From contig NC_067399.1 in assembly GCF_016432865.1 (NCBI RefSeq), forward strand, positions 214,706,001 through 214,770,000: a DNA stretch of 64,000 bases. The letters run 5' to 3'. The notes beneath the pieces are model-generated. The model worked only from the letters and a program-made list of their open reading frames with translations. It was not told the origin of the DNA and did no database searches. Below, piece by piece: positions 1 to 64,000 of the stretch. This stretch comes from Antechinus flavipes. Its lineage: Eukaryota. A program made the position numbers and the translations under genes. The stretch's first letter is position 1; each line of letters begins with the position of its first letter.

Positions 1-674
1 GACCAAAAACTGTGTTATTGGGGGGGGAGGGAGGGAGAGGAGGGATGGAGGGAAGCCTGCAAAGCCAAACTTGTTCTCTCCCCCTCTTTATCATTCTAGA
101 TGGAAGACTTTCAACTCTCCTAAGTCTTTTAAAAGGAGCAAGGGGATCCATAATACAAAAGTTAAGAATTCCCATTATAAAGAGTGTATTTGTGCCAGGG
201 AATCAGTCAGTCTTGAGCAGGTGTTAAATCTCTAGATTATGGTAAAAAACTGAAAGCTCAATTGCTATATTGCCCTCAAGGTGTTTGTCATTTAATAGTC
301 CCATGAATAAAAGTCTAAAAGTTCTGAGGAAAAGAAGTAGAGAAAGTAAGTGATCATGGAAAATCTAGTTGCCATGCTGAGTGTGAGGGACTAATGTGTG
401 AGAGAAGGAAGAATAAAGCAAAGGGAAAAGGAAGGTGGAAAATGGATGGATATGAATATTGTAGAGTACACTTCATGACTGTAGGAAGGTTATTTTCTAG
501 TATTTGTGCTATCTACATTTATTTTCAATAATAAATGAAATTTGCTTTTTAGACTTAAATATAATTTTAAAATCAGGAAGTTCTGACCTTTCATCCCTTC
601 GAAATTTACTACCTTATTCACTGGAGGTTTTTCACAGTATATTGTGTATTTCATAGAAGGGAAGTTTCAGGCTA

Positions 675-1105
675 TTTATTTTTTCTTAATAGTATTTTAT
701 TTTTTTCCAATTACATGTAAAGATAGTTTCAAGATTCATTTTTGAAAGATTTTGGGTTCCAATTTTTTCCCTCTCTCTTCCCCAAGGCAGCAATCTGATA
801 TAGGTTAACCATGTCCAATCATTTAAAATATATTACCATATTAGTCATGTTGTGAAAGAAAAATCAGAACCAAAAGGAAAAAAATATAAGAAAGTGGGGA
901 AAAAGTGAAAATATTTCTTTTATATTCAGTCAGTTCTTTCTCTGGATGTGGATGATATTTTCCGTCACAAGTCTATTGAAATTGTTTTGGATCACTATAT
1001 TGCTGAGAAATTTAGTTATTATGTTATCACATAATCTTGCTGTTACTATGTACAATATTTTTCTGGTTCTGTTCACTTTACTCCGCATCAATTCATGTAA
1101 TCTTT
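675..1105 (-). mobile_element. Older L1 3' end fragment (3'UTR plus end of ORF2)
   Basis: T-rich start with ttttatt (AATAAAA on minus), and the terminal segment 'ttctggttctgttcactttactccgcatcaattcatgtaa' resembles the L1 copies at 17.6 and 24.6 kb. Boundaries approximate. Confidence 0.75.
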
Positions 1106-2019
1106 TGTTCTAATCAGTCAATGGGGGAAGAGAACACTTTAGGTAGAAGTGTTAAGGAAGGTTTTACAAAAGAGGCAGGATTTGAACTAGGCCTTGAAGC
1201 TTTCCAGGTTTTTCATTATAGGTTACTTTTGAAAAGATGATTGATCCCAGGGTGGTTTTGTGGTCAGTTTCTAAGATGAATAACTGGAATTATTTTAGAT
1301 ATCACCCCACAATAGGGAAATTTGTCAAGAAAAGCATTACACTTTTGTGGAGAACTTTCTTTTTCTCCTCTCAAGGGACCTAGTCCTTTCAGATTACCCT
1401 CTAAAAGCTTGTCAAAATATTTAAAGTAAGCAAAGTTATTGCTAATTAAATATCATTTGTCATAGCAAGTATTTTAGTCTCAATGTATGGAACTCAAGGA
1501 GGTTGTTATTATAAGGAAACAGTATAATATAGTAGAAAAAATATTAGGGAATGCATTTACCTGGATAATTCCCTGGATATATCAAATCCCTTCCCCCCTT
1601 TGAGTTTTTCCCCACAAATTATTTTGTATAGATGTTATATAGAGTTGCTTCTTAATTGAGCCTTTTTCATCTTTCAAATGAGGGGGTTGAATTAGAAGAT
1701 CATTGAGTCCCCTTTCAGCTCCAAATCCAGTGATCCTCTGTCTCTAATTTATCTAAAAACTATATCAAGTTATGCTCTTCTGATTTTACTTTTACTCATC
1801 TACTTATATGTGTATCTTTAACTTCATTGGGACTTTGATCCCAATTTTATCAGTTAAAATGATGAAATGTTGGTGGGTATTGAATCTCTGTCTTTTTTAT
1901 GTTTTATTGGACATAGCTGTGGTTTTTTTTCTTTTTTTAAAGGTGAACATTTGCTTAATTCTTAGTTGTAAAGGACATTTTCAATCCTTCAAAGAAAGAA
2001 ACTAAAATATATTTAGAAG

Positions 2020-2910
2020 AAACTAGATAGTACAGGCGATGGAACATCAGGAAGATCTGAGTTCAAATGTGGTTGCAGATACTTATTAGCTATGTGATCC
2101 TGAACAAGTCCTAACCCTATATGCCTCAGTTCTTCATCTGTAAAATAGGAACACATTGGAAAAGGAAATGGCAAACCATTCTATTGGGTTCTTGTTCTTC
2201 TATAAAATATTATAAAAGTTCTCTCTGGGTGCCTTCCCTGGAATCAGGATTTTGTCGGTCCCTGTTCAGGCGTCAAAATGTGGTGAGCTTTTTCTTCTCA
2301 AAACACAGCCAAGTGATAAAAGTTCAGATCTTTTATTATCTCCAATATAGCCCGGTTAGCTTAGAGGTCTATCTCTCTGCTTGGTTCCAAGAGCTCCCTC
2401 CGAATGTCGCCAAATCCAAAGGTTTTGTCCTTCAGCCTCTGCCTCTGCTTTCTTCAGCCTCCAGCCAGCTCTACTCTTCATGTCATTCCGATGAAATCTG
2501 ACCGAGAGCCTCTGTCTGTTTCTTTTATACAAGAGGGAGGAATTGTGGGATACAAGAGAGAGGGATTATGGGTTTTCTCCCATAGTGCTCTCTGGCCCAA
2601 AGAGCTTTAAGGGAGGTGTGAATTCACCAAGTTACAAAGTTTACTTTGTGAATCTCACAAACTTGTGAACTCCGATGAGTAAAGGTGTAAACACAAGCAT
2701 TGTACTAATTAGTTCTACTTAGTACCTTGTTTCAGGTTCTGGCCCAAAACATCTTCTTGTAAGATCAGATCAACAATCTATCAACTCTAATGAGTTAGCA
2801 GTTTGTAAGGATTCCAACACCATTCCAATATCTTTATCAAGAAAATCCATGGATAAATTCCATGGGGTCACTTAGAAGTGGACATGATTGAACAGCTGAA
2901 CAATGACGAA
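2020..2910 (+). mobile_element. Mar1/MIR-type CORE-SINE split by an LTR insertion (SINE parts about 2020-2181 and 2820-2910)
   Basis: B-box 'gagttcaaat', core 'cctcagttcttcatctgtaaaatagg', and tail 'ggaaatggcaaaccattc|caatatctttatcaagaaaatcc...ggggtcac' that resumes exactly after the LTR. Confidence 0.85.
2182..2819 (-). mobile_element. Solo LTR (638 bp), probably ERV2/betaretrovirus-like
   Basis: 6-bp TSD CCATTC at 2176-2181 and 2820-2825; termini TATTGG...CCAACA; on the minus strand TATAAAA (2523-2529) precedes AATAAA (2332-2337). Confidence 0.85.
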
Positions 2911-3489
2911 AATATAATTAAACTTAGCTTTTAAAGACAATAATTAAACTTTACTTCAAAAATGGGATAGTGATACTTTACCTATGATCTTCATTTTGCT
3001 GTTCAAAGAAACTATTACTACCTAAGCAGATGGGCACCTTCTCTGCAGTTTATAATCTCTGCAGTGCAGAGTAGTTAAGTGACTTGACATAGCCAGGATG
3101 TGTCAGGAGAACTTAGGTCTACTTTGATTTAAGCCAACTCTGCTTCTGTACTTCAGAAATAAAACCTTTTTAAAAAATGTGACATAAAATAGCAATTTCT
3201 TTTCAAAAGAGAGAAGCTTCTTGAGCGCAGGAACTCCCTCAGTTTTTACTTTTCAGGTACAATACCTAGCTCATGGTACAGGTTCAGTAAGTGTTTGTTT
3301 ATTGATTGATTGTTGCACTATATCATTGCCATCTCAGTTATTTCCATAGCTCTAAGAATTCCTTCTTTGTGACTGTTCTCAAATAGCTCTCTCTCCTCTC
3401 CCTCACTTCCAAGTGTCTGCTTGACATCGTCATTTGGATGTCTTGCTGAGACCACAATGTCAACATATCTTAAACCAAAGAGTAGATAT

Positions 3490-4360
3490 TAATGTTACCT
3501 TAGATGAAAATCTCCATTGGAATTATCTAAGAATCTGTCCTTAGATTTAAGCTTCAAAATTTTATCAGTGACTTGTATCATGAAGCATTTGATATGTTTA
3601 TCTAATTTGCAGAAGATCCTGAAATGGAAGGAGGAATAGCTAAAGTGTTCAGTGACAGAACCAAGATCTAAATTGATCTTGACAGGCTAGATAGAACAAT
3701 GAGTTGAGTCCAAGGAGATGACATTTATTTGGGATCAGTATGAAATCTTTCTTTTGGGTTCAAACAATCAAATGTAAAGGGAAAGATGGAGCAGGCCTAC
3801 CTAGGTAGTAGAGCCTATGAAAAAGATTAGGCACTTACAGATGAGGATGGTTTAGTGGACTGCAAACTCATTATCAGTAAATAAGCTAGTAGTACCATAT
3901 ATATACATACATATATATAAAATATTTAAAAGTTTATAAAGTCCTATTCTTATTAAATAATACTGGGAAATAATGAAAATTAGTTGAAAAAATGGAGTGG
4001 CTAGTGAGGAAAAGAAAAGGCTTAAGGAAGACATGATAGATATATCTTCATATATTTGAAGAATTGTCTTGTGAAAGAAAAATTTAACTTGTCCTGCTTG
4101 GCTCTAGAGGGAAGAATTTGAAGCAGTGGGTTTTAACTTGCAAGGTTAATTTAAATTCAGTGGAAGGAAAATCATTCTAATAATTAAAGCTATCAAAAAT
4201 TAGAATGAGCTGTGTAGGGTAATAGTGGCTTACCCTTCATGAAAGGTCATCAAGTGGAAGCTGTAGGACCACTTATTGGGGAAATTAAAGTGGTATTCTT
4301 GTTCAGGTTTGGATTAGACAGATTGACTTTTGAGATCTCCCTCAACTCTGAAATTCTGTG
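3490..4360 (+). mobile_element. L3/CR1 LINE 3' fragment, highly degenerate
   Basis: RT-like relic ('ttcaaaattttatcagtgacttg', 'tctaatttgcagaagat...') and CR1/MIR3-type end 'gagatctccctcaactctgaaattctgtg'. Boundaries approximate. Confidence 0.7.
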
Positions 4361-5389
4361 TTGTCTAAATTTTAATTCATTAGCTATTCCCAAACCAGCT
4401 CCTAATTTCTTTATTTTTGTGAATAACATAACCATCATTTCCTCAAGATGAACCTCAGAGCCCTTGTTGCTACAGTGAATCAACAAAAATATATTAAATG
4501 CCAACTGTGTGAGGTACTGTGCTAGGTTCTGGGAATATAGTGACTAAAAATGAAAAAGTCTCTGCTCTCAAGAGACTTGCATTCTATTGAATCTTGATTC
4601 CTAAAAATTCCTCTTGCATAATCTATCCTTTTCTGTTATTCTCATTATTACCACCCTTCCTGAAGAGTTCATTATTTTTTTTTTTTTTTCTGGATTGTAA
4701 ACTGACCTCTTTGCTTCTCTTCAGTCTTATATTTAAGTTCATCATATGCAAGCTACCTGTTCCTTTTAATTTTAAATGCTTTGATTCATACTGATTTACT
4801 TTTTGTCTCAAAATTGACTCCCCCCCCCCCCCTCCCCAGTTTTTCTCACTTTGTCCTACCTACCTGGGATGCTGTCTCCCTTTTCTCTACCTGTGCAAAT
4901 CATACTTGTGCTTCAAGTCCTGGTTCCAATTCTGCCTCTTTTGTAAAACCTTCCTTAACACTTCTATCTAAAAGTGTTCTCTTCCCCCATTGACTGCTTA
5001 GAACAAAAGATTACTGGTGTTATCTATTTGATAGTGACTCATGTGATATCTTTTGTGTTTAGGTCTTGAGCTGCTTGGTAAATCTTGGTGGTTATTTAAT
5101 TTTCCACATTCTATCACTGTTTCCCAGATAAACCATCAATACTTTATAGCAGGGGAATGTATCTTTTTTCATGTACAAAACATTCTTCAGTAGGGGTAAA
5201 GTGGGGAGAGAGGTCCTTCCCACTCCCAATGTAATCTGAGACCTTGCAAGCAGCAGAAACTCAGTAAAGATTTGTTTTTTGATTGATTTCTTTTTGGTCA
5301 TCTTGACTTTGTACAAAGAAAGTTCATTTTGTCTGGCTTGAATGGAGGATTTTATTCTTTCTAAAATCTATTATAGTGATTGTGTATGA

Positions 5390-5493
5390 AGGGGAGGGGG
5401 GAGAGAGGAAGGGAGAGAAAGAAAGAGACAGAGAGAGACAGGGAGAGACAGACAGAGATAGAAACAGAGACAGACAGAGACAGAGAGAGAAAG
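5390..5493. repeat. GA/GACA purine microsatellite
   Basis: gagagaggaagggagagaaagaaagagacagagagagacag... Confidence 0.9.
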
Positions 5494-6932
5494 TCATCTT
5501 TCACGAAGCCCTCCATCTCTGCTGCAAAGGTAGACAATATTTTTAATGAGATTCTTGCAATAGAAGGACAAAGCGAAGCCAATCTTTCAAAGGATATAAT
5601 TTTTCTAAATTGGAAATCCCCAGAGTTTCCTAATGGGGACTTAATTTCTCTTAAATTGTTCCTCATTATGAGAAAGAATATCTGCTGAGAATCAGTGCCA
5701 CATAGTAGGTTCGAAGTGATATTACCTCCAGAGACAAGTTAGAGGGAAGTGAACCTGTGAAAAGAATATCCTGTGCCCTTAATAGATTGATGTCACTGGT
5801 GCTGTCTTTATCAATTTTGGTAACAGGAGCTTATGATCTTTGGAAGCATCACAACTGTTTCCTCATTGAGTATTACCCAAGTTTAACCATAAATAATGGG
5901 GCTTACCTGGATAAAGCCCTATTCCTAATAATGCTAATAACAGCATTTATACAGATACCCAAATCAGATTGCCCTTCCGTTTGATATTCAGCAAGGAACC
6001 CTCAGCACCTGTGCCAGAAAGAACTTCCACAGATGACTTTCACCCTCTTAGATTTCCTGCTTAAAATAGCATTTAGTCTGTTGATGGAGAATTGATTACC
6101 TAGTACCGGGCCTCCATATGTCACCTAAGAGCACAGATTCTGAAAGGGCTTTTAAATCCACTTAAAAATCATCCTTCCCAGACTGTATTTGTGTATATGT
6201 AACTTCAGACTCCATAACTAGGGAATAGGATAAGAGGCTAAACAAATTAATCCTATAATATCTGCTTTCTAATCAGTGATGGAGGAACCACTGGGTTGGC
6301 TAAATAAATTTATTTTAGAATATATAAAGAAACTGAATATACAAAATATGAGTTAAAATACCCAGTTCATAAGGGTCCATAAAAATAAATACACCATTCA
6401 TCAGTGAGTATTTGTAATTTTCATTGAGAGTTCTTCTTCTCAGGCAGATTGCAGCCTCCTCCCTGACCCTGCCTACAGTTTAGCAGATGGATTTTATTAT
6501 GGTTGTTATGGCTGGAAAAAATTGATCACTGTGGAGCCAGCCTGGTAATGAGCCTCTCCAATCCTAGTTAGGCTGGCTCTTGGACAACAGATCTTTAGTT
6601 CATTATCAGATATCTATCAATATGGTGATACATATCTTTCCAACATGGAAGAACCTGCCAGAGTTTGTGCTTCATTGCCACAGCTTTCAGGAGCCGAGGG
6701 TCACCTCTCTGCCATGAAGATTTTAATGAGACTAGAAGTATTGGTAAAATGAACTTCTTAATTTTCAGAATTCCCCCATCCCAGCTCTGGTTCCCTTTTT
6801 TGAAATGACCAATTTAAGTAGGTAATCCAGTAGATGGTTAAAGTAAGATGAAAGGACATGATAGAGTATGGTAGGCAGGAGGTCCAATTATATTGTGCTA
6901 AATGGACTGAAAATTTTGCAGACAGATGGTAA

Positions 6933-7079
<147 letters not shown>

Positions 7080-7776
7080 TAGCAGAAACAAATGTTGGTG
7101 GTAGTGGTGGTGATGGGTAATATCAGGTACAGTAATTAATCTATACCCAAGAAGTTTGAAAGGCATCAATCTACTTGTATTATTAAGCAAGCAAACGAGC
7201 AATCTTTGCCCTCTCCTGAGATGTTAGATGGAATTCTCTCTGAAGGCAGAAAGTTAGCTCCTGCAATTTCCAGGATCCTTGAGCATGAGGAATGCCCAGC
7301 CCAGCTGTCTTCTGTGGGTCTGGAAAGGACTAGACAGATACTTATTTTTGGAATGTGGGCTACTGTAGGGGAATAGATATTTGGCTCATGGTTCTATTTT
7401 AGAGATGTCCTTAGGAGTAGAACTGTTAGAACTTTTGCCACAAGATAAAAGATAAAGCCTCAACCTATGTTCTCTATCTTCTCTCAATGATCAAGCTCTT
7501 TGGTCCATTTTCTGCTTTGAATCTACAGGAAAATGCTGAAATACATGGGGATCACACCCTTGGTGGCCCCTATTTGAGGAGTGAGATTTTCCCATTCACA
7601 AGCTATTGTGGGGGGTCAACAACATCCTGTGCTCTGATCCTTTCTCCTTCCCATCTCTCAGAATTTTTATTTTCCTTCAAGGTTTTACTCAGGTGTATTT
7701 CTTCTCTGAAGTCTTCCTTGAACTCTACTTCCCTTCTCCAGTTGTTAATGCTCTCTCCCTCTTTACCTTACCTTTT

Positions 7777-7840
7777 TGTTAGGATTCTTACAAGGTGCTA
7801 AGTCAGATATCTGATTTAGCACCTTGTAAGAATCCTAACA
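7777..7840. mobile_element. 64-bp palindromic element made of two inverted LTR ends, with a 6-bp TSD
   Basis: Arms 7777-7808 and 7809-7840 are reverse complements at 31/32 positions; TG...CA ends; CCTTTT at 7771-7776 and 7841-7846; arm is 23/29 identical to the minus-strand 5' end of the LTR at 2182-2819. Confidence 0.85.
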
Positions 7841-8239
7841 CCTTTTAATAAAGGAAAATATATATATATATATTAAAGGAAATAATATATGTGTACTTAC
7901 TATAAGTGACCCCAACTTCTAGTATAATGTAAATTCATTGAGATTAAGAACTTCTGTCTTCCTTTCCTTAGCACTTAGTATAGAGCCTGTTGCTAAGTTG
8001 CTTAATAAAAGGGAGTTGGGTTGTTCTCTCAGTAGAGAATCAGCTTTAATCAGTCAGAACTTGAGTATGTGGAACAAGGTCTTCATTGACCATCTCTGTA
8101 ACATCTCTTCTCTGCACCAGCGTTTCACCGGCCTTTGTCATATTAAAGGGCTGGAACTTAATGTTAAAGCAGTGGTCTAGAAAAAGACTGCCCTGGAAGA
8201 GCAGATGGGACTCTGCTGGAATGGGCTGTGTTTATCATC

Positions 8240-8960
8240 AGTCATCATCGTTACAGTAAGCCTGGGAGGCTGGGATGATTGATGGTGGCCACTGGCTGTT
8301 TAATACCCCGGCGGGACCGTGATTGCTAAGGAAACAAGGTGACCATTCAGGATTCCTCACATGCCTCTGCACAGAGAATTCAGAACATGGGCATGGGAAT
8401 TTAATCTTCTTGCCCAGGCTGCCCGAATCAAGGCATCCCCTCCCCAACTCTGCGGGCAGCTGAGCCCATCTCCCCTTGTCTGACAGGGGCAGCTGCTTGT
8501 GGCGGGGGTGGCCCAGGGCAGGCTGTGGAAGCTGCTGAGAAGGGTCGATGGCTGGGGCCGCTCTCCGGGGCCAGCTCGGGAGGGTCTGCGAGATGTCCCC
8601 GGCCTCCGCAGGAGCGGGACTTTGCACCAAATAAGCAAGGCCGCCGTTGCAAGTTTAAGAGTGACAGACCTGCAGTCTGCGGGTACTTAAAGTGAGGTGG
8701 GGAGAAAATTGTGCTTTTTGTACCATTTAGTAGCTATCAGGTAATGTTAGGCCATTAGCATGATGCTGTGATTTCTGAGCCTTCATCATTATTCATTTTA
8801 GTTAGATGAGCGCTGGCCTTGGGTGTCAGTTTACCCATTTCGTTGAACCCGCCCCCGCCGCCGATGGGCTCTGTGATTTCGGGCAAGCCTCAGACTTCTT
8901 CCCAAGGTACCGAGAAGGTTGGGCTGCAGGGCCATTAGGCTCCTAACTCTGCTATTCTCC
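8240..8960. promoter_or_regulatory. CpG/GC-rich repeat-free intronic segment, candidate enhancer
   Basis: Many CpGs compared with the flanks; GC box 'cccgcccccgccgcc' near 8850; RFX-like ATTGCTAAGGAAAC at 8322-8335. Confidence 0.55.
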
Positions 8961-9168
8961 GCCTCAAACAATATAAAGCAGCAGTAGAAGAAACAATACC
9001 CCTGGTTAGGGCTGAGTGATAGAGAGCATACTCTAGGGCTTCATCTTCATCGACGGCAACAAACATTTGCCAAGCACTTTTTACCTTAAGATTTGCAGGA
9101 TCAGCATTTGAGAATATCAGACCAAACGCCTCAAGAAAGGCAATTTTTCATGCAATTAAAGTATACTA

Positions 9169-9182
9169 CCACTAGGTGGCAG
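9169..9182 (+). promoter_or_regulatory. CTCF-binding motif
   Basis: CCACTAGGTGGCAG matches CCASYAGRKGGCRS at 14/14; TGCAAT upstream at 9151 resembles the CTCF upstream motif. Confidence 0.7.
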
Positions 9183-11512
9183 TAATGCTTCAATTATGAC
9201 CAAAAGGTAGAGAATCCCTACTTCTGAAAATAAAGAAAAATAATGCATCATTAAAAACAGATAAATTGTAGGGAAGACAGTCTTGTATAGTGGAAGGAAT
9301 CTCCGACTGGGAATCAGGGAACCTAAGCATTTGACTTCAATGGTGTGACATTGAGCAGTTTTCTCTGAGGCTCAATTCCCTTTTTTTTAATGTGTGTGTA
9401 AATTGAGGATTTTTAATTAGATGACAGCCAGGACAGTTATTCCCAATCTTTTTCAGAATGAGGACCCTACCTTAATGTAAAACATTTTGAAGACCTTTCC
9501 TGATATTAATTGTAATATTAATATCTGTTTGAGAAATTGTATAATGCTAAAAATGACTATGAATACAATAATGCTTTTAAAGTAATTTGTAATAACAATA
9601 TCTATGTATATATAAAACACTATGTGTGTATGGGGAAAGATTTAGTCCATCTATTCAAAATTTGAAAGGCAATGGGAAAGAATGGATGGAGAGCTGACCT
9701 CCCATAATCACTTAACCTCTCAGTTCCTAGAGGTGACACTTTTAAGATTGCAGGTTTTACAATTGTTATTGATACTCATGAGATAACATATAGACAAACT
9801 ATGATCTGTACATAGAAAACTGTTTTTGTATGACTTTTGAACTAAAAATAGTTTTTATATTTTAAAGAAAAGTTTTATTAGTTTTTAAAATATCAAAAAG
9901 CCACTCTTATCTTGTAGGCCTTACCAAAACAGGCAGGAGGCTGGATTTGGCTCACTAGCTGATTAAATAAAATAAAAAAACTGGAAGAAGTATTTACTTA
10001 TTTATTATGTTAAGCTATTTAGTGAAGTGAATTTCAGCACTAATTCCACAGCCCTATGATACATAAGTATGTATCACATACTATTCTAAAGGACCCTTCA
10101 AGCACTAAATTTCAATGAGTAAATAAGCAGATTTTTGAAAAGTTTTTTATAGAATTTAAATTTAATGGTGGAAGGAAATGTATGGACCATCTTGTTTTGC
10201 CCCCTAATTTTACAGATGAGATTTTACTAATTCCAGAGAGGGTAAACCACTTGCTCACGATTACACTGATATTAAGTGGCAGAGCTAGAATTCTAGTTTA
10301 AGTACTCTGACTTAAAATGACTCCAAATGCAGACCTCTTTCCACTGCTCTATACAGCTGGAGGTTCCCCAGAATGGAAGTACCTGTCTTAGAAGGTGATA
10401 AATGACTTTACTTCTATACATTTCTCCTTAAGGTTATTTACAGCTCTAAATCTTTGATCCTATAACTTCTGACTTCAATATTTTCCCACCACTATACTCT
10501 GAATTTGATTGTTTTTTACTACCCTCTATTACTACAGTCCCCCATGTATTTTATTCAAGAGGCTACTCTCCCATAACTTCTAGTGCTTTTTTGGTATCTG
10601 CCAATAGCTTCTTATTTCCTGGCTCTATTGTGAGTTTTTGTCAGTGAGTTTCAGGATCCCACCTCCCCCACTAGATTAGTTACAAATAATATCGATATGG
10701 CCAATAATAGATAAAGGTACTATGGAGCAAGACATATTATATATTAGTGTGTCCTGCAAAGCACTTGATTTACTCCCAGAAGGTGGGAGGATGGATTGGG
10801 AAAGGCATTGAATAGATTTTAACTTACCCAATAGTCCTACAGAGTCAAATAGAGTAGTGTGAATAGAGAAGAGAGGATGGCTTGGAGCTTTTGGCTGGTA
10901 AAGGCTGGGGAAGGTGAACTTGTAGTTCTCTCAGGAATTGAAAGAAAGTTAAGAGGATAAAGAGATTACTATATGGAGATGTCTGGCCTCTGAGGGTTTG
11001 TTTACTTCTCTTAGGTGTGTTTGATGGTTCAAGTTTTCAAGTTAACTCCTTGGTGGTATTTGTTCCTTGGGGATAAGGGGGCAGTAAACACTTTTACTGC
11101 CCTTATTCCTTTTCCTTTGTGGCCTAAGATTCACTTGTTGCCCCCTAATCATCTCAACAAGAAAAAACACCACAGAGACAAACTGAAAAAAGCTGGAGAT
11201 CAGGATCTAGTAAATAAACAGCCAGGGTGACAGTTGGTCAGTATTAAGCTGTTCTTTTTGGGGGGAGGGGAAAGGGTAAGAGTGCAGAATTTCTCAGTAT
11301 ACTTTGTAAAAGGCCTAAAATGAGATTTTTCTCATTGTTTCAGGAAAGGCCAATAACTAGCACTTTGAGCTTTTGGTTGGAAATGCTAAAGGTCAGGAGA
11401 AAGAGTATTCAGATTAGCAGATTAGGGTGGGATTGTTTTTTCCTTTTTTAGGGAAATCATATTTTGACTTCAGGGCAACCCAGGGATTACGTTTCTGTTG
11501 TGGATGTCTCTC

Positions 11513-11560
11513 TGCCCCTCTCTCTCTCGCTCTCTCTCTCTCCCCCTCACTCCCTATCCT
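11513..11560. repeat. (CT)n-rich microsatellite
   Basis: ctgcccctctctctctcgctctctctctctccccctcactccc. Confidence 0.85.
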
Positions 11561-14074
11561 TTTCCCTCCCTCCATGTACCCAAGACGTTTTCCTGAGACC
11601 TTGGGCCAGAGGGACAAAGACAAAAACTCTCCAGTCGAGAAGGCATCTGGGTTCCTTTGGATAAAACTAGTCTGAGGCAAACAGAATTCATTTCCTCCTA
11701 AGAGCCTTAACTTGAATGCTAAAGAGAGATCCAGGGCAGATGCAATGTAGTTATTGCACATGAAGAAACTGAGGCCGAGAGGAGGAAAACAATTTGTGCA
11801 AGATTGTTAGACAGTAAAGAGCAGAGTCAGGATTCACACTCGGGGCCCTGTTGCCAAACTCAGTAACATTCTCCTAGAAGAAGTCGTGGATAGAGTGCTA
11901 GGTGTGGATTCGGGAAGATCTGAGTTCAAATGACACCACTTACCTCTTGTACCACACGGAGTGAATACTCAGTTTTTACATTTATAAAAGATGTTATAAC
12001 ACCTATATAATTTTTGTAAAGATCAAATGAAATGATGTATATAACGAACTTTGGAGATCTTAAAGTACTTTATGACTGTGAGCTGTTACATCATACCATA
12101 TTGCCGCCTCAGTTTACTGTTCTCCAAGTCACTCTTTCCTTCTTCCCCAACTTCTCACCTAATTTTGGGGCCTAGGCTACTTCTTCCCTTTTTACTTTGG
12201 GGGTGGCAGGCCTGGACTTGAGAGATGAAGAAGGGCCACTTTAAGCCTGTGTACATAGATCCTACCCATGACTCACAACCCTTTGGGAGAGGGGAATTGC
12301 AGTCCAGTAATTTGGTTGGTCCATGAATGAGAATGTTCTGGTATCAGTTGACAGGGATTTAGTGGGAGAACCCTTTATGCTGTTTTTCAGTGTTAATGAA
12401 GCTGGCTCTTTCTTCTCAGACCAAAGACCAGTTTTTCCCATTCCTGGGAAAGGGTGGTTAAATATAACATTGATCCCTCTAATACCTTTGTTCTTCCCTT
12501 GCTTCAGGTATGGATTTGATTGTCCACCTGTAGGAAGCTGGACCCAACCAGTCCTTACTTTTTTTTGGCCACCTTCCTGCACTGTTTACATCGCTTCATA
12601 GGGTTATATGAGGTTTCACTTCTACTAACTTGATAATAACTACAGAAACCATTTTCCTCATTTGTTTGTGGGATCATAGAATTTAGAGCTGACAGAAACC
12701 TTCATCTCTCTCATCAGAGTCATTGTATTATAGTAGAATGTTAACAAGTAACCATTAAAAACGCATTAAAGTTTTTAGAAGTTTTTAGTTTTGAGAAGGG
12801 AGCTGGAGCTACTTTCCTCTCTCCACAGTTAAAGCCTTGCTAAGACTGTAGAGTAGAGGGATTTGATTGGTAGTGCCTTTCTGGTAGTGTTTTTCTGACT
12901 TTTGTGACTTTCAATTCAAGTATTTATTAAATACCTAGTATATGCAAAATGCTGGAAAATAATTGTCACTCAGAAGACACTCTGAAATTCACAAATGTCT
13001 TATGACATTATCTTTGAGGCGTGTAGCAGCCCTGTACTAAAGATACTCTTATAGCTCATACAGTCTCCATTTCAATGATGAGAAGACTGAAGCTTGCAGG
13101 GGTCAAATAATCTCCGTGGTCATATAGCTAGACACAGGTTTTCAGGGACACAGGTTGACAGAAGCAGAACACAGGTTTGAACAGAGGTCTTTTTGGCTTC
13201 AGATCTGGCCCTCTATCCTGTGTCATGCTGCCCAGCTTTGGGGGCATATATACAAAGTGATAAAAGCCTTGTGACCAGTTATATACCAGAACATAAGCAA
13301 TAAAAAGCAGTGTTGAGATTGGCGGTCTACTACAAGAATTCCAACAGATTCTGTGTTGGAAACAGCTGTGTAAGCTAAAGATCTCCTTGCAGCAGGTTGC
13401 CATAGTAGTCAGATGTTAGATTTTTGAGTTAGAAATATTTTGGTTCAAAATCTACCTTTACAACTTTGCTGTGTGACTATGGAAAAATTGATTTAACTTT
13501 TCTAGTTTCAGGTGGCTAACTCTTAAAGACTGCAAGTTCTTGGTGAGTTCAAGTCTACCTTTAGTGGAGGAAATTTCCACAAGGATGACTTTTGGCCAAG
13601 GGGATATAAGGCTGAATCTTTGAGTTCCTGCTTATGGTCATTTAAATGTGACATTTTTAAATGTCTTCAACTTTCTCTAGTATGGGAGCAAAAAAATGCC
13701 CATTACTTAGGATTGCAAGGCAAAAAAAGACATTTTCCATGTTCTCAAAACAAGGAAAAATTGAGTTCTTCCCTTTACTGAAAATATGAACCATCAAACC
13801 TTAACGTACTTCCCCCTCCCCCACCCCCCACAAATGATTTGTAGGATAGCTTGTTTTTCAGGCCTTTAAAAAAGAGACTTTTCAAATGGGATATTATCTT
13901 GATTGGAAGACTCTTCTGTTGCAGAGAAATAGAAAACAATGTTTCTCCCTCTCATCTCTTCTCCTTTCTTTATCTCTATCTCCATCCGAATCCCCATCTC
14001 TCTCCTCTCCATTCTATGTGGAGATTTCTATGTCACAGAACAGAGTGAGGAAGCTAAGTCACTGTTAGTCTTTG

Positions 14075-14085
14075 TGCTGACTCAT
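14075..14085 (+). promoter_or_regulatory. MARE/ARE (NF-E2/NRF2/BACH-sMAF) motif
   Basis: TGCTGACTCAT, an exact match to TGCTGASTCAY; motif only, binding not shown. Confidence 0.35.
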
Positions 14086-15199
14086 CTCTGCTTGAAAGGC
14101 AGACAAGGAATATAACTTTTGAGTGCTCACTAGAAAAAGTGTGAGTGAGAAAGAGAGTTTGAAGTTCATGCTTTTTACCTGGGAGGATATTTAGCAGTTT
14201 TGGTTATCTCCCTCACAGGACCAGAGGAGAAGCAGGCCACCAGAAAGGGAGTAACCAGAGAGATTCTAAAAGAGCAACTCCAGTCCCTGCTGATGCTATT
14301 AGGCTATTATTTCATAAGGGTGGTGATCTGGAAATATCAGACTCTACAGCCAACTGAATTCTCTTGGCAGCAGGTGTTTGGTGGAGTGGCTAATTGACCG
14401 TGAGCGCCTGCCAAGACCACGGAAGGTGCTATCATCCCAGAGGATCCCCAAGCACCCTAGAGCACCAATATAGTGGTTTTCAAAGCCAGTGGAAAGAGAT
14501 TATGTCCTCTATTACTCATGTGCATCCGCCCCTGGGGAGCTGTACTGGGACCTCATTGAGGCAAGAAGCCAACAAGACTTTTTCCAGTTCAAACTTAAGA
14601 GTGATGTCAGACAGCACCAAACTTGTTCTACTGACCTTTTTCCTAGACAGGAGTGGGGGAAGAAAGAGCTGGAAGTTAACAGCCTCTTTTGCCTTCTGAA
14701 TGGCTTGAACACCTTTAACCTGTTTTAGAGGCTGCAGTGATATAGCCGTAGCACAAAGATGATCAAGACTAATGAACCATTTACCAGAGTTAGCCTAGCA
14801 AGTGAGTTTTATAGGATTTACAGAGACCTTAGAAATCACTGAGCAACTGCCTCCTGATTTTATGTATGAGAAACTGAGTCCAGCCCAGGATCCCAGGGCT
14901 GGGATATTCAAAATCACATAGCTAGTAAATAGCAGAACTGTCATCACGTCCCAGGTCCTCCTACAGGAGAAGACTTAGGAAAGGTGTGATAACTCTCTTC
15001 AGGTAGTTTATTCAAACATAGAACTTACAAGATGGGAGGAACTGAAGATGGAAAAACAAAAGAGTTGTGTGACTTCAAGGAGTTTGTATTTGTATTTTGT
15101 ACTTACTTTCATGTACATATGAGAATACAGACTCCTATTCACATATGTACATGAAAGTAAGTGTAAAATACATGCAAATGGAATAAAAGTTAACATGGG

Positions 15200-15720
15200 A
15201 TGGGGGAGCACTTAGGAAATCAGGAAAGGATGTAGGCTATGACTCTTGTGATAAATTCTGTAGGAAGCTAGGGAGTTAAAGACACAAAGGTGAGGAGCAA
15301 GCACATTCCAAACATGGCAGATAATCTGTGCAAAGGCACATAGGTATGAGATGGAAGAAGGTCCTGGCCACTTTGACTAGGTTAATGTGCAATAGTTCTG
15401 AGAATGCAGACTCAAGCTGACTGTGAAGGGATTAAGTGCCAAAGTAAAGAGTTTGTCTCTGATCTTAGAGGCCATAGAGAATCTCTAAAGCCTTTTAGAT
15501 AGGGCTATGACTTTTGCTTTGGAAATATCAGTCCATAAGGACTACAAATCAAAGGAGAATCCTGAGAGGAGGGATGGGGACCACATAGGCTGGTGCAGTA
15601 GCACAGGTGAGAGGTGGTGGCCATGTGAATAGAAAGAGAGCCAGATTGTGGAGGCAGAATCAGCAAAGTCTGGCAACTGATTGTGTTGGGAAAATGGAGA
15701 GGTGATGATTCCAAGTTAGT
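15200..15720 (-). mobile_element. L2 LINE fragment
   Basis: Typical L2-minus phrases ('gcacattccaaacatggcagataatctgtgcaaaggcac', 'tgacttttgctttggaaatatcagt', 'aagtctggcaactgattg'). Boundaries approximate. Confidence 0.65.
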
Positions 15721-17634
15721 AACCTTGGACTTGCAAGAAGATGGTCCCTTGTCAGAAACAGATAAACCACCTATACAATAGGTGCCTGAAAAATGGTCCC
15801 CTTCATATCTTAGCCAGCTGGTAGCATCCAGGCTTTGCTCCAGGATGTCCAGTGGGAATACTCCTCTTCAGGCCCTTCACCTGGCATATTGTTGTGAGGA
15901 ACAGATGAGATAATTGTAAAATGCTTAGCCCAGGGCCTGGCACATGGGAAGCACCATAGCACTGTTGTTGTCGTCATTGTTTTGACATTAGATTTATTAT
16001 GCTTGTCCCCAGCAGATAAAGCAAGGCAGAAAGTTGCAAGTGTAGAGAGGCAGACTTAGGCCTTTACCCTCTTAGCAGTTAAAGTTGTCCCAAAGTACAC
16101 TGGGTTCTCTTTCTGCCTCTTTAGAAATCTTTAAGCAAAAGCTGCATGGCCATTTGACAAGGCAATTGGAGAGGGTCATGTTTGGAGAGAATGGTCTCTA
16201 AGGTCCTTTCTAATTCAAATATTCTGTGATTTCAACTCGTATTACAACTGGGCTGCATCTTCTGTGAGGCTGGGACAATTTTCTCTTAGTTTTGGGACTT
16301 TGTTATGTATTTGTAGCAATTTTGTTTCCTCCATTTTTAAACTTCCTCTGGACCTCCCTATCCATACCATATTAAGGAATAGACAAACAAAGTTAGCCTG
16401 GGAAGGAGAATAGGAGTATACCAAATTAGGTGGAGCCCAAATCGCCACAAAGATGATCTGTCTGCATCATTTAGCAACTATCCTTAGAAAAATTCACTAC
16501 ATATAGAGAGGGAGTCCCTTTCTGACATCAGTAAGGATATGTTCTCAGCCCTTTCCTTAACATTCCCTCTATTCCCAAAGGAAAAAAAAATCAACTTTAA
16601 CATTTAAACTTATGTTTCCTAAGTAATTTTGTGGCATTTAATGACACAAATGACATGTCAGGGAACTGATCTTTTTAAAGAAAGGAATCCCCTCTGTAGA
16701 AAGACTTTGCTGCTCCTCTGGAAGGGAGGAGGAATCTAGTGGAGCTTATTCTAGTATACCAAGGAACAAAGCATACACCCTTTACAGCAGTTTCAAATAC
16801 TTAGTTAAAGAAATCATAGAGGGATATTAGATTGGGGCTACTAATGTGAGGTTAGAACACATTATTTTTTGGGTCGGGGAGTTGGGGAGAAATGGAGAAG
16901 TTCCTTCATCCTGACAGGAAGGAAGAAGACAGCTTTGTGTCTCCCATCTGGGAATTGCATTTAAAGAGCCCGGCACCCTCACATAGATACAGTTCTCTCT
17001 CACATGGAACTAACCCCAAGGGAGTAAAGTTTCTGATACAATATTTATGTTCTATGATTTATTTTGGGCTCTGCTAATAATGAGATGTTTTGTCAGAATA
17101 TATTTTTTAAAAAATTATTTGCGTGGTTTTTTTTTGGGGGGGGGGATTAAGGCTTGCTACATTCTTAAGTGTAATTTTTTTTCAGCATTAAGGCTAGGGT
17201 TTTTCCCATGGGAACACAATTATATACGTCAGTGGAAAGATATGATTTGTTAAACAGAAATTCTTTTTATAGCCACTTACTGGGAATGCACCTGTTCCAT
17301 GAAATGAGATATACCTGTGCTGTGTTCATGACTAAGGGGAGATGTGTTCACCTCTTGAGATCTCTGAAGTGGCCATCATAGGAAAGATTAGACTTGTTCT
17401 GCAGAATCGGGAACATTGGGTGGAAGCTTCAGATAAGCAGATTTTGATTTGATGAAAGTCAGCTCTTCCTCACAATAATGTTTAATAATGGTCCAAGTCA
17501 ATTTCATAAAAGCTGAGACCATAAAAGGCCTGGTCAAGGATGTTATGGAAGAGATTCTGACACCGAGTGGAAGGGCACTGCTTTCAGAGTTAGATGAACT
17601 GGATTTCAAATCCTAACTTTGTCACTGAATTATT

Positions 17635-18171
17635 TTTTCCTTTTTTTTTTTTAAAATAACTTTTTATTGCTGAAACTTATGCCAGGGTAATTTTTTACAG
17701 CATTATCCCTTGCATTCACTTCTGTTCCGATTTTTCCCCTCCCTCCCTCCACCCCTTCCCCCAGATGGCAAGCAGTCCTTTACATGTTGAATGAGTTACC
17801 GTATATCCTGGATACAATATACGTGTGCAGAACCGAACAGTTCTCTTGTTGCACAGAGAGAATTGGATTCAGAAGGTATAAATAACCCGGGAAGAAAAAC
17901 AAAAATGCAAGCACTTTATATTCATTTCCCAGTGTTCTTTCTTTGGGTGTAGCTGCTTCTGCCCATCTTTGATCAATTGAAACTGAATTATCTCTCTTTA
18001 TTGAAGAGATCCACTTCTATCAGAATACATCCTCAAACAGTATCATTATTGAGGTATATAATGATCTCCTGGTTCTGCTCATTTCACTTAGCATCAGTTC
18101 ATGTAAGTCTCGCCAGTCCTCTCTGTATTCATCCTGCTGGTCATTCCTTAGAGAACAACAATATTCCATAA
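17635..18171 (-). mobile_element. Young 5'-truncated L1 (ORF2 C-terminus, 3'UTR and poly-A) inserted in a MIR-type SINE
   Basis: Poly-T and ttttatt at the left end; minus strand encodes an L1 ORF2 C-terminal-type peptide (...RNDQQDEYREDWRDLHELMLSEMSRTRRSLYTS...); 15-bp TSD TGTCACTGAATTATT at 17620-17634 and 18172-18186. Confidence 0.92.
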
Positions 18172-20819
18172 TGTCACTGAATTATTACTAGGGTTCAGGC
18201 AAATCCCCATCCCCACTCCCTGCCCCAAACTCAGTCCTTAATTTTCTGACATATAAAATGACAAGGGTGAGTGAGAGAAATAGACTAGATGATCAAAAAG
18301 GCCCCGTTCCTGCTCATAATTCCCACGATTCTGTGTCCTTTGAGGTCTCTTCCAGCCCTGAGAGTCTATGAGTCAGTGATGATTCTGTGACTGATTCATG
18401 AGGAAACACAGTATCACTGTCACCAGTTCTGCTTTCTGCATCCCTGCTCCCCTCCCTGCTGAGGCAGCTGTGGACCTAGATGTGACATCTGAGATCAGGC
18501 CTGTGGATACAGGCCAGTCCAGAACAGGCAGGTGGAGTCTGGTATTCAGAAAGCTTCAGCTAGTCTGGCAGAGGGAAGCATTACAGATCTCCTTCTTTCC
18601 TTTCCACTCAAAAATGTTTAATATGATCCCAGCAGATATGCTTCCCCTAGCATTTTAGGCTGTGTTTGAATAAGAGAATACTCATTGTTCAAACAATTTT
18701 AGAGATTAAATAAGTGGGCATCACTTAGTGCTTTTGCCTAGTATCTCAGATTCATAGTCTTCATGGCTTCCAGGACATTTTTGACAACCAATGAGGGGAC
18801 CTACATTTTCATAGGTCTATCAATCACCAGTAATCCTTTTTTATTTCTCATCCTCCGAGCCTCCCTAATATCTCTTTTCTTGTCTCTTCCATGTCCAACT
18901 TTTACTTTTCTCCCCATTGCCTTCTCTCACTGATACTCATATTTGACTGTGAACCTTTTCCTTGCTTGATCCATCCTTGACCTTCTTTTCTTTGCTTTTT
19001 TCCCCTCCTAGTTGCATTTTTCTTGAGTCTTCTGAGATGTTAAAATCAAAATGAGTAAGGGTGTAAACATATTCTTATTCTTCTACAGATGTTTCTGAGC
19101 AACCCAGTACTGTTCTCAGCAGTACTAGTGAGGATGTTTTCTATGTTGAATTGAACATCAAGATTAGATTAATATCTCTGTGCTGATGATATCGCTGGTG
19201 GGAACTTCTGTCCAGCTATTAAACTAACTAGAGAAAAGGGATATCATGCCTGATTTGTATGGAAGAAAAATGAAAAATTGAGTGTTGTATAGTAAAGAGC
19301 TTGGGATTTGAAGTCAGAGGCCCTGGACGTGTAAACTGGCTGTCTTCAGCCATCAATCTTTCTAGACCTTAGTATTTTCAAATGTCAATTTATAAAAGAT
19401 CAAACTATGTGAAGGTCTCTTGCAGATCTATCCAGTGAATCTCATGCTCTTGCTGTCTTTCTCATTAATGGAAGTGCTTTCTTCCCAGATATCCAGTTAT
19501 TTCTGTGGCCTGTTGTTTTTCAAGTCACCTATTCAAGCCTAGTTAAGTTGTGGATGTGTGAATGTCTCACAAGTAGTCTCCCTTCCAAGGACCATGAGAA
19601 TCTGATAAAATGAAAAAGATGAGATCTAGGCACTTGGCAGAGTAAGGAGATGACTATGGTTATCTGTGCTGGCTGAGTAATGTGTTTTCCCTAAGATATG
19701 ATTAGGGCCCTACTGATTTAGCTGTTTCTCCTCCATTGCAATAGACCATGCCATGTCATCCATATTCCCTTCCCTTCCCTTGTCTTTCTATGACCAGAGT
19801 CAGAATCAAGTTTGTGATCATTCACTGGTCATCTATTTGACACCTACTGACCCCCGTGGAAATAAAATGATACTGTCTGATTAACATTGTGTTGTAGCCT
19901 TTTGAGATGATGGGCCAGCCCACATTTCATCATTAGGCTTTAATTTGGGAAAATAGAACACATACAACTAACCCGCTGATTCTGTGATTTTCTGAGAGCA
20001 TCCAATAATGGTGTTCACATACCCTATTGTCTTTAAATTGCCATTTCAAAAACTTAATTATCCCTATATATGTCATGAAACAAACCAGTCATTCAATAAA
20101 AAAATGACCCTTGTCTCTTAAAGGCTATCTAGAGGAAGGAATAGTATAGCAATGTTTCCTAGCCCTTTCAAGTCTAAGGAATCATTTAAGTCATTCATGA
20201 ATTTCAGATGCCCCACAAGAATAGCAATCCTAGTACTTATTGAGAAAATACATAATGAAAAAAACCTTCCATGAATGAAGTGATTTTTTAAAAAATGAAT
20301 TTATTTTATTAATAGGAGTAAAATATACATATGTGTAAAAGATGCCTTAGTCTACAAAAGCATGTTCTCTTACTAAATGTTTATTTAAATAATGGTTGTG
20401 ATCTTCATTAGGAGTCATTAGCCCATCCAAATGCTGGTAGAATCTCTCAGCGTTAGTTGAGTTTACTTCTTTGTTTCCATTGCTGACTGTTGAGTTCATA
20501 TCATTTAATAGAATTGAAAGAGTATTCGGAAGTCAACCAGTCTAATCTTCTTATTTTACTTACAAAGTAACTTAGAGCCCCTAGGTTAAATAGGGCATGC
20601 AGGTAAGAGCAGAGCTTAGGACTTGAACTTCTTTGATTTGGGCTTCGTTATCACTCCGACTTTTTTGAATGCACCTTTAATAAACCACAGTTGTTCTTTT
20701 TATTTATTTATTTTTATGAGTGGCCCTAGGGACTTCAGCTTTTTTGTTTTACATATCTGAAAACCATATTGCTGAGGGTAGGCCTTGCTGGGAATGTGGA
20801 GTCCTAGTTGCACAGTTGA

Positions 20820-20940
20820 AGGAAAAGGGAGAGAGGCAGAGAGAGGAGAGGAAGAGAGAGAGGGAGAGGGAAATAGAGACAAAAAGACTGAGCTGGACAG
20901 ATAAAGAATGAGAGTGACAGAGATAGGGAGAAGAGAGACC
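20820..20940. repeat. GA-rich low-complexity repeat
   Basis: ggaaaagggagagaggcagagagaggagaggaagagagagagggagaggg... Confidence 0.8.
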
Positions 20941-21129
20941 CTATTTATTAAATATTTAGGATTTTCCAGGCTCATTGGTAAGTGCTGGTGATATAAATAT
21001 AAGCAAATAAAATGTACCCTATCCTCAAGGACTTATATTCTGATAGACAATACATAAAGGGGTAGGGGATGGTGAAGGTGGGGGAGACTGCTAAGTAAAG
21101 GAATCTGGAGAGTGCGTTTGGGGAAGGCA

Positions 21130-21306
21130 ACAAATATTTGTTAAGTACCCACTATGTGCCAGACACTATGTTAAGCACTTGACAAATATTTGATTCTCAC
21201 TGTAGCTCTAGGAAGGTGGGTGCTATTATCCCCATTTTACAGTTGAGATTGAGGCAAACAGGTGCCCAGGGTCATACGGCACTCTATCCACTGTTAGATA
21301 GCTGTC
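21130..21306 (-). mobile_element. Mar1/MIR-type SINE (one of more than 20 MIR-family relics in the window)
   Basis: 'tgctattatccccattttacagttgagattgaggcaaacagg...gcccagggtcata...ctctatccactg' is the reverse MIR core. Confidence 0.8.
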
Positions 21307-23289
21307 TTAGATGAAGCAAGAAGTGCAGAGGGGTTACTCAGGTTGGCCCAAGGACTTGCCAAGCAGAAAGGCAAGGCCCACAGGGAGATTCCCAATCTGG
21401 CTCATCTCTACAACTGTTGCCATTTGGCGTTTTTACTCAGTACCCCCATACTTAAGAGTCATCCCCTAAATGTGATGCGAACAGATAACTTCTTTATGAA
21501 AAGTAAACTTTGGTGGTTCATTATTTGAGAGTTTTGAGCAACATTTTATTTCTCCAAAAACTCATTTCTCTTCTTTGAAGATGAACTGAAGCAATCATAA
21601 AAAGGGAAGAGAAATTCTATTATGGATTTTACTCTATATAGATAATGAACTGCAGAGTAAACAAGAGGATTCTTGTTGAAAGGAGGACATAGTTGCCAGG
21701 ATGTGGGACTTGGAGTTAGAGGCCCTGGATTCAAATCCTTACTCTGCTTATACTCCTGATCACCCAGGCTAACTCTCAATCTGTCTTCATCTGTCCAGTG
21801 AGGGGGTTGGTCTGGAAGATCCCAGGATTAAGCACTATGATTCTGTGTCTCACCAGGCCAGAAGACACAAAGCCACTTAGGTTTCCTAATCAACTCTTGG
21901 GGCCCTGGGAAATTGAACTTTGGGGTTAAAAACCGAAGGGCTCCAAAGTTCCTCTGAAATTCTCCTGAAAGCTATCTCTGAAGCAACCTCGGGCTTCACT
22001 GACACCAGCCCAAGTCCCCAGGTAGTGCCCATGACTCTGCCTGACATCACTGATGATGCAGGTATCTGGGGCACAGGTGCGCAGAGATAGTGCTAGGGCT
22101 GAACCAAAGGGGCTTGTGCAGCACAGCTTATGGAGGGGGAGGGAGAAGGGCTAGAAACTGCTTTCAGGTCCCTGGGGAAGGAAGGCTGGATACAGGCCGT
22201 TAGCACACTTTATCTCAAGGAGGCTTTCCTTCATTAGGTGGTGACTGCTGTTCTGCCCTGAGGCCCCTCCTGAAAGGGGTTCCCCAAACCTGCAGGGTGC
22301 CTGTGACACAGATGAACCTTGAGATGATTATGGTTTTCTTCCCAGGAGGGAGCTTCACCTGTTTCCCCTTCCCCTGTCAGTGTCAGCCCACTCTAGGCAG
22401 ACAACTGGCCACCCCCCCACCAGTGAGTGCACCTGGCAGGGCGTGAGGGAGGAGATGCAGAGCCAAAATCCTGGAGTTTTCTTGGAAGCAGTTACCTACT
22501 TTGGGAGGCAGCCTCCTGGGGAAGGCGCAGGGAAGGATAGTTCTCGAGCTTTCTGGATGCACATTTGCATTCTCTGAGTCACCCAACGAAGGTCTGAAAT
22601 CAGAGACCTCTTTCTTGCTTTCTAGTGAATAAGTATTTGCTCTAATTATCACTGTATATTATCAGTTGGTGATGCTGGATGAGCCATGAGAAAATTCAAT
22701 CATCTTGGAGTTTGGGCGGCTTCTAAGACTATACTTCAGGACATCTCTTGTAATTGGAAGAGGATAGATGTCCGAGGTCAAAGTATCATCAGAACTAGAG
22801 GCTAGCTTTTTACTTTAAAGACATTTTTCAGTAAGAAGAAATAATTTAAAGTCCTCAATTTTAAATGGCATTTGGCTGGGCTGACTTCAGGTTGGGTGTC
22901 AGTTCATCAATGCTTAAGCCTTTTAAAAGATGGTTAGTGATTATAGTGATTAGAGCTGTTAGGGACTAAATAGATCATCTAGTTCAAACCTTCCCTCATT
23001 TTACAAATAAGAAAATTGAGGCCCAATGAGAACAAGTAACTTGCCTGTGATAACATAATACAGCATAATGGAGCAAGAATTTGAATCCTAGTCCTTTGGC
23101 TCCAATCCAGTGCTCTTTCCATTATAATGTACTACTTTTTCACTTATTTCTTCAAGTATATGACCTAGATTATGAAATTATTAACCTAGTTCTTTTTCCA
23201 AGAGGCACATATAAAACCAGAATGCCATAAACCTTTTGAGCTATCTCCTTAGTTTTAAGCTTCCCTCACTTTTCTGTCCTCTATGATAA

Positions 23290-23760
23290 TGTTCCTGAAC
23301 CAATTAAGATTTTTTTAATGTTTATCTTTTGTTTTCATATTATCATTTCTAAATTTTCCTCATCTCTACCTGGTAAGCCATCTCTTTAAGCAAATAATAA
23401 TAATTAATAAAAAGAGTAGTTCAGCAAATTGGCAGCATATGCAGTGTTTTATAGCCATTACTCCTCATTTCTGCAAAGAAGGGAAACCATGATTACATCT
23501 TATCTTCTTTAGAGACATGAGAGTTCTTTTGGTTGTTATAATTGCATGTTTTCTGTTTTGGGTTTGTTTCCATTGTTTTATATGCATATGTATATGTGTG
23601 TGTATATATATTACTGCATTCTAAATAATGCATCAGTTTTTATAAGTGTTCAAGCTTTTCTATATTTTCAGTCATTATTTTTTATAGTACAGTTCTATTA
23701 TTATATTCATGTCTTATAATTCCTATTAATTTCCTAATCAGTAAGCATCTATTTTGCTTC
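23290..23760 (-). mobile_element. Old marsupial L1 3'UTR relic
   Basis: T-rich start and structure similar to other old L1 ends; strongly diverged, recognised by eye. Confidence 0.5.
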
Positions 23761-23819
23761 TTAGATACCATTTTAAAAAATTCTGTGACTTATTCTCAAT
23801 CCTGATTCTCCCCTACTTC

Positions 23820-24435
23820 TCTGCAGTCTTTGACTTTATTGATCTCGCTCATCTCCTTGACATGTTCCTGTTTAAGTTTTTGAGACACCACTCTCTCCTG
23901 CTTCTCTTCCTACCTATCTGATCACTCCTTCTTAGTCCCCTTTGCTGGCTATCCGTAGGTGTCCCACAGGGTTCTGTCCTGGGCCCTCTTCTCTTAACTC
24001 TCAATGTACTTTGCTTGGTAATGTCATCAACTCCCATGGATTTAATTATCATTTTTATGCAGATGATTCTTAAGCCTACTTATTTTTGCTTCAATCTGTC
24101 TGCTGAGCTCCAATCTCCAATTGCCTTTCAGACATTTTAAACTGAATGCCCAAAGGTATCTTAAACTCCACATGCCCAGAACTAAACTCATTATCTTTTC
24201 TTTAAACTTTCCCTGGCTTCAAGTTCCAACTACAATCCATCTTTATCTGGAAGCCTTTTCCAACTCCTCTTAGTTCTAATACTTAGTATTTTCCAGTTTT
24301 CCTGAATATAATTTGCTTTCTATGTATTTGTTTGCATGTTGTCTCCCTTATTAGATTGTCAACTCCTTGAGAGCAGGGACTGTCTTTTATCTCTTTTTTG
24401 TCCCCTGCTCTTACTCTGCACAGTGCCTGGTACAT
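23820..24435 (+). mobile_element. L2 LINE RT fragment plus 3' tail
   Basis: 'ggtgtcccacagggttctgtcctgggccctcttctct' (GVPQGSVLGPLL), 'ttttatgcagatgattct' (YADD), and the L2 tail 'actccttgagagcagggactgtc...cagtgcctggtacatagtgggctctt'. Confidence 0.85.
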
Positions 24436-24569
24436 AGTGGGCTCTTAATTATGTTTACTTTTTGATTGTTCCCAGTAATAACCCAGAAGTTCCCAGTGGT
24501 CTAGAAGACAGAAAATCTGAGTTCAAATTTTGCCTTTGCCACCTATTTTGTGAAGTGGGCTTCACTTTA

Positions 24570-25183
24570 TTTATTTTTTTTTAATTTTAATATCTTTTTA
24601 TTGATAGAACACATGCCAGGGTAATTTTTTACAGCATTATCCCTTGCATTCATTTCTGTTCCGATTTTTCCCCTCCCTCCCTCCACCCCTTCCCCCAGAT
24701 GGCAAGCTGTCCTTTACATGTTGAATAGGTTACAGTATATCCTGGATACAATATATTTGTGCAGAACCGGACGGTTTTCTTGTTGTACAGGGAGAATTGA
24801 ATTCAGAAGGTATAAATAACCCGGGAAGAAAAACAAAAATGCAAGCAGTTTATATTCATTTCCCAGTGTTCTTTCTCTGGGTGTAGCTGCTTCTGTCCAT
24901 CTTTGATCAATTAAGGCTCTCTTTATCGAAGAGATCCACTTCCATCAGAATACATCCTCAAACAGTATCGTTGTTGAGGTATATAATGATCTCCTAGTTC
25001 TGCTCATTTCACTCAGCATCAGTTCATGTAAGTCTCGCCAGTCCTTTCTGTATTCATCCTGCTGGTCATTCCTTACAGAACAATAATATTCCATAACATT
25101 CATATATCACAATTTACTCAACCATTCTCCAATTGATGGACATCCTTTCATTTTCCAGCTTCTAGCCACTACAAACAGGACTG
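24570..25183 (-). mobile_element. Young 5'-truncated L1, same family as 17635-18171
   Basis: Clearly over 90% similar by eye to the 17.6-kb copy; 16-bp TSD AGTGGGCTTCACTTTA at 24554-24569 and 25184-25199; target CTTT/AA fits the L1 endonuclease preference. Confidence 0.93.
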
Positions 25184-28074
25184 AGTGGGCTTCACTTTAA
25201 AGGAATCCTAGGTGATACTCTGTGACAAAGTTGCAGAGAAGTAGTTTCTTTTACACAGAAGTTCAATCTATCAGTGAAATCACAGGTCTGTTTCTAGTTC
25301 AACAAAAAACCATTGCTATGAATCTTTTGGCATATTTGGGACCTTTCTTTCTGCTTTTGATATTCTTGGCTTACAGGCTTACAGTAGAACCTTGGGTCAA
25401 AGAGTATGGACATTTTAGTCTCATGTTTCTCCCACCCTCCTTTAAAAAGCATAATTCCAAATTCTAAACCATTTTTAAGTCTGTATTGCTAATTACCATG
25501 GAGACCACTGGTTTTTAGCAAGCCTTCATCTCAAATAGAGGCTTAATTTTATGTGAGCTGGATGAAGGAAAGATTCTGAGAATGGGGACAGAGAAGAATT
25601 TTGTTTACCTTTTTATGTTTGGGAGGAAATCTTTATAATCTCTTCTTGAACTCAAAGGAAAAGACAAAAAGAGTGATCACTTCTCCTTTTAATTCCCATA
25701 GTTCTTTGTTCATCCTTATGATACTTACAAATTCTGCTTCATACCAAATCATTTAAATTCACTTATTACCCCCTGCTAGACTGCAGACTTCAGGAAATTA
25801 GGGAACCCTATTCATCTTTGTATTCCCTGTGGGCAAAGGGCTTTGGACTGTAAATATTTGTTGAATGAATGAATGAATGAATGAGTGAGTGAACTAATAA
25901 GGGACTCAATGAATAGAAGGAAAACCCAAAAAATTTGCTGGTTATTTTGACAGGCTAGTAACTAGACAGTTATTTTCCTATGTACATTGCCTCCCCCTCC
26001 CCCCCAACACTTTAAGATCCCTGAAATTCTGTACCACGACTTGCAAGATTTCAGATGAATACTATATAATGTATACAGCAATAAAAGAGGCCTTTCCAAC
26101 TGAAACAAACAACATTTCCCATAATTATAGGGGATAATTTGCCCTGAACAACCCCATTTTATTCTATAAAATAGGAACATGCATTTACTTTCTTAAAAAA
26201 CAAGAATGTTTTCCAGAATTCTGTTTTGTAAAATTTAAAACCCAGAACGTTTAATTTACAGTAGTAGGAAGAATAATTTAAAGAAAAAGTTATTTTAAAA
26301 ACCATTATCTCTATTTACTGGAAGCTAGAGGAAAATTCCATTGCTCAACTTGTGAAATTATATCTCAAAACCAAGATTTTGATTGATTTCATAAAAGGAA
26401 GTTACATGGTTTTCATGGGTCATAGAATGTATGGAAGGATGATCATGAAATCCAGTAGTTCCTAACTTATGGGTAAAGGCCTCCTGGGGGTAGGGATGGA
26501 TAGATATATCGTCTTATTTTGTTCTATTTAATCAAGGAATATTAAATATTATAAAGATCATGACAAGATTCTGAGGACTTTTTGGACACTAAGAAAAGAT
26601 CTTCATTCTCAAAAAACACTCAATTTCCTTTTTTTTTTTTTTTTTCAGCTATGGGAAATTGAGGTTCAAATTGAAAAAAAGACTTGTCCAAAGGGTCCTA
26701 TAGATAGTAAGAGAACTGTAATTTAAATCAAAGTTATCTAGCATCCAATGCACTGCTTTTGTTGCCCGGTGGATAGCTTTAAAACTAGAAGGAACCATAG
26801 TTGTCTAGTTCAGCTCTGCCATTTTATAAAATTTGTTTGTAGCATAGTCATTTCAGTTATATTCCTGCTAAACCAAAAGTGGCCCTTCCCTTAAAACAAA
26901 GAAAAAAAAGTTAAATGAACCTAACATATGTCCCAGTATATGCAACAGTTCCTGCCCAAAGTCTCCCATATCTCTCCAACAAAATGAGGAAGGTTTATTT
27001 CTCATCTCTTCTCTGGGGTAATGATGGGTCATTATAATTATATAGGTTTCTTTTCATTTACTTTCCAGTCCTCTCATGTTATTAATCAAGAAACTGAGGC
27101 TCAGAGAGTAATTTATCCAAGAGCATCCAGGTCACTGTCAGAGGGAGCTGAAAATGGCAGCTCTGATGGACCGTCGGATGGACCAGATTAACTAAGTCTG
27201 CAGTGTGATCTCAGCAAAATTGGCTAACACAGTCTTAAGCTACATCAAGATGAGGGGCATCGTCAAACTGTTCATCATCAGAAATGCTATACTATCAGTA
27301 GAAATTCTATTTAAAAAGTTATTGTCCCCCTTTCCCCCCTTACTGTTTCATCCTAGGACTTGCTGACGATGAACAATTTTACAATGCCCAGCCCTTTGGT
27401 GGCAAGAGCTGCCTTCTCTGAGTCTTCAGTGGGTAGGGCAGAGCCTAGGGCTGCCACCCCAGCAGAGCACTCCTCTTCCGGGGGTTCTTAGGCAAAAGGT
27501 TCCACTTGCTTTGGCCAGTCTTGGGGAGGGAGATGATGGTCAAGGGGGTGATTGATGGTTTGACCCAAACCACCCGCTGGTTCTGCCTCAGGACATAGGG
27601 GTGGCTTTGCAAAGCTGATTATTCTTGTTTTTTGGTGGCATTTGGTGGTGATTGGTTTTCTGCCCTGGGAGGATGGCAGGCAAGCTAATTAGTCAGGATG
27701 GTTGCAGTTTTAACACTGACAAAGTAAATATCAAAACATAACCTTGTATTTCTCTAGAGCTTAGAATGATAAAGATAAATGAGGAAATGGCACAGTGAGG
27801 GGTTGACATCCACATGAGAAGGGGTCGGTCCCATCATTCCAACAGCTATTTTGTAATTGGGGAAAGGGAAGAAAAAAGACATCAATAGTTGGGGAGAAAA
27901 ATTATTATTAAATTTAAAAAAATAGTTGGGGAGATAAGAAAGGCCTCATGCAGCTGATGATGCTTAAACTAATCTGAGAGAAAACAAGGTTGTAAGAAGC
28001 AGTATTGAAAATTCCAGGCATGGAGAATAGATATACTAAAGCACTGAGACAGGATGAAATTTCATTCATGAATA

Positions 28075-28480
28075 ATAGCAAGAATTAAGACAACTCTGAG
28101 ATATCACTTTACACCTCTCAGATTGGCTTAAGATGACAGAAAAAGATAATGATGAACATTGGAGGGGATGTGGGAAAACTGGGCATTATTGGTGAAACTG
28201 AACTGATCCAACTATTCTGGAGAGCAGTTTGGAACTATGCCCAAAGGGCTATAAAACTATATACATTTTGTTCCAGCAGTATCTCTACTGGATCTATATC
28301 CCAAACAGAATATAAAAAAGGGGAAAAGACCTAAATATGCAAAAATGTTTGTAACAGTCCTTTTTATGATGGTAAAGAACTGGAAATTAAGTGGATGCCC
28401 ATCAGTTGGGGAATGGCTGAACAAGTTGTGATATATGAAGGTAATGGAATATTATTGTTCTATAAGAAATGATGATCAGG
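28075..28480 (+). mobile_element. L1 ORF2 C-terminal fragment, sense to CMIP, frameshifted
   Basis: 'actctgagatatcacttttacacc', 'tggaggggatgtgggaaaactggg', 'ctattctggagagcagtttggaactatgcccaaagggctataaaact', 'tggaatattattgttctataagaaatgat'. Confidence 0.88.
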
Positions 28481-28734
28481 ATGTTGAAAACTATCCTTGG
28501 ATATATTTAGAAAAATAAAAGGTTATTATAATTTTTTTTAAATGACCAGCAGTAAGAAGGCAAGTTTGGCTAGATTTATACAGTGAGGGTAGGAAGTAAT
28601 AATATATAAAAAGTTCAGAAGGGTAAGCTGGAGCCAGCTTGCAATAGGCTTTAAATGCCAAACAGGGGGATCCTAAAAGTCATAGGGTTTATTTGGGAAG
28701 GAAATGAAAGATTCAGAGTTGGGCTTTAGGAAAT

Positions 28735-29228
28735 CATTCTTTCCTGTTCATAGCACATATGGAATATAATGTGTTCAGTTCTAAGATCATATTTTTTGAA
28801 AGGACTTTGATAAACTGGATAATGTTTAAAGGAGGACAACAAGGGTGACAAAAAGACTTGAGATCATTCATAATGCTTGGTAAGGATCAATTGAAAGAAT
28901 TTAGAGTTAGCCAAAAGCAGAAAAAAACAAGGTAGGCATGATAATCATCTCTTACATGGAAGACTAATTACATTTTTTTCTCCATATAACCCTAGAGGGC
29001 AGAATGAAGAAGTTGCAAATGGGCAAATTTTAGGTTTGGTGTAAGGAAAAACATCTTAATGAAATAGCTATGTAACAGAGGAATAGGCTTTGGGTTCTTT
29101 TTCACTAGAGTCTTTTAAAGCAAAGATTGGAGGATTGTTTGTAAGGAATGTCTCATACAGAATTCTTGGGCAAATATAGAGTAGATGAAGATGACCTTTG
29201 AAGTCCTTTCCAGGTCTGAAGCTGTGTT
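28735..29228 (+). mobile_element. L3/CR1 3' fragment
   Basis: 'ggaatataatgtgttcagttct...aaggactttgataaactgg' (EYCVQF...KDIDKL relic) and the end 'gacctttgaagtcctttccaggtctgaagctgtg'. Confidence 0.75.
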
Positions 29229-29482
29229 TATGTGTTGATGATCCTCTCCAGTTGTGCTAGGGCACAGGAATAAGAGGAGAACTTGAAAGTTTTCCTTTCC
29301 TTGAATTTCAGAGGGAAAAAAAAGTCAAACAAATTAGTGAATTGTAGACTTTTATGGGAAAAGAAGCTATGTTCTATCTTAACCTTCTCACCTAGTATCA
29401 TACACAAATCTCTGCACATAGTAGGTGCTCTAAAAATGTTTGAGAAGTTTGACTGAATTAAAATTGTAAATCATATGTGTTA

Positions 29483-29740
29483 NNNNNNNNNNNNNNNNNN
29501 NNNNNNNNNNNNNNNNNNNNNNNNNNNNNNNNNNNNNNNNNNNNNNNNNNNNNNNNNNNNNNNNNNNNNNNNNNNNNNNNNNNNNNNNNNNNNNNNNNNN
29601 NNNNNNNNNNNNNNNNNNNNNNNNNNNNNNNNNNNNNNNNNNNNNNNNNNNNNNNNNNNNNNNNNNNNNNNNNNNNNNNNNNNNNNNNNNNNNNNNNNNN
29701 NNNNNNNNNNNNNNNNNNNNNNNNNNNNNNNNNNNNNNNN
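29483..29740. other. Assembly gap (258 N)
   Basis: Run of N. Confidence 0.99.
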
Positions 29741-30162
29741 GAATTGACCCACCAACCACTCAGGTGATTGCTAGGATGTGCTAATTCTTTATGATGTTAA
29801 CCATATATTTGGTGACTGAATGTGTCATGAAAAGTTTGAGATGCTTCCTTTTTTTCAGCTTAAGAACCATCCAGGTCTTCTATAACAGTCTTTATTAGTG
29901 ATTCTCAGAAAGATAACCAGATGTTACCCAGGCAACCTCCTTCCCCAACAGCCCATGAGTTTTCTGTATACACAGTAAATAGAGAGGGAAATGTCAATGA
30001 TTTAAGTGGTCAGATTTCAGGAATGAAAAAATAGAGACACATTCCTACTTTCCACCTTTCTCTGTTTATTCTCCCTGTGGCCCACTAAGGAAAAACAAAG
30101 GCCAAGTCACATTCTCTATCATATACTCCCTCCCTCCCTCCCCCCCCCCCCCCCCCCCCCCC

Positions 30163-30295
30163 GGGCAGTTGGGGTTAAGTGACCTGCCCAGGGTCACACA
30201 GCTAGGAAGTATTAAGTGTCTGAGGTCAGATTTGAACTCAGGTCCTCCTGACTCCAGGGCTGGTGCTCTATCCAATGCGCCATCTAACTGCCCCC
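30163..30295 (-). mobile_element. WSINE1/Mar1-type short tRNA-derived SINE
   Basis: Minus strand GGGGGCAGTTAGATGGCGCATTGGATAGAGC...GAGTTCAAATC carries Pol III A- and B-box-like motifs; candidate TSD TATACTC at 30122-30128 and 30296-30302. Confidence 0.88.
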
Positions 30296-32749
30296 TATAC
30301 TCTCTCTCTCTGCATCTTTGCTCATACTGTTTTCTTTGCCTGGAGTACTCAAGCTTTTCATTTCAGTCCTTTGGAATCCTGTTCATCCTCTCTTACTTCC
30401 CCATTAGCTGGAATTGTCTCTACCTTTTCTGGATCTATAGTAACTTGGGCTCATCTTGTGCATTTATCTTAGTCTAGTTCATATCATAGTCATTTTTATC
30501 CATGTCCTACTTTAGCCCCAGTAAAATAGAGGCTCCTTGAGAGCAGAGACTATTTTATGTGTATGTAAAATGAGATAATAATGTTTGTAAAGCACTTAGC
30601 ATAGTGTCTGGATATAGTAGGGGCTTAATAAATGCTTCTTCATTGATTGATAACTTGATGTTCCTTTATGATATGAAGGTGACTCTGGTCTCAGTAAAAT
30701 TCTGTATATTTCAATCTCTTTCTTTCTTAATCAAACTAGAAAAAAATGTCTATTTAGGAACATTTCTGCCACAGAAGAACTGGAGAAGAGATAAATTTTT
30801 TCGGGGGAGGGGGTGCTACTCACAAAAAAATGCTAATAAGGACTTTAACCTGCTTCCATTGTCCACTCTGATGTCACAGTGCATTGAAAAAAAAATGAGA
30901 AGTTTTTATTGGGTAAAATAAAATGGTATAATTATCACTTCATTAGACTGCAAACTCTTGGAGGTAAGGACTGTGTCTCACTTGTTTTTATATTTCTCCA
31001 CTCAGAAGCATAAAACATTATGCCTTATATACTTAACAATTGCCAAATGAATGAGCAAGGCTTGGCCACATCTGCCTTATCCCATCACAGCAGCCCATCC
31101 ACAGAGAGTTGAGTAACACAGAAAGTAGCATTGACTCACAGTGGAGACGACCATCGTCCTCCCCCGGCCAGCGTGGAAGCCAGACCAGAGCGTGGTTTGC
31201 CATGTTTGTCCCTAGACTTCTTCCCTGAAGCCCACAATCACGTCTGGGTTCTTTTCCTCAAAATAAATAAGAACAGTACAAAGCAACCACATGCAAGCAG
31301 CCAAAGCCACCACGAGACTAGTGTGGCCCGTAAGGATGCTTATCCCTAGGAATTAAAGAGTCAACAGAGTGCAGTCCTGTCTCGGGCTGGGCACAAGGGG
31401 AGCCCAGCCATCCTAGTTGCAGTGAGTCATGCCCAAGCCAAACTTGGTATAAGCAAGTAGCCATTTTGTACGTCATATCAGGAGACTAAGCAGCTAGACT
31501 GGGATGGAGGATTTTGGAGTTCACTTCTTAGGCCAGGTAGGACAAAGGCATTGTAATAGAGTGGAAAAAACTTGCTGCCTGTATAATTTTCTTTTTCTTC
31601 TGCCCACCCCAACCAGACCCACTTGATTTTTCTGTTTCTGTTATAGACATTCTCCTTTTCCCAATTATCTGGACTTGAATTTTACATTTTAAAAATTCCT
31701 TGCTCTTTCATGCTAGGTTTACAATTAAGCATCATCTTGTTCCTTTTTCCTTTATATTTCTCTTATGTCATTCCCCTTATCTTTCATTTTCACTATCATC
31801 ACTTCAGTCTATTCCCCTTCACTCCCGCACTTTGCCCATCCACTTTATTATTGGTTTATACAAAATGTGCATTTTACATCAAGAAAGCTAAATCCTGTAT
31901 ATTCCTCTCTTATGACATATTGCCCTTTCTTTTCCATCTGGGCTGCCATTAATTTTCATTGACATTGTATAGTTATAGAATTAGAGCTAGAAAGAACCTC
32001 AAAGGTTATCTAACCCAATCCCCATATATTTCATATGTGAAACCAAGACCCAGAGAACAACTGAACCCAGGTCCTCTAATTCCCGATCCCCAGCTCTCTT
32101 TTCATAACATTCCTTAAGTCTTCATCACCTCTCACTTGAAACACTGTAACAGCTTGCTATATGGTCTCCTATCAGTCTATTCTGTATTAGACTACTGGAA
32201 AAGCAATTAGGCTTTCTTCTCTCTTTATCCCATTATTAGTTACTTCCCCTTTTGCTCTTTTTATGCTCCCCTTCTGCACTTTAAAGTTAATAGTTTTGTA
32301 TATTCTAACCCTTAATTCTCTGTTCCATCCATATTAATCCTTTATTACATTCTATCTTGTTCTTTCATTGTCCTTCCAAATAGATTTAAGTAACTTTGTG
32401 GTCCTGAATCATGTTTCAGGCTTCTTCATGATTTTTAAATTCATTCGGCCAAAATTGATATGTGCTGTAATGTAAAGGGATCAAAAAAGAATTCTTCTAA
32501 TCCTAACTCTAGGTTATTAGCTTTGTGAACCAGGGGAAACCATTGAGTTCTTTGAACCTCAGTTGCTTCCTCAGTTGCAAAATCATAAGAATAGTAAATT
32601 TCTCAGAGTTCAGGGAAAGCAGTTTCTCAACATTAAAGCCCTTTGTGAGCTCTCTTTCCTTGCACTGAATACAGATATATTATGATATAATTCTTGTCCT
32701 TGGAGAACTTATTATTATTTGAATCTCTTAGCACTAGGACTGATAAAAC

Positions 32750-33345
32750 TTTATACTTGTGAAGATCAACATTGTCATCAATATTGGTCCTCCCATATCC
32801 AGTGCATCACTCATCCAAGCCTTCTTTTGCGCCTTGAGTCTCATCCATGTCTTCCCATAAACTCTTTACAGAGGGGTCCCTCAGTTGGCTTTTCTTTTGT
32901 TTCCTTGATTTCACATGGAGACCTGTGTAACAGTTGAACTGTCCATCTTTTTTCATGTGTTCTTGCTATATGACTGACCTGCCCTCCTTTTTTCTTCTCA
33001 TACTTTTAGTAATTTCCTTGGTGAAATTCTGTTCTCTGACAATCCTTCCTTAGTACTCTGTTGGCACTCTAATTATGCTTATTGTGCACCTCTCCTATGC
33101 TTTTTGAATGTACTGTAACTTTAATTCTTTGATGACTGTGGTGTTCCATGACTTAACAGTCACACAGTATTTCCAGAAGAATATTAATATTAAAGGAAGG
33201 GCCTTCCAGGGAGAAGCTTGGAGTCATTAAAACCACTGCATAATGTCCCAAAGGCACCTCTCTCTGCCTTTATTTAAATCTAGATCCAGTTCATTGTCTT
33301 TCCATAGCATCTATCTAAGGTATATTTTTATGCCTAACCAATTTT
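32750..33345 (-). mobile_element. RTE-clade LINE 3' ORF fragment
   Basis: Minus-strand relics of the RTE C-terminus (RWAGHVAR-like 'gcaggtcagtcatatagcaagaacac', DNELDPEL-like 'gacaatgaactggatctag'); degenerate. Confidence 0.7.
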
Positions 33346-36300
33346 ATAGTACAAAGCATAGTTTTAGGACAGCATCATTTATTATCCACCTGATTTTACC
33401 TGTGTGGGTAGTCAGGTAAAACTTTTTTGAATAATTATATATTTAAAACATCAGAAAGCTGTCAAACAATTATCGCTGTTGTATCTTTTAGGAATCTTAT
33501 TTTAACATAAGCAAGGGAGATGTCTTGTTGAGAGACTTTAAGTGGCATTTTACTCTATAAAATAAAATAATTTTTTATAATCAAGAAACAAGTAGGATCT
33601 TATATTCTATGTACTTTTGAGTCAAATGTTTGACTGTAAAAGATATGGCTTGCTGGAAAATATAATTTCTAAAAGCTTTGATATCAATGATTTTGTAGAC
33701 ACTGGCAGCTAGATATAGGATCAATAACTGCTGATATTTTCAGATTTGCCTTTTTTCCCTTTTGATAATAACAAGTTCTTCATTCCCACAATCCCCCAGG
33801 AATTTGATATCTTCTCTTTGTTCATATATCTTGGCTTTTGATCCCGCAATACTTTCAAAAATATTTGGTTATCCCAACAGACTGTCTCAGGCAACTGCTC
33901 TGCCTATCTTTGTTTTTTTTAGTCCCATCTCTATTTCTTCATGCAGCCCATTTGAATATTATATGTCTGTCATCACCTATGGGTATGAAATATACTACTC
34001 ATTTCTACCCTCCAGCTGCTGCTTACTCGTCAATTGAAGGTGGACAAGAGTAGTATCTCCCTAGAATTGCCTTCTTGTTAAATCAGTAAAGGTTCAGGCA
34101 TGACTGGCTGATCAAGCATTACCTGCAACCCTTTCCTCCTGACCAAATGTGATTAGTTCCCCATGTAAACTGACATCACCTTTCCCTGATATCTTTAGCT
34201 GATAAAGGACACATCCATATTCTCTTCCTTGGAGACCCTTATAATATGTATCTGTAGCAAGCTAACTCTTGCTTCTTGGTAACTTTTCCATAAGATTGTA
34301 ATCATAGCATTTCTCTTGATAGTAGGAAGCAGAAAGGATAGAGTCCTTCTAGTCTATGCTAAAGGATAAAGGGACTTATCATCCATTTTGGAAATCCTGC
34401 CATGTATCCTTCCTGACTCACTTCTTTCTTATATCTGATTTTTCATTGTGTTGCTGAGATGAATCAGGTGCATTTCCACAATAATATGGGATATTACTTA
34501 AATATTAAAATAATACATTTATTTATTTTAGCAAATTTTAACAAATTACACATTTTTATAGTTCTTTATGGTTTATAAAGTGCTTTCTTCCCAACAACCT
34601 GGAGATATAGGAAATGCAAGTATTTTTATCCTAATTCCATAGATTACATATATCCCCCATTGTAGGCTGAATGAGCCTTTTATTGCCACCATGATGGATA
34701 TAACCATGAATTAATTATTCATTCATTCATTTGACAAACATTTTTTAAACCCTTACTGTATGCAGAATACTGGGTTAGGAACTGATGGATAGACAAAGAT
34801 GAGTAAAACATAGGTCTTGCTCTTAAAGAACTTATAATAATAGAGGAAGATGAGATATGGACCCAAATAATTCTATAATGCAAACTTGAATGAGATACAT
34901 TCATGATAATAGGAGACAATTTTAAAATTATTTGGTCTAACCCACTTATTTTGTGGATGAGGAAGCTGAGGTCTCTATTGGTGATAAAGTTCCAGGTAGC
35001 TAACAACAAAGAATATCAAATGCTGTGAGATTGAATAAGGAAGAAATCACCATCAGCTGAAAAATAGTGATAATAGGTATGTTTTGTGTAAACCACTTCC
35101 CCTCCTAAAATATGTAACTTTTAATTTATACACTTTAAATATACTAGTTAAAGAAATCCTAAAGTAAAAACTTTTTAGAAGGAGTCTTTTGCAGGGGAAA
35201 TAATTTATCATGGACCAAGTTTTCTAAATTTTCATACAGCAACTTTATAGGCGTGTGGTACAATGAAAAGAACATTGGAGTAGGAATCAGAAAACTTATG
35301 TTCAAAACCTACTTCTTTTCATCTACCATCTTACTGACCTTGGGCAGATAGCTTCACTATTCCTTCGGTCTCAACTTCCTCATCCATAAAATGAGGGAGT
35401 TGGACTATATGGCTGCTAGGATCCCTTCAATTCCTAATCAGTTATCCAATAATTTCTCTCTTATTGTGCATTCTCTTGAATGAATGAATGGATGATTTTA
35501 AATGAAAATTTTTAGAAAAGATTTAGGAGAATACCCTGTAATTGTGTTCTGATGAGAGCCCCAGAAGTGTGGGGAGACATTATCAGGAGCTAGCCTTCTC
35601 TGGTGAGAAGTGTCTTCTGGAAGCACAACATTGCCCTCCCCCAACACCTTTCTCCCTTTCCAGGGAGAAAAGAACAGGTACTCCTCAGGAGCGGCGGCTG
35701 TGGTTGAGTCCTGTCTCTGCTGTGCTGCACGAGTTTCAGTACATTACTGGCAGGTTAGCATCAAGTGAGTGATTCTGACCCCGTCTCCCTGGTAGAGCTG
35801 ATCCCTTTTTACCTTCACAACCATGTTTGACTTCAAGAACTTTTTTTTTTCCTCCTAAGAACTTCTCTTGTGAAACACTCTGGTTCTTGGCCAAGACAGT
35901 GCTTCCCACCTACCACCCCCACCCCTGAAATCAAACAAGATAGATGGTTAGATTGCTCGTATGTATGCTTTGTGGTCTGTGAGGCAAGAGTAAGACCACT
36001 CATGGGCACATTAATTGTTAGGCTGAAGACTTGAGATCAGAATTGACATTCGATACCTTTCTTGTCATCTTGTCTATGATTCATTCTTCTCTGGTTTTCT
36101 GCTCTGAGTTCAATTTAGGGCGAAGGGGTAGGAGGAAGGGAGGGATGCGATGAAATCAATAAACATTTATTGAATGACTGTGTGCCAAGAACTGTGCTAG
36201 ACTCTGGTGTTACAAAGACTAAATTGAAACAATCTCTACCTTTAATTTAAGGAGCTTCAGCCTCTTACTGAAATATAATTTCAGTAATTTGTAATTACTC

Positions 36301-38689
36301 TCTATAATTTATAAAATTTAAAAGGAACATTTGGTGGCTTGGGTATCATAGGACCTTGTTTTATTCCTTAATTTGTCATGGATTATGTGATTTTGGGCAA
36401 GTTATCTCTTGGGCTTCAATTTCCTCATCTGTAGAAGGGTATGGATAAGGGAGGTTGTGTGAATAGTGTGGACTAGTTCACCCTCTCACTGCTGGTCTGG
36501 TCTGTGGTAACTCTGGATTGGGTCTGAGTCACAGGTGAGGGCTTTTTGCTTCTTCATTGAAAGCCTCCTTCTTGAAGAGAGAACATATGTGATTCTGGAG
36601 AAAGAGTATAAAACCCAGAATACATCTGAAAGATAACAGAGCAAGGTAGCTTTAAAATGATTTTAAATATGTTGAACCCTTGATTCATATATATATAATT
36701 AAAAATTCATTTGAATTAGTGGCTTGATAAATCTCTTTCTGTTGCCCATCAGTATGAAGCCTCCCTCTTGCAAGGAACTATTTCTTATCTCTGTAAAATA
36801 AGTCTGGGCTGGAGAAAGAACACGCATAATTAGAAATTACACACAGATACAATCACACACATATTCCTCACTACTCACCCTTCACTCATATACTTATTCA
36901 GTGCAGTGGATGAGTTTAATAAGTATATATACACCATTGTTGATTATAGGAGCATTGTAAGTGATCAGTAAAGGGATCCCAGAATCCCCAGAAATACATT
37001 TCTGAAGTTAAATCATGTCACAGGGCAGGTGATGGGGAGAGAACAGCGTTACAATCCCCACTTATCTATGAACACTGGTGTTCAGCTTGAATGCTTCACT
37101 GACGTGAACCTGACTTTCTGCCATCCATTTACTCCCCGGTGTTATGTAGGGAGGGCGTATTTGTGAAAAGGAAAAGGAGAAGACAGCATGTGTACAAATT
37201 ACATGGATGTCTCAGGTGTCTGTCAGCGTAGGCAGCCGTCTCCACCGAGCTTCAGATGCAGCAAAGCTGAGTTTCTAAAGAAGAGAAGGAAGGCACTTGG
37301 GCCGGCCAACCCTGTCAGCTCCTTCCCCCTTGCCTTAGTGTGTGCTGGATGGAGGGAGGGACCACTGAGTAGCATCTTGATAGTCTTCATTTGGGATGCG
37401 GCATCTGCCAGAAAGGTCTCTTTCCTTTGGAGAGGTGGAAGGAGAGGTTCAGTCCTCCTCCAGAAAGGGAAACACATCCAGGGGAATCTGATTGGGGATA
37501 TTTCTCATTTCCTAAGCAACTAGATTCAATATAAATGACTCCGAGTTTCCCCCTTTTGGAAGTTTGGAGGCTAGAAGAAGAGAGTCATGTGGGGCAGGAT
37601 GTGATCCTAAACAGTCAACAAATATTTTTGAAACACCTGTTATATGCCAGGCACAATGCTACGGGCTGGGAGTGTGAAAAACAAACAAAAACTGCTCTTC
37701 AGCAGTTGAAGTCTGTTAGTGGAAGAACCATCGGACTTACTGTAGTTAGCCCTTGGATACAGGTTGGGCCCCAGGGCCTCTCAAGTCTGTGTCACCTCTG
37801 AGATCCTGTCTGTGACTCTGTTTACCTCATTCAGTGTATTTGGAAAACAAAAATCCAAGGTTTGTTAATTCCCAGATTAGGTAACCTAACGATGTCAGCA
37901 GTGAGGGTGCTCACTATTTCTTCTGGGTCCAGTGACTTTGGGAGGGCGCTGCCCACTCCCTCTGATGCGGATCTGGCTGGAGGATTGTGACTTGTCACTC
38001 CAGTTGGCTGTTAGTGTTGAGACACTAAAATTAGGTTTCCCCAAGGAGCAAAATGCATAATGAAGGAGTTAGGAAAGTTAGAATTGCTTTCCTGTCTCCA
38101 GAGCAAGCTCTGCTAGTGTGCGTGAAGATCTCGCTCCGAAGGAGAAAAGAGTTGGTCCCTCCATTACCCCCGGAGTTTTCCAGGGGGGTTAGTTTTTGTG
38201 AGTCAGGCTTTGAGGAGCTTGGAGACGAATAGAAGCTACCAAGCACCAAGCCACTCCCTACAGCCCACTACTTTTGCTTCATTGAAGCAAGACAATTCAT
38301 CAGTTAAAGGAAGGTGAGGTTTTTCCTGTTTTATGCATCAGGTGGTGGTGGTTGTGTATGGCCTGTCCTCCATGTGTGACTTGGTTTTGATCCAGGGCTC
38401 TAGATTAGTGCAGTCGTTTATTTTTTTAAGATTTTATAACCCATGTAGAACATTTTACTGAGATTATCTCCATGAGGATGAAGTTGAAATGGGGATTAGG
38501 GGAAGTGGTACCTAATACTTAAGGTAAAGGACTCTTTTTAATCTGTGCATGTCTTCTCTCTTAATGATTTAAATAATTATGATTTCAAAGGTAAAATTTG
38601 TATAAAAGAATTTTTATGAAGAGCTAAATTTCACTGCAAGAATATCCACAATAAAAAATAACTGGAAGCATTGTTATTTAGTAGAAAGA

Positions 38690-38830
38690 ATACTAGCCTG
38701 GGAGCTGTGGTTTTAGCTTTGATTCTACCACTGATCCATCATCCCTGTGACCTTAGGCAAATCACTTCATCTCTTTTGGACTCTGTTTCCTCAGTTGTAA
38801 AATGGGGGGGGGATAGACTCTCAGTGGTCT
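38690..38830 (+). mobile_element. MIR SINE just upstream of the 162-nt exon
   Basis: 'ctgtgaccttaggcaaatcacttcatctcttttggactctgtttcctcagttgtaaaatgg'. Confidence 0.85.
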
Positions 38831-38866
38831 CTACAGTAAGTTCGTTACAGCTATTTGGTTCTGTGA

Positions 38867-39109
<243 letters not shown>

Positions 39110-40089
39110 TAATTTTTAACCTCATTAAAAATATAGAAAATATAAATATTTTCCTTCTTTTTCTTCCTTTACCCTCTGCTGAGTTCTACCTCTGCCCAAC
39201 AGTGGAGAAGTAAAAATCAAGCTGATCTCTTTGTTGATAACAAATTGCAAAAGATTATGTTGCCCAGGGAATTATGCATAAAGTATGCGTTTTTTGAATT
39301 TTAGTCTCTTTTAGCAGTCTGGTGAAATCTCTGGTGGATCTATTTTCAAAATAATGTTTGTTACCCATATTCATAATTGGAGAAAATATTAAATCTCACT
39401 TAGATATTAATGAAAATAAAGATGTAATTATTTTTTTTCCATCTAATTTCAACAATCTTCTGAAATCTATCCAAAAGATCCTTTATTTTTTTCATTTTTT
39501 TCATTTTTTTTTCTGCTTACAGGTTTTTTTTTTTTTTTTCTGTCCATTAGATTGTGTATTGCAATCCCAGCTATTCTTTTATCTATCTGGGCCTATCCAG
39601 TGTCAGGGATCAGTGTCCCTGAAGGAAGGAAGCACACAGTGAGCCTGAAGTCCTTGCTTTTGGAATCAACTTGAGCTTAGAAGCTCTTAACATCATATTA
39701 ATGCTATTATTGCCATAGGATGGCCTGACAGTGCAATTTCATACTACCTTCAAGGTACCTGTTTAGCATAGGAGGAAAAAGACAAAAGACCAAAAAAGAC
39801 TGCAACTAGAATAGGGATATATGTCATCTTATATCTAGGAAGTCGTACTGAGCTAGGGAGAAGTTGAGAGAGAGAGACAGACAGACAAACAGACATGGTC
39901 AAAGAGATGACAGTCAATGTATAACCACCCTTGGCCTTTGACTTGTAGTCCCCAAAGACTCTATCTAGTATCACTGAGCTCCTAGTGGTTACAGCTTACA
40001 CTTCCCTCCAGTAATTTCTGCTCTAAACCTCTTAGTTGTACCTGTCTCTGCCAACAGGTAGCTTTTGTTGCCTCCTGATTAGGCAGTAC

Positions 40090-40680
40090 TTTGCCAGTCA
40101 ATAAATCAACAAGCATTTATTCAGCATTTACTCTGGGCTGGGCATTCTGTGAAATTCTGGGAATATAAAGAAGGCAAAAACCGCACTTGCCCTCAGGGAG
40201 CACAGAGTACAATGGGGGGTGTAAATGTAAATATGCACATGACTGGGGACATGGGGAAGCTAATCTCAGAAAGAAGACACCAACAATTGGAGCTCAGGGA
40301 AGGGAGGGACCGGCCTGGGAAAGGCCTTCTCCCAGATGGAAGTGAGGAGAGAGAGAATTCCATGCCGGCGGAATCGCCAGCACAAACAGGGAAAGGATAT
40401 GAAGAACTGCGTGTGAGGAACAGCTCTTGTAGGGGAGATTCTGGAAGTGCTGGGGAGCCCACCGGGTTTACTGAATCTGGGGGGGGGGAGAGGGAGGGAG
40501 GTAGGGAACAGGCACAACTCTGCCTAAGAAAATCACTTTGGCAGCTGAGGCAGATAGAGGGAGGCAGGGAGGCAGGGAAGCCAACTAGAAGTCTGGGAGA
40601 GAAGTTTGTGTGAGAGCTGTATAAACAGAAAAGAGGTATACTAGAGGTGTGAACGGAGGAGCATCAAGATCTGACAGTGG
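40090..40680 (-). mobile_element. L2 LINE 3' fragment
   Basis: 'tcaataaatcaacaagcatttattcagcatttact...gggcattctgtg' (L2 tail, reverse) and downstream L2 phrases. Confidence 0.7.
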
Positions 40681-42311
40681 GTTGCATGTGTAAGTGCCAA
40701 GTCCGTGAACAGTAATGGAGAAATCTGGAAGAGTGGAAGGGTTGGGATCACAGGTAATGAGTTCTATTTCAGAAGAAAAATTGGACTCAGCCTCCAAAAT
40801 TAACTGGCTCTGGGTTCTAGCAGGCTGTTATCAAGTGTTTGCTGAAGACTCTAGAACTAAACTAAGTCCGCCAAGTGCACTGCTCTGTCACGTTCCTGTA
40901 TTCTATTTAATAGACTCTTCTGAGGCTGTCCTGATTGCCCAGGACCCCTTTACACCCTCTGCTCAGCTGTTTGCCCCTCTAGCACCCCCATACTGTGGCT
41001 CACCATTTCTACTGACTGCTTAACCGACTTTCCTCCTGCTGAATTTCCTTGCCAAACTCTGTGATTTTCTGCCTTTATGCCAGCTCTCCCTCTTCCTAGC
41101 TGCCTGAATTGACTAGAGACCCTACAGCCCATTCCAAGGATGGACCAGGGTCATTTCCCCAAGAATGAGAGGGAATTGAGTGAGGTGTCACGAAGTTTTC
41201 CGACCTACTCTGAGGAAGGGGAGATACAAGGGGGCAAGTGGGGAAGGGGCAGAATCTGAGTCTGAAGGTCAGGAAGATGGTGGGGGCTGTCCGCAGAGGA
41301 GCAGGGTAGAGGTTTGGAATATTAGGAATATTTGGAATATGACCCTTTGCCAGAAGAAGCTGCTTCTTTTACTAGCCAACAGGAAAGAGATAATCCTATA
41401 TGTGTTCATGCAAACAGACATCTGGAGGACCCTATCTTTTTGCCTCCTTCAAACTTGATAAGATCTTATTTTATTTCACTCAAAAGTCCTCCTTTGGCAC
41501 TCCCTTTAACATGAATAGGCAGCACAGTGTGTGAGCCATTACTGAACCTGTCGCAGAGAAGGAGGAGAAAGGAAGGGAAAAGCGGCCCCAATTTTATCTT
41601 TTATGAGAGAGGAAGGAACATTTTTGGAGAGGGAAACAACTTTATGCATCTTAGCATTCCTGTTGAAGAGAGAGTGCCAATTCCCTGTGGTGGCCAGTCC
41701 TTAGGGGGCAAGAGATTCAGGAGGTTTTCTTAATAGAGCAGACAGTAAAGTACATTTTAAAATCTATAAGTGAAAATTCTTTAACACAAGATATTTTTGA
41801 CTGCAAAGCATTTACTGATGCTTTCTAGCTTGCTGGTATTGATGGGAACAAAGGTTGTGCTACCCACAACGAAGGAATGAATGAACAGATTCAGAGTAAA
41901 GAAAGGCTATGATGTTTCATGTAGACTGAATGAGCATGACTCCACTCACTTCAAAACTTCCTAGCACAGCAGAGGAGCTTGGAATGCGGGCTTGCTAATT
42001 AAATACTGTCCTTTGAACAGCACAGGCGTGGAGGGCAGATTCTGTTAGCAGAGTATAGTGCTGACTCTTCCTTTTTGGGAGCAGGATTCACCAGCAGCAA
42101 ACCAGGTTTGACTTTGCTCTGAAATATGAGCGTGCCTGTGGCTGAGTTTCTGTGGCCAGTAAAGGCAATATGGGTTCATCAGGTTGAGCTGGTCAGGGCC
42201 TCTAAGAATCATGGTAATGTTCCTCTAACTCCAGACAAACTGGAGAATTCAGCTTTGACTCATGATATCCTGAATTTGACTCACTGGCTCACAATGTCAG
42301 TATTAGAAATG

Positions 42312-42375
42312 GTTATCCCTTTTACAAATGTCCCTGAATGAAAGCAGAACTGTGAAATTCTATAGTACCACCTCA
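42312..42375 (+). repeat. 64-bp direct duplicate, copy 1
   Basis: 62/64 identical to 43538-43601. Confidence 0.95.
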
Positions 42376-43537
42376 TTTAGTTTTTGTCTTTATATCTCTA
42401 GCACCAGAGTGCCCAGAACATAGTAAACTTCATAAATGCTTGTTGAATTAAATTGAATTACGACATCAGCTCTTTCTCACTGCATATTTATAGAAAATTC
42501 CTGACAGCAAAGATCAGTTTTCTAGTGGTTTTGAGATCAATTCCCTCTCCCTGCCTTATCTTCTTTCTAGGAAAATCTGTTGGTATAGATAGGAATATTC
42601 TTAACTGCACTACTTTCAGAAGGAAAGACAAGTACCTGCCTGTGAAACTTCCTCTTTCCTCCATTCTCTCACCTTGATTCTAGGTTCTTTGGTTGCCACT
42701 TGGAGAAAAACTTACTAGGGAGTTCATCTGGTTAAGAGAATTCACCTTTCTGCCTTTTCCTACAGAACCAGAAAGGGAGAATCTCCCCAAATATATACAT
42801 CACTTTGAAGAGACCACCTTACAGCTTTGCCTAAAAATCTTGTTCAGTTCTGTCCCACTTTGTAGAATGGATGTACAAGCACTTTAGCCAAAAACTCTTT
42901 GCAGTAAGCATTTTATTAATTATTTTTTAAGTCAGCAAAGGTCTAAAGCCAATTCTAATCTACTTTACAGAAAATAAGTGTTTGGAAAGTGCTGATGGAG
43001 TTCAGTCTTCAAAGTGACTGCCAGATTCTGACATCAAAGGCCTTCTATGCTTGTGAAATGTGAACAAGATTGGGGGGGGGGGGGAAGGACAGGAGTGGTG
43101 ATGTGTTAGGGTTGAGTTTTTTTTAAAAACTTGAATTTGTTTTTAACTTGAAAGTAACAATTGTCAGTGCTTTGCAAATCTTGGAAACCAACTTAGGAGT
43201 TGGTGTCAATTAAAGTCCTACTCTGATGCTTCCTCATAGTGGGAAGATAAATATTAGATTCTCAAATTATGATGAAAAGATAACTCTATGGTTCTCAAAG
43301 ACTGTGCTGGTAGAATTCATACAGACTGGAAAGACTTCATGAATATGATTAATGGGAATAGCCTAATTTCCAGAATCTTATTACCAGGTTGGTCATAGGG
43401 TGAGATAAACTGTTTAGATACAATGATTCTCAAAGTCCATATGTTACGATGTAGAGGGGCTGCCTTCTTCGTCAGATAAGGTTATAGCCACACTGATGAA
43501 TTTCTGATTTTAAATAAAAAGTATGAATTTTTAAAAA

Positions 43538-43601
43538 GTTATCCCTTTTACAAATGTCCCTGAATGTAAGCAGAACTGTGGAATTCTATAGTACCACCTC
43601 A
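43538..43601 (+). repeat. 64-bp direct duplicate, copy 2
   Basis: 62/64 identical to 42312-42375. Confidence 0.95.
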
Positions 43602-43895
43602 AAGAGTTTTCTCCACCAGTCATGTGCCCTGGAACTATTGATTATTATCTCAGTTTCCTCATCTGTAAAATGACCTGGAGAAGAAAATGACAAATCACTC
43701 CAGTAACTTTGCCAAGAAAATCCCAAACTAGCGTTATGAAGATTTGAAAAACAGCAACAACAGCAAAAGACTCTAAGCCCAGAATCTTCAGTTTTCTTCT
43801 AAACCTCCTTCATTCTCTTTTTCATACATCTATGTACTTGTGAGTGATAAATGCAAAGTTATCTAATCCTTTTTTCCCTTTATTCAATCTTTTAG

Positions 43896-43937
43896 AATAC
43901 TAACTTGACCACTCAAGAGCATGAAAACATCATTGTG
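43896..43937 (+). CDS. CMIP: CMIP coding exon (about exon 5), NTNLTTQEHENIIV
   Basis: caatcttttag|AATACTAAC...ATTGTG|gtaagt; 42 nt, phase 0-0. Confidence 0.95.
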
Positions 43938-45116
43938 GTAAGTATTTTCTCTGTCTCCCTTGGGCCTTGGAGAGCATTGGGGGCCCCCTTGTCAGTAGTG
44001 TAAAAGTGCATTTCATTCTGGTTTATTTGCTTCCTTGTGGAAGAATTTTCCCCACCTTCATTGGAACACACTTGAGTACCCTTGGTTTCTTCCTGAGTCT
44101 GATTTAAGGTCCCAGAGATTCTGGCGGATGCATGTAGATTAGCCTTTCAGAGGTAGAGCAGGGCGGGGAAGGAGGCGGCAAGGATGATAGCACCGGTTCA
44201 GTCACGAGTAAAGCAGCCTAGAGAAAAGCTTTTTCTTTCTAGGAGGATCAGTCAGCCAAAGGATTTTAATTGATCCATAAATAGAACCTAGACTTAATTG
44301 ATGCTGGTTTCTGGAGTAAAGTAATAATTTCTAGTACTTTACTATGAACTTAGAGCCTGGTTCTTCATGGTTTTCTAGCTCGTTCCCGGGATGCCGTAGT
44401 CAGATCTCTTTCTGGGCCATTTTAGATGTGAGATGAGCCTCCCATCAGGCGTGTGAATTGCCCCAAATCCCTAGCACGCCGGTATCAGGAAGCCAGCAAG
44501 AGCCCATTACGCTCTCAGAAGGCGTTGTGTGCCTGCTCATTCTCAGCTTTATCTCTTGGCAATGGCCTTGACAAACGGAACCCAGCCCCAGAGCCAGGGC
44601 TCCGGCATCGCTGCCGCAGTGCTTAGGAGCGGGGCTGGGGCCTTGGAGGCCTCACACCCTCGGGCCTCCCTGTGGCCTGCCTGCCCTTCCTCAGGGCCTT
44701 CCCCAGGGTAACTAGGAGAAATAGGTGTTAGGAATCTCTAGGGCTCCTTTCGCTTTTGCCCATTTGACTTGGTGGATCAGGCGGATCGGGAGCAATGGAT
44801 TTTGAGTCAGAAGATTTCAGATCCTGGCCCTGCCCTTCACAAGCTTCTGTGGGTTTCAGGTTTCCCAGCTGTAGAATGGCAGGGTCAGACCACCCTACTT
44901 CTAAATCTTCTGACCTCGCATGTTTCCAAAGCTAGAAGTGGGCTGTGGCACACGGCCCGGACTCCTTCCAGACAACTCTGATCACTTAGTTTGATCCAGT
45001 CCACAGGCCTCAGCTGAGGCCATGTTGGGCATTATCACCAGAGACTGCAGCAGAAAATCAATAGCCATATCAGCAGGCCCAATTCCTCCCTTTGTTTGCA
45101 GTGCTGGCTGCCTGGG

Positions 45117-45129
45117 GTTGCCTAGCAAC
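45117..45129. promoter_or_regulatory. RFX X-box motif
   Basis: GTTGCCTAGCAAC, both half-sites present, followed by AG. Confidence 0.55.
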
Positions 45130-47379
45130 AGAGAAGGAAAGGGACTTGAACTTTAAGGAAAGTTAGGCACTTGATAGAATCGTGAATAAATAAACTGGAA
45201 AGGACCTGAAGGCAATACGCCTCTCTCCCGCCCTTTATTTTACTGAGGAGGAGAGTGATTTATTAACACATAAAGAGTATAGCCCAGAATTGAACCCTGG
45301 TTTCCTGATTCCCTGTACAAGGTGTTTTCCTCTTTAGCATATGTTTTATGTTATTCGTCGGTGTAAGGAAAAAACTATAAAGATTCCTCCTAAGTAAGGC
45401 CGGTTTTAAAGACTGAAAATGAGCTCAGGCTCTCTCTAATTATTGACCCTGTGATGGTCATTTTTCTATCTTTCTCTACCTAAGCTTATACAAAAATATT
45501 ATGTAGTTATTGACTCTCAAAGAAATTATGTCCATAGATTATTGGTGCTATAGAAAATGATGAGAGGCTCTGTTCCTGTAGTCATTCAGAAATCTTCTCA
45601 AACCCTTTGTGGTACAATCTAAAGGCTCCAGCATTTAAGAGGTGTGTTTTAGACTTGTCATTTCATTTGATTTAATTGCATCTTTTATCTAATAGCAATG
45701 ATAAAGTAAAGGAAAATGAGAATGAAGAGTAGCCCTAATTTGAAAGGCAACATTATGGAAAGATCCTGACCAATTTTTCATTTGCATCTATTTTTGGTAT
45801 TTGAAATTCACAAGGATCATAAGACCAAAAGTTTAGAGCTAGAAAGGTTCTTTTTAGATCAAGTCCAACCCTCTGATTTTATTGATGGGGAAATTAAGGC
45901 CCAGGATGATATTACATGAAACTTGTCAAAGATCATACAGTTTGGTAAGTAATAAAAACCAGGATTCCAGCCCGGATCCTCAAAATGCAGGATTCTTTTT
46001 GTTGGCGCACAATGCCCCCACATGATAATACGCTGTGTAGGATTTAATAGAATAATGTATAATGGAAAGACCTTTATGAGAACTGGCTGAGACCCTTGGT
46101 TTCACAACTAATTATCTATGTGGTCTTGAACAAGCCAGTTCATTTGAATAAGTTTCTGAAATAGAGATGATCTGTGAAATGATGATGACTCCTAACCTCT
46201 CTCCTTCACAAGATTGTGATGAGAATCCAGAAAGGGGCAGTACCTTTATAGGTGCTCTTTTTAAGTCCCTCACAGATATAAAGTATTATTGTTATAGGAG
46301 ACTTTGTTATATTGAGATTATTCCCTTGATGTCTGCAAGTGGTCCCCCTTCCCCTCCATTATCCATAGAGCCTAAAGTAAAGCAAGTTTTTATCTCTAGA
46401 TGATTATCTAACCTGAAAGCTTTGAGCACTCACCTCTCCTCCCTCACATTGTTTTTACTGGCACAGGTCTCATTTTGGCAAGGTGTCATATAATAAAGAA
46501 AATTCATAATGTAAAGCTTTCTCACAAGCATCTTCCTAACAATTAGTGTTATTTAAAAAAAGAGAAATGATATCATCACTGGATCCTATGTGAAGTAGAT
46601 AGACTAAGTATTATTATCTTTATTTTGCAGGTGAATAAATTGAGAATTGGAGAGTTATTGGCTATTGAAAATGTTAGTGCTAGAAGAGATTTAGAGATCA
46701 TTAAATCTCTTCTTTAAAAAGATAAGGAAACTGAGGCATTTTGGTATTGATAAACAGTTGGTACACAATTACCATAGCTAAAGATGTCCACCTGGATACA
46801 ATGTCTTTTTCTTTTCAACCCCAAAGTGCTTTGTTCCTTTCTTAAGATACTTTATCTTATAAGCTATATACCTGTTTTATTTCTTCTAACTAAGTACAAG
46901 TTCTTTGAGGGTAGAGACTGCCTTATTCGGCTTTGTATTTCTTACAGCACTTACCATTTAGTCAATTAAAAATATTTATTAAGTATTTATGGTATGCTAG
47001 CTCCTGTGCTAAACACCACAGATATGACAAAAAGATAAAAGACAGTCTCTATTTCTAAAGAGCTCACAACCTAATGATATTCTCATACCAAATATCAAAG
47101 TTTCAAATATTTGTTAAATTTTAATCAATCAATCCAAATAAAATCCCATTAAAATAAGCTTTTTAAAAAGAGGAATGAGCTTCTTTGGAATACAGTGAGT
47201 TTCTGTCACTGAAGGTATTGAATTAGGGTCTAGAAGGAGAGTTCAAGGATATTTTTAAGGAGATCACTGTTTTGGTAGAGGTTGGACCAGATGACTTTAA
47301 TGATCTCATCCAACTCTGAGATTCCTTGATACTGTGATTTATTGGCACATTATAGATTATTTAGTATAATACAGATTCA

Positions 47380-47764
47380 TCCAATGCTTTCTTTTTTTTT
47401 TAATGTTGAGCTGAAATCTGCCTCTGGAGCTTCTATCTACTCATTACTCCTAGTTTTGCCCCCTGGGTTCAAGCAGAATATAACTAATACTCCTTCCACA
47501 AGTTATCTCTTTGTATATTTAAAGATTTTGATCATGTCCCCTCCATGTACTGTCTTCTCCAGGTTGCACAGCCCTAGTTTCCTCAAATAGCTCTCTTACC
47601 AAATATATTACCTTCTTGTAAATATGTTATAACTTGCTAACTTTCCTTTTAAAATAAAATACCCAGAGCTGAATAATATACTCCAAATGTAGTTGGGAGA
47701 ATACACTAGTACTATTATTTTTTCCCTTCTGAACATTTCCACTCTTTCAGTGCAGTCCAAGATT
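47380..47764 (-). mobile_element. L3/CR1 fragment running into the gap
   Basis: 'gttgagctgaaatctgcctct', 'cttctccaggttgcacagccctagtttcc', 'cccagagctgaataatatactccaaatg' (reverse of the EYCVQFW relic). Confidence 0.7.
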
Positions 47765-48041
47765 NNNNNNNNNNNNNNNNNNNNNNNNNNNNNNNNNNNN
47801 NNNNNNNNNNNNNNNNNNNNNNNNNNNNNNNNNNNNNNNNNNNNNNNNNNNNNNNNNNNNNNNNNNNNNNNNNNNNNNNNNNNNNNNNNNNNNNNNNNNN
47901 NNNNNNNNNNNNNNNNNNNNNNNNNNNNNNNNNNNNNNNNNNNNNNNNNNNNNNNNNNNNNNNNNNNNNNNNNNNNNNNNNNNNNNNNNNNNNNNNNNNN
48001 NNNNNNNNNNNNNNNNNNNNNNNNNNNNNNNNNNNNNNNNN
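47765..48041. other. Assembly gap (277 N)
   Basis: Run of N. Confidence 0.99.
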
Positions 48042-48376
48042 TGTGGGGGGTTGTTTGGTAGTGAGGTTGTAGCTATGTTATATTGTTGATGCATATGGAG
48101 TAACTCCCAGCTCTTCTTTCTTTGAACTATTTTATCTCCTCTAAATCCCTCACATACAAATATGGTTCTTAAAGTACTTAATATATCCATTCTTTCATTT
48201 AGCTTCTTATCACATTATTGTGAGGAGAAAAGGGCAGGTATTATCACCTCCATTTCACAAATGAAAATCTTTAGGTTGAGAGACATTAAATAATTTGATC
48301 AAGATCATACAAATTGTTAACAGTAGAACTTATACTAGAATCCCAGTCTCCAAATCCTCAGTTCTGTGCTCTAAGA

Positions 48377-48555
48377 TAGTGATGTCAGATTCTCTCTAAT
48401 GGACCACATTTGGACTTAGAAAAGCATAGATTAACATTATATTTTATTATATTTTTATTTGTTTAGTTAAACTTTTCCTCATTACATTTTAATCTTGTTG
48501 GGCTACATTTAGGCCCTCTTCCTTCCCCCCCTACTAATCAAGTTTGACATCTTTA
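48377..48555. mobile_element. hAT-type MITE
   Basis: TIRs tagtgatgtcaga / tttgacatcttta (10/13); 8-bp TSD ctctaaga (48369-48376) / ctttaaga (48556-48563), 7/8. Confidence 0.75.
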
Positions 48556-48692
48556 CTTTAAGATAACTCTGTGATAATCAGCTCTGTGCCTCAAAATGAA
48601 GGGACAGGGTTCCTTTTTCCACTCCTCTCTTGCCAGGGGGACCATATTTTTTCCTCAGAAGAAAACTACTGCTGTAAATACATTCCTATTGA

Positions 48693-48965
<273 letters not shown>

Positions 48966-49952
48966 TGAGTGAATGAATGAGTCCTCAGTGATTACCATTA
49001 CCTGTCCATTACACAGACTCAGAGACATAAATCCAAGCAGAGTAACCAGTGTTATGTTTGGCTTTGGACTCCATTACATATCTATTGTGAGATAGGAGAG
49101 AGATCTTTTGGCAGGCAGACCTCCCTTCTGTGTGAAATCGGGTGCCAGTTATTTATAAAGGGAATTTGCCATCCCTGAGTGCAAACTTGCCTGAACTTAT
49201 AAGCGCCAGACTTCAGGGGAAACTTAAATGTTTTCTACGGATAATCCACATACGGATAAGCAAAAGTTGAGGTGGGTTGGGAACTCATAGTGGGCTAGAC
49301 ACTATGTGTCACTTAGCAAAATGCACTTCCTCTTCCATGCATGAAAGTCTGGCCTTGAAACCCTAGTGAGGTGGCCCTTAAGAAATCCCAGAACAGATAG
49401 TAGGAGGACATTGTGGCAACCAAAGTATTGCTATAGGTAAAGGATTTGTGGTTTCCTTGTGTTGGGGACAAAGTATAATATGGAGCTAGGGCAGAGTTGG
49501 GTGGGTGGGGATGAGGGGGTTTGTTCTTTTGCTTCATTATAGAAATGGACATTTTGAATGTTAAAGCAAGGTCATTTATTTATAGGTAAGTAAGCAGCTT
49601 CCAAGAAAGCATTTTTTAGATGGTGACTTTGGGTCTTCTGTCTCAATTGTCACAACTTTGCCTTTTTCATAAACAAGACTTTTTCTGCAGAAGCATGCAT
49701 AGTAATGTTACAGAGCACAGGAATAGCTAACAACACGAGCTTTTTTTGACACATGTTGTAATCTTACAGCCACTGTGTGTGTGTTATGCAGGACAACAAA
49801 AGTATCTGATTGTACTTATATATGTATGGATATGCCTGAGTATGTTTATGGCCACTTCCATTTTTGTCTTTGTTCATATGTATGCTTGTGCACCTTTCTA
49901 AGTACATGGAAACATGTTTCAAGATTTCTAGTTGCTTTTTATTGTACTAGTT

Positions 49953-50063
49953 CAAGAATCAATGAACTACAGCTAACTAAGGCCCAAATAGGGCCTGCCA
50001 TTTGGTTTTTTATGACCTGTGAGCTGAAAATGGCTTTTCTTTTTTTAAGTATTTCGACCCCTG
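49953..50063. mobile_element. hAT-Charlie (MER58-like) MITE, internally deleted
   Basis: 'aactacagc...ggcccaaatagggcctgcc...gacctgtgagctgaaaatgg' and terminus 'cgacccctg'; 8-bp TSD tactagtt/ctctagtt with central CTAG. Confidence 0.7.
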
Positions 50064-51016
50064 CTCTAGTTCCATAATTTAACTCAGACTGAAAACTTAA
50101 TAGTCTGGTAGTGTCAAAGGCAAACCTGGTATTTTTTGTAGATCAAGCCCTCAGTTGGGGTTAAAACCTTGGGGAGAAGGCAAGGACACTGCATTGACCC
50201 TTCCGTGATTGTGATACTGCAAAGCATGTAGCTTCTCGAGACTGCCTAGTCAGGCTTCCTTAAGAAAAGTCAGCTCTGCATTCATTTAATCTAAACTTAA
50301 ATTTGTGGTACTGTCTCTTACAAACCTGTAGAAGGGAACATACTACATATGAACCCCCTTCCCTTCTAATTTCTTCATTTCACATAAAAGGCAGACATTA
50401 AAATAGGAATTCAGTTCTGATATTTGGAAAGGATTCATTCCCAGCCATGGGTCTCCTCCCCCTCACCCCACCCCAGCTTTATGCATGGGGCGTGCTTCTT
50501 TGCCTTTTGATTCTCTCACTTTCTATGTTTCTCTCACTTTTCAAATAAGTCAAGAGAGAATTATGAGGGCATAGTCCCTTTTTCCCTTTTGGAGCTAGAA
50601 GTGGAATGAGGAGAAAATTTTGGGAAAGGAGTAGAGAAGAAAGACACACACACACAATCCTGCGTAAGAGCCCATCTGCCTCCTGAGATGAACATCACTT
50701 CCACCCAGCATGGTGGATTTTCCCCAGCCCATCCCCGCTGACCATTCATGGGAGAAGAATATTTACAGGGATTTTGAGGGTCTTAGTGGGTCTTTACAGT
50801 CAGCCACACCCCCCAGAGTCATATCCCCGCAGAAGGATAAATGACGCCCAGTGTCCTTCTCCAGGCTGCTTTCCCTGATCCAGAAGCTAAATTGGGGTTG
50901 GGGGGCGAGCACAGTGGTCTTCTTATTGTAATCCAACCCCTTCTGCATATCGACGACTTTCTCTTTCTCATGAGAACACAGGCACCGGGTTGCTCTTTAT
51001 TTCCCAGGGTTCTTAG

Positions 51017-51247
<231 letters not shown>

Positions 51248-51751
51248 TAGGCTTTAAAGAAAGCATCGTATTAACCTAGTTTGGGCAGCCATCTGAAAGC
51301 TGGTCACCTCTCCCAAGCAGAAGCGAAGCAGTGCTAGCACCGGCTTACCATATTCACTGAACCCTGCTCTGCAGTTGGTGGGTGACTAGATTGGCACTCT
51401 TTCTTTTGCAAAGACAGGATTCTTTCCTTTGAGATAGAAATTCCTTTAACTGGGGCAGTACGAGTATTGGGGGCTGTTAGATTGTTGTAGGAAGCAGGTG
51501 TATGCAGTGGGGATGGTGAACCTCCTGGGTAGATATCATTTCCAAAGGTCTCCTTTATACTCCTCCTGTATCCTTCATCCTGCTTTTTTTGTGTGATGGT
51601 GATAAGGAACAAGCAAAGGGATGGAAGAACAAAATGAATGAATCCAAGTATTATGTTTCTCTAATGGAAGTCATTTCTCCTAGCTAGGCTCACTCTTAGA
51701 TGTCACAGTTTTCCTGACCTCAATCCAACCTAAACTTGGATTCGTGGTTGG

Positions 51752-51752
<1 letters not shown>

Positions 51753-51795
<43 letters not shown>
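51753..51795. repeat. (CT)n microsatellite
   Basis: About 20 perfect CT units. Confidence 0.95.
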
Positions 51796-51798
<3 letters not shown>

Positions 51799-51959
51799 TA
51801 AAACTTATATAATTATATATTATAAACTCATAGACTTAGAACTAGAAGGAACCCGGCAGATTATACAGAACCACTTCTTAACTAATTCAGAAACTATGGC
51901 ACAAGTCCAAGAATTGCCCTCTCTTTATGCAATTCTGGGGAGAGGTAGCTCCCTGTCTT

Positions 51960-52560
51960 TTATTTTTTCTTGCTCTGTAAAGTAATTTCTTGGCAGTTTT
52001 ATTGGTATGATACTGAATAAGTAGATTAATTTAAGTAGAATTGTCATTTTTATTATATTAGCTCAGCCTATCCATGAGCACTTGATATTCTTCCAGTTGT
52101 TTAGACCCAGCTATTGTGTGGAAAATGTTTCGTAATTGTGTTCATATAGTTCTTGTCTTTGTTTTGGCAGGTATATTCCCAAATATATTCTCCATAATCA
52201 ATTTAGATTCAATTCACTTTCTGGACTTTGTTGGTAACATAGAGAAATGCTGATGATTTATATGGATTTATTTTGTATCCTGCAACTTTGCCAAAGTTGT
52301 TAATTATTTCTAGTAGTTTTTTAGTTGATTATCTAAGCTTCTCTAAGCATATCATCATATCATATGCAAAGAGTGATAATTTTGTTTCCTTATTACCTAC
52401 TCTAATAAGGATTTTTTTTCTTATTGCTAAAGCTAACATTTTTAATGCAGTATTGAATAGCAATGGTGAAAGTGGGCAGCCATGTTTCACCTCTGATATT
52501 ATTATTGGGAGTGCTTCTAGTTCATCCCTATTACATATGATGCTTGCTGAGGGTTTTAGA
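51960..52560 (-). mobile_element. L1 ORF2 reverse-transcriptase fragment
   Basis: ORF 52329-52598 contains KHGCPLSPLLFNTALKMLALAIR...KLSLFAYDMMICLEK, matching L1 RT RQGCPLSPLLFN...KLSLFADDM. Confidence 0.9.
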
Positions 52561-53170
52561 TAGAAGAACTCTCTATCCTTTGAGGCAACATCTTCCATTC
52601 TTGATCTGCTCTCATTTTTAGAAAGTTATTTCCTTATGTTGACCTGAAAATTGCCTTCTATATACTTGTTGCTTTGAGCTCTGTGCATTAAGTGTAAATA
52701 GAGCAAGCCTAAACCGTCTTTTATATGACAAATATATTCATATATTTGAAGATATCCATTCTGCACTAATCCCCTTTCCTCCCACTCAGTCACCCATACC
52801 AAGTTTCTGTTACCCGGTCTGAATATTCCCACTTCATCCAATAGATCTTTCCTTGGCCCAGTTTCCAACCCCTCACTATCCTGTTTGCCCTTTTCCTGGA
52901 GATATTCCATTTTGTTGATATCCTTTCCAAAACATGTTGCCCAGAACTTAACACAATACTCTAAATGGGTTCCAGCAAGGGCAGAGAACATCTAGGTCTA
53001 GGGAGTGGCTCTCACTCCACACACTAGACTTCTATTAATGTAGGCCAAGATTATGTTAATTGGCTGTCCTGTCACTGTTGACTCATTAAACTGTTGGTCA
53101 TTTAAACCCCATGCATCTTTTTTTTTTTTTTTTTTACCCAAAAGACTCTTGTCCTCTGTCCAAAGTTCAC
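52561..53170 (-). mobile_element. L3/CR1 ORF2 C-terminal fragment
   Basis: ORFs read FSALAGTHLEYCVKFWATCFGKDINKME (CR1 LYSALVRPHLEYCVQFWAP..KDIDKLE) and INIILAYINRS (ANAILGCINRS). Confidence 0.88.
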
Positions 53171-55688
53171 TATTGATCCCCTTCTCACCTTTTTTTTGCT
53201 TCATCAGGTGTCCGGTAACCCCATAGTAAGGTTCCTGTTCAATTCTTCACTGCTACCCTCTTCCAGATCAGCACCTTCTATTGCATCATTCTTTTGCCCA
53301 GATTCTTCTTGCTGTAAAACACGGCTGCTTTATGTCCCATTCCCTCAGGGCATGGGTCCCTTTTTGGATTTCCCCGGGCCACTGAAACAGGACCCCCCAG
53401 TCTCAAAGAGAATGTTAGCCCCAGATGGAAAGAGCCACAGTCCCACAGTCAGCACACCTGCCCCAAGGGCTTGGGACGCTAACAGGCAGGGCAGGTAGGC
53501 TGACAGGTTTCTGAAAGCTTGGAGACGACCGCTGCCTCTGCTTACATGTGTGGGGGCTGTCTTCCCTGGAATTGCCGCTGAAGGCCCCCATCTCCCATCT
53601 GTGCAGCCCCAATTCCCAGGGGACACACTGAGGGAGGCTTCAGGGACAGGAGTGAGAAGGCTGGTTTCTTGCTGCTCGGACGTCACCAGGACACAGTCAG
53701 CAGCAAGGCCAGGCCTTGACACGGATGGGCCTTTGGGAAAAGGCAGAGTTAACTGGCTGCAGTTTCTGAATTTTGAGGCCATAAATGATGGAACTAAGGG
53801 CTGACTTTCTGTTTGTGAGAGGAAGAACCAGACAGGTCGCCCATTACACAGGAACCGAATGGCTAAGGCAAAGCAGTCTTTCTGTAAGAAGAAAGGCAAC
53901 TGACACATCTGACTTGCAAGAAGAAGAATGTGTAAATTGGGCCCTAGTGTCAGGTCTTAAAGGTCTGAACAGTTGCCAGGTGTCGGTGTTCTCTGAAAAG
54001 CAACACTGACGTATGGTGGATAGGCAGGAAGGCCTGGGTTTGAATTCTGCTGCCAACCCTTGATAGCTGTGTGACTCTGGGATGATTGCTTAACCTTTCT
54101 GAACTTCCATGGCCTCATCTAATATTTATCTATAAAATAGGGATTATAATTATGCCTTTTACAGGGTCATCAGGAAGCTCAAATTAGATAATGTATATGA
54201 AGCTCTTCTGCAAAATTCATCATGCTTTATAATATTTGGGTGTTATTTATTCTGTGTGCAAAAGCTCTTCTACAAGGCTCTTTTTTTTCCCTCTGGCTTC
54301 TGACACCATCTTTCCACTTGGGGCTGAACACTTAGGCCCTCGGGGCTGGAACTGCTCCCTATTCCAAAAGAGCTACTAAATAAAAATGCCCCTGTGGCTT
54401 ATTTGAGCAGGGAACCTTGTGCAGAGTAGGTGCTTAAGAAATGCTGGTTTGTTGAGATGCCTCAAAACCTAGTGTGCGAGAAATTCATCTGCAAAGGAAA
54501 GGCAACGTGATCACCAGCCTTGCTTCCCGCGGAGGTTGACAGGGAGTTCCGATTCTACTAGATTTTTGCGTCATTTTGAGTTTGAGTGTGCTCAGGAAGA
54601 GGCCAAAGGGCAGGGCAGGGCAGAACAGAGCCGGGCAGGGCCGGGGCCATGTGGCTTCTGGACTGGTCTGCTAGGGAACAGGGGATGTTTGTTAACTAGA
54701 AAATCATTTGTCCTCATATGGACACTGTGTGAGCTGGCAGCCACACCTTTTCTGAGTCATAGCTGGAGTCTAGAGGACATGTGTGTTTGGTATTGCTTAT
54801 TTAAAGGGACTTTTCCTCCTCCTGACTTGTTGAATTTAATGCGGTAGACATGGATTTAGGCTATCTGCCCCCTTTCTCCCAAAGCGTGTCTTTTTGAGTA
54901 TTCTGTAATATTCTGGAGTAGAGAAATAGATAATTTTAGACTTCATCCAGCAGTCATTTCTTAGAACCTTACAATATTTGAGGAACTGTGCTAGATATTG
55001 GGGATTCAATGACAAAAATGAACTGCCCTCAGAACTGCAGAAAGAACTGCATTCTCTTTAAGTGTGTTTTAGTTGGAATATCATGAACATGAGTAAAGTC
55101 AATACAAAATACATAAATTAATTTCCCAAGGAGTGTTCTAACAATGGATAAGATTATAATATTTTTCATGCAAAAGATGGCACCGGAGTTGAGCTTGAAT
55201 AAAGCTGACAGTTCTATAAGGTGGTGGTACCAGGAGAGTCTATTCTGCCCAGAGGCACAAACCTCTGTTCTAAAGAACAGACACAGGAAGTGGGATTTTG
55301 TATTTAGAGAAACCCCAGTAAACACACCTCAGACTTAAAAGGAAGGCTACCAGAAGTTTGACAGCCTTAACATCTTCCTGCCTGCTTGTTTGTGTTAATT
55401 TCATGGAAATGGAAATGTTTCTGGAGCTAGTCACTTGCTGCCTGAAAACGGACCATCATGACACATAGCGTCAGAATTTGTATGGTCGCATGTGAGCTGG
55501 TGAAGATTGGATTTGCTTTTTCTTAGGGAATTTCCTAATCAAATACTCTTACTCTTTAGCACAAAGAACCTATTGTAAGGTAGCTTCACTTAATTTCCCT
55601 TCCTTATTGGTAGCAAATTGTGACCTGGTACTAAGGAATCTGGATCCATAAAGCCATGAAGCCAAAAGAGATAAATAGATCACCTAGT

Positions 55689-55935
55689 GTAAAGGTTCTC
55701 AAAGTGTGTTCCCTGAGCTGCTGGTAGTCCCAGGAGATACTACTCAGATACTACTCTCTGTGACTTGAAAGATACTGGGCTTTTGTAAAGTGTATCTGTC
55801 CTTTGAGAGTTGAAATTACATTTTAAAAGCATAACAATGAATCTTTCTGAAATGTAGCTGTAGTAATAGTAGTTTATCTCAGAGAAAAGCTATCTCCATT
55901 TTTTTTTTCTTGCAGAGTAATGTGAGAACATGTAG
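55689..55935. mobile_element. Old hAT (MER5-like) MITE
   Basis: Left end 'aaggttctcaaagtgtgttccc'; right end 'aatgtgagaacatgtag' matches it in reverse at 12/17; TSD not clear. Confidence 0.55.
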
Positions 55936-56723
55936 AAGAGTTAGCTGACCACTGATCTGGCCTGTCTGGCCCCTCACTTTCTGACAAAACCTTATTTAAT
56001 TGTAGCTATTGCCTTTGCAGCACAGTGTGCTTGAAAAACACTGGATTTGGAGTTGGAGCTGCTCAGATCTTGTCTATCTGTATGACCTTGAGCAAGCCAT
56101 CTGATTTCTCTTAGGTTTCTATTTCCTTTTGTCTAAAACAAAGGGACTGGCTGGAGTACATAGCCTCTTCTAGATTTAAATCTTGCTCCTAATCATCATC
56201 ATCTCTCTTGATGATTCTAATTGGTTTAAGAAGAGTAGCTATGTCTATTTATGCCATATGTCTGGCCTATATAGTCATCAGTGGATGTCTTGTCATCTCA
56301 ATGCAGCAAATGAATATAAAAGTTTGAATGAAATGAATATAAAAGTCCCCCCCCTCTTTTTTAGACAGACTGAATCTGTAGGCCCTAAAGTCCACAGTCC
56401 AGGAATAGTTCCAAGCACTAAGGTTATCGTATTAAAGCATTTAAAACTGAAAAGAACCACAAAAGAGCACCCATTTTTATCTGAATCCTTTCTTTTATAG
56501 ATGAGGGAACTGAGGCACTAGAGACCTTATGTGATAAATCACATAGCTATGAAGTTGCTGAGGTAGGGTTCAAACTGACTCATTTTATGCTACAAGTCCC
56601 ATGCATATTCAATATATAATGCTATCTCTAAGAGAAAGGATTTGCTCAAAGTCTTATGTGTTTTGTGTTTTCAAAAGCAACCAGTTGTTCATTTATTTGA
56701 ACATTTCACAAAATATCCCTGTA

Positions 56724-56785
56724 TTCCCTCTTTTTCTCCCCTCATTCCTTTTCCCTCTTTTTCTCCCCTCATTCTTTTTCCCTCT
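56724..56785. repeat. 27-bp pyrimidine tandem repeat, about 2.3 copies
   Basis: ttccctctttttctcccctcattcctt / ttccctctttttctcccctcattcttt / ttccctct. Confidence 0.85.
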
Positions 56786-57089
56786 ACCAAAAAAAAGAGA
56801 CAGTTCAGCTTGCCATACTCTAGTATGTCCATCCTCCCCTTGACCCCCAATACTTGTCTTTGAACCTAGACTAAGTATCCAACTTTCCCTCTTTATTTCT
56901 GGAGCTTCCACTGGTGAGCAAGTACCAGAGTCAGGAAGAATGCCAGTTTTGATGGAAAGTGTTGTCAGTGGTTAAGGGCCATGAGCCCAAGCTAGCTGAC
57001 AGAAATTGAAGTTGGGATAAGCCTCCTATGGCTGTTGAGGAGGCCTCTTTCCTTAGTGTCTGCCTTTCCTGTTCCTCCCACTGACTGCT

Positions 57090-57225
57090 GTTTCTCTCTC
57101 CCTCTGTCTCTCCCCGCCTCTCTTTGTTTCTCTGTCTCTGTGTCTCTCTCCCTCCCTTCCTCATTTTCTCTCCTTTCAGTCACATGCACCATACACACCT
57201 TTTCCTCTCCCTCTCCTACCCACTC
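57090..57225. repeat. TC-rich low-complexity tract
   Basis: ctctctccctctgtctctccccgcctctctttgtttctctgtctctgtgtctctctccctccc... Confidence 0.8.
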
Positions 57226-58973
57226 ACACAATTTCCATGACTCCCATGGCTCCCTCTCAGACATCATTTCCCTTTCACACACACAGTTCTTCTTTTATAT
57301 ACTCTTTGTAATGGGTCCTTTTCCATACTCTGCTAATTCTCCCCCAAGCTGTTTTACCACAAACCAAAGGTTCCAGGTCAAAATGTACCAATTACAGTCT
57401 AATTCTGATCCCCTGTTGATGCTGATGAAGGTCTCTTGGGCTCTTGGTCCTCTGAATATCTGAGGCCAGCCTAACCCAGAAGGAATACCCCTGGGATGAC
57501 TGTACATGTAGCGGTGCTCCTGAGACTCTGTATTCGGCCCTTCTCCTCATCTCCATCCTTTAGGATTTTAGATTTCAGAGCTGGAAAGAACTTTAGAGAC
57601 CAAGCCTTCCAGCTCTGGATTTATGATCCTAGAAACCCCATCTCGATAAAGGAACTAGCTTAGAGGGGCTGAGTGACTTGCCTTATATTACACAGATAGT
57701 AAATAGCAGAGCCAAGATTTGAACATAGACTTTCTCAGTTGCTTGTCCTCCTCCTATGTCATGCTGAATCTCATCCAGTTGCTTCTATATGATCAAGGGA
57801 TTTGCCATCTCTTAAGAGGCAGGAGCAACAACAGCTGCTTCTCCTGCATCAGGATACAGAGCCTCAGGATACTAGGAGCACCAGGTTATATTCCTAGCTC
57901 CTCTACAATTAAGATGTTTCTTAATCTACCCTAAGTCTAGGGGTATGGGCCTAGGAAACTTCCTAAGTCTTCAGTGATGATAGGCCACCACAATTCAGAT
58001 TCACAGGGGATATTTATTTGCTCAGAGACTGTTGGGGCAAGATGACTTATGAGTTCCTTCTAGCACTGATGTTCTGAGACAATTGGTCACTGGTCAGAAA
58101 TCCCTTTTATCTTCCATTTTACTGGTATATATTCTGACACCTTTTGAGAGAATGTGATTTTCCTCATTGCCTTCTTCTATGCCTATTGGCTCACTTGCAA
58201 GAAATGAACTTTTAGCTTTCTTATTTGCCTAGCATGTGATATAGCAGAAGAAAATCACTAGCCTGAGAGATTCCAGTTTGTTTAAGGGCACATAACTCCT
58301 TTTATAAAATATGTGGGAATTCCAGGTGTCTGAGTGCTATTCATCACACTCTTATTGACATTTTCAAAAAAAAAAATCGATTCTACAAAATTTAACTTTT
58401 GAAAATTAAAAAATTATTATTTTTATTTATTTTGAATTTTATTATTCAAGATTTCTACATATTAGTTAGAATGAAAGAATTAAAATTAAGATAGCTTAAA
58501 AAGTGGAAGACTCATTGGGACATAATTGGAATGAATATATTCTTAATTGAACAGCAAAAAAAAGCAAATCTGATAAAAGAGGTTCTTTTCTGGTTATGTG
58601 GCATTTCTATCTGGTGGTTAATTGAACCAATTCAATTGAATCGGAAATGAAAGAATCCCATTTCTGCCTCTTTTTTTGGTCAAGGATGGAAGCCTGGAGC
58701 AAAGTCAATCATAGAATGCAGGACTCCCCACCTTGGGGGAGGGGTCAGGGCATGTTTGTTTTTTTTCTTTTCTGGGTATAACTGTCATTGTGGCTCCCGA
58801 TCCCATTTCCTGACTACAGTCCCTAATATGCCAGCTAGAAAGTGTTTCCTGTGTGTCCAGATGGGGGGTCAGAGAAATGGATTTGTTGGCCTGATTTGTT
58901 GGTTGGGGGAAGGGATGAGAGAGGGAGGAGCACAGGAGGGCCTGTGTTAACCCTGGCGCCTGTTAGTAGCTGA

Positions 58974-59354
<381 letters not shown>

Positions 59355-59699
59355 TAAACTGAATCCAAGTGTTGTTTTTTACTTAACCACCAGTGGAATC
59401 AGTTTTTCTTAAAGAATCTCCAATGAACAACTGCACCGGCACTTAGCTCATGTTGCCGTCAGTGCATCAGTGATTCTTTGGTACAGGGAAACTACTCCTC
59501 CCAGAGTAGTCCTGTGGCTTAATATTGTGGCCTGGGGCACTGAAAGCTGAAGGGAATTTCAGTAGGTGCAGGACTTGAATCCAGGCCTTCTGACGCTAAA
59601 ACTGGCTTCTGGGCCGAACTGCTTGTGGATTTTCTAAAATTACCAACCTAGGGCACAGCATATTGTTGGAAAGAAATGCATTTAGGGTAGTGCTCCTGC

Positions 59700-61379
<1,680 letters not shown>

Positions 61380-61380
<1 letters not shown>

Positions 61381-61660
61381 GTAACAATAATGATACCAAT
61401 TAGAGTAATAGCAGCTAACGGGTACGTAACAACGATGACACTGGCTGCCAGGTGCATAGCACGGAATCCTTTACAGTTATTTCATTTGATCCTCATAACA
61501 AACCTGAAAGACTTTTGCTGTCGTTATCCCTGTTTTGCAGTTGAGAAAATGGGGCATACAGAGATTAAATGACAGGATCACACAGCTAGTAGGTAGCTGG
61601 GGCTGGATTTGAACTCAGGTCTTTCGGAATAGGCCCATTGCTTTATCCATTGTGCTACCT
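61380..61660 (-). mobile_element. MIR SINE bounding the CpG-rich region
   Basis: 'atttcatttgatcctcataacaaacc...ttgcagttgagaaaatggggcatacagagattaaatgac...ggatttgaactcaggtct'. Confidence 0.85.
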
Positions 61661-63689
61661 TGCTCTTAAAATGAGAGTGAGCCATCTCCTTTTGACTGCT
61701 GAATAAAAGAGAACTCTAGTTGAATTCATTTTACTAATCAGTTATCTCCAGACATTTTCAGAAGGGAAATGATTTGGAGGTTGTGAATTAATTTTAAAAT
61801 ATTTATGAAATTGTGATTGCAAGATAAATCATCCACAAGTATCCCTTAGAAGACCTTAGAGAAACCTAACTGTAAACTGACTCCCAAGAGATTGTGGGCC
61901 TGTAAGGATGACCATAGCATTTGGGATTTCCAGCTAAATGACCCAGAAGTGTGGCCAATGGATCACTGAAGTTTCTTGAGAAAGAAGTCATGCTATTTTT
62001 TGCAAAGTTTGGTGGGAATAGCTTCTTGGTGACGTTATGTTACCACTCCTGGGTTTACCAAAGCAAAAGACAGCTCTTCCTGTGACCTCAGGGTACTTTA
62101 GTATCAGGGTTGAGGTCTCACAAATGACTGGTAGGTTTTCTGGAGGGTTCTTGCATTCTGTTGTCAGCAAATAGTGCTGTATGGAGAACCCAAAATGTCT
62201 GACTCGATCTTCAGAGGAGAATGCAAATGCAAATTAAAAAAAATAAAAATAGCTTTTACAATATTGAACTTTAAATTGCAAATCACATGAGGTTGATAGT
62301 TGCTTTGAAAAATCCATTTCCATTTTCTCACTAGTCAGATTTGAAGATCCAATTTGAACATTTGTTTTAACTCTGGTATAATAGGGGCACAGGATAGGAT
62401 TTAGAACTGGAAGGATCTTAAGAGATTATTTAGAATAAACATTTGTTTGAAAAAGAAGGGAAACTGTCGCTTATAATGGTCAAAGGACTTGCCTCATGTC
62501 ACATAATATTTTTTGAATGGTAGATTCTACTTTGGCTATTTAGGAGACCTTTTTTACTTGCTTCTGGGTTCTCAGCTTTATGCCAGATATTTGAATTTGC
62601 TAGAGAAGTGACCTTCAGTTAAAGGGAAATATTGCTGCATTTAATATGTATTGCATCCTTTCTCCCTAAAACTCAATGCCGTGTGCAAAATGATTCACAT
62701 TTATAAAGTGCTTCATGGTAGAATGCAACTCAGTTTAACATTATTAAGCCTCTGGTGTGTACGAGGAACTGAGAACACAGAGACAAAACAACATTCCCCC
62801 GTCTTTAAGAAGCTCACATTGTAGTAGAAAGGAATTGGATGGAGAAGTCTTTGTGTGGAATCCCCCTCCAACCATATAGGTTACTTGTTGTAACATGCCA
62901 CGTGTTTAATTCAGGGAGTCAATGTATTTAGGGAATGTAGGAATCTCTATTAGCAGATCCCTCCCATCTGTAGGTGGGTATTTAAGCACCTACTCTTTGT
63001 AGTATCCTGAGTTCAGTGGGAGGAATAAGATGGTGGTGATGCAAAGGTGAATAAGATTGTGCCTCAGCTGCTGCCCTCTGGGACCTCACCAGAATGAAAA
63101 AGAAAAACTTGCATGAAACATTTGGGGAGCAAATACAGGATTGCATATAATCATGCACACTCTTATGTGGCACATATTCTAGTACAGTAGGATGTCAGAG
63201 CGAAGAAGGATCACTGGGGACTCTAGTAATCAGGGATAATGATATTAGTGGTAATTTATATAGAGTCTTAAGGTTTGCAAAGCTCTTTATATACATTATC
63301 TCATTTGATTTGAGGATGGTGACACATAAGCAAGACTTTGAAGGATAAGATGGATTTGGATATGTTGAGAGATGATGGGGCAGAGAGAGACATTACCTAT
63401 GGGAGAACCATATCAGTAAGGAAAAGATAGGCACATTCATTTACTAAGTATAAGGGAAAAGTTAGGCGGGGGGGAGGAGATGAAGAAATTAGGGATAGCC
63501 TGTGAAATGGACCCCAAGGGAATTGGGGTGGGAGCTATGGGCCCTGAGTGTTTAATTCATTCAAGGAACTTTTATTCAGTGTCCATTATGTGAAAGGCAC
63601 TGTGTGAGGTCCAAGAGAGTTAAACAATGAAATTTTGTTTTCAGTCAGCTACATTTACTACATTTCTATATTAACCATCGTTGGGGAGA

Positions 63690-63915
63690 TGCTAAGGATA
63701 AAAGCAGCTACCATTTATGTAATGCTTTAGTGTTTGCAAAATATTTTACAGCTATTTCGTTTCTCACTACAACCCTGAGAGGTTGGTGCTATTATTAGCC
63801 CTATTTTCCAGATAAGGAGACTGAGGCAGACAAAGATTAAGGGATTTCCCTAAGATCCCAAGATTAGTGTTTGAAATCAAATTCACTCAAGTCTTCCTCA
63901 CTCCAAAGTCCTGCC
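63690..63915 (-). mobile_element. Mar1/MIR-type SINE
   Basis: 'ctcactacaaccctgagaggttggtgctattattagccctattttccagataaggagactgaggcagac'. Confidence 0.85.
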
Positions 63916-64000
63916 ACCTTCCCGAAAAAAGGAAAAAAAAAAAAGATGTTCCCAAAAGGATAGATCAAAGGATCCTCGAATCATGGATTTTAAAGCTAGA

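Follow-up and report, generated by a model that had tools for sequence, protein, structure and literature searches.

The 64-bp palindrome that occupies positions 7777..7840 of the window, i.e., the whole 64-kb stretch of DNA that was analyzed, lies in a CMIP intron and is likely an LTR-derived fold-back relic, the outcome of a rare accident; to date, nothing points to a new mobile family. Read against an abundant repeat in the contigs of four organisms, the element appears as letters 1–45 of this repeat, likely an LTR, to which letters 1–19 are appended in reverse, with only 19 letters new. On balance, we lean toward a single origin, in which integrase joined two U3 ends and the middle closed at a native 26-letter hairpin. 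Should this reading hold, the element would preserve in the germ line the trace of an integration that used two identical left ends, an event known with purified integrase and for which no natural example was found in the literature covered, and it would document a direct route from an LTR to a perfect intronic hairpin.

Anatomy of the palindrome and its orthologous copies

The two arms of the palindrome are 32 letters each, pair at 31 of 32 positions and meet with a spacer of 0; the sole mismatch opposes a G at element letter 26 (7802) to a T at letter 39 (7815). The termini are TG...CA, and the element lies between two direct copies of CCTTTT (7771..7776 on the left and 7841..7846 on the right; neither these nor the palindrome are assigned a strand). 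This target site duplication is exactly 6 bp long, as direct repeats of lengths 3–5 and 7–9 fail, and the chance that CCTTTT recurs at the far junction is about 1 in 2,000 from local composition. The arms, the termini and the 6-bp flanks had been reported in a first-pass annotation of the same DNA and were reproduced. Within the 64-kb window, 7777–7840 is the top-scoring short-spacer palindrome and one other passes the cut; folded as RNA, it reaches −53.9 kcal/mol (z −13.1), and 0 of 200 shuffles are as good.

The element consists of two unequal parts, letters 1–45 and letters 46–64. Letters 46–64 (7822..7840, minus strand) are the exact reverse complement of letters 1–19 and are the sole part that is not colinear with the parent repeat described below. 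Letters 20–45 (7796..7821, plus strand) form a 26-letter quasi-palindrome with 13-letter arms and one G/T mismatch. When letters 1–45 are folded as DNA, their 3′ end pairs with letter 20 at −7.4 kcal/mol; 1 of 500 shuffles is as good, a control that is circular since the stretch was chosen for palindromy. The right copy of CCTTTT also opens a 5-bp hairpin (7841–7854), and an AT-rich dinucleotide run comes next, where contigs break (7841–7890). A second palindrome of the window (15091–15172) has 37-letter arms that are 92% alike, an 8-letter spacer and TG...CA termini; by eye, it has no direct repeat at its edges and no resemblance to the LTR arm.

The stretch 7400–8100 was aligned to the contigs of four sequencing runs, one each from organisms E, G, A, and C, whose word shares are 0.92, 0.63, 0.32, and 0.14, respectively. 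In all, 24 runs matched 7150–8100, and those with small word shares (organisms B and D, and further runs of organism C) were left out of the comparison. Against the window, the left contigs of the orthologous site show 0 differences in 401 letters for E, 3 in 403 for G, 15 in 400 for A, and 25 in 434 for C. Those of E, G, and A end 24–26 letters inside the element and their right junction is unlisted, positions 7847–7882 being skipped as repeat, so that they show an occupied site only, palindrome or LTR alike. In organism C, one contig (7401–7834) runs through the centre and 13 letters beyond letter 45, and another (7812–8089) covers the second arm, passes through the duplication and enters the right flank. 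The flank of this organism bears 32 listed substitutions in 619 letters, i.e., it is about 5% diverged. Because organism C carries both junctions and the centre, the palindrome predates the split from organism C. The alignment of the orthologous site recommended in the first-pass annotation thus returned an occupied site in E, G, and A and the palindrome itself in C; neither an empty site (a joint or a 70-letter gap) nor a full LTR was observed at this location in the four runs.

That the palindrome could be a fold-back artefact of assembly or library preparation is scarcely conceivable in the light of these contigs. The window does come from a gapped assembly (535 N in total, in gaps at 29483–29740 and 47765–48041), and no listed contig of E, G, or A spans the centre. 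However, the two contigs of organism C belong to another species and to another study, and since other contigs are clipped by the aligner at 7821 when as few as 9–11 letters are left, the extension to 7834 is genuine. The contigs of organism C thus already contradict an artefact.

The parent repeat and its probable retroviral identity

About 1,000 contigs per run fell on the aligned stretch, nearly all of them at the arm. In one run (X18), the summed depth is 188,544 on the left arm vs. 31 in the flank, a figure that is not a copy number and shows abundance only. Of 4,042 contig pieces, the 32 listed ones were tallied; removal of 6 orthologous pieces and 3 that lay off the element left 23. Among these listed, non-orthologous pieces, 22 of 23 cross the centre free of gaps, with 3–10 other letters in 45–51. 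Stops at letter 45 or its mirror account for 21 pieces (17 end at 7821 and 4 begin at 7796–7797), the two others end at 7817 and 7804, and none of the 23 covers both 7795 and 7822. Were the 16-letter continuation unrelated, 10 matches would arise with a P of 0.002 each. Eighteen of the 22 centre-crossing pieces were placed on the left arm, a placement that is only suggestive of an inherited G/T mismatch, given that ties may go left and that no differences are listed in 7754–7895.

Beyond the stops, the loose ends behind 7821 (13–26 contigs per run) agree with one another at 0.70–0.82. Agreement is 0.70–0.91 for loose ends behind 7817 and 7821 and only 0.40–0.58 for those before 7771–7779. Since the left loose ends disagree and the right ones agree, the contigs represent one repeat at many insertion sites. 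Stops at letter 45 and a shared continuation further imply an abundant repeat that natively begins with letters 1–45 and then goes on with a sequence of its own. The first 45 letters of this repeat subfamily correspond to 7777..7821 on the plus strand, colinear and ungapped in the contig alignments of the four organisms, and are interpreted as the 5′ end of an LTR U3. The centre of the palindrome is accordingly not a new joint, and we infer that the hairpin at letters 20–45 is native to the parent LTR; the G/T mismatch was likely inherited from it. The element had been described as two inverted retroviral LTR ends: both ends do resemble U3, but they are not two butted 32-letter ends, as letters 1–45 are one colinear piece of the repeat.

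Two distinct shared continuations, behind 7817 and behind 7821, suggest that each of the four organisms has the parent repeat in two or more variants. Some 70 letters to the left of the element, a low pile-up of non-orthologous contigs at 7640–7711 (up to about 15 times the flank depth) marks another short repeat.

A related solo LTR of 638 bp lies on the minus strand at 2182..2819, between 6-bp direct flanks (2820–2825 and 2176–2181). On that strand, its TATAAA (letter 291) and AATAAA (letter 483) identify the arm-like end as U3. The palindrome arm agrees with the 5′ end of this LTR at 23/29, where the best of 300 shuffled arms reached 21/29 window-wide, and the likeness proposed in the first-pass annotation is thereby upheld, as are the 6-bp flanks. 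The 3′ end of the LTR matches the arm at only 13/32; over the full 32 letters, both ends of the element match the U3 end, at 23/32, rather than the U5 end, at 13/32. Compared with each other, the termini of the solo LTR agree at 14/32, and its 3′ end resembles the right end of the element at 7/8 in local alignment. At 23/29, the solo LTR does not qualify, on sequence, as the direct parent of the element. Its letters 24–37 (2796–2783, minus strand) form a small hairpin in a register close to that of the parent's hairpin, which is not significant (44 of 500 shuffles). Elsewhere in the window, an inverted pair of about 105 letters (1097–1200 and 4910–5014, 92–98% alike, 3.7 kb apart) flanks the solo LTR on either side, and a direct repeat of about 530 letters (17633–18171 and 24567–25096, 91–95% alike) has its copies 6.9 kb apart.

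The parent repeat probably derives from an endogenous retrovirus (ERV) of class II, the element having retained the left end of the LTR, i.e., of U3. It is taken as retroviral on the strength of the TG end and of the 23/29 agreement with the solo LTR; no internal viral gene has been tied to the repeat. The betaretroviruses HERV-K and MMTV give a 6-bp target duplication (PMC4422553), in accordance with the earlier attribution of this length to beta-like elements, and class II ERVs are the most frequent among ERV reading frames of the devil (PMC4408412). Among 8 published dasyurid clade ERV records, by eye none starts with the arm in the record starts inspected (PMC11334065). Neither viral nor metagenome contigs contained an exact match to 26 arm letters (0 in each set), which is uninformative for an animal repeat. 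The same letters gave 0 matches in the supplement of PMC4408412 (one file excluded), where line breaks could mask one, and 0 in the supplement of PMC11334065, a count that is meaningless as GenBank text runs in ten-letter blocks.

Candidate origins of the element

Both host junctions of the element are exact U3 termini, and its duplication is 6 bp long like that of the neighboring solo LTR. Joining by integrase is preferred over a later collapse within the chromosome because the U3 terminus is where viral DNA, while still free, comes to its end, and because integrase chemistry predicts both exact junctions. By this route, a plus strand started at the polypurine tract, which lies upstream of U3 (PMC12789967), would fold at letter 45 onto letter 20 and be extended as far as its own 5′ terminus, so that a U3 end capped by a hairpin results; alternatively, the U3 ends of two longer viral DNAs would be used. 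All versions of this step yield an identical product and are indistinguishable. Integrase would then perform a concerted insertion of a pair of these ends, staggered by 6 bp, and host repair would anneal both halves over the self-complementary letters 20–45. On free viral DNA, copying would halt at the U3 terminus, which would explain the exact second end.

Several parts of this route have counterparts in known systems. In vitro, RSV integrase yields concerted products from a gain-of-function U3 donor and cross-links to hairpin-closed end oligos (PMC3579926), and in yeast fold-back inversions arise within free single strands (bioRxiv 10.1101/2024.03.07.583931). When integrase joins one end only, duplications are usually much larger, or deletions are found instead (PMC5041404). 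Aberrant proviruses of HIV-1 and ASLV likewise have a viral end joined by host repair to viral sequence, in either orientation; they keep one normal end and usually bear large duplications or deletions, whereas the element has two normal-looking junctions and 64 bp left (PMC5041404). Integrase joining is weakened by the need for two aberrant ends in one intasome, or else for a 64-bp duplex that would be too short to loop, as well as by the lack of an empty site in 4/4 runs; nor was a 3′ end observed for the parent subfamily. Within the literature covered, neither an in vivo precedent nor any palindrome that combines two U3 ends of an LTR with a normal target duplication was found, and the string “palindrom” has 0 occurrences in the main texts of PMC11334065 (dasyurid ERVs) and PMC4408412 (devil repeats). 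The parent LTR may well be named in Dfam or Repbase, and a precedent may exist in subscription papers outside this literature.

The first-pass annotation also proposed that a solo LTR had collapsed by template switching between its short terminal inverted repeats. These alone cannot give 32-letter arms, the ends of the neighboring LTR agreeing at 14/32; a collapse works only with the internal hairpin. In that amended form, a provirus or solo LTR with a 6-bp duplication would first insert normally; a nascent or broken strand would later fold at letters 20–45, copy letters 19–1 and rejoin the far terminus via the short terminal inverted repeat, the rest being deleted. We regard this as possible, if doubtful. 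It requires normal integration only, with the duplication inherited, and the native hairpin is seen in the contig alignments. Moreover, the 7/8 likeness between the 3′ end of the neighboring LTR and the right end of the element would ease a chromosomal template switch onto the terminus. Breaks in yeast show short fold-back inverted duplications of about 5–34 bp (bioRxiv 10.1101/2024.03.07.583931), and a template-switch model with inverted microhomology was proposed for the MITE Goblin (PMC3814204). However, a chromosome offers nothing that would make copying cease at letter 1, and the strand has to come back exactly onto the terminus, hundreds of letters off. The element contains neither reverse-complemented letters of the flank nor a U5 remnant that could be told apart from the arm, and the site in organism C is without a full LTR.

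A capture that dispenses with integrase, in which end joining takes up a fold-back fragment of viral cDNA where a chromosome has suffered a staggered break, is highly improbable. Yeast breaks do take up inverted templated inserts of this size, and these resemble the element in their self-priming at an internal inverted repeat and in their short inverted copy (bioRxiv 10.1101/2024.03.07.583931). They are formed by end joining with 0–4 bp of microhomology and, unlike the element, have no defined target duplication (bioRxiv 10.1101/2024.03.07.583931); indeed, capture predicts neither the exact TG/CA stops nor the 6-letter duplication of the family.

The element shares with solo LTRs of class II (beta-like) ERVs its TG...CA termini, its 6-bp target site duplication (PMC4422553) and its origin in an LTR-like repeat that occupies many insertion sites. 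It differs from them in its length of 64 bp and in its two inverted U3 ends; it has neither the U3-R-U5 order nor R and U5, carries no promoter or polyA signal, and is not a product of LTR-LTR recombination. Like TRIM/SMART elements, it is a tiny, non-autonomous sequence derived from an LTR. TRIMs have two direct repeats, a PBS and a PPT, and move through RNA. In the element, by contrast, the arms are inverted with no spacer, and the two direct repeats with PBS and PPT are absent.

Comparison with MITEs bears on a further proposal of the first-pass annotation, a multicopy family of MITE-like mini-elements, here taken as repeatedly made or re-mobilized by integrase. On the one hand, the element is short and non-coding, with terminal inverted repeats and a target duplication, and it resembles Goblin and Made1, which derive from DNA transposons, in its long inverted arms and in the reverse duplication of the subterminal sequence of one end via inverted microhomology (PMC3814204). 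On the other hand, when compared with the contigs and the neighboring LTR, its ends match an LTR-like repeat and not an autonomous DNA transposon, and in contrast to Goblin and Made1 it comes with no evidence of amplification. Retroviral integrase is not known to have an excision route. The window holds no second copy, and 0 of the 23 listed non-orthologous pieces pass letter 45, the longest being 51 letters although the longest ones were kept. This opposing test is a weak one: contigs break in high-copy words, 32 of 4,042 pieces are listed, and even the ortholog was assembled through its centre in 1 of 4 runs. Old copies in the hundreds are disfavored by the tally, but a few copies, or young and identical ones, are not. 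A multicopy family found no support in this tally, and we consider it very unlikely.

Joining of two U3 ends by integrase yields a sharp prediction on the form of such products in genomes, namely LTR letters 1–45 followed by reversed letters 19–1. It is unlikely, if less so than such a family, that the process recurs: a U3 hairpin native to an LTR family would time and again give hairpin-capped ends, which integrase would insert in pairs, seeding the genome with 64-bp perfect palindromes with 6-bp duplications; if this were true, it would establish a class of retrovirus-made MITE-like elements together with a germ-line proof of two-U3-end integration.

The CMIP intron and possible function

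The exon at 6963..7013 (plus strand), bounded by AG/GT, matches Pfam PH_21 (C-Maf-inducing protein PH domain) with an E-value of 3.5e-7, above the cut-off. The palindrome begins 764 letters downstream of its splice donor, in line with the distance of about 760 nt from a CMIP exon given earlier. A hairpin would be expected to form in CMIP pre-mRNA, but no evidence of a function emerged. A search of Rfam returned 19 hits up to E 1, all under the gathering score (best 40.1 of 88 bits) and all generic hairpin matches, and no curated pre-microRNA family matched the palindrome at its gathering score.

Conservation of the arms was considered as a sign of selection and rejected, near-perfect arms lying within neutral expectation. 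At a pairwise divergence of about 5%, 1.7 changes are expected in 64 letters along one lineage, so that 0 changes have a P of 0.19 and 0–1 changes a P of 0.51. The insertion is likely neutral, and, as a single 64-bp insertion, would have little effect by itself. The copy of organism C appears to carry private changes, at most 8 substitutions along with the loss of 3 letters, in the part where they are masked by the pile-up.
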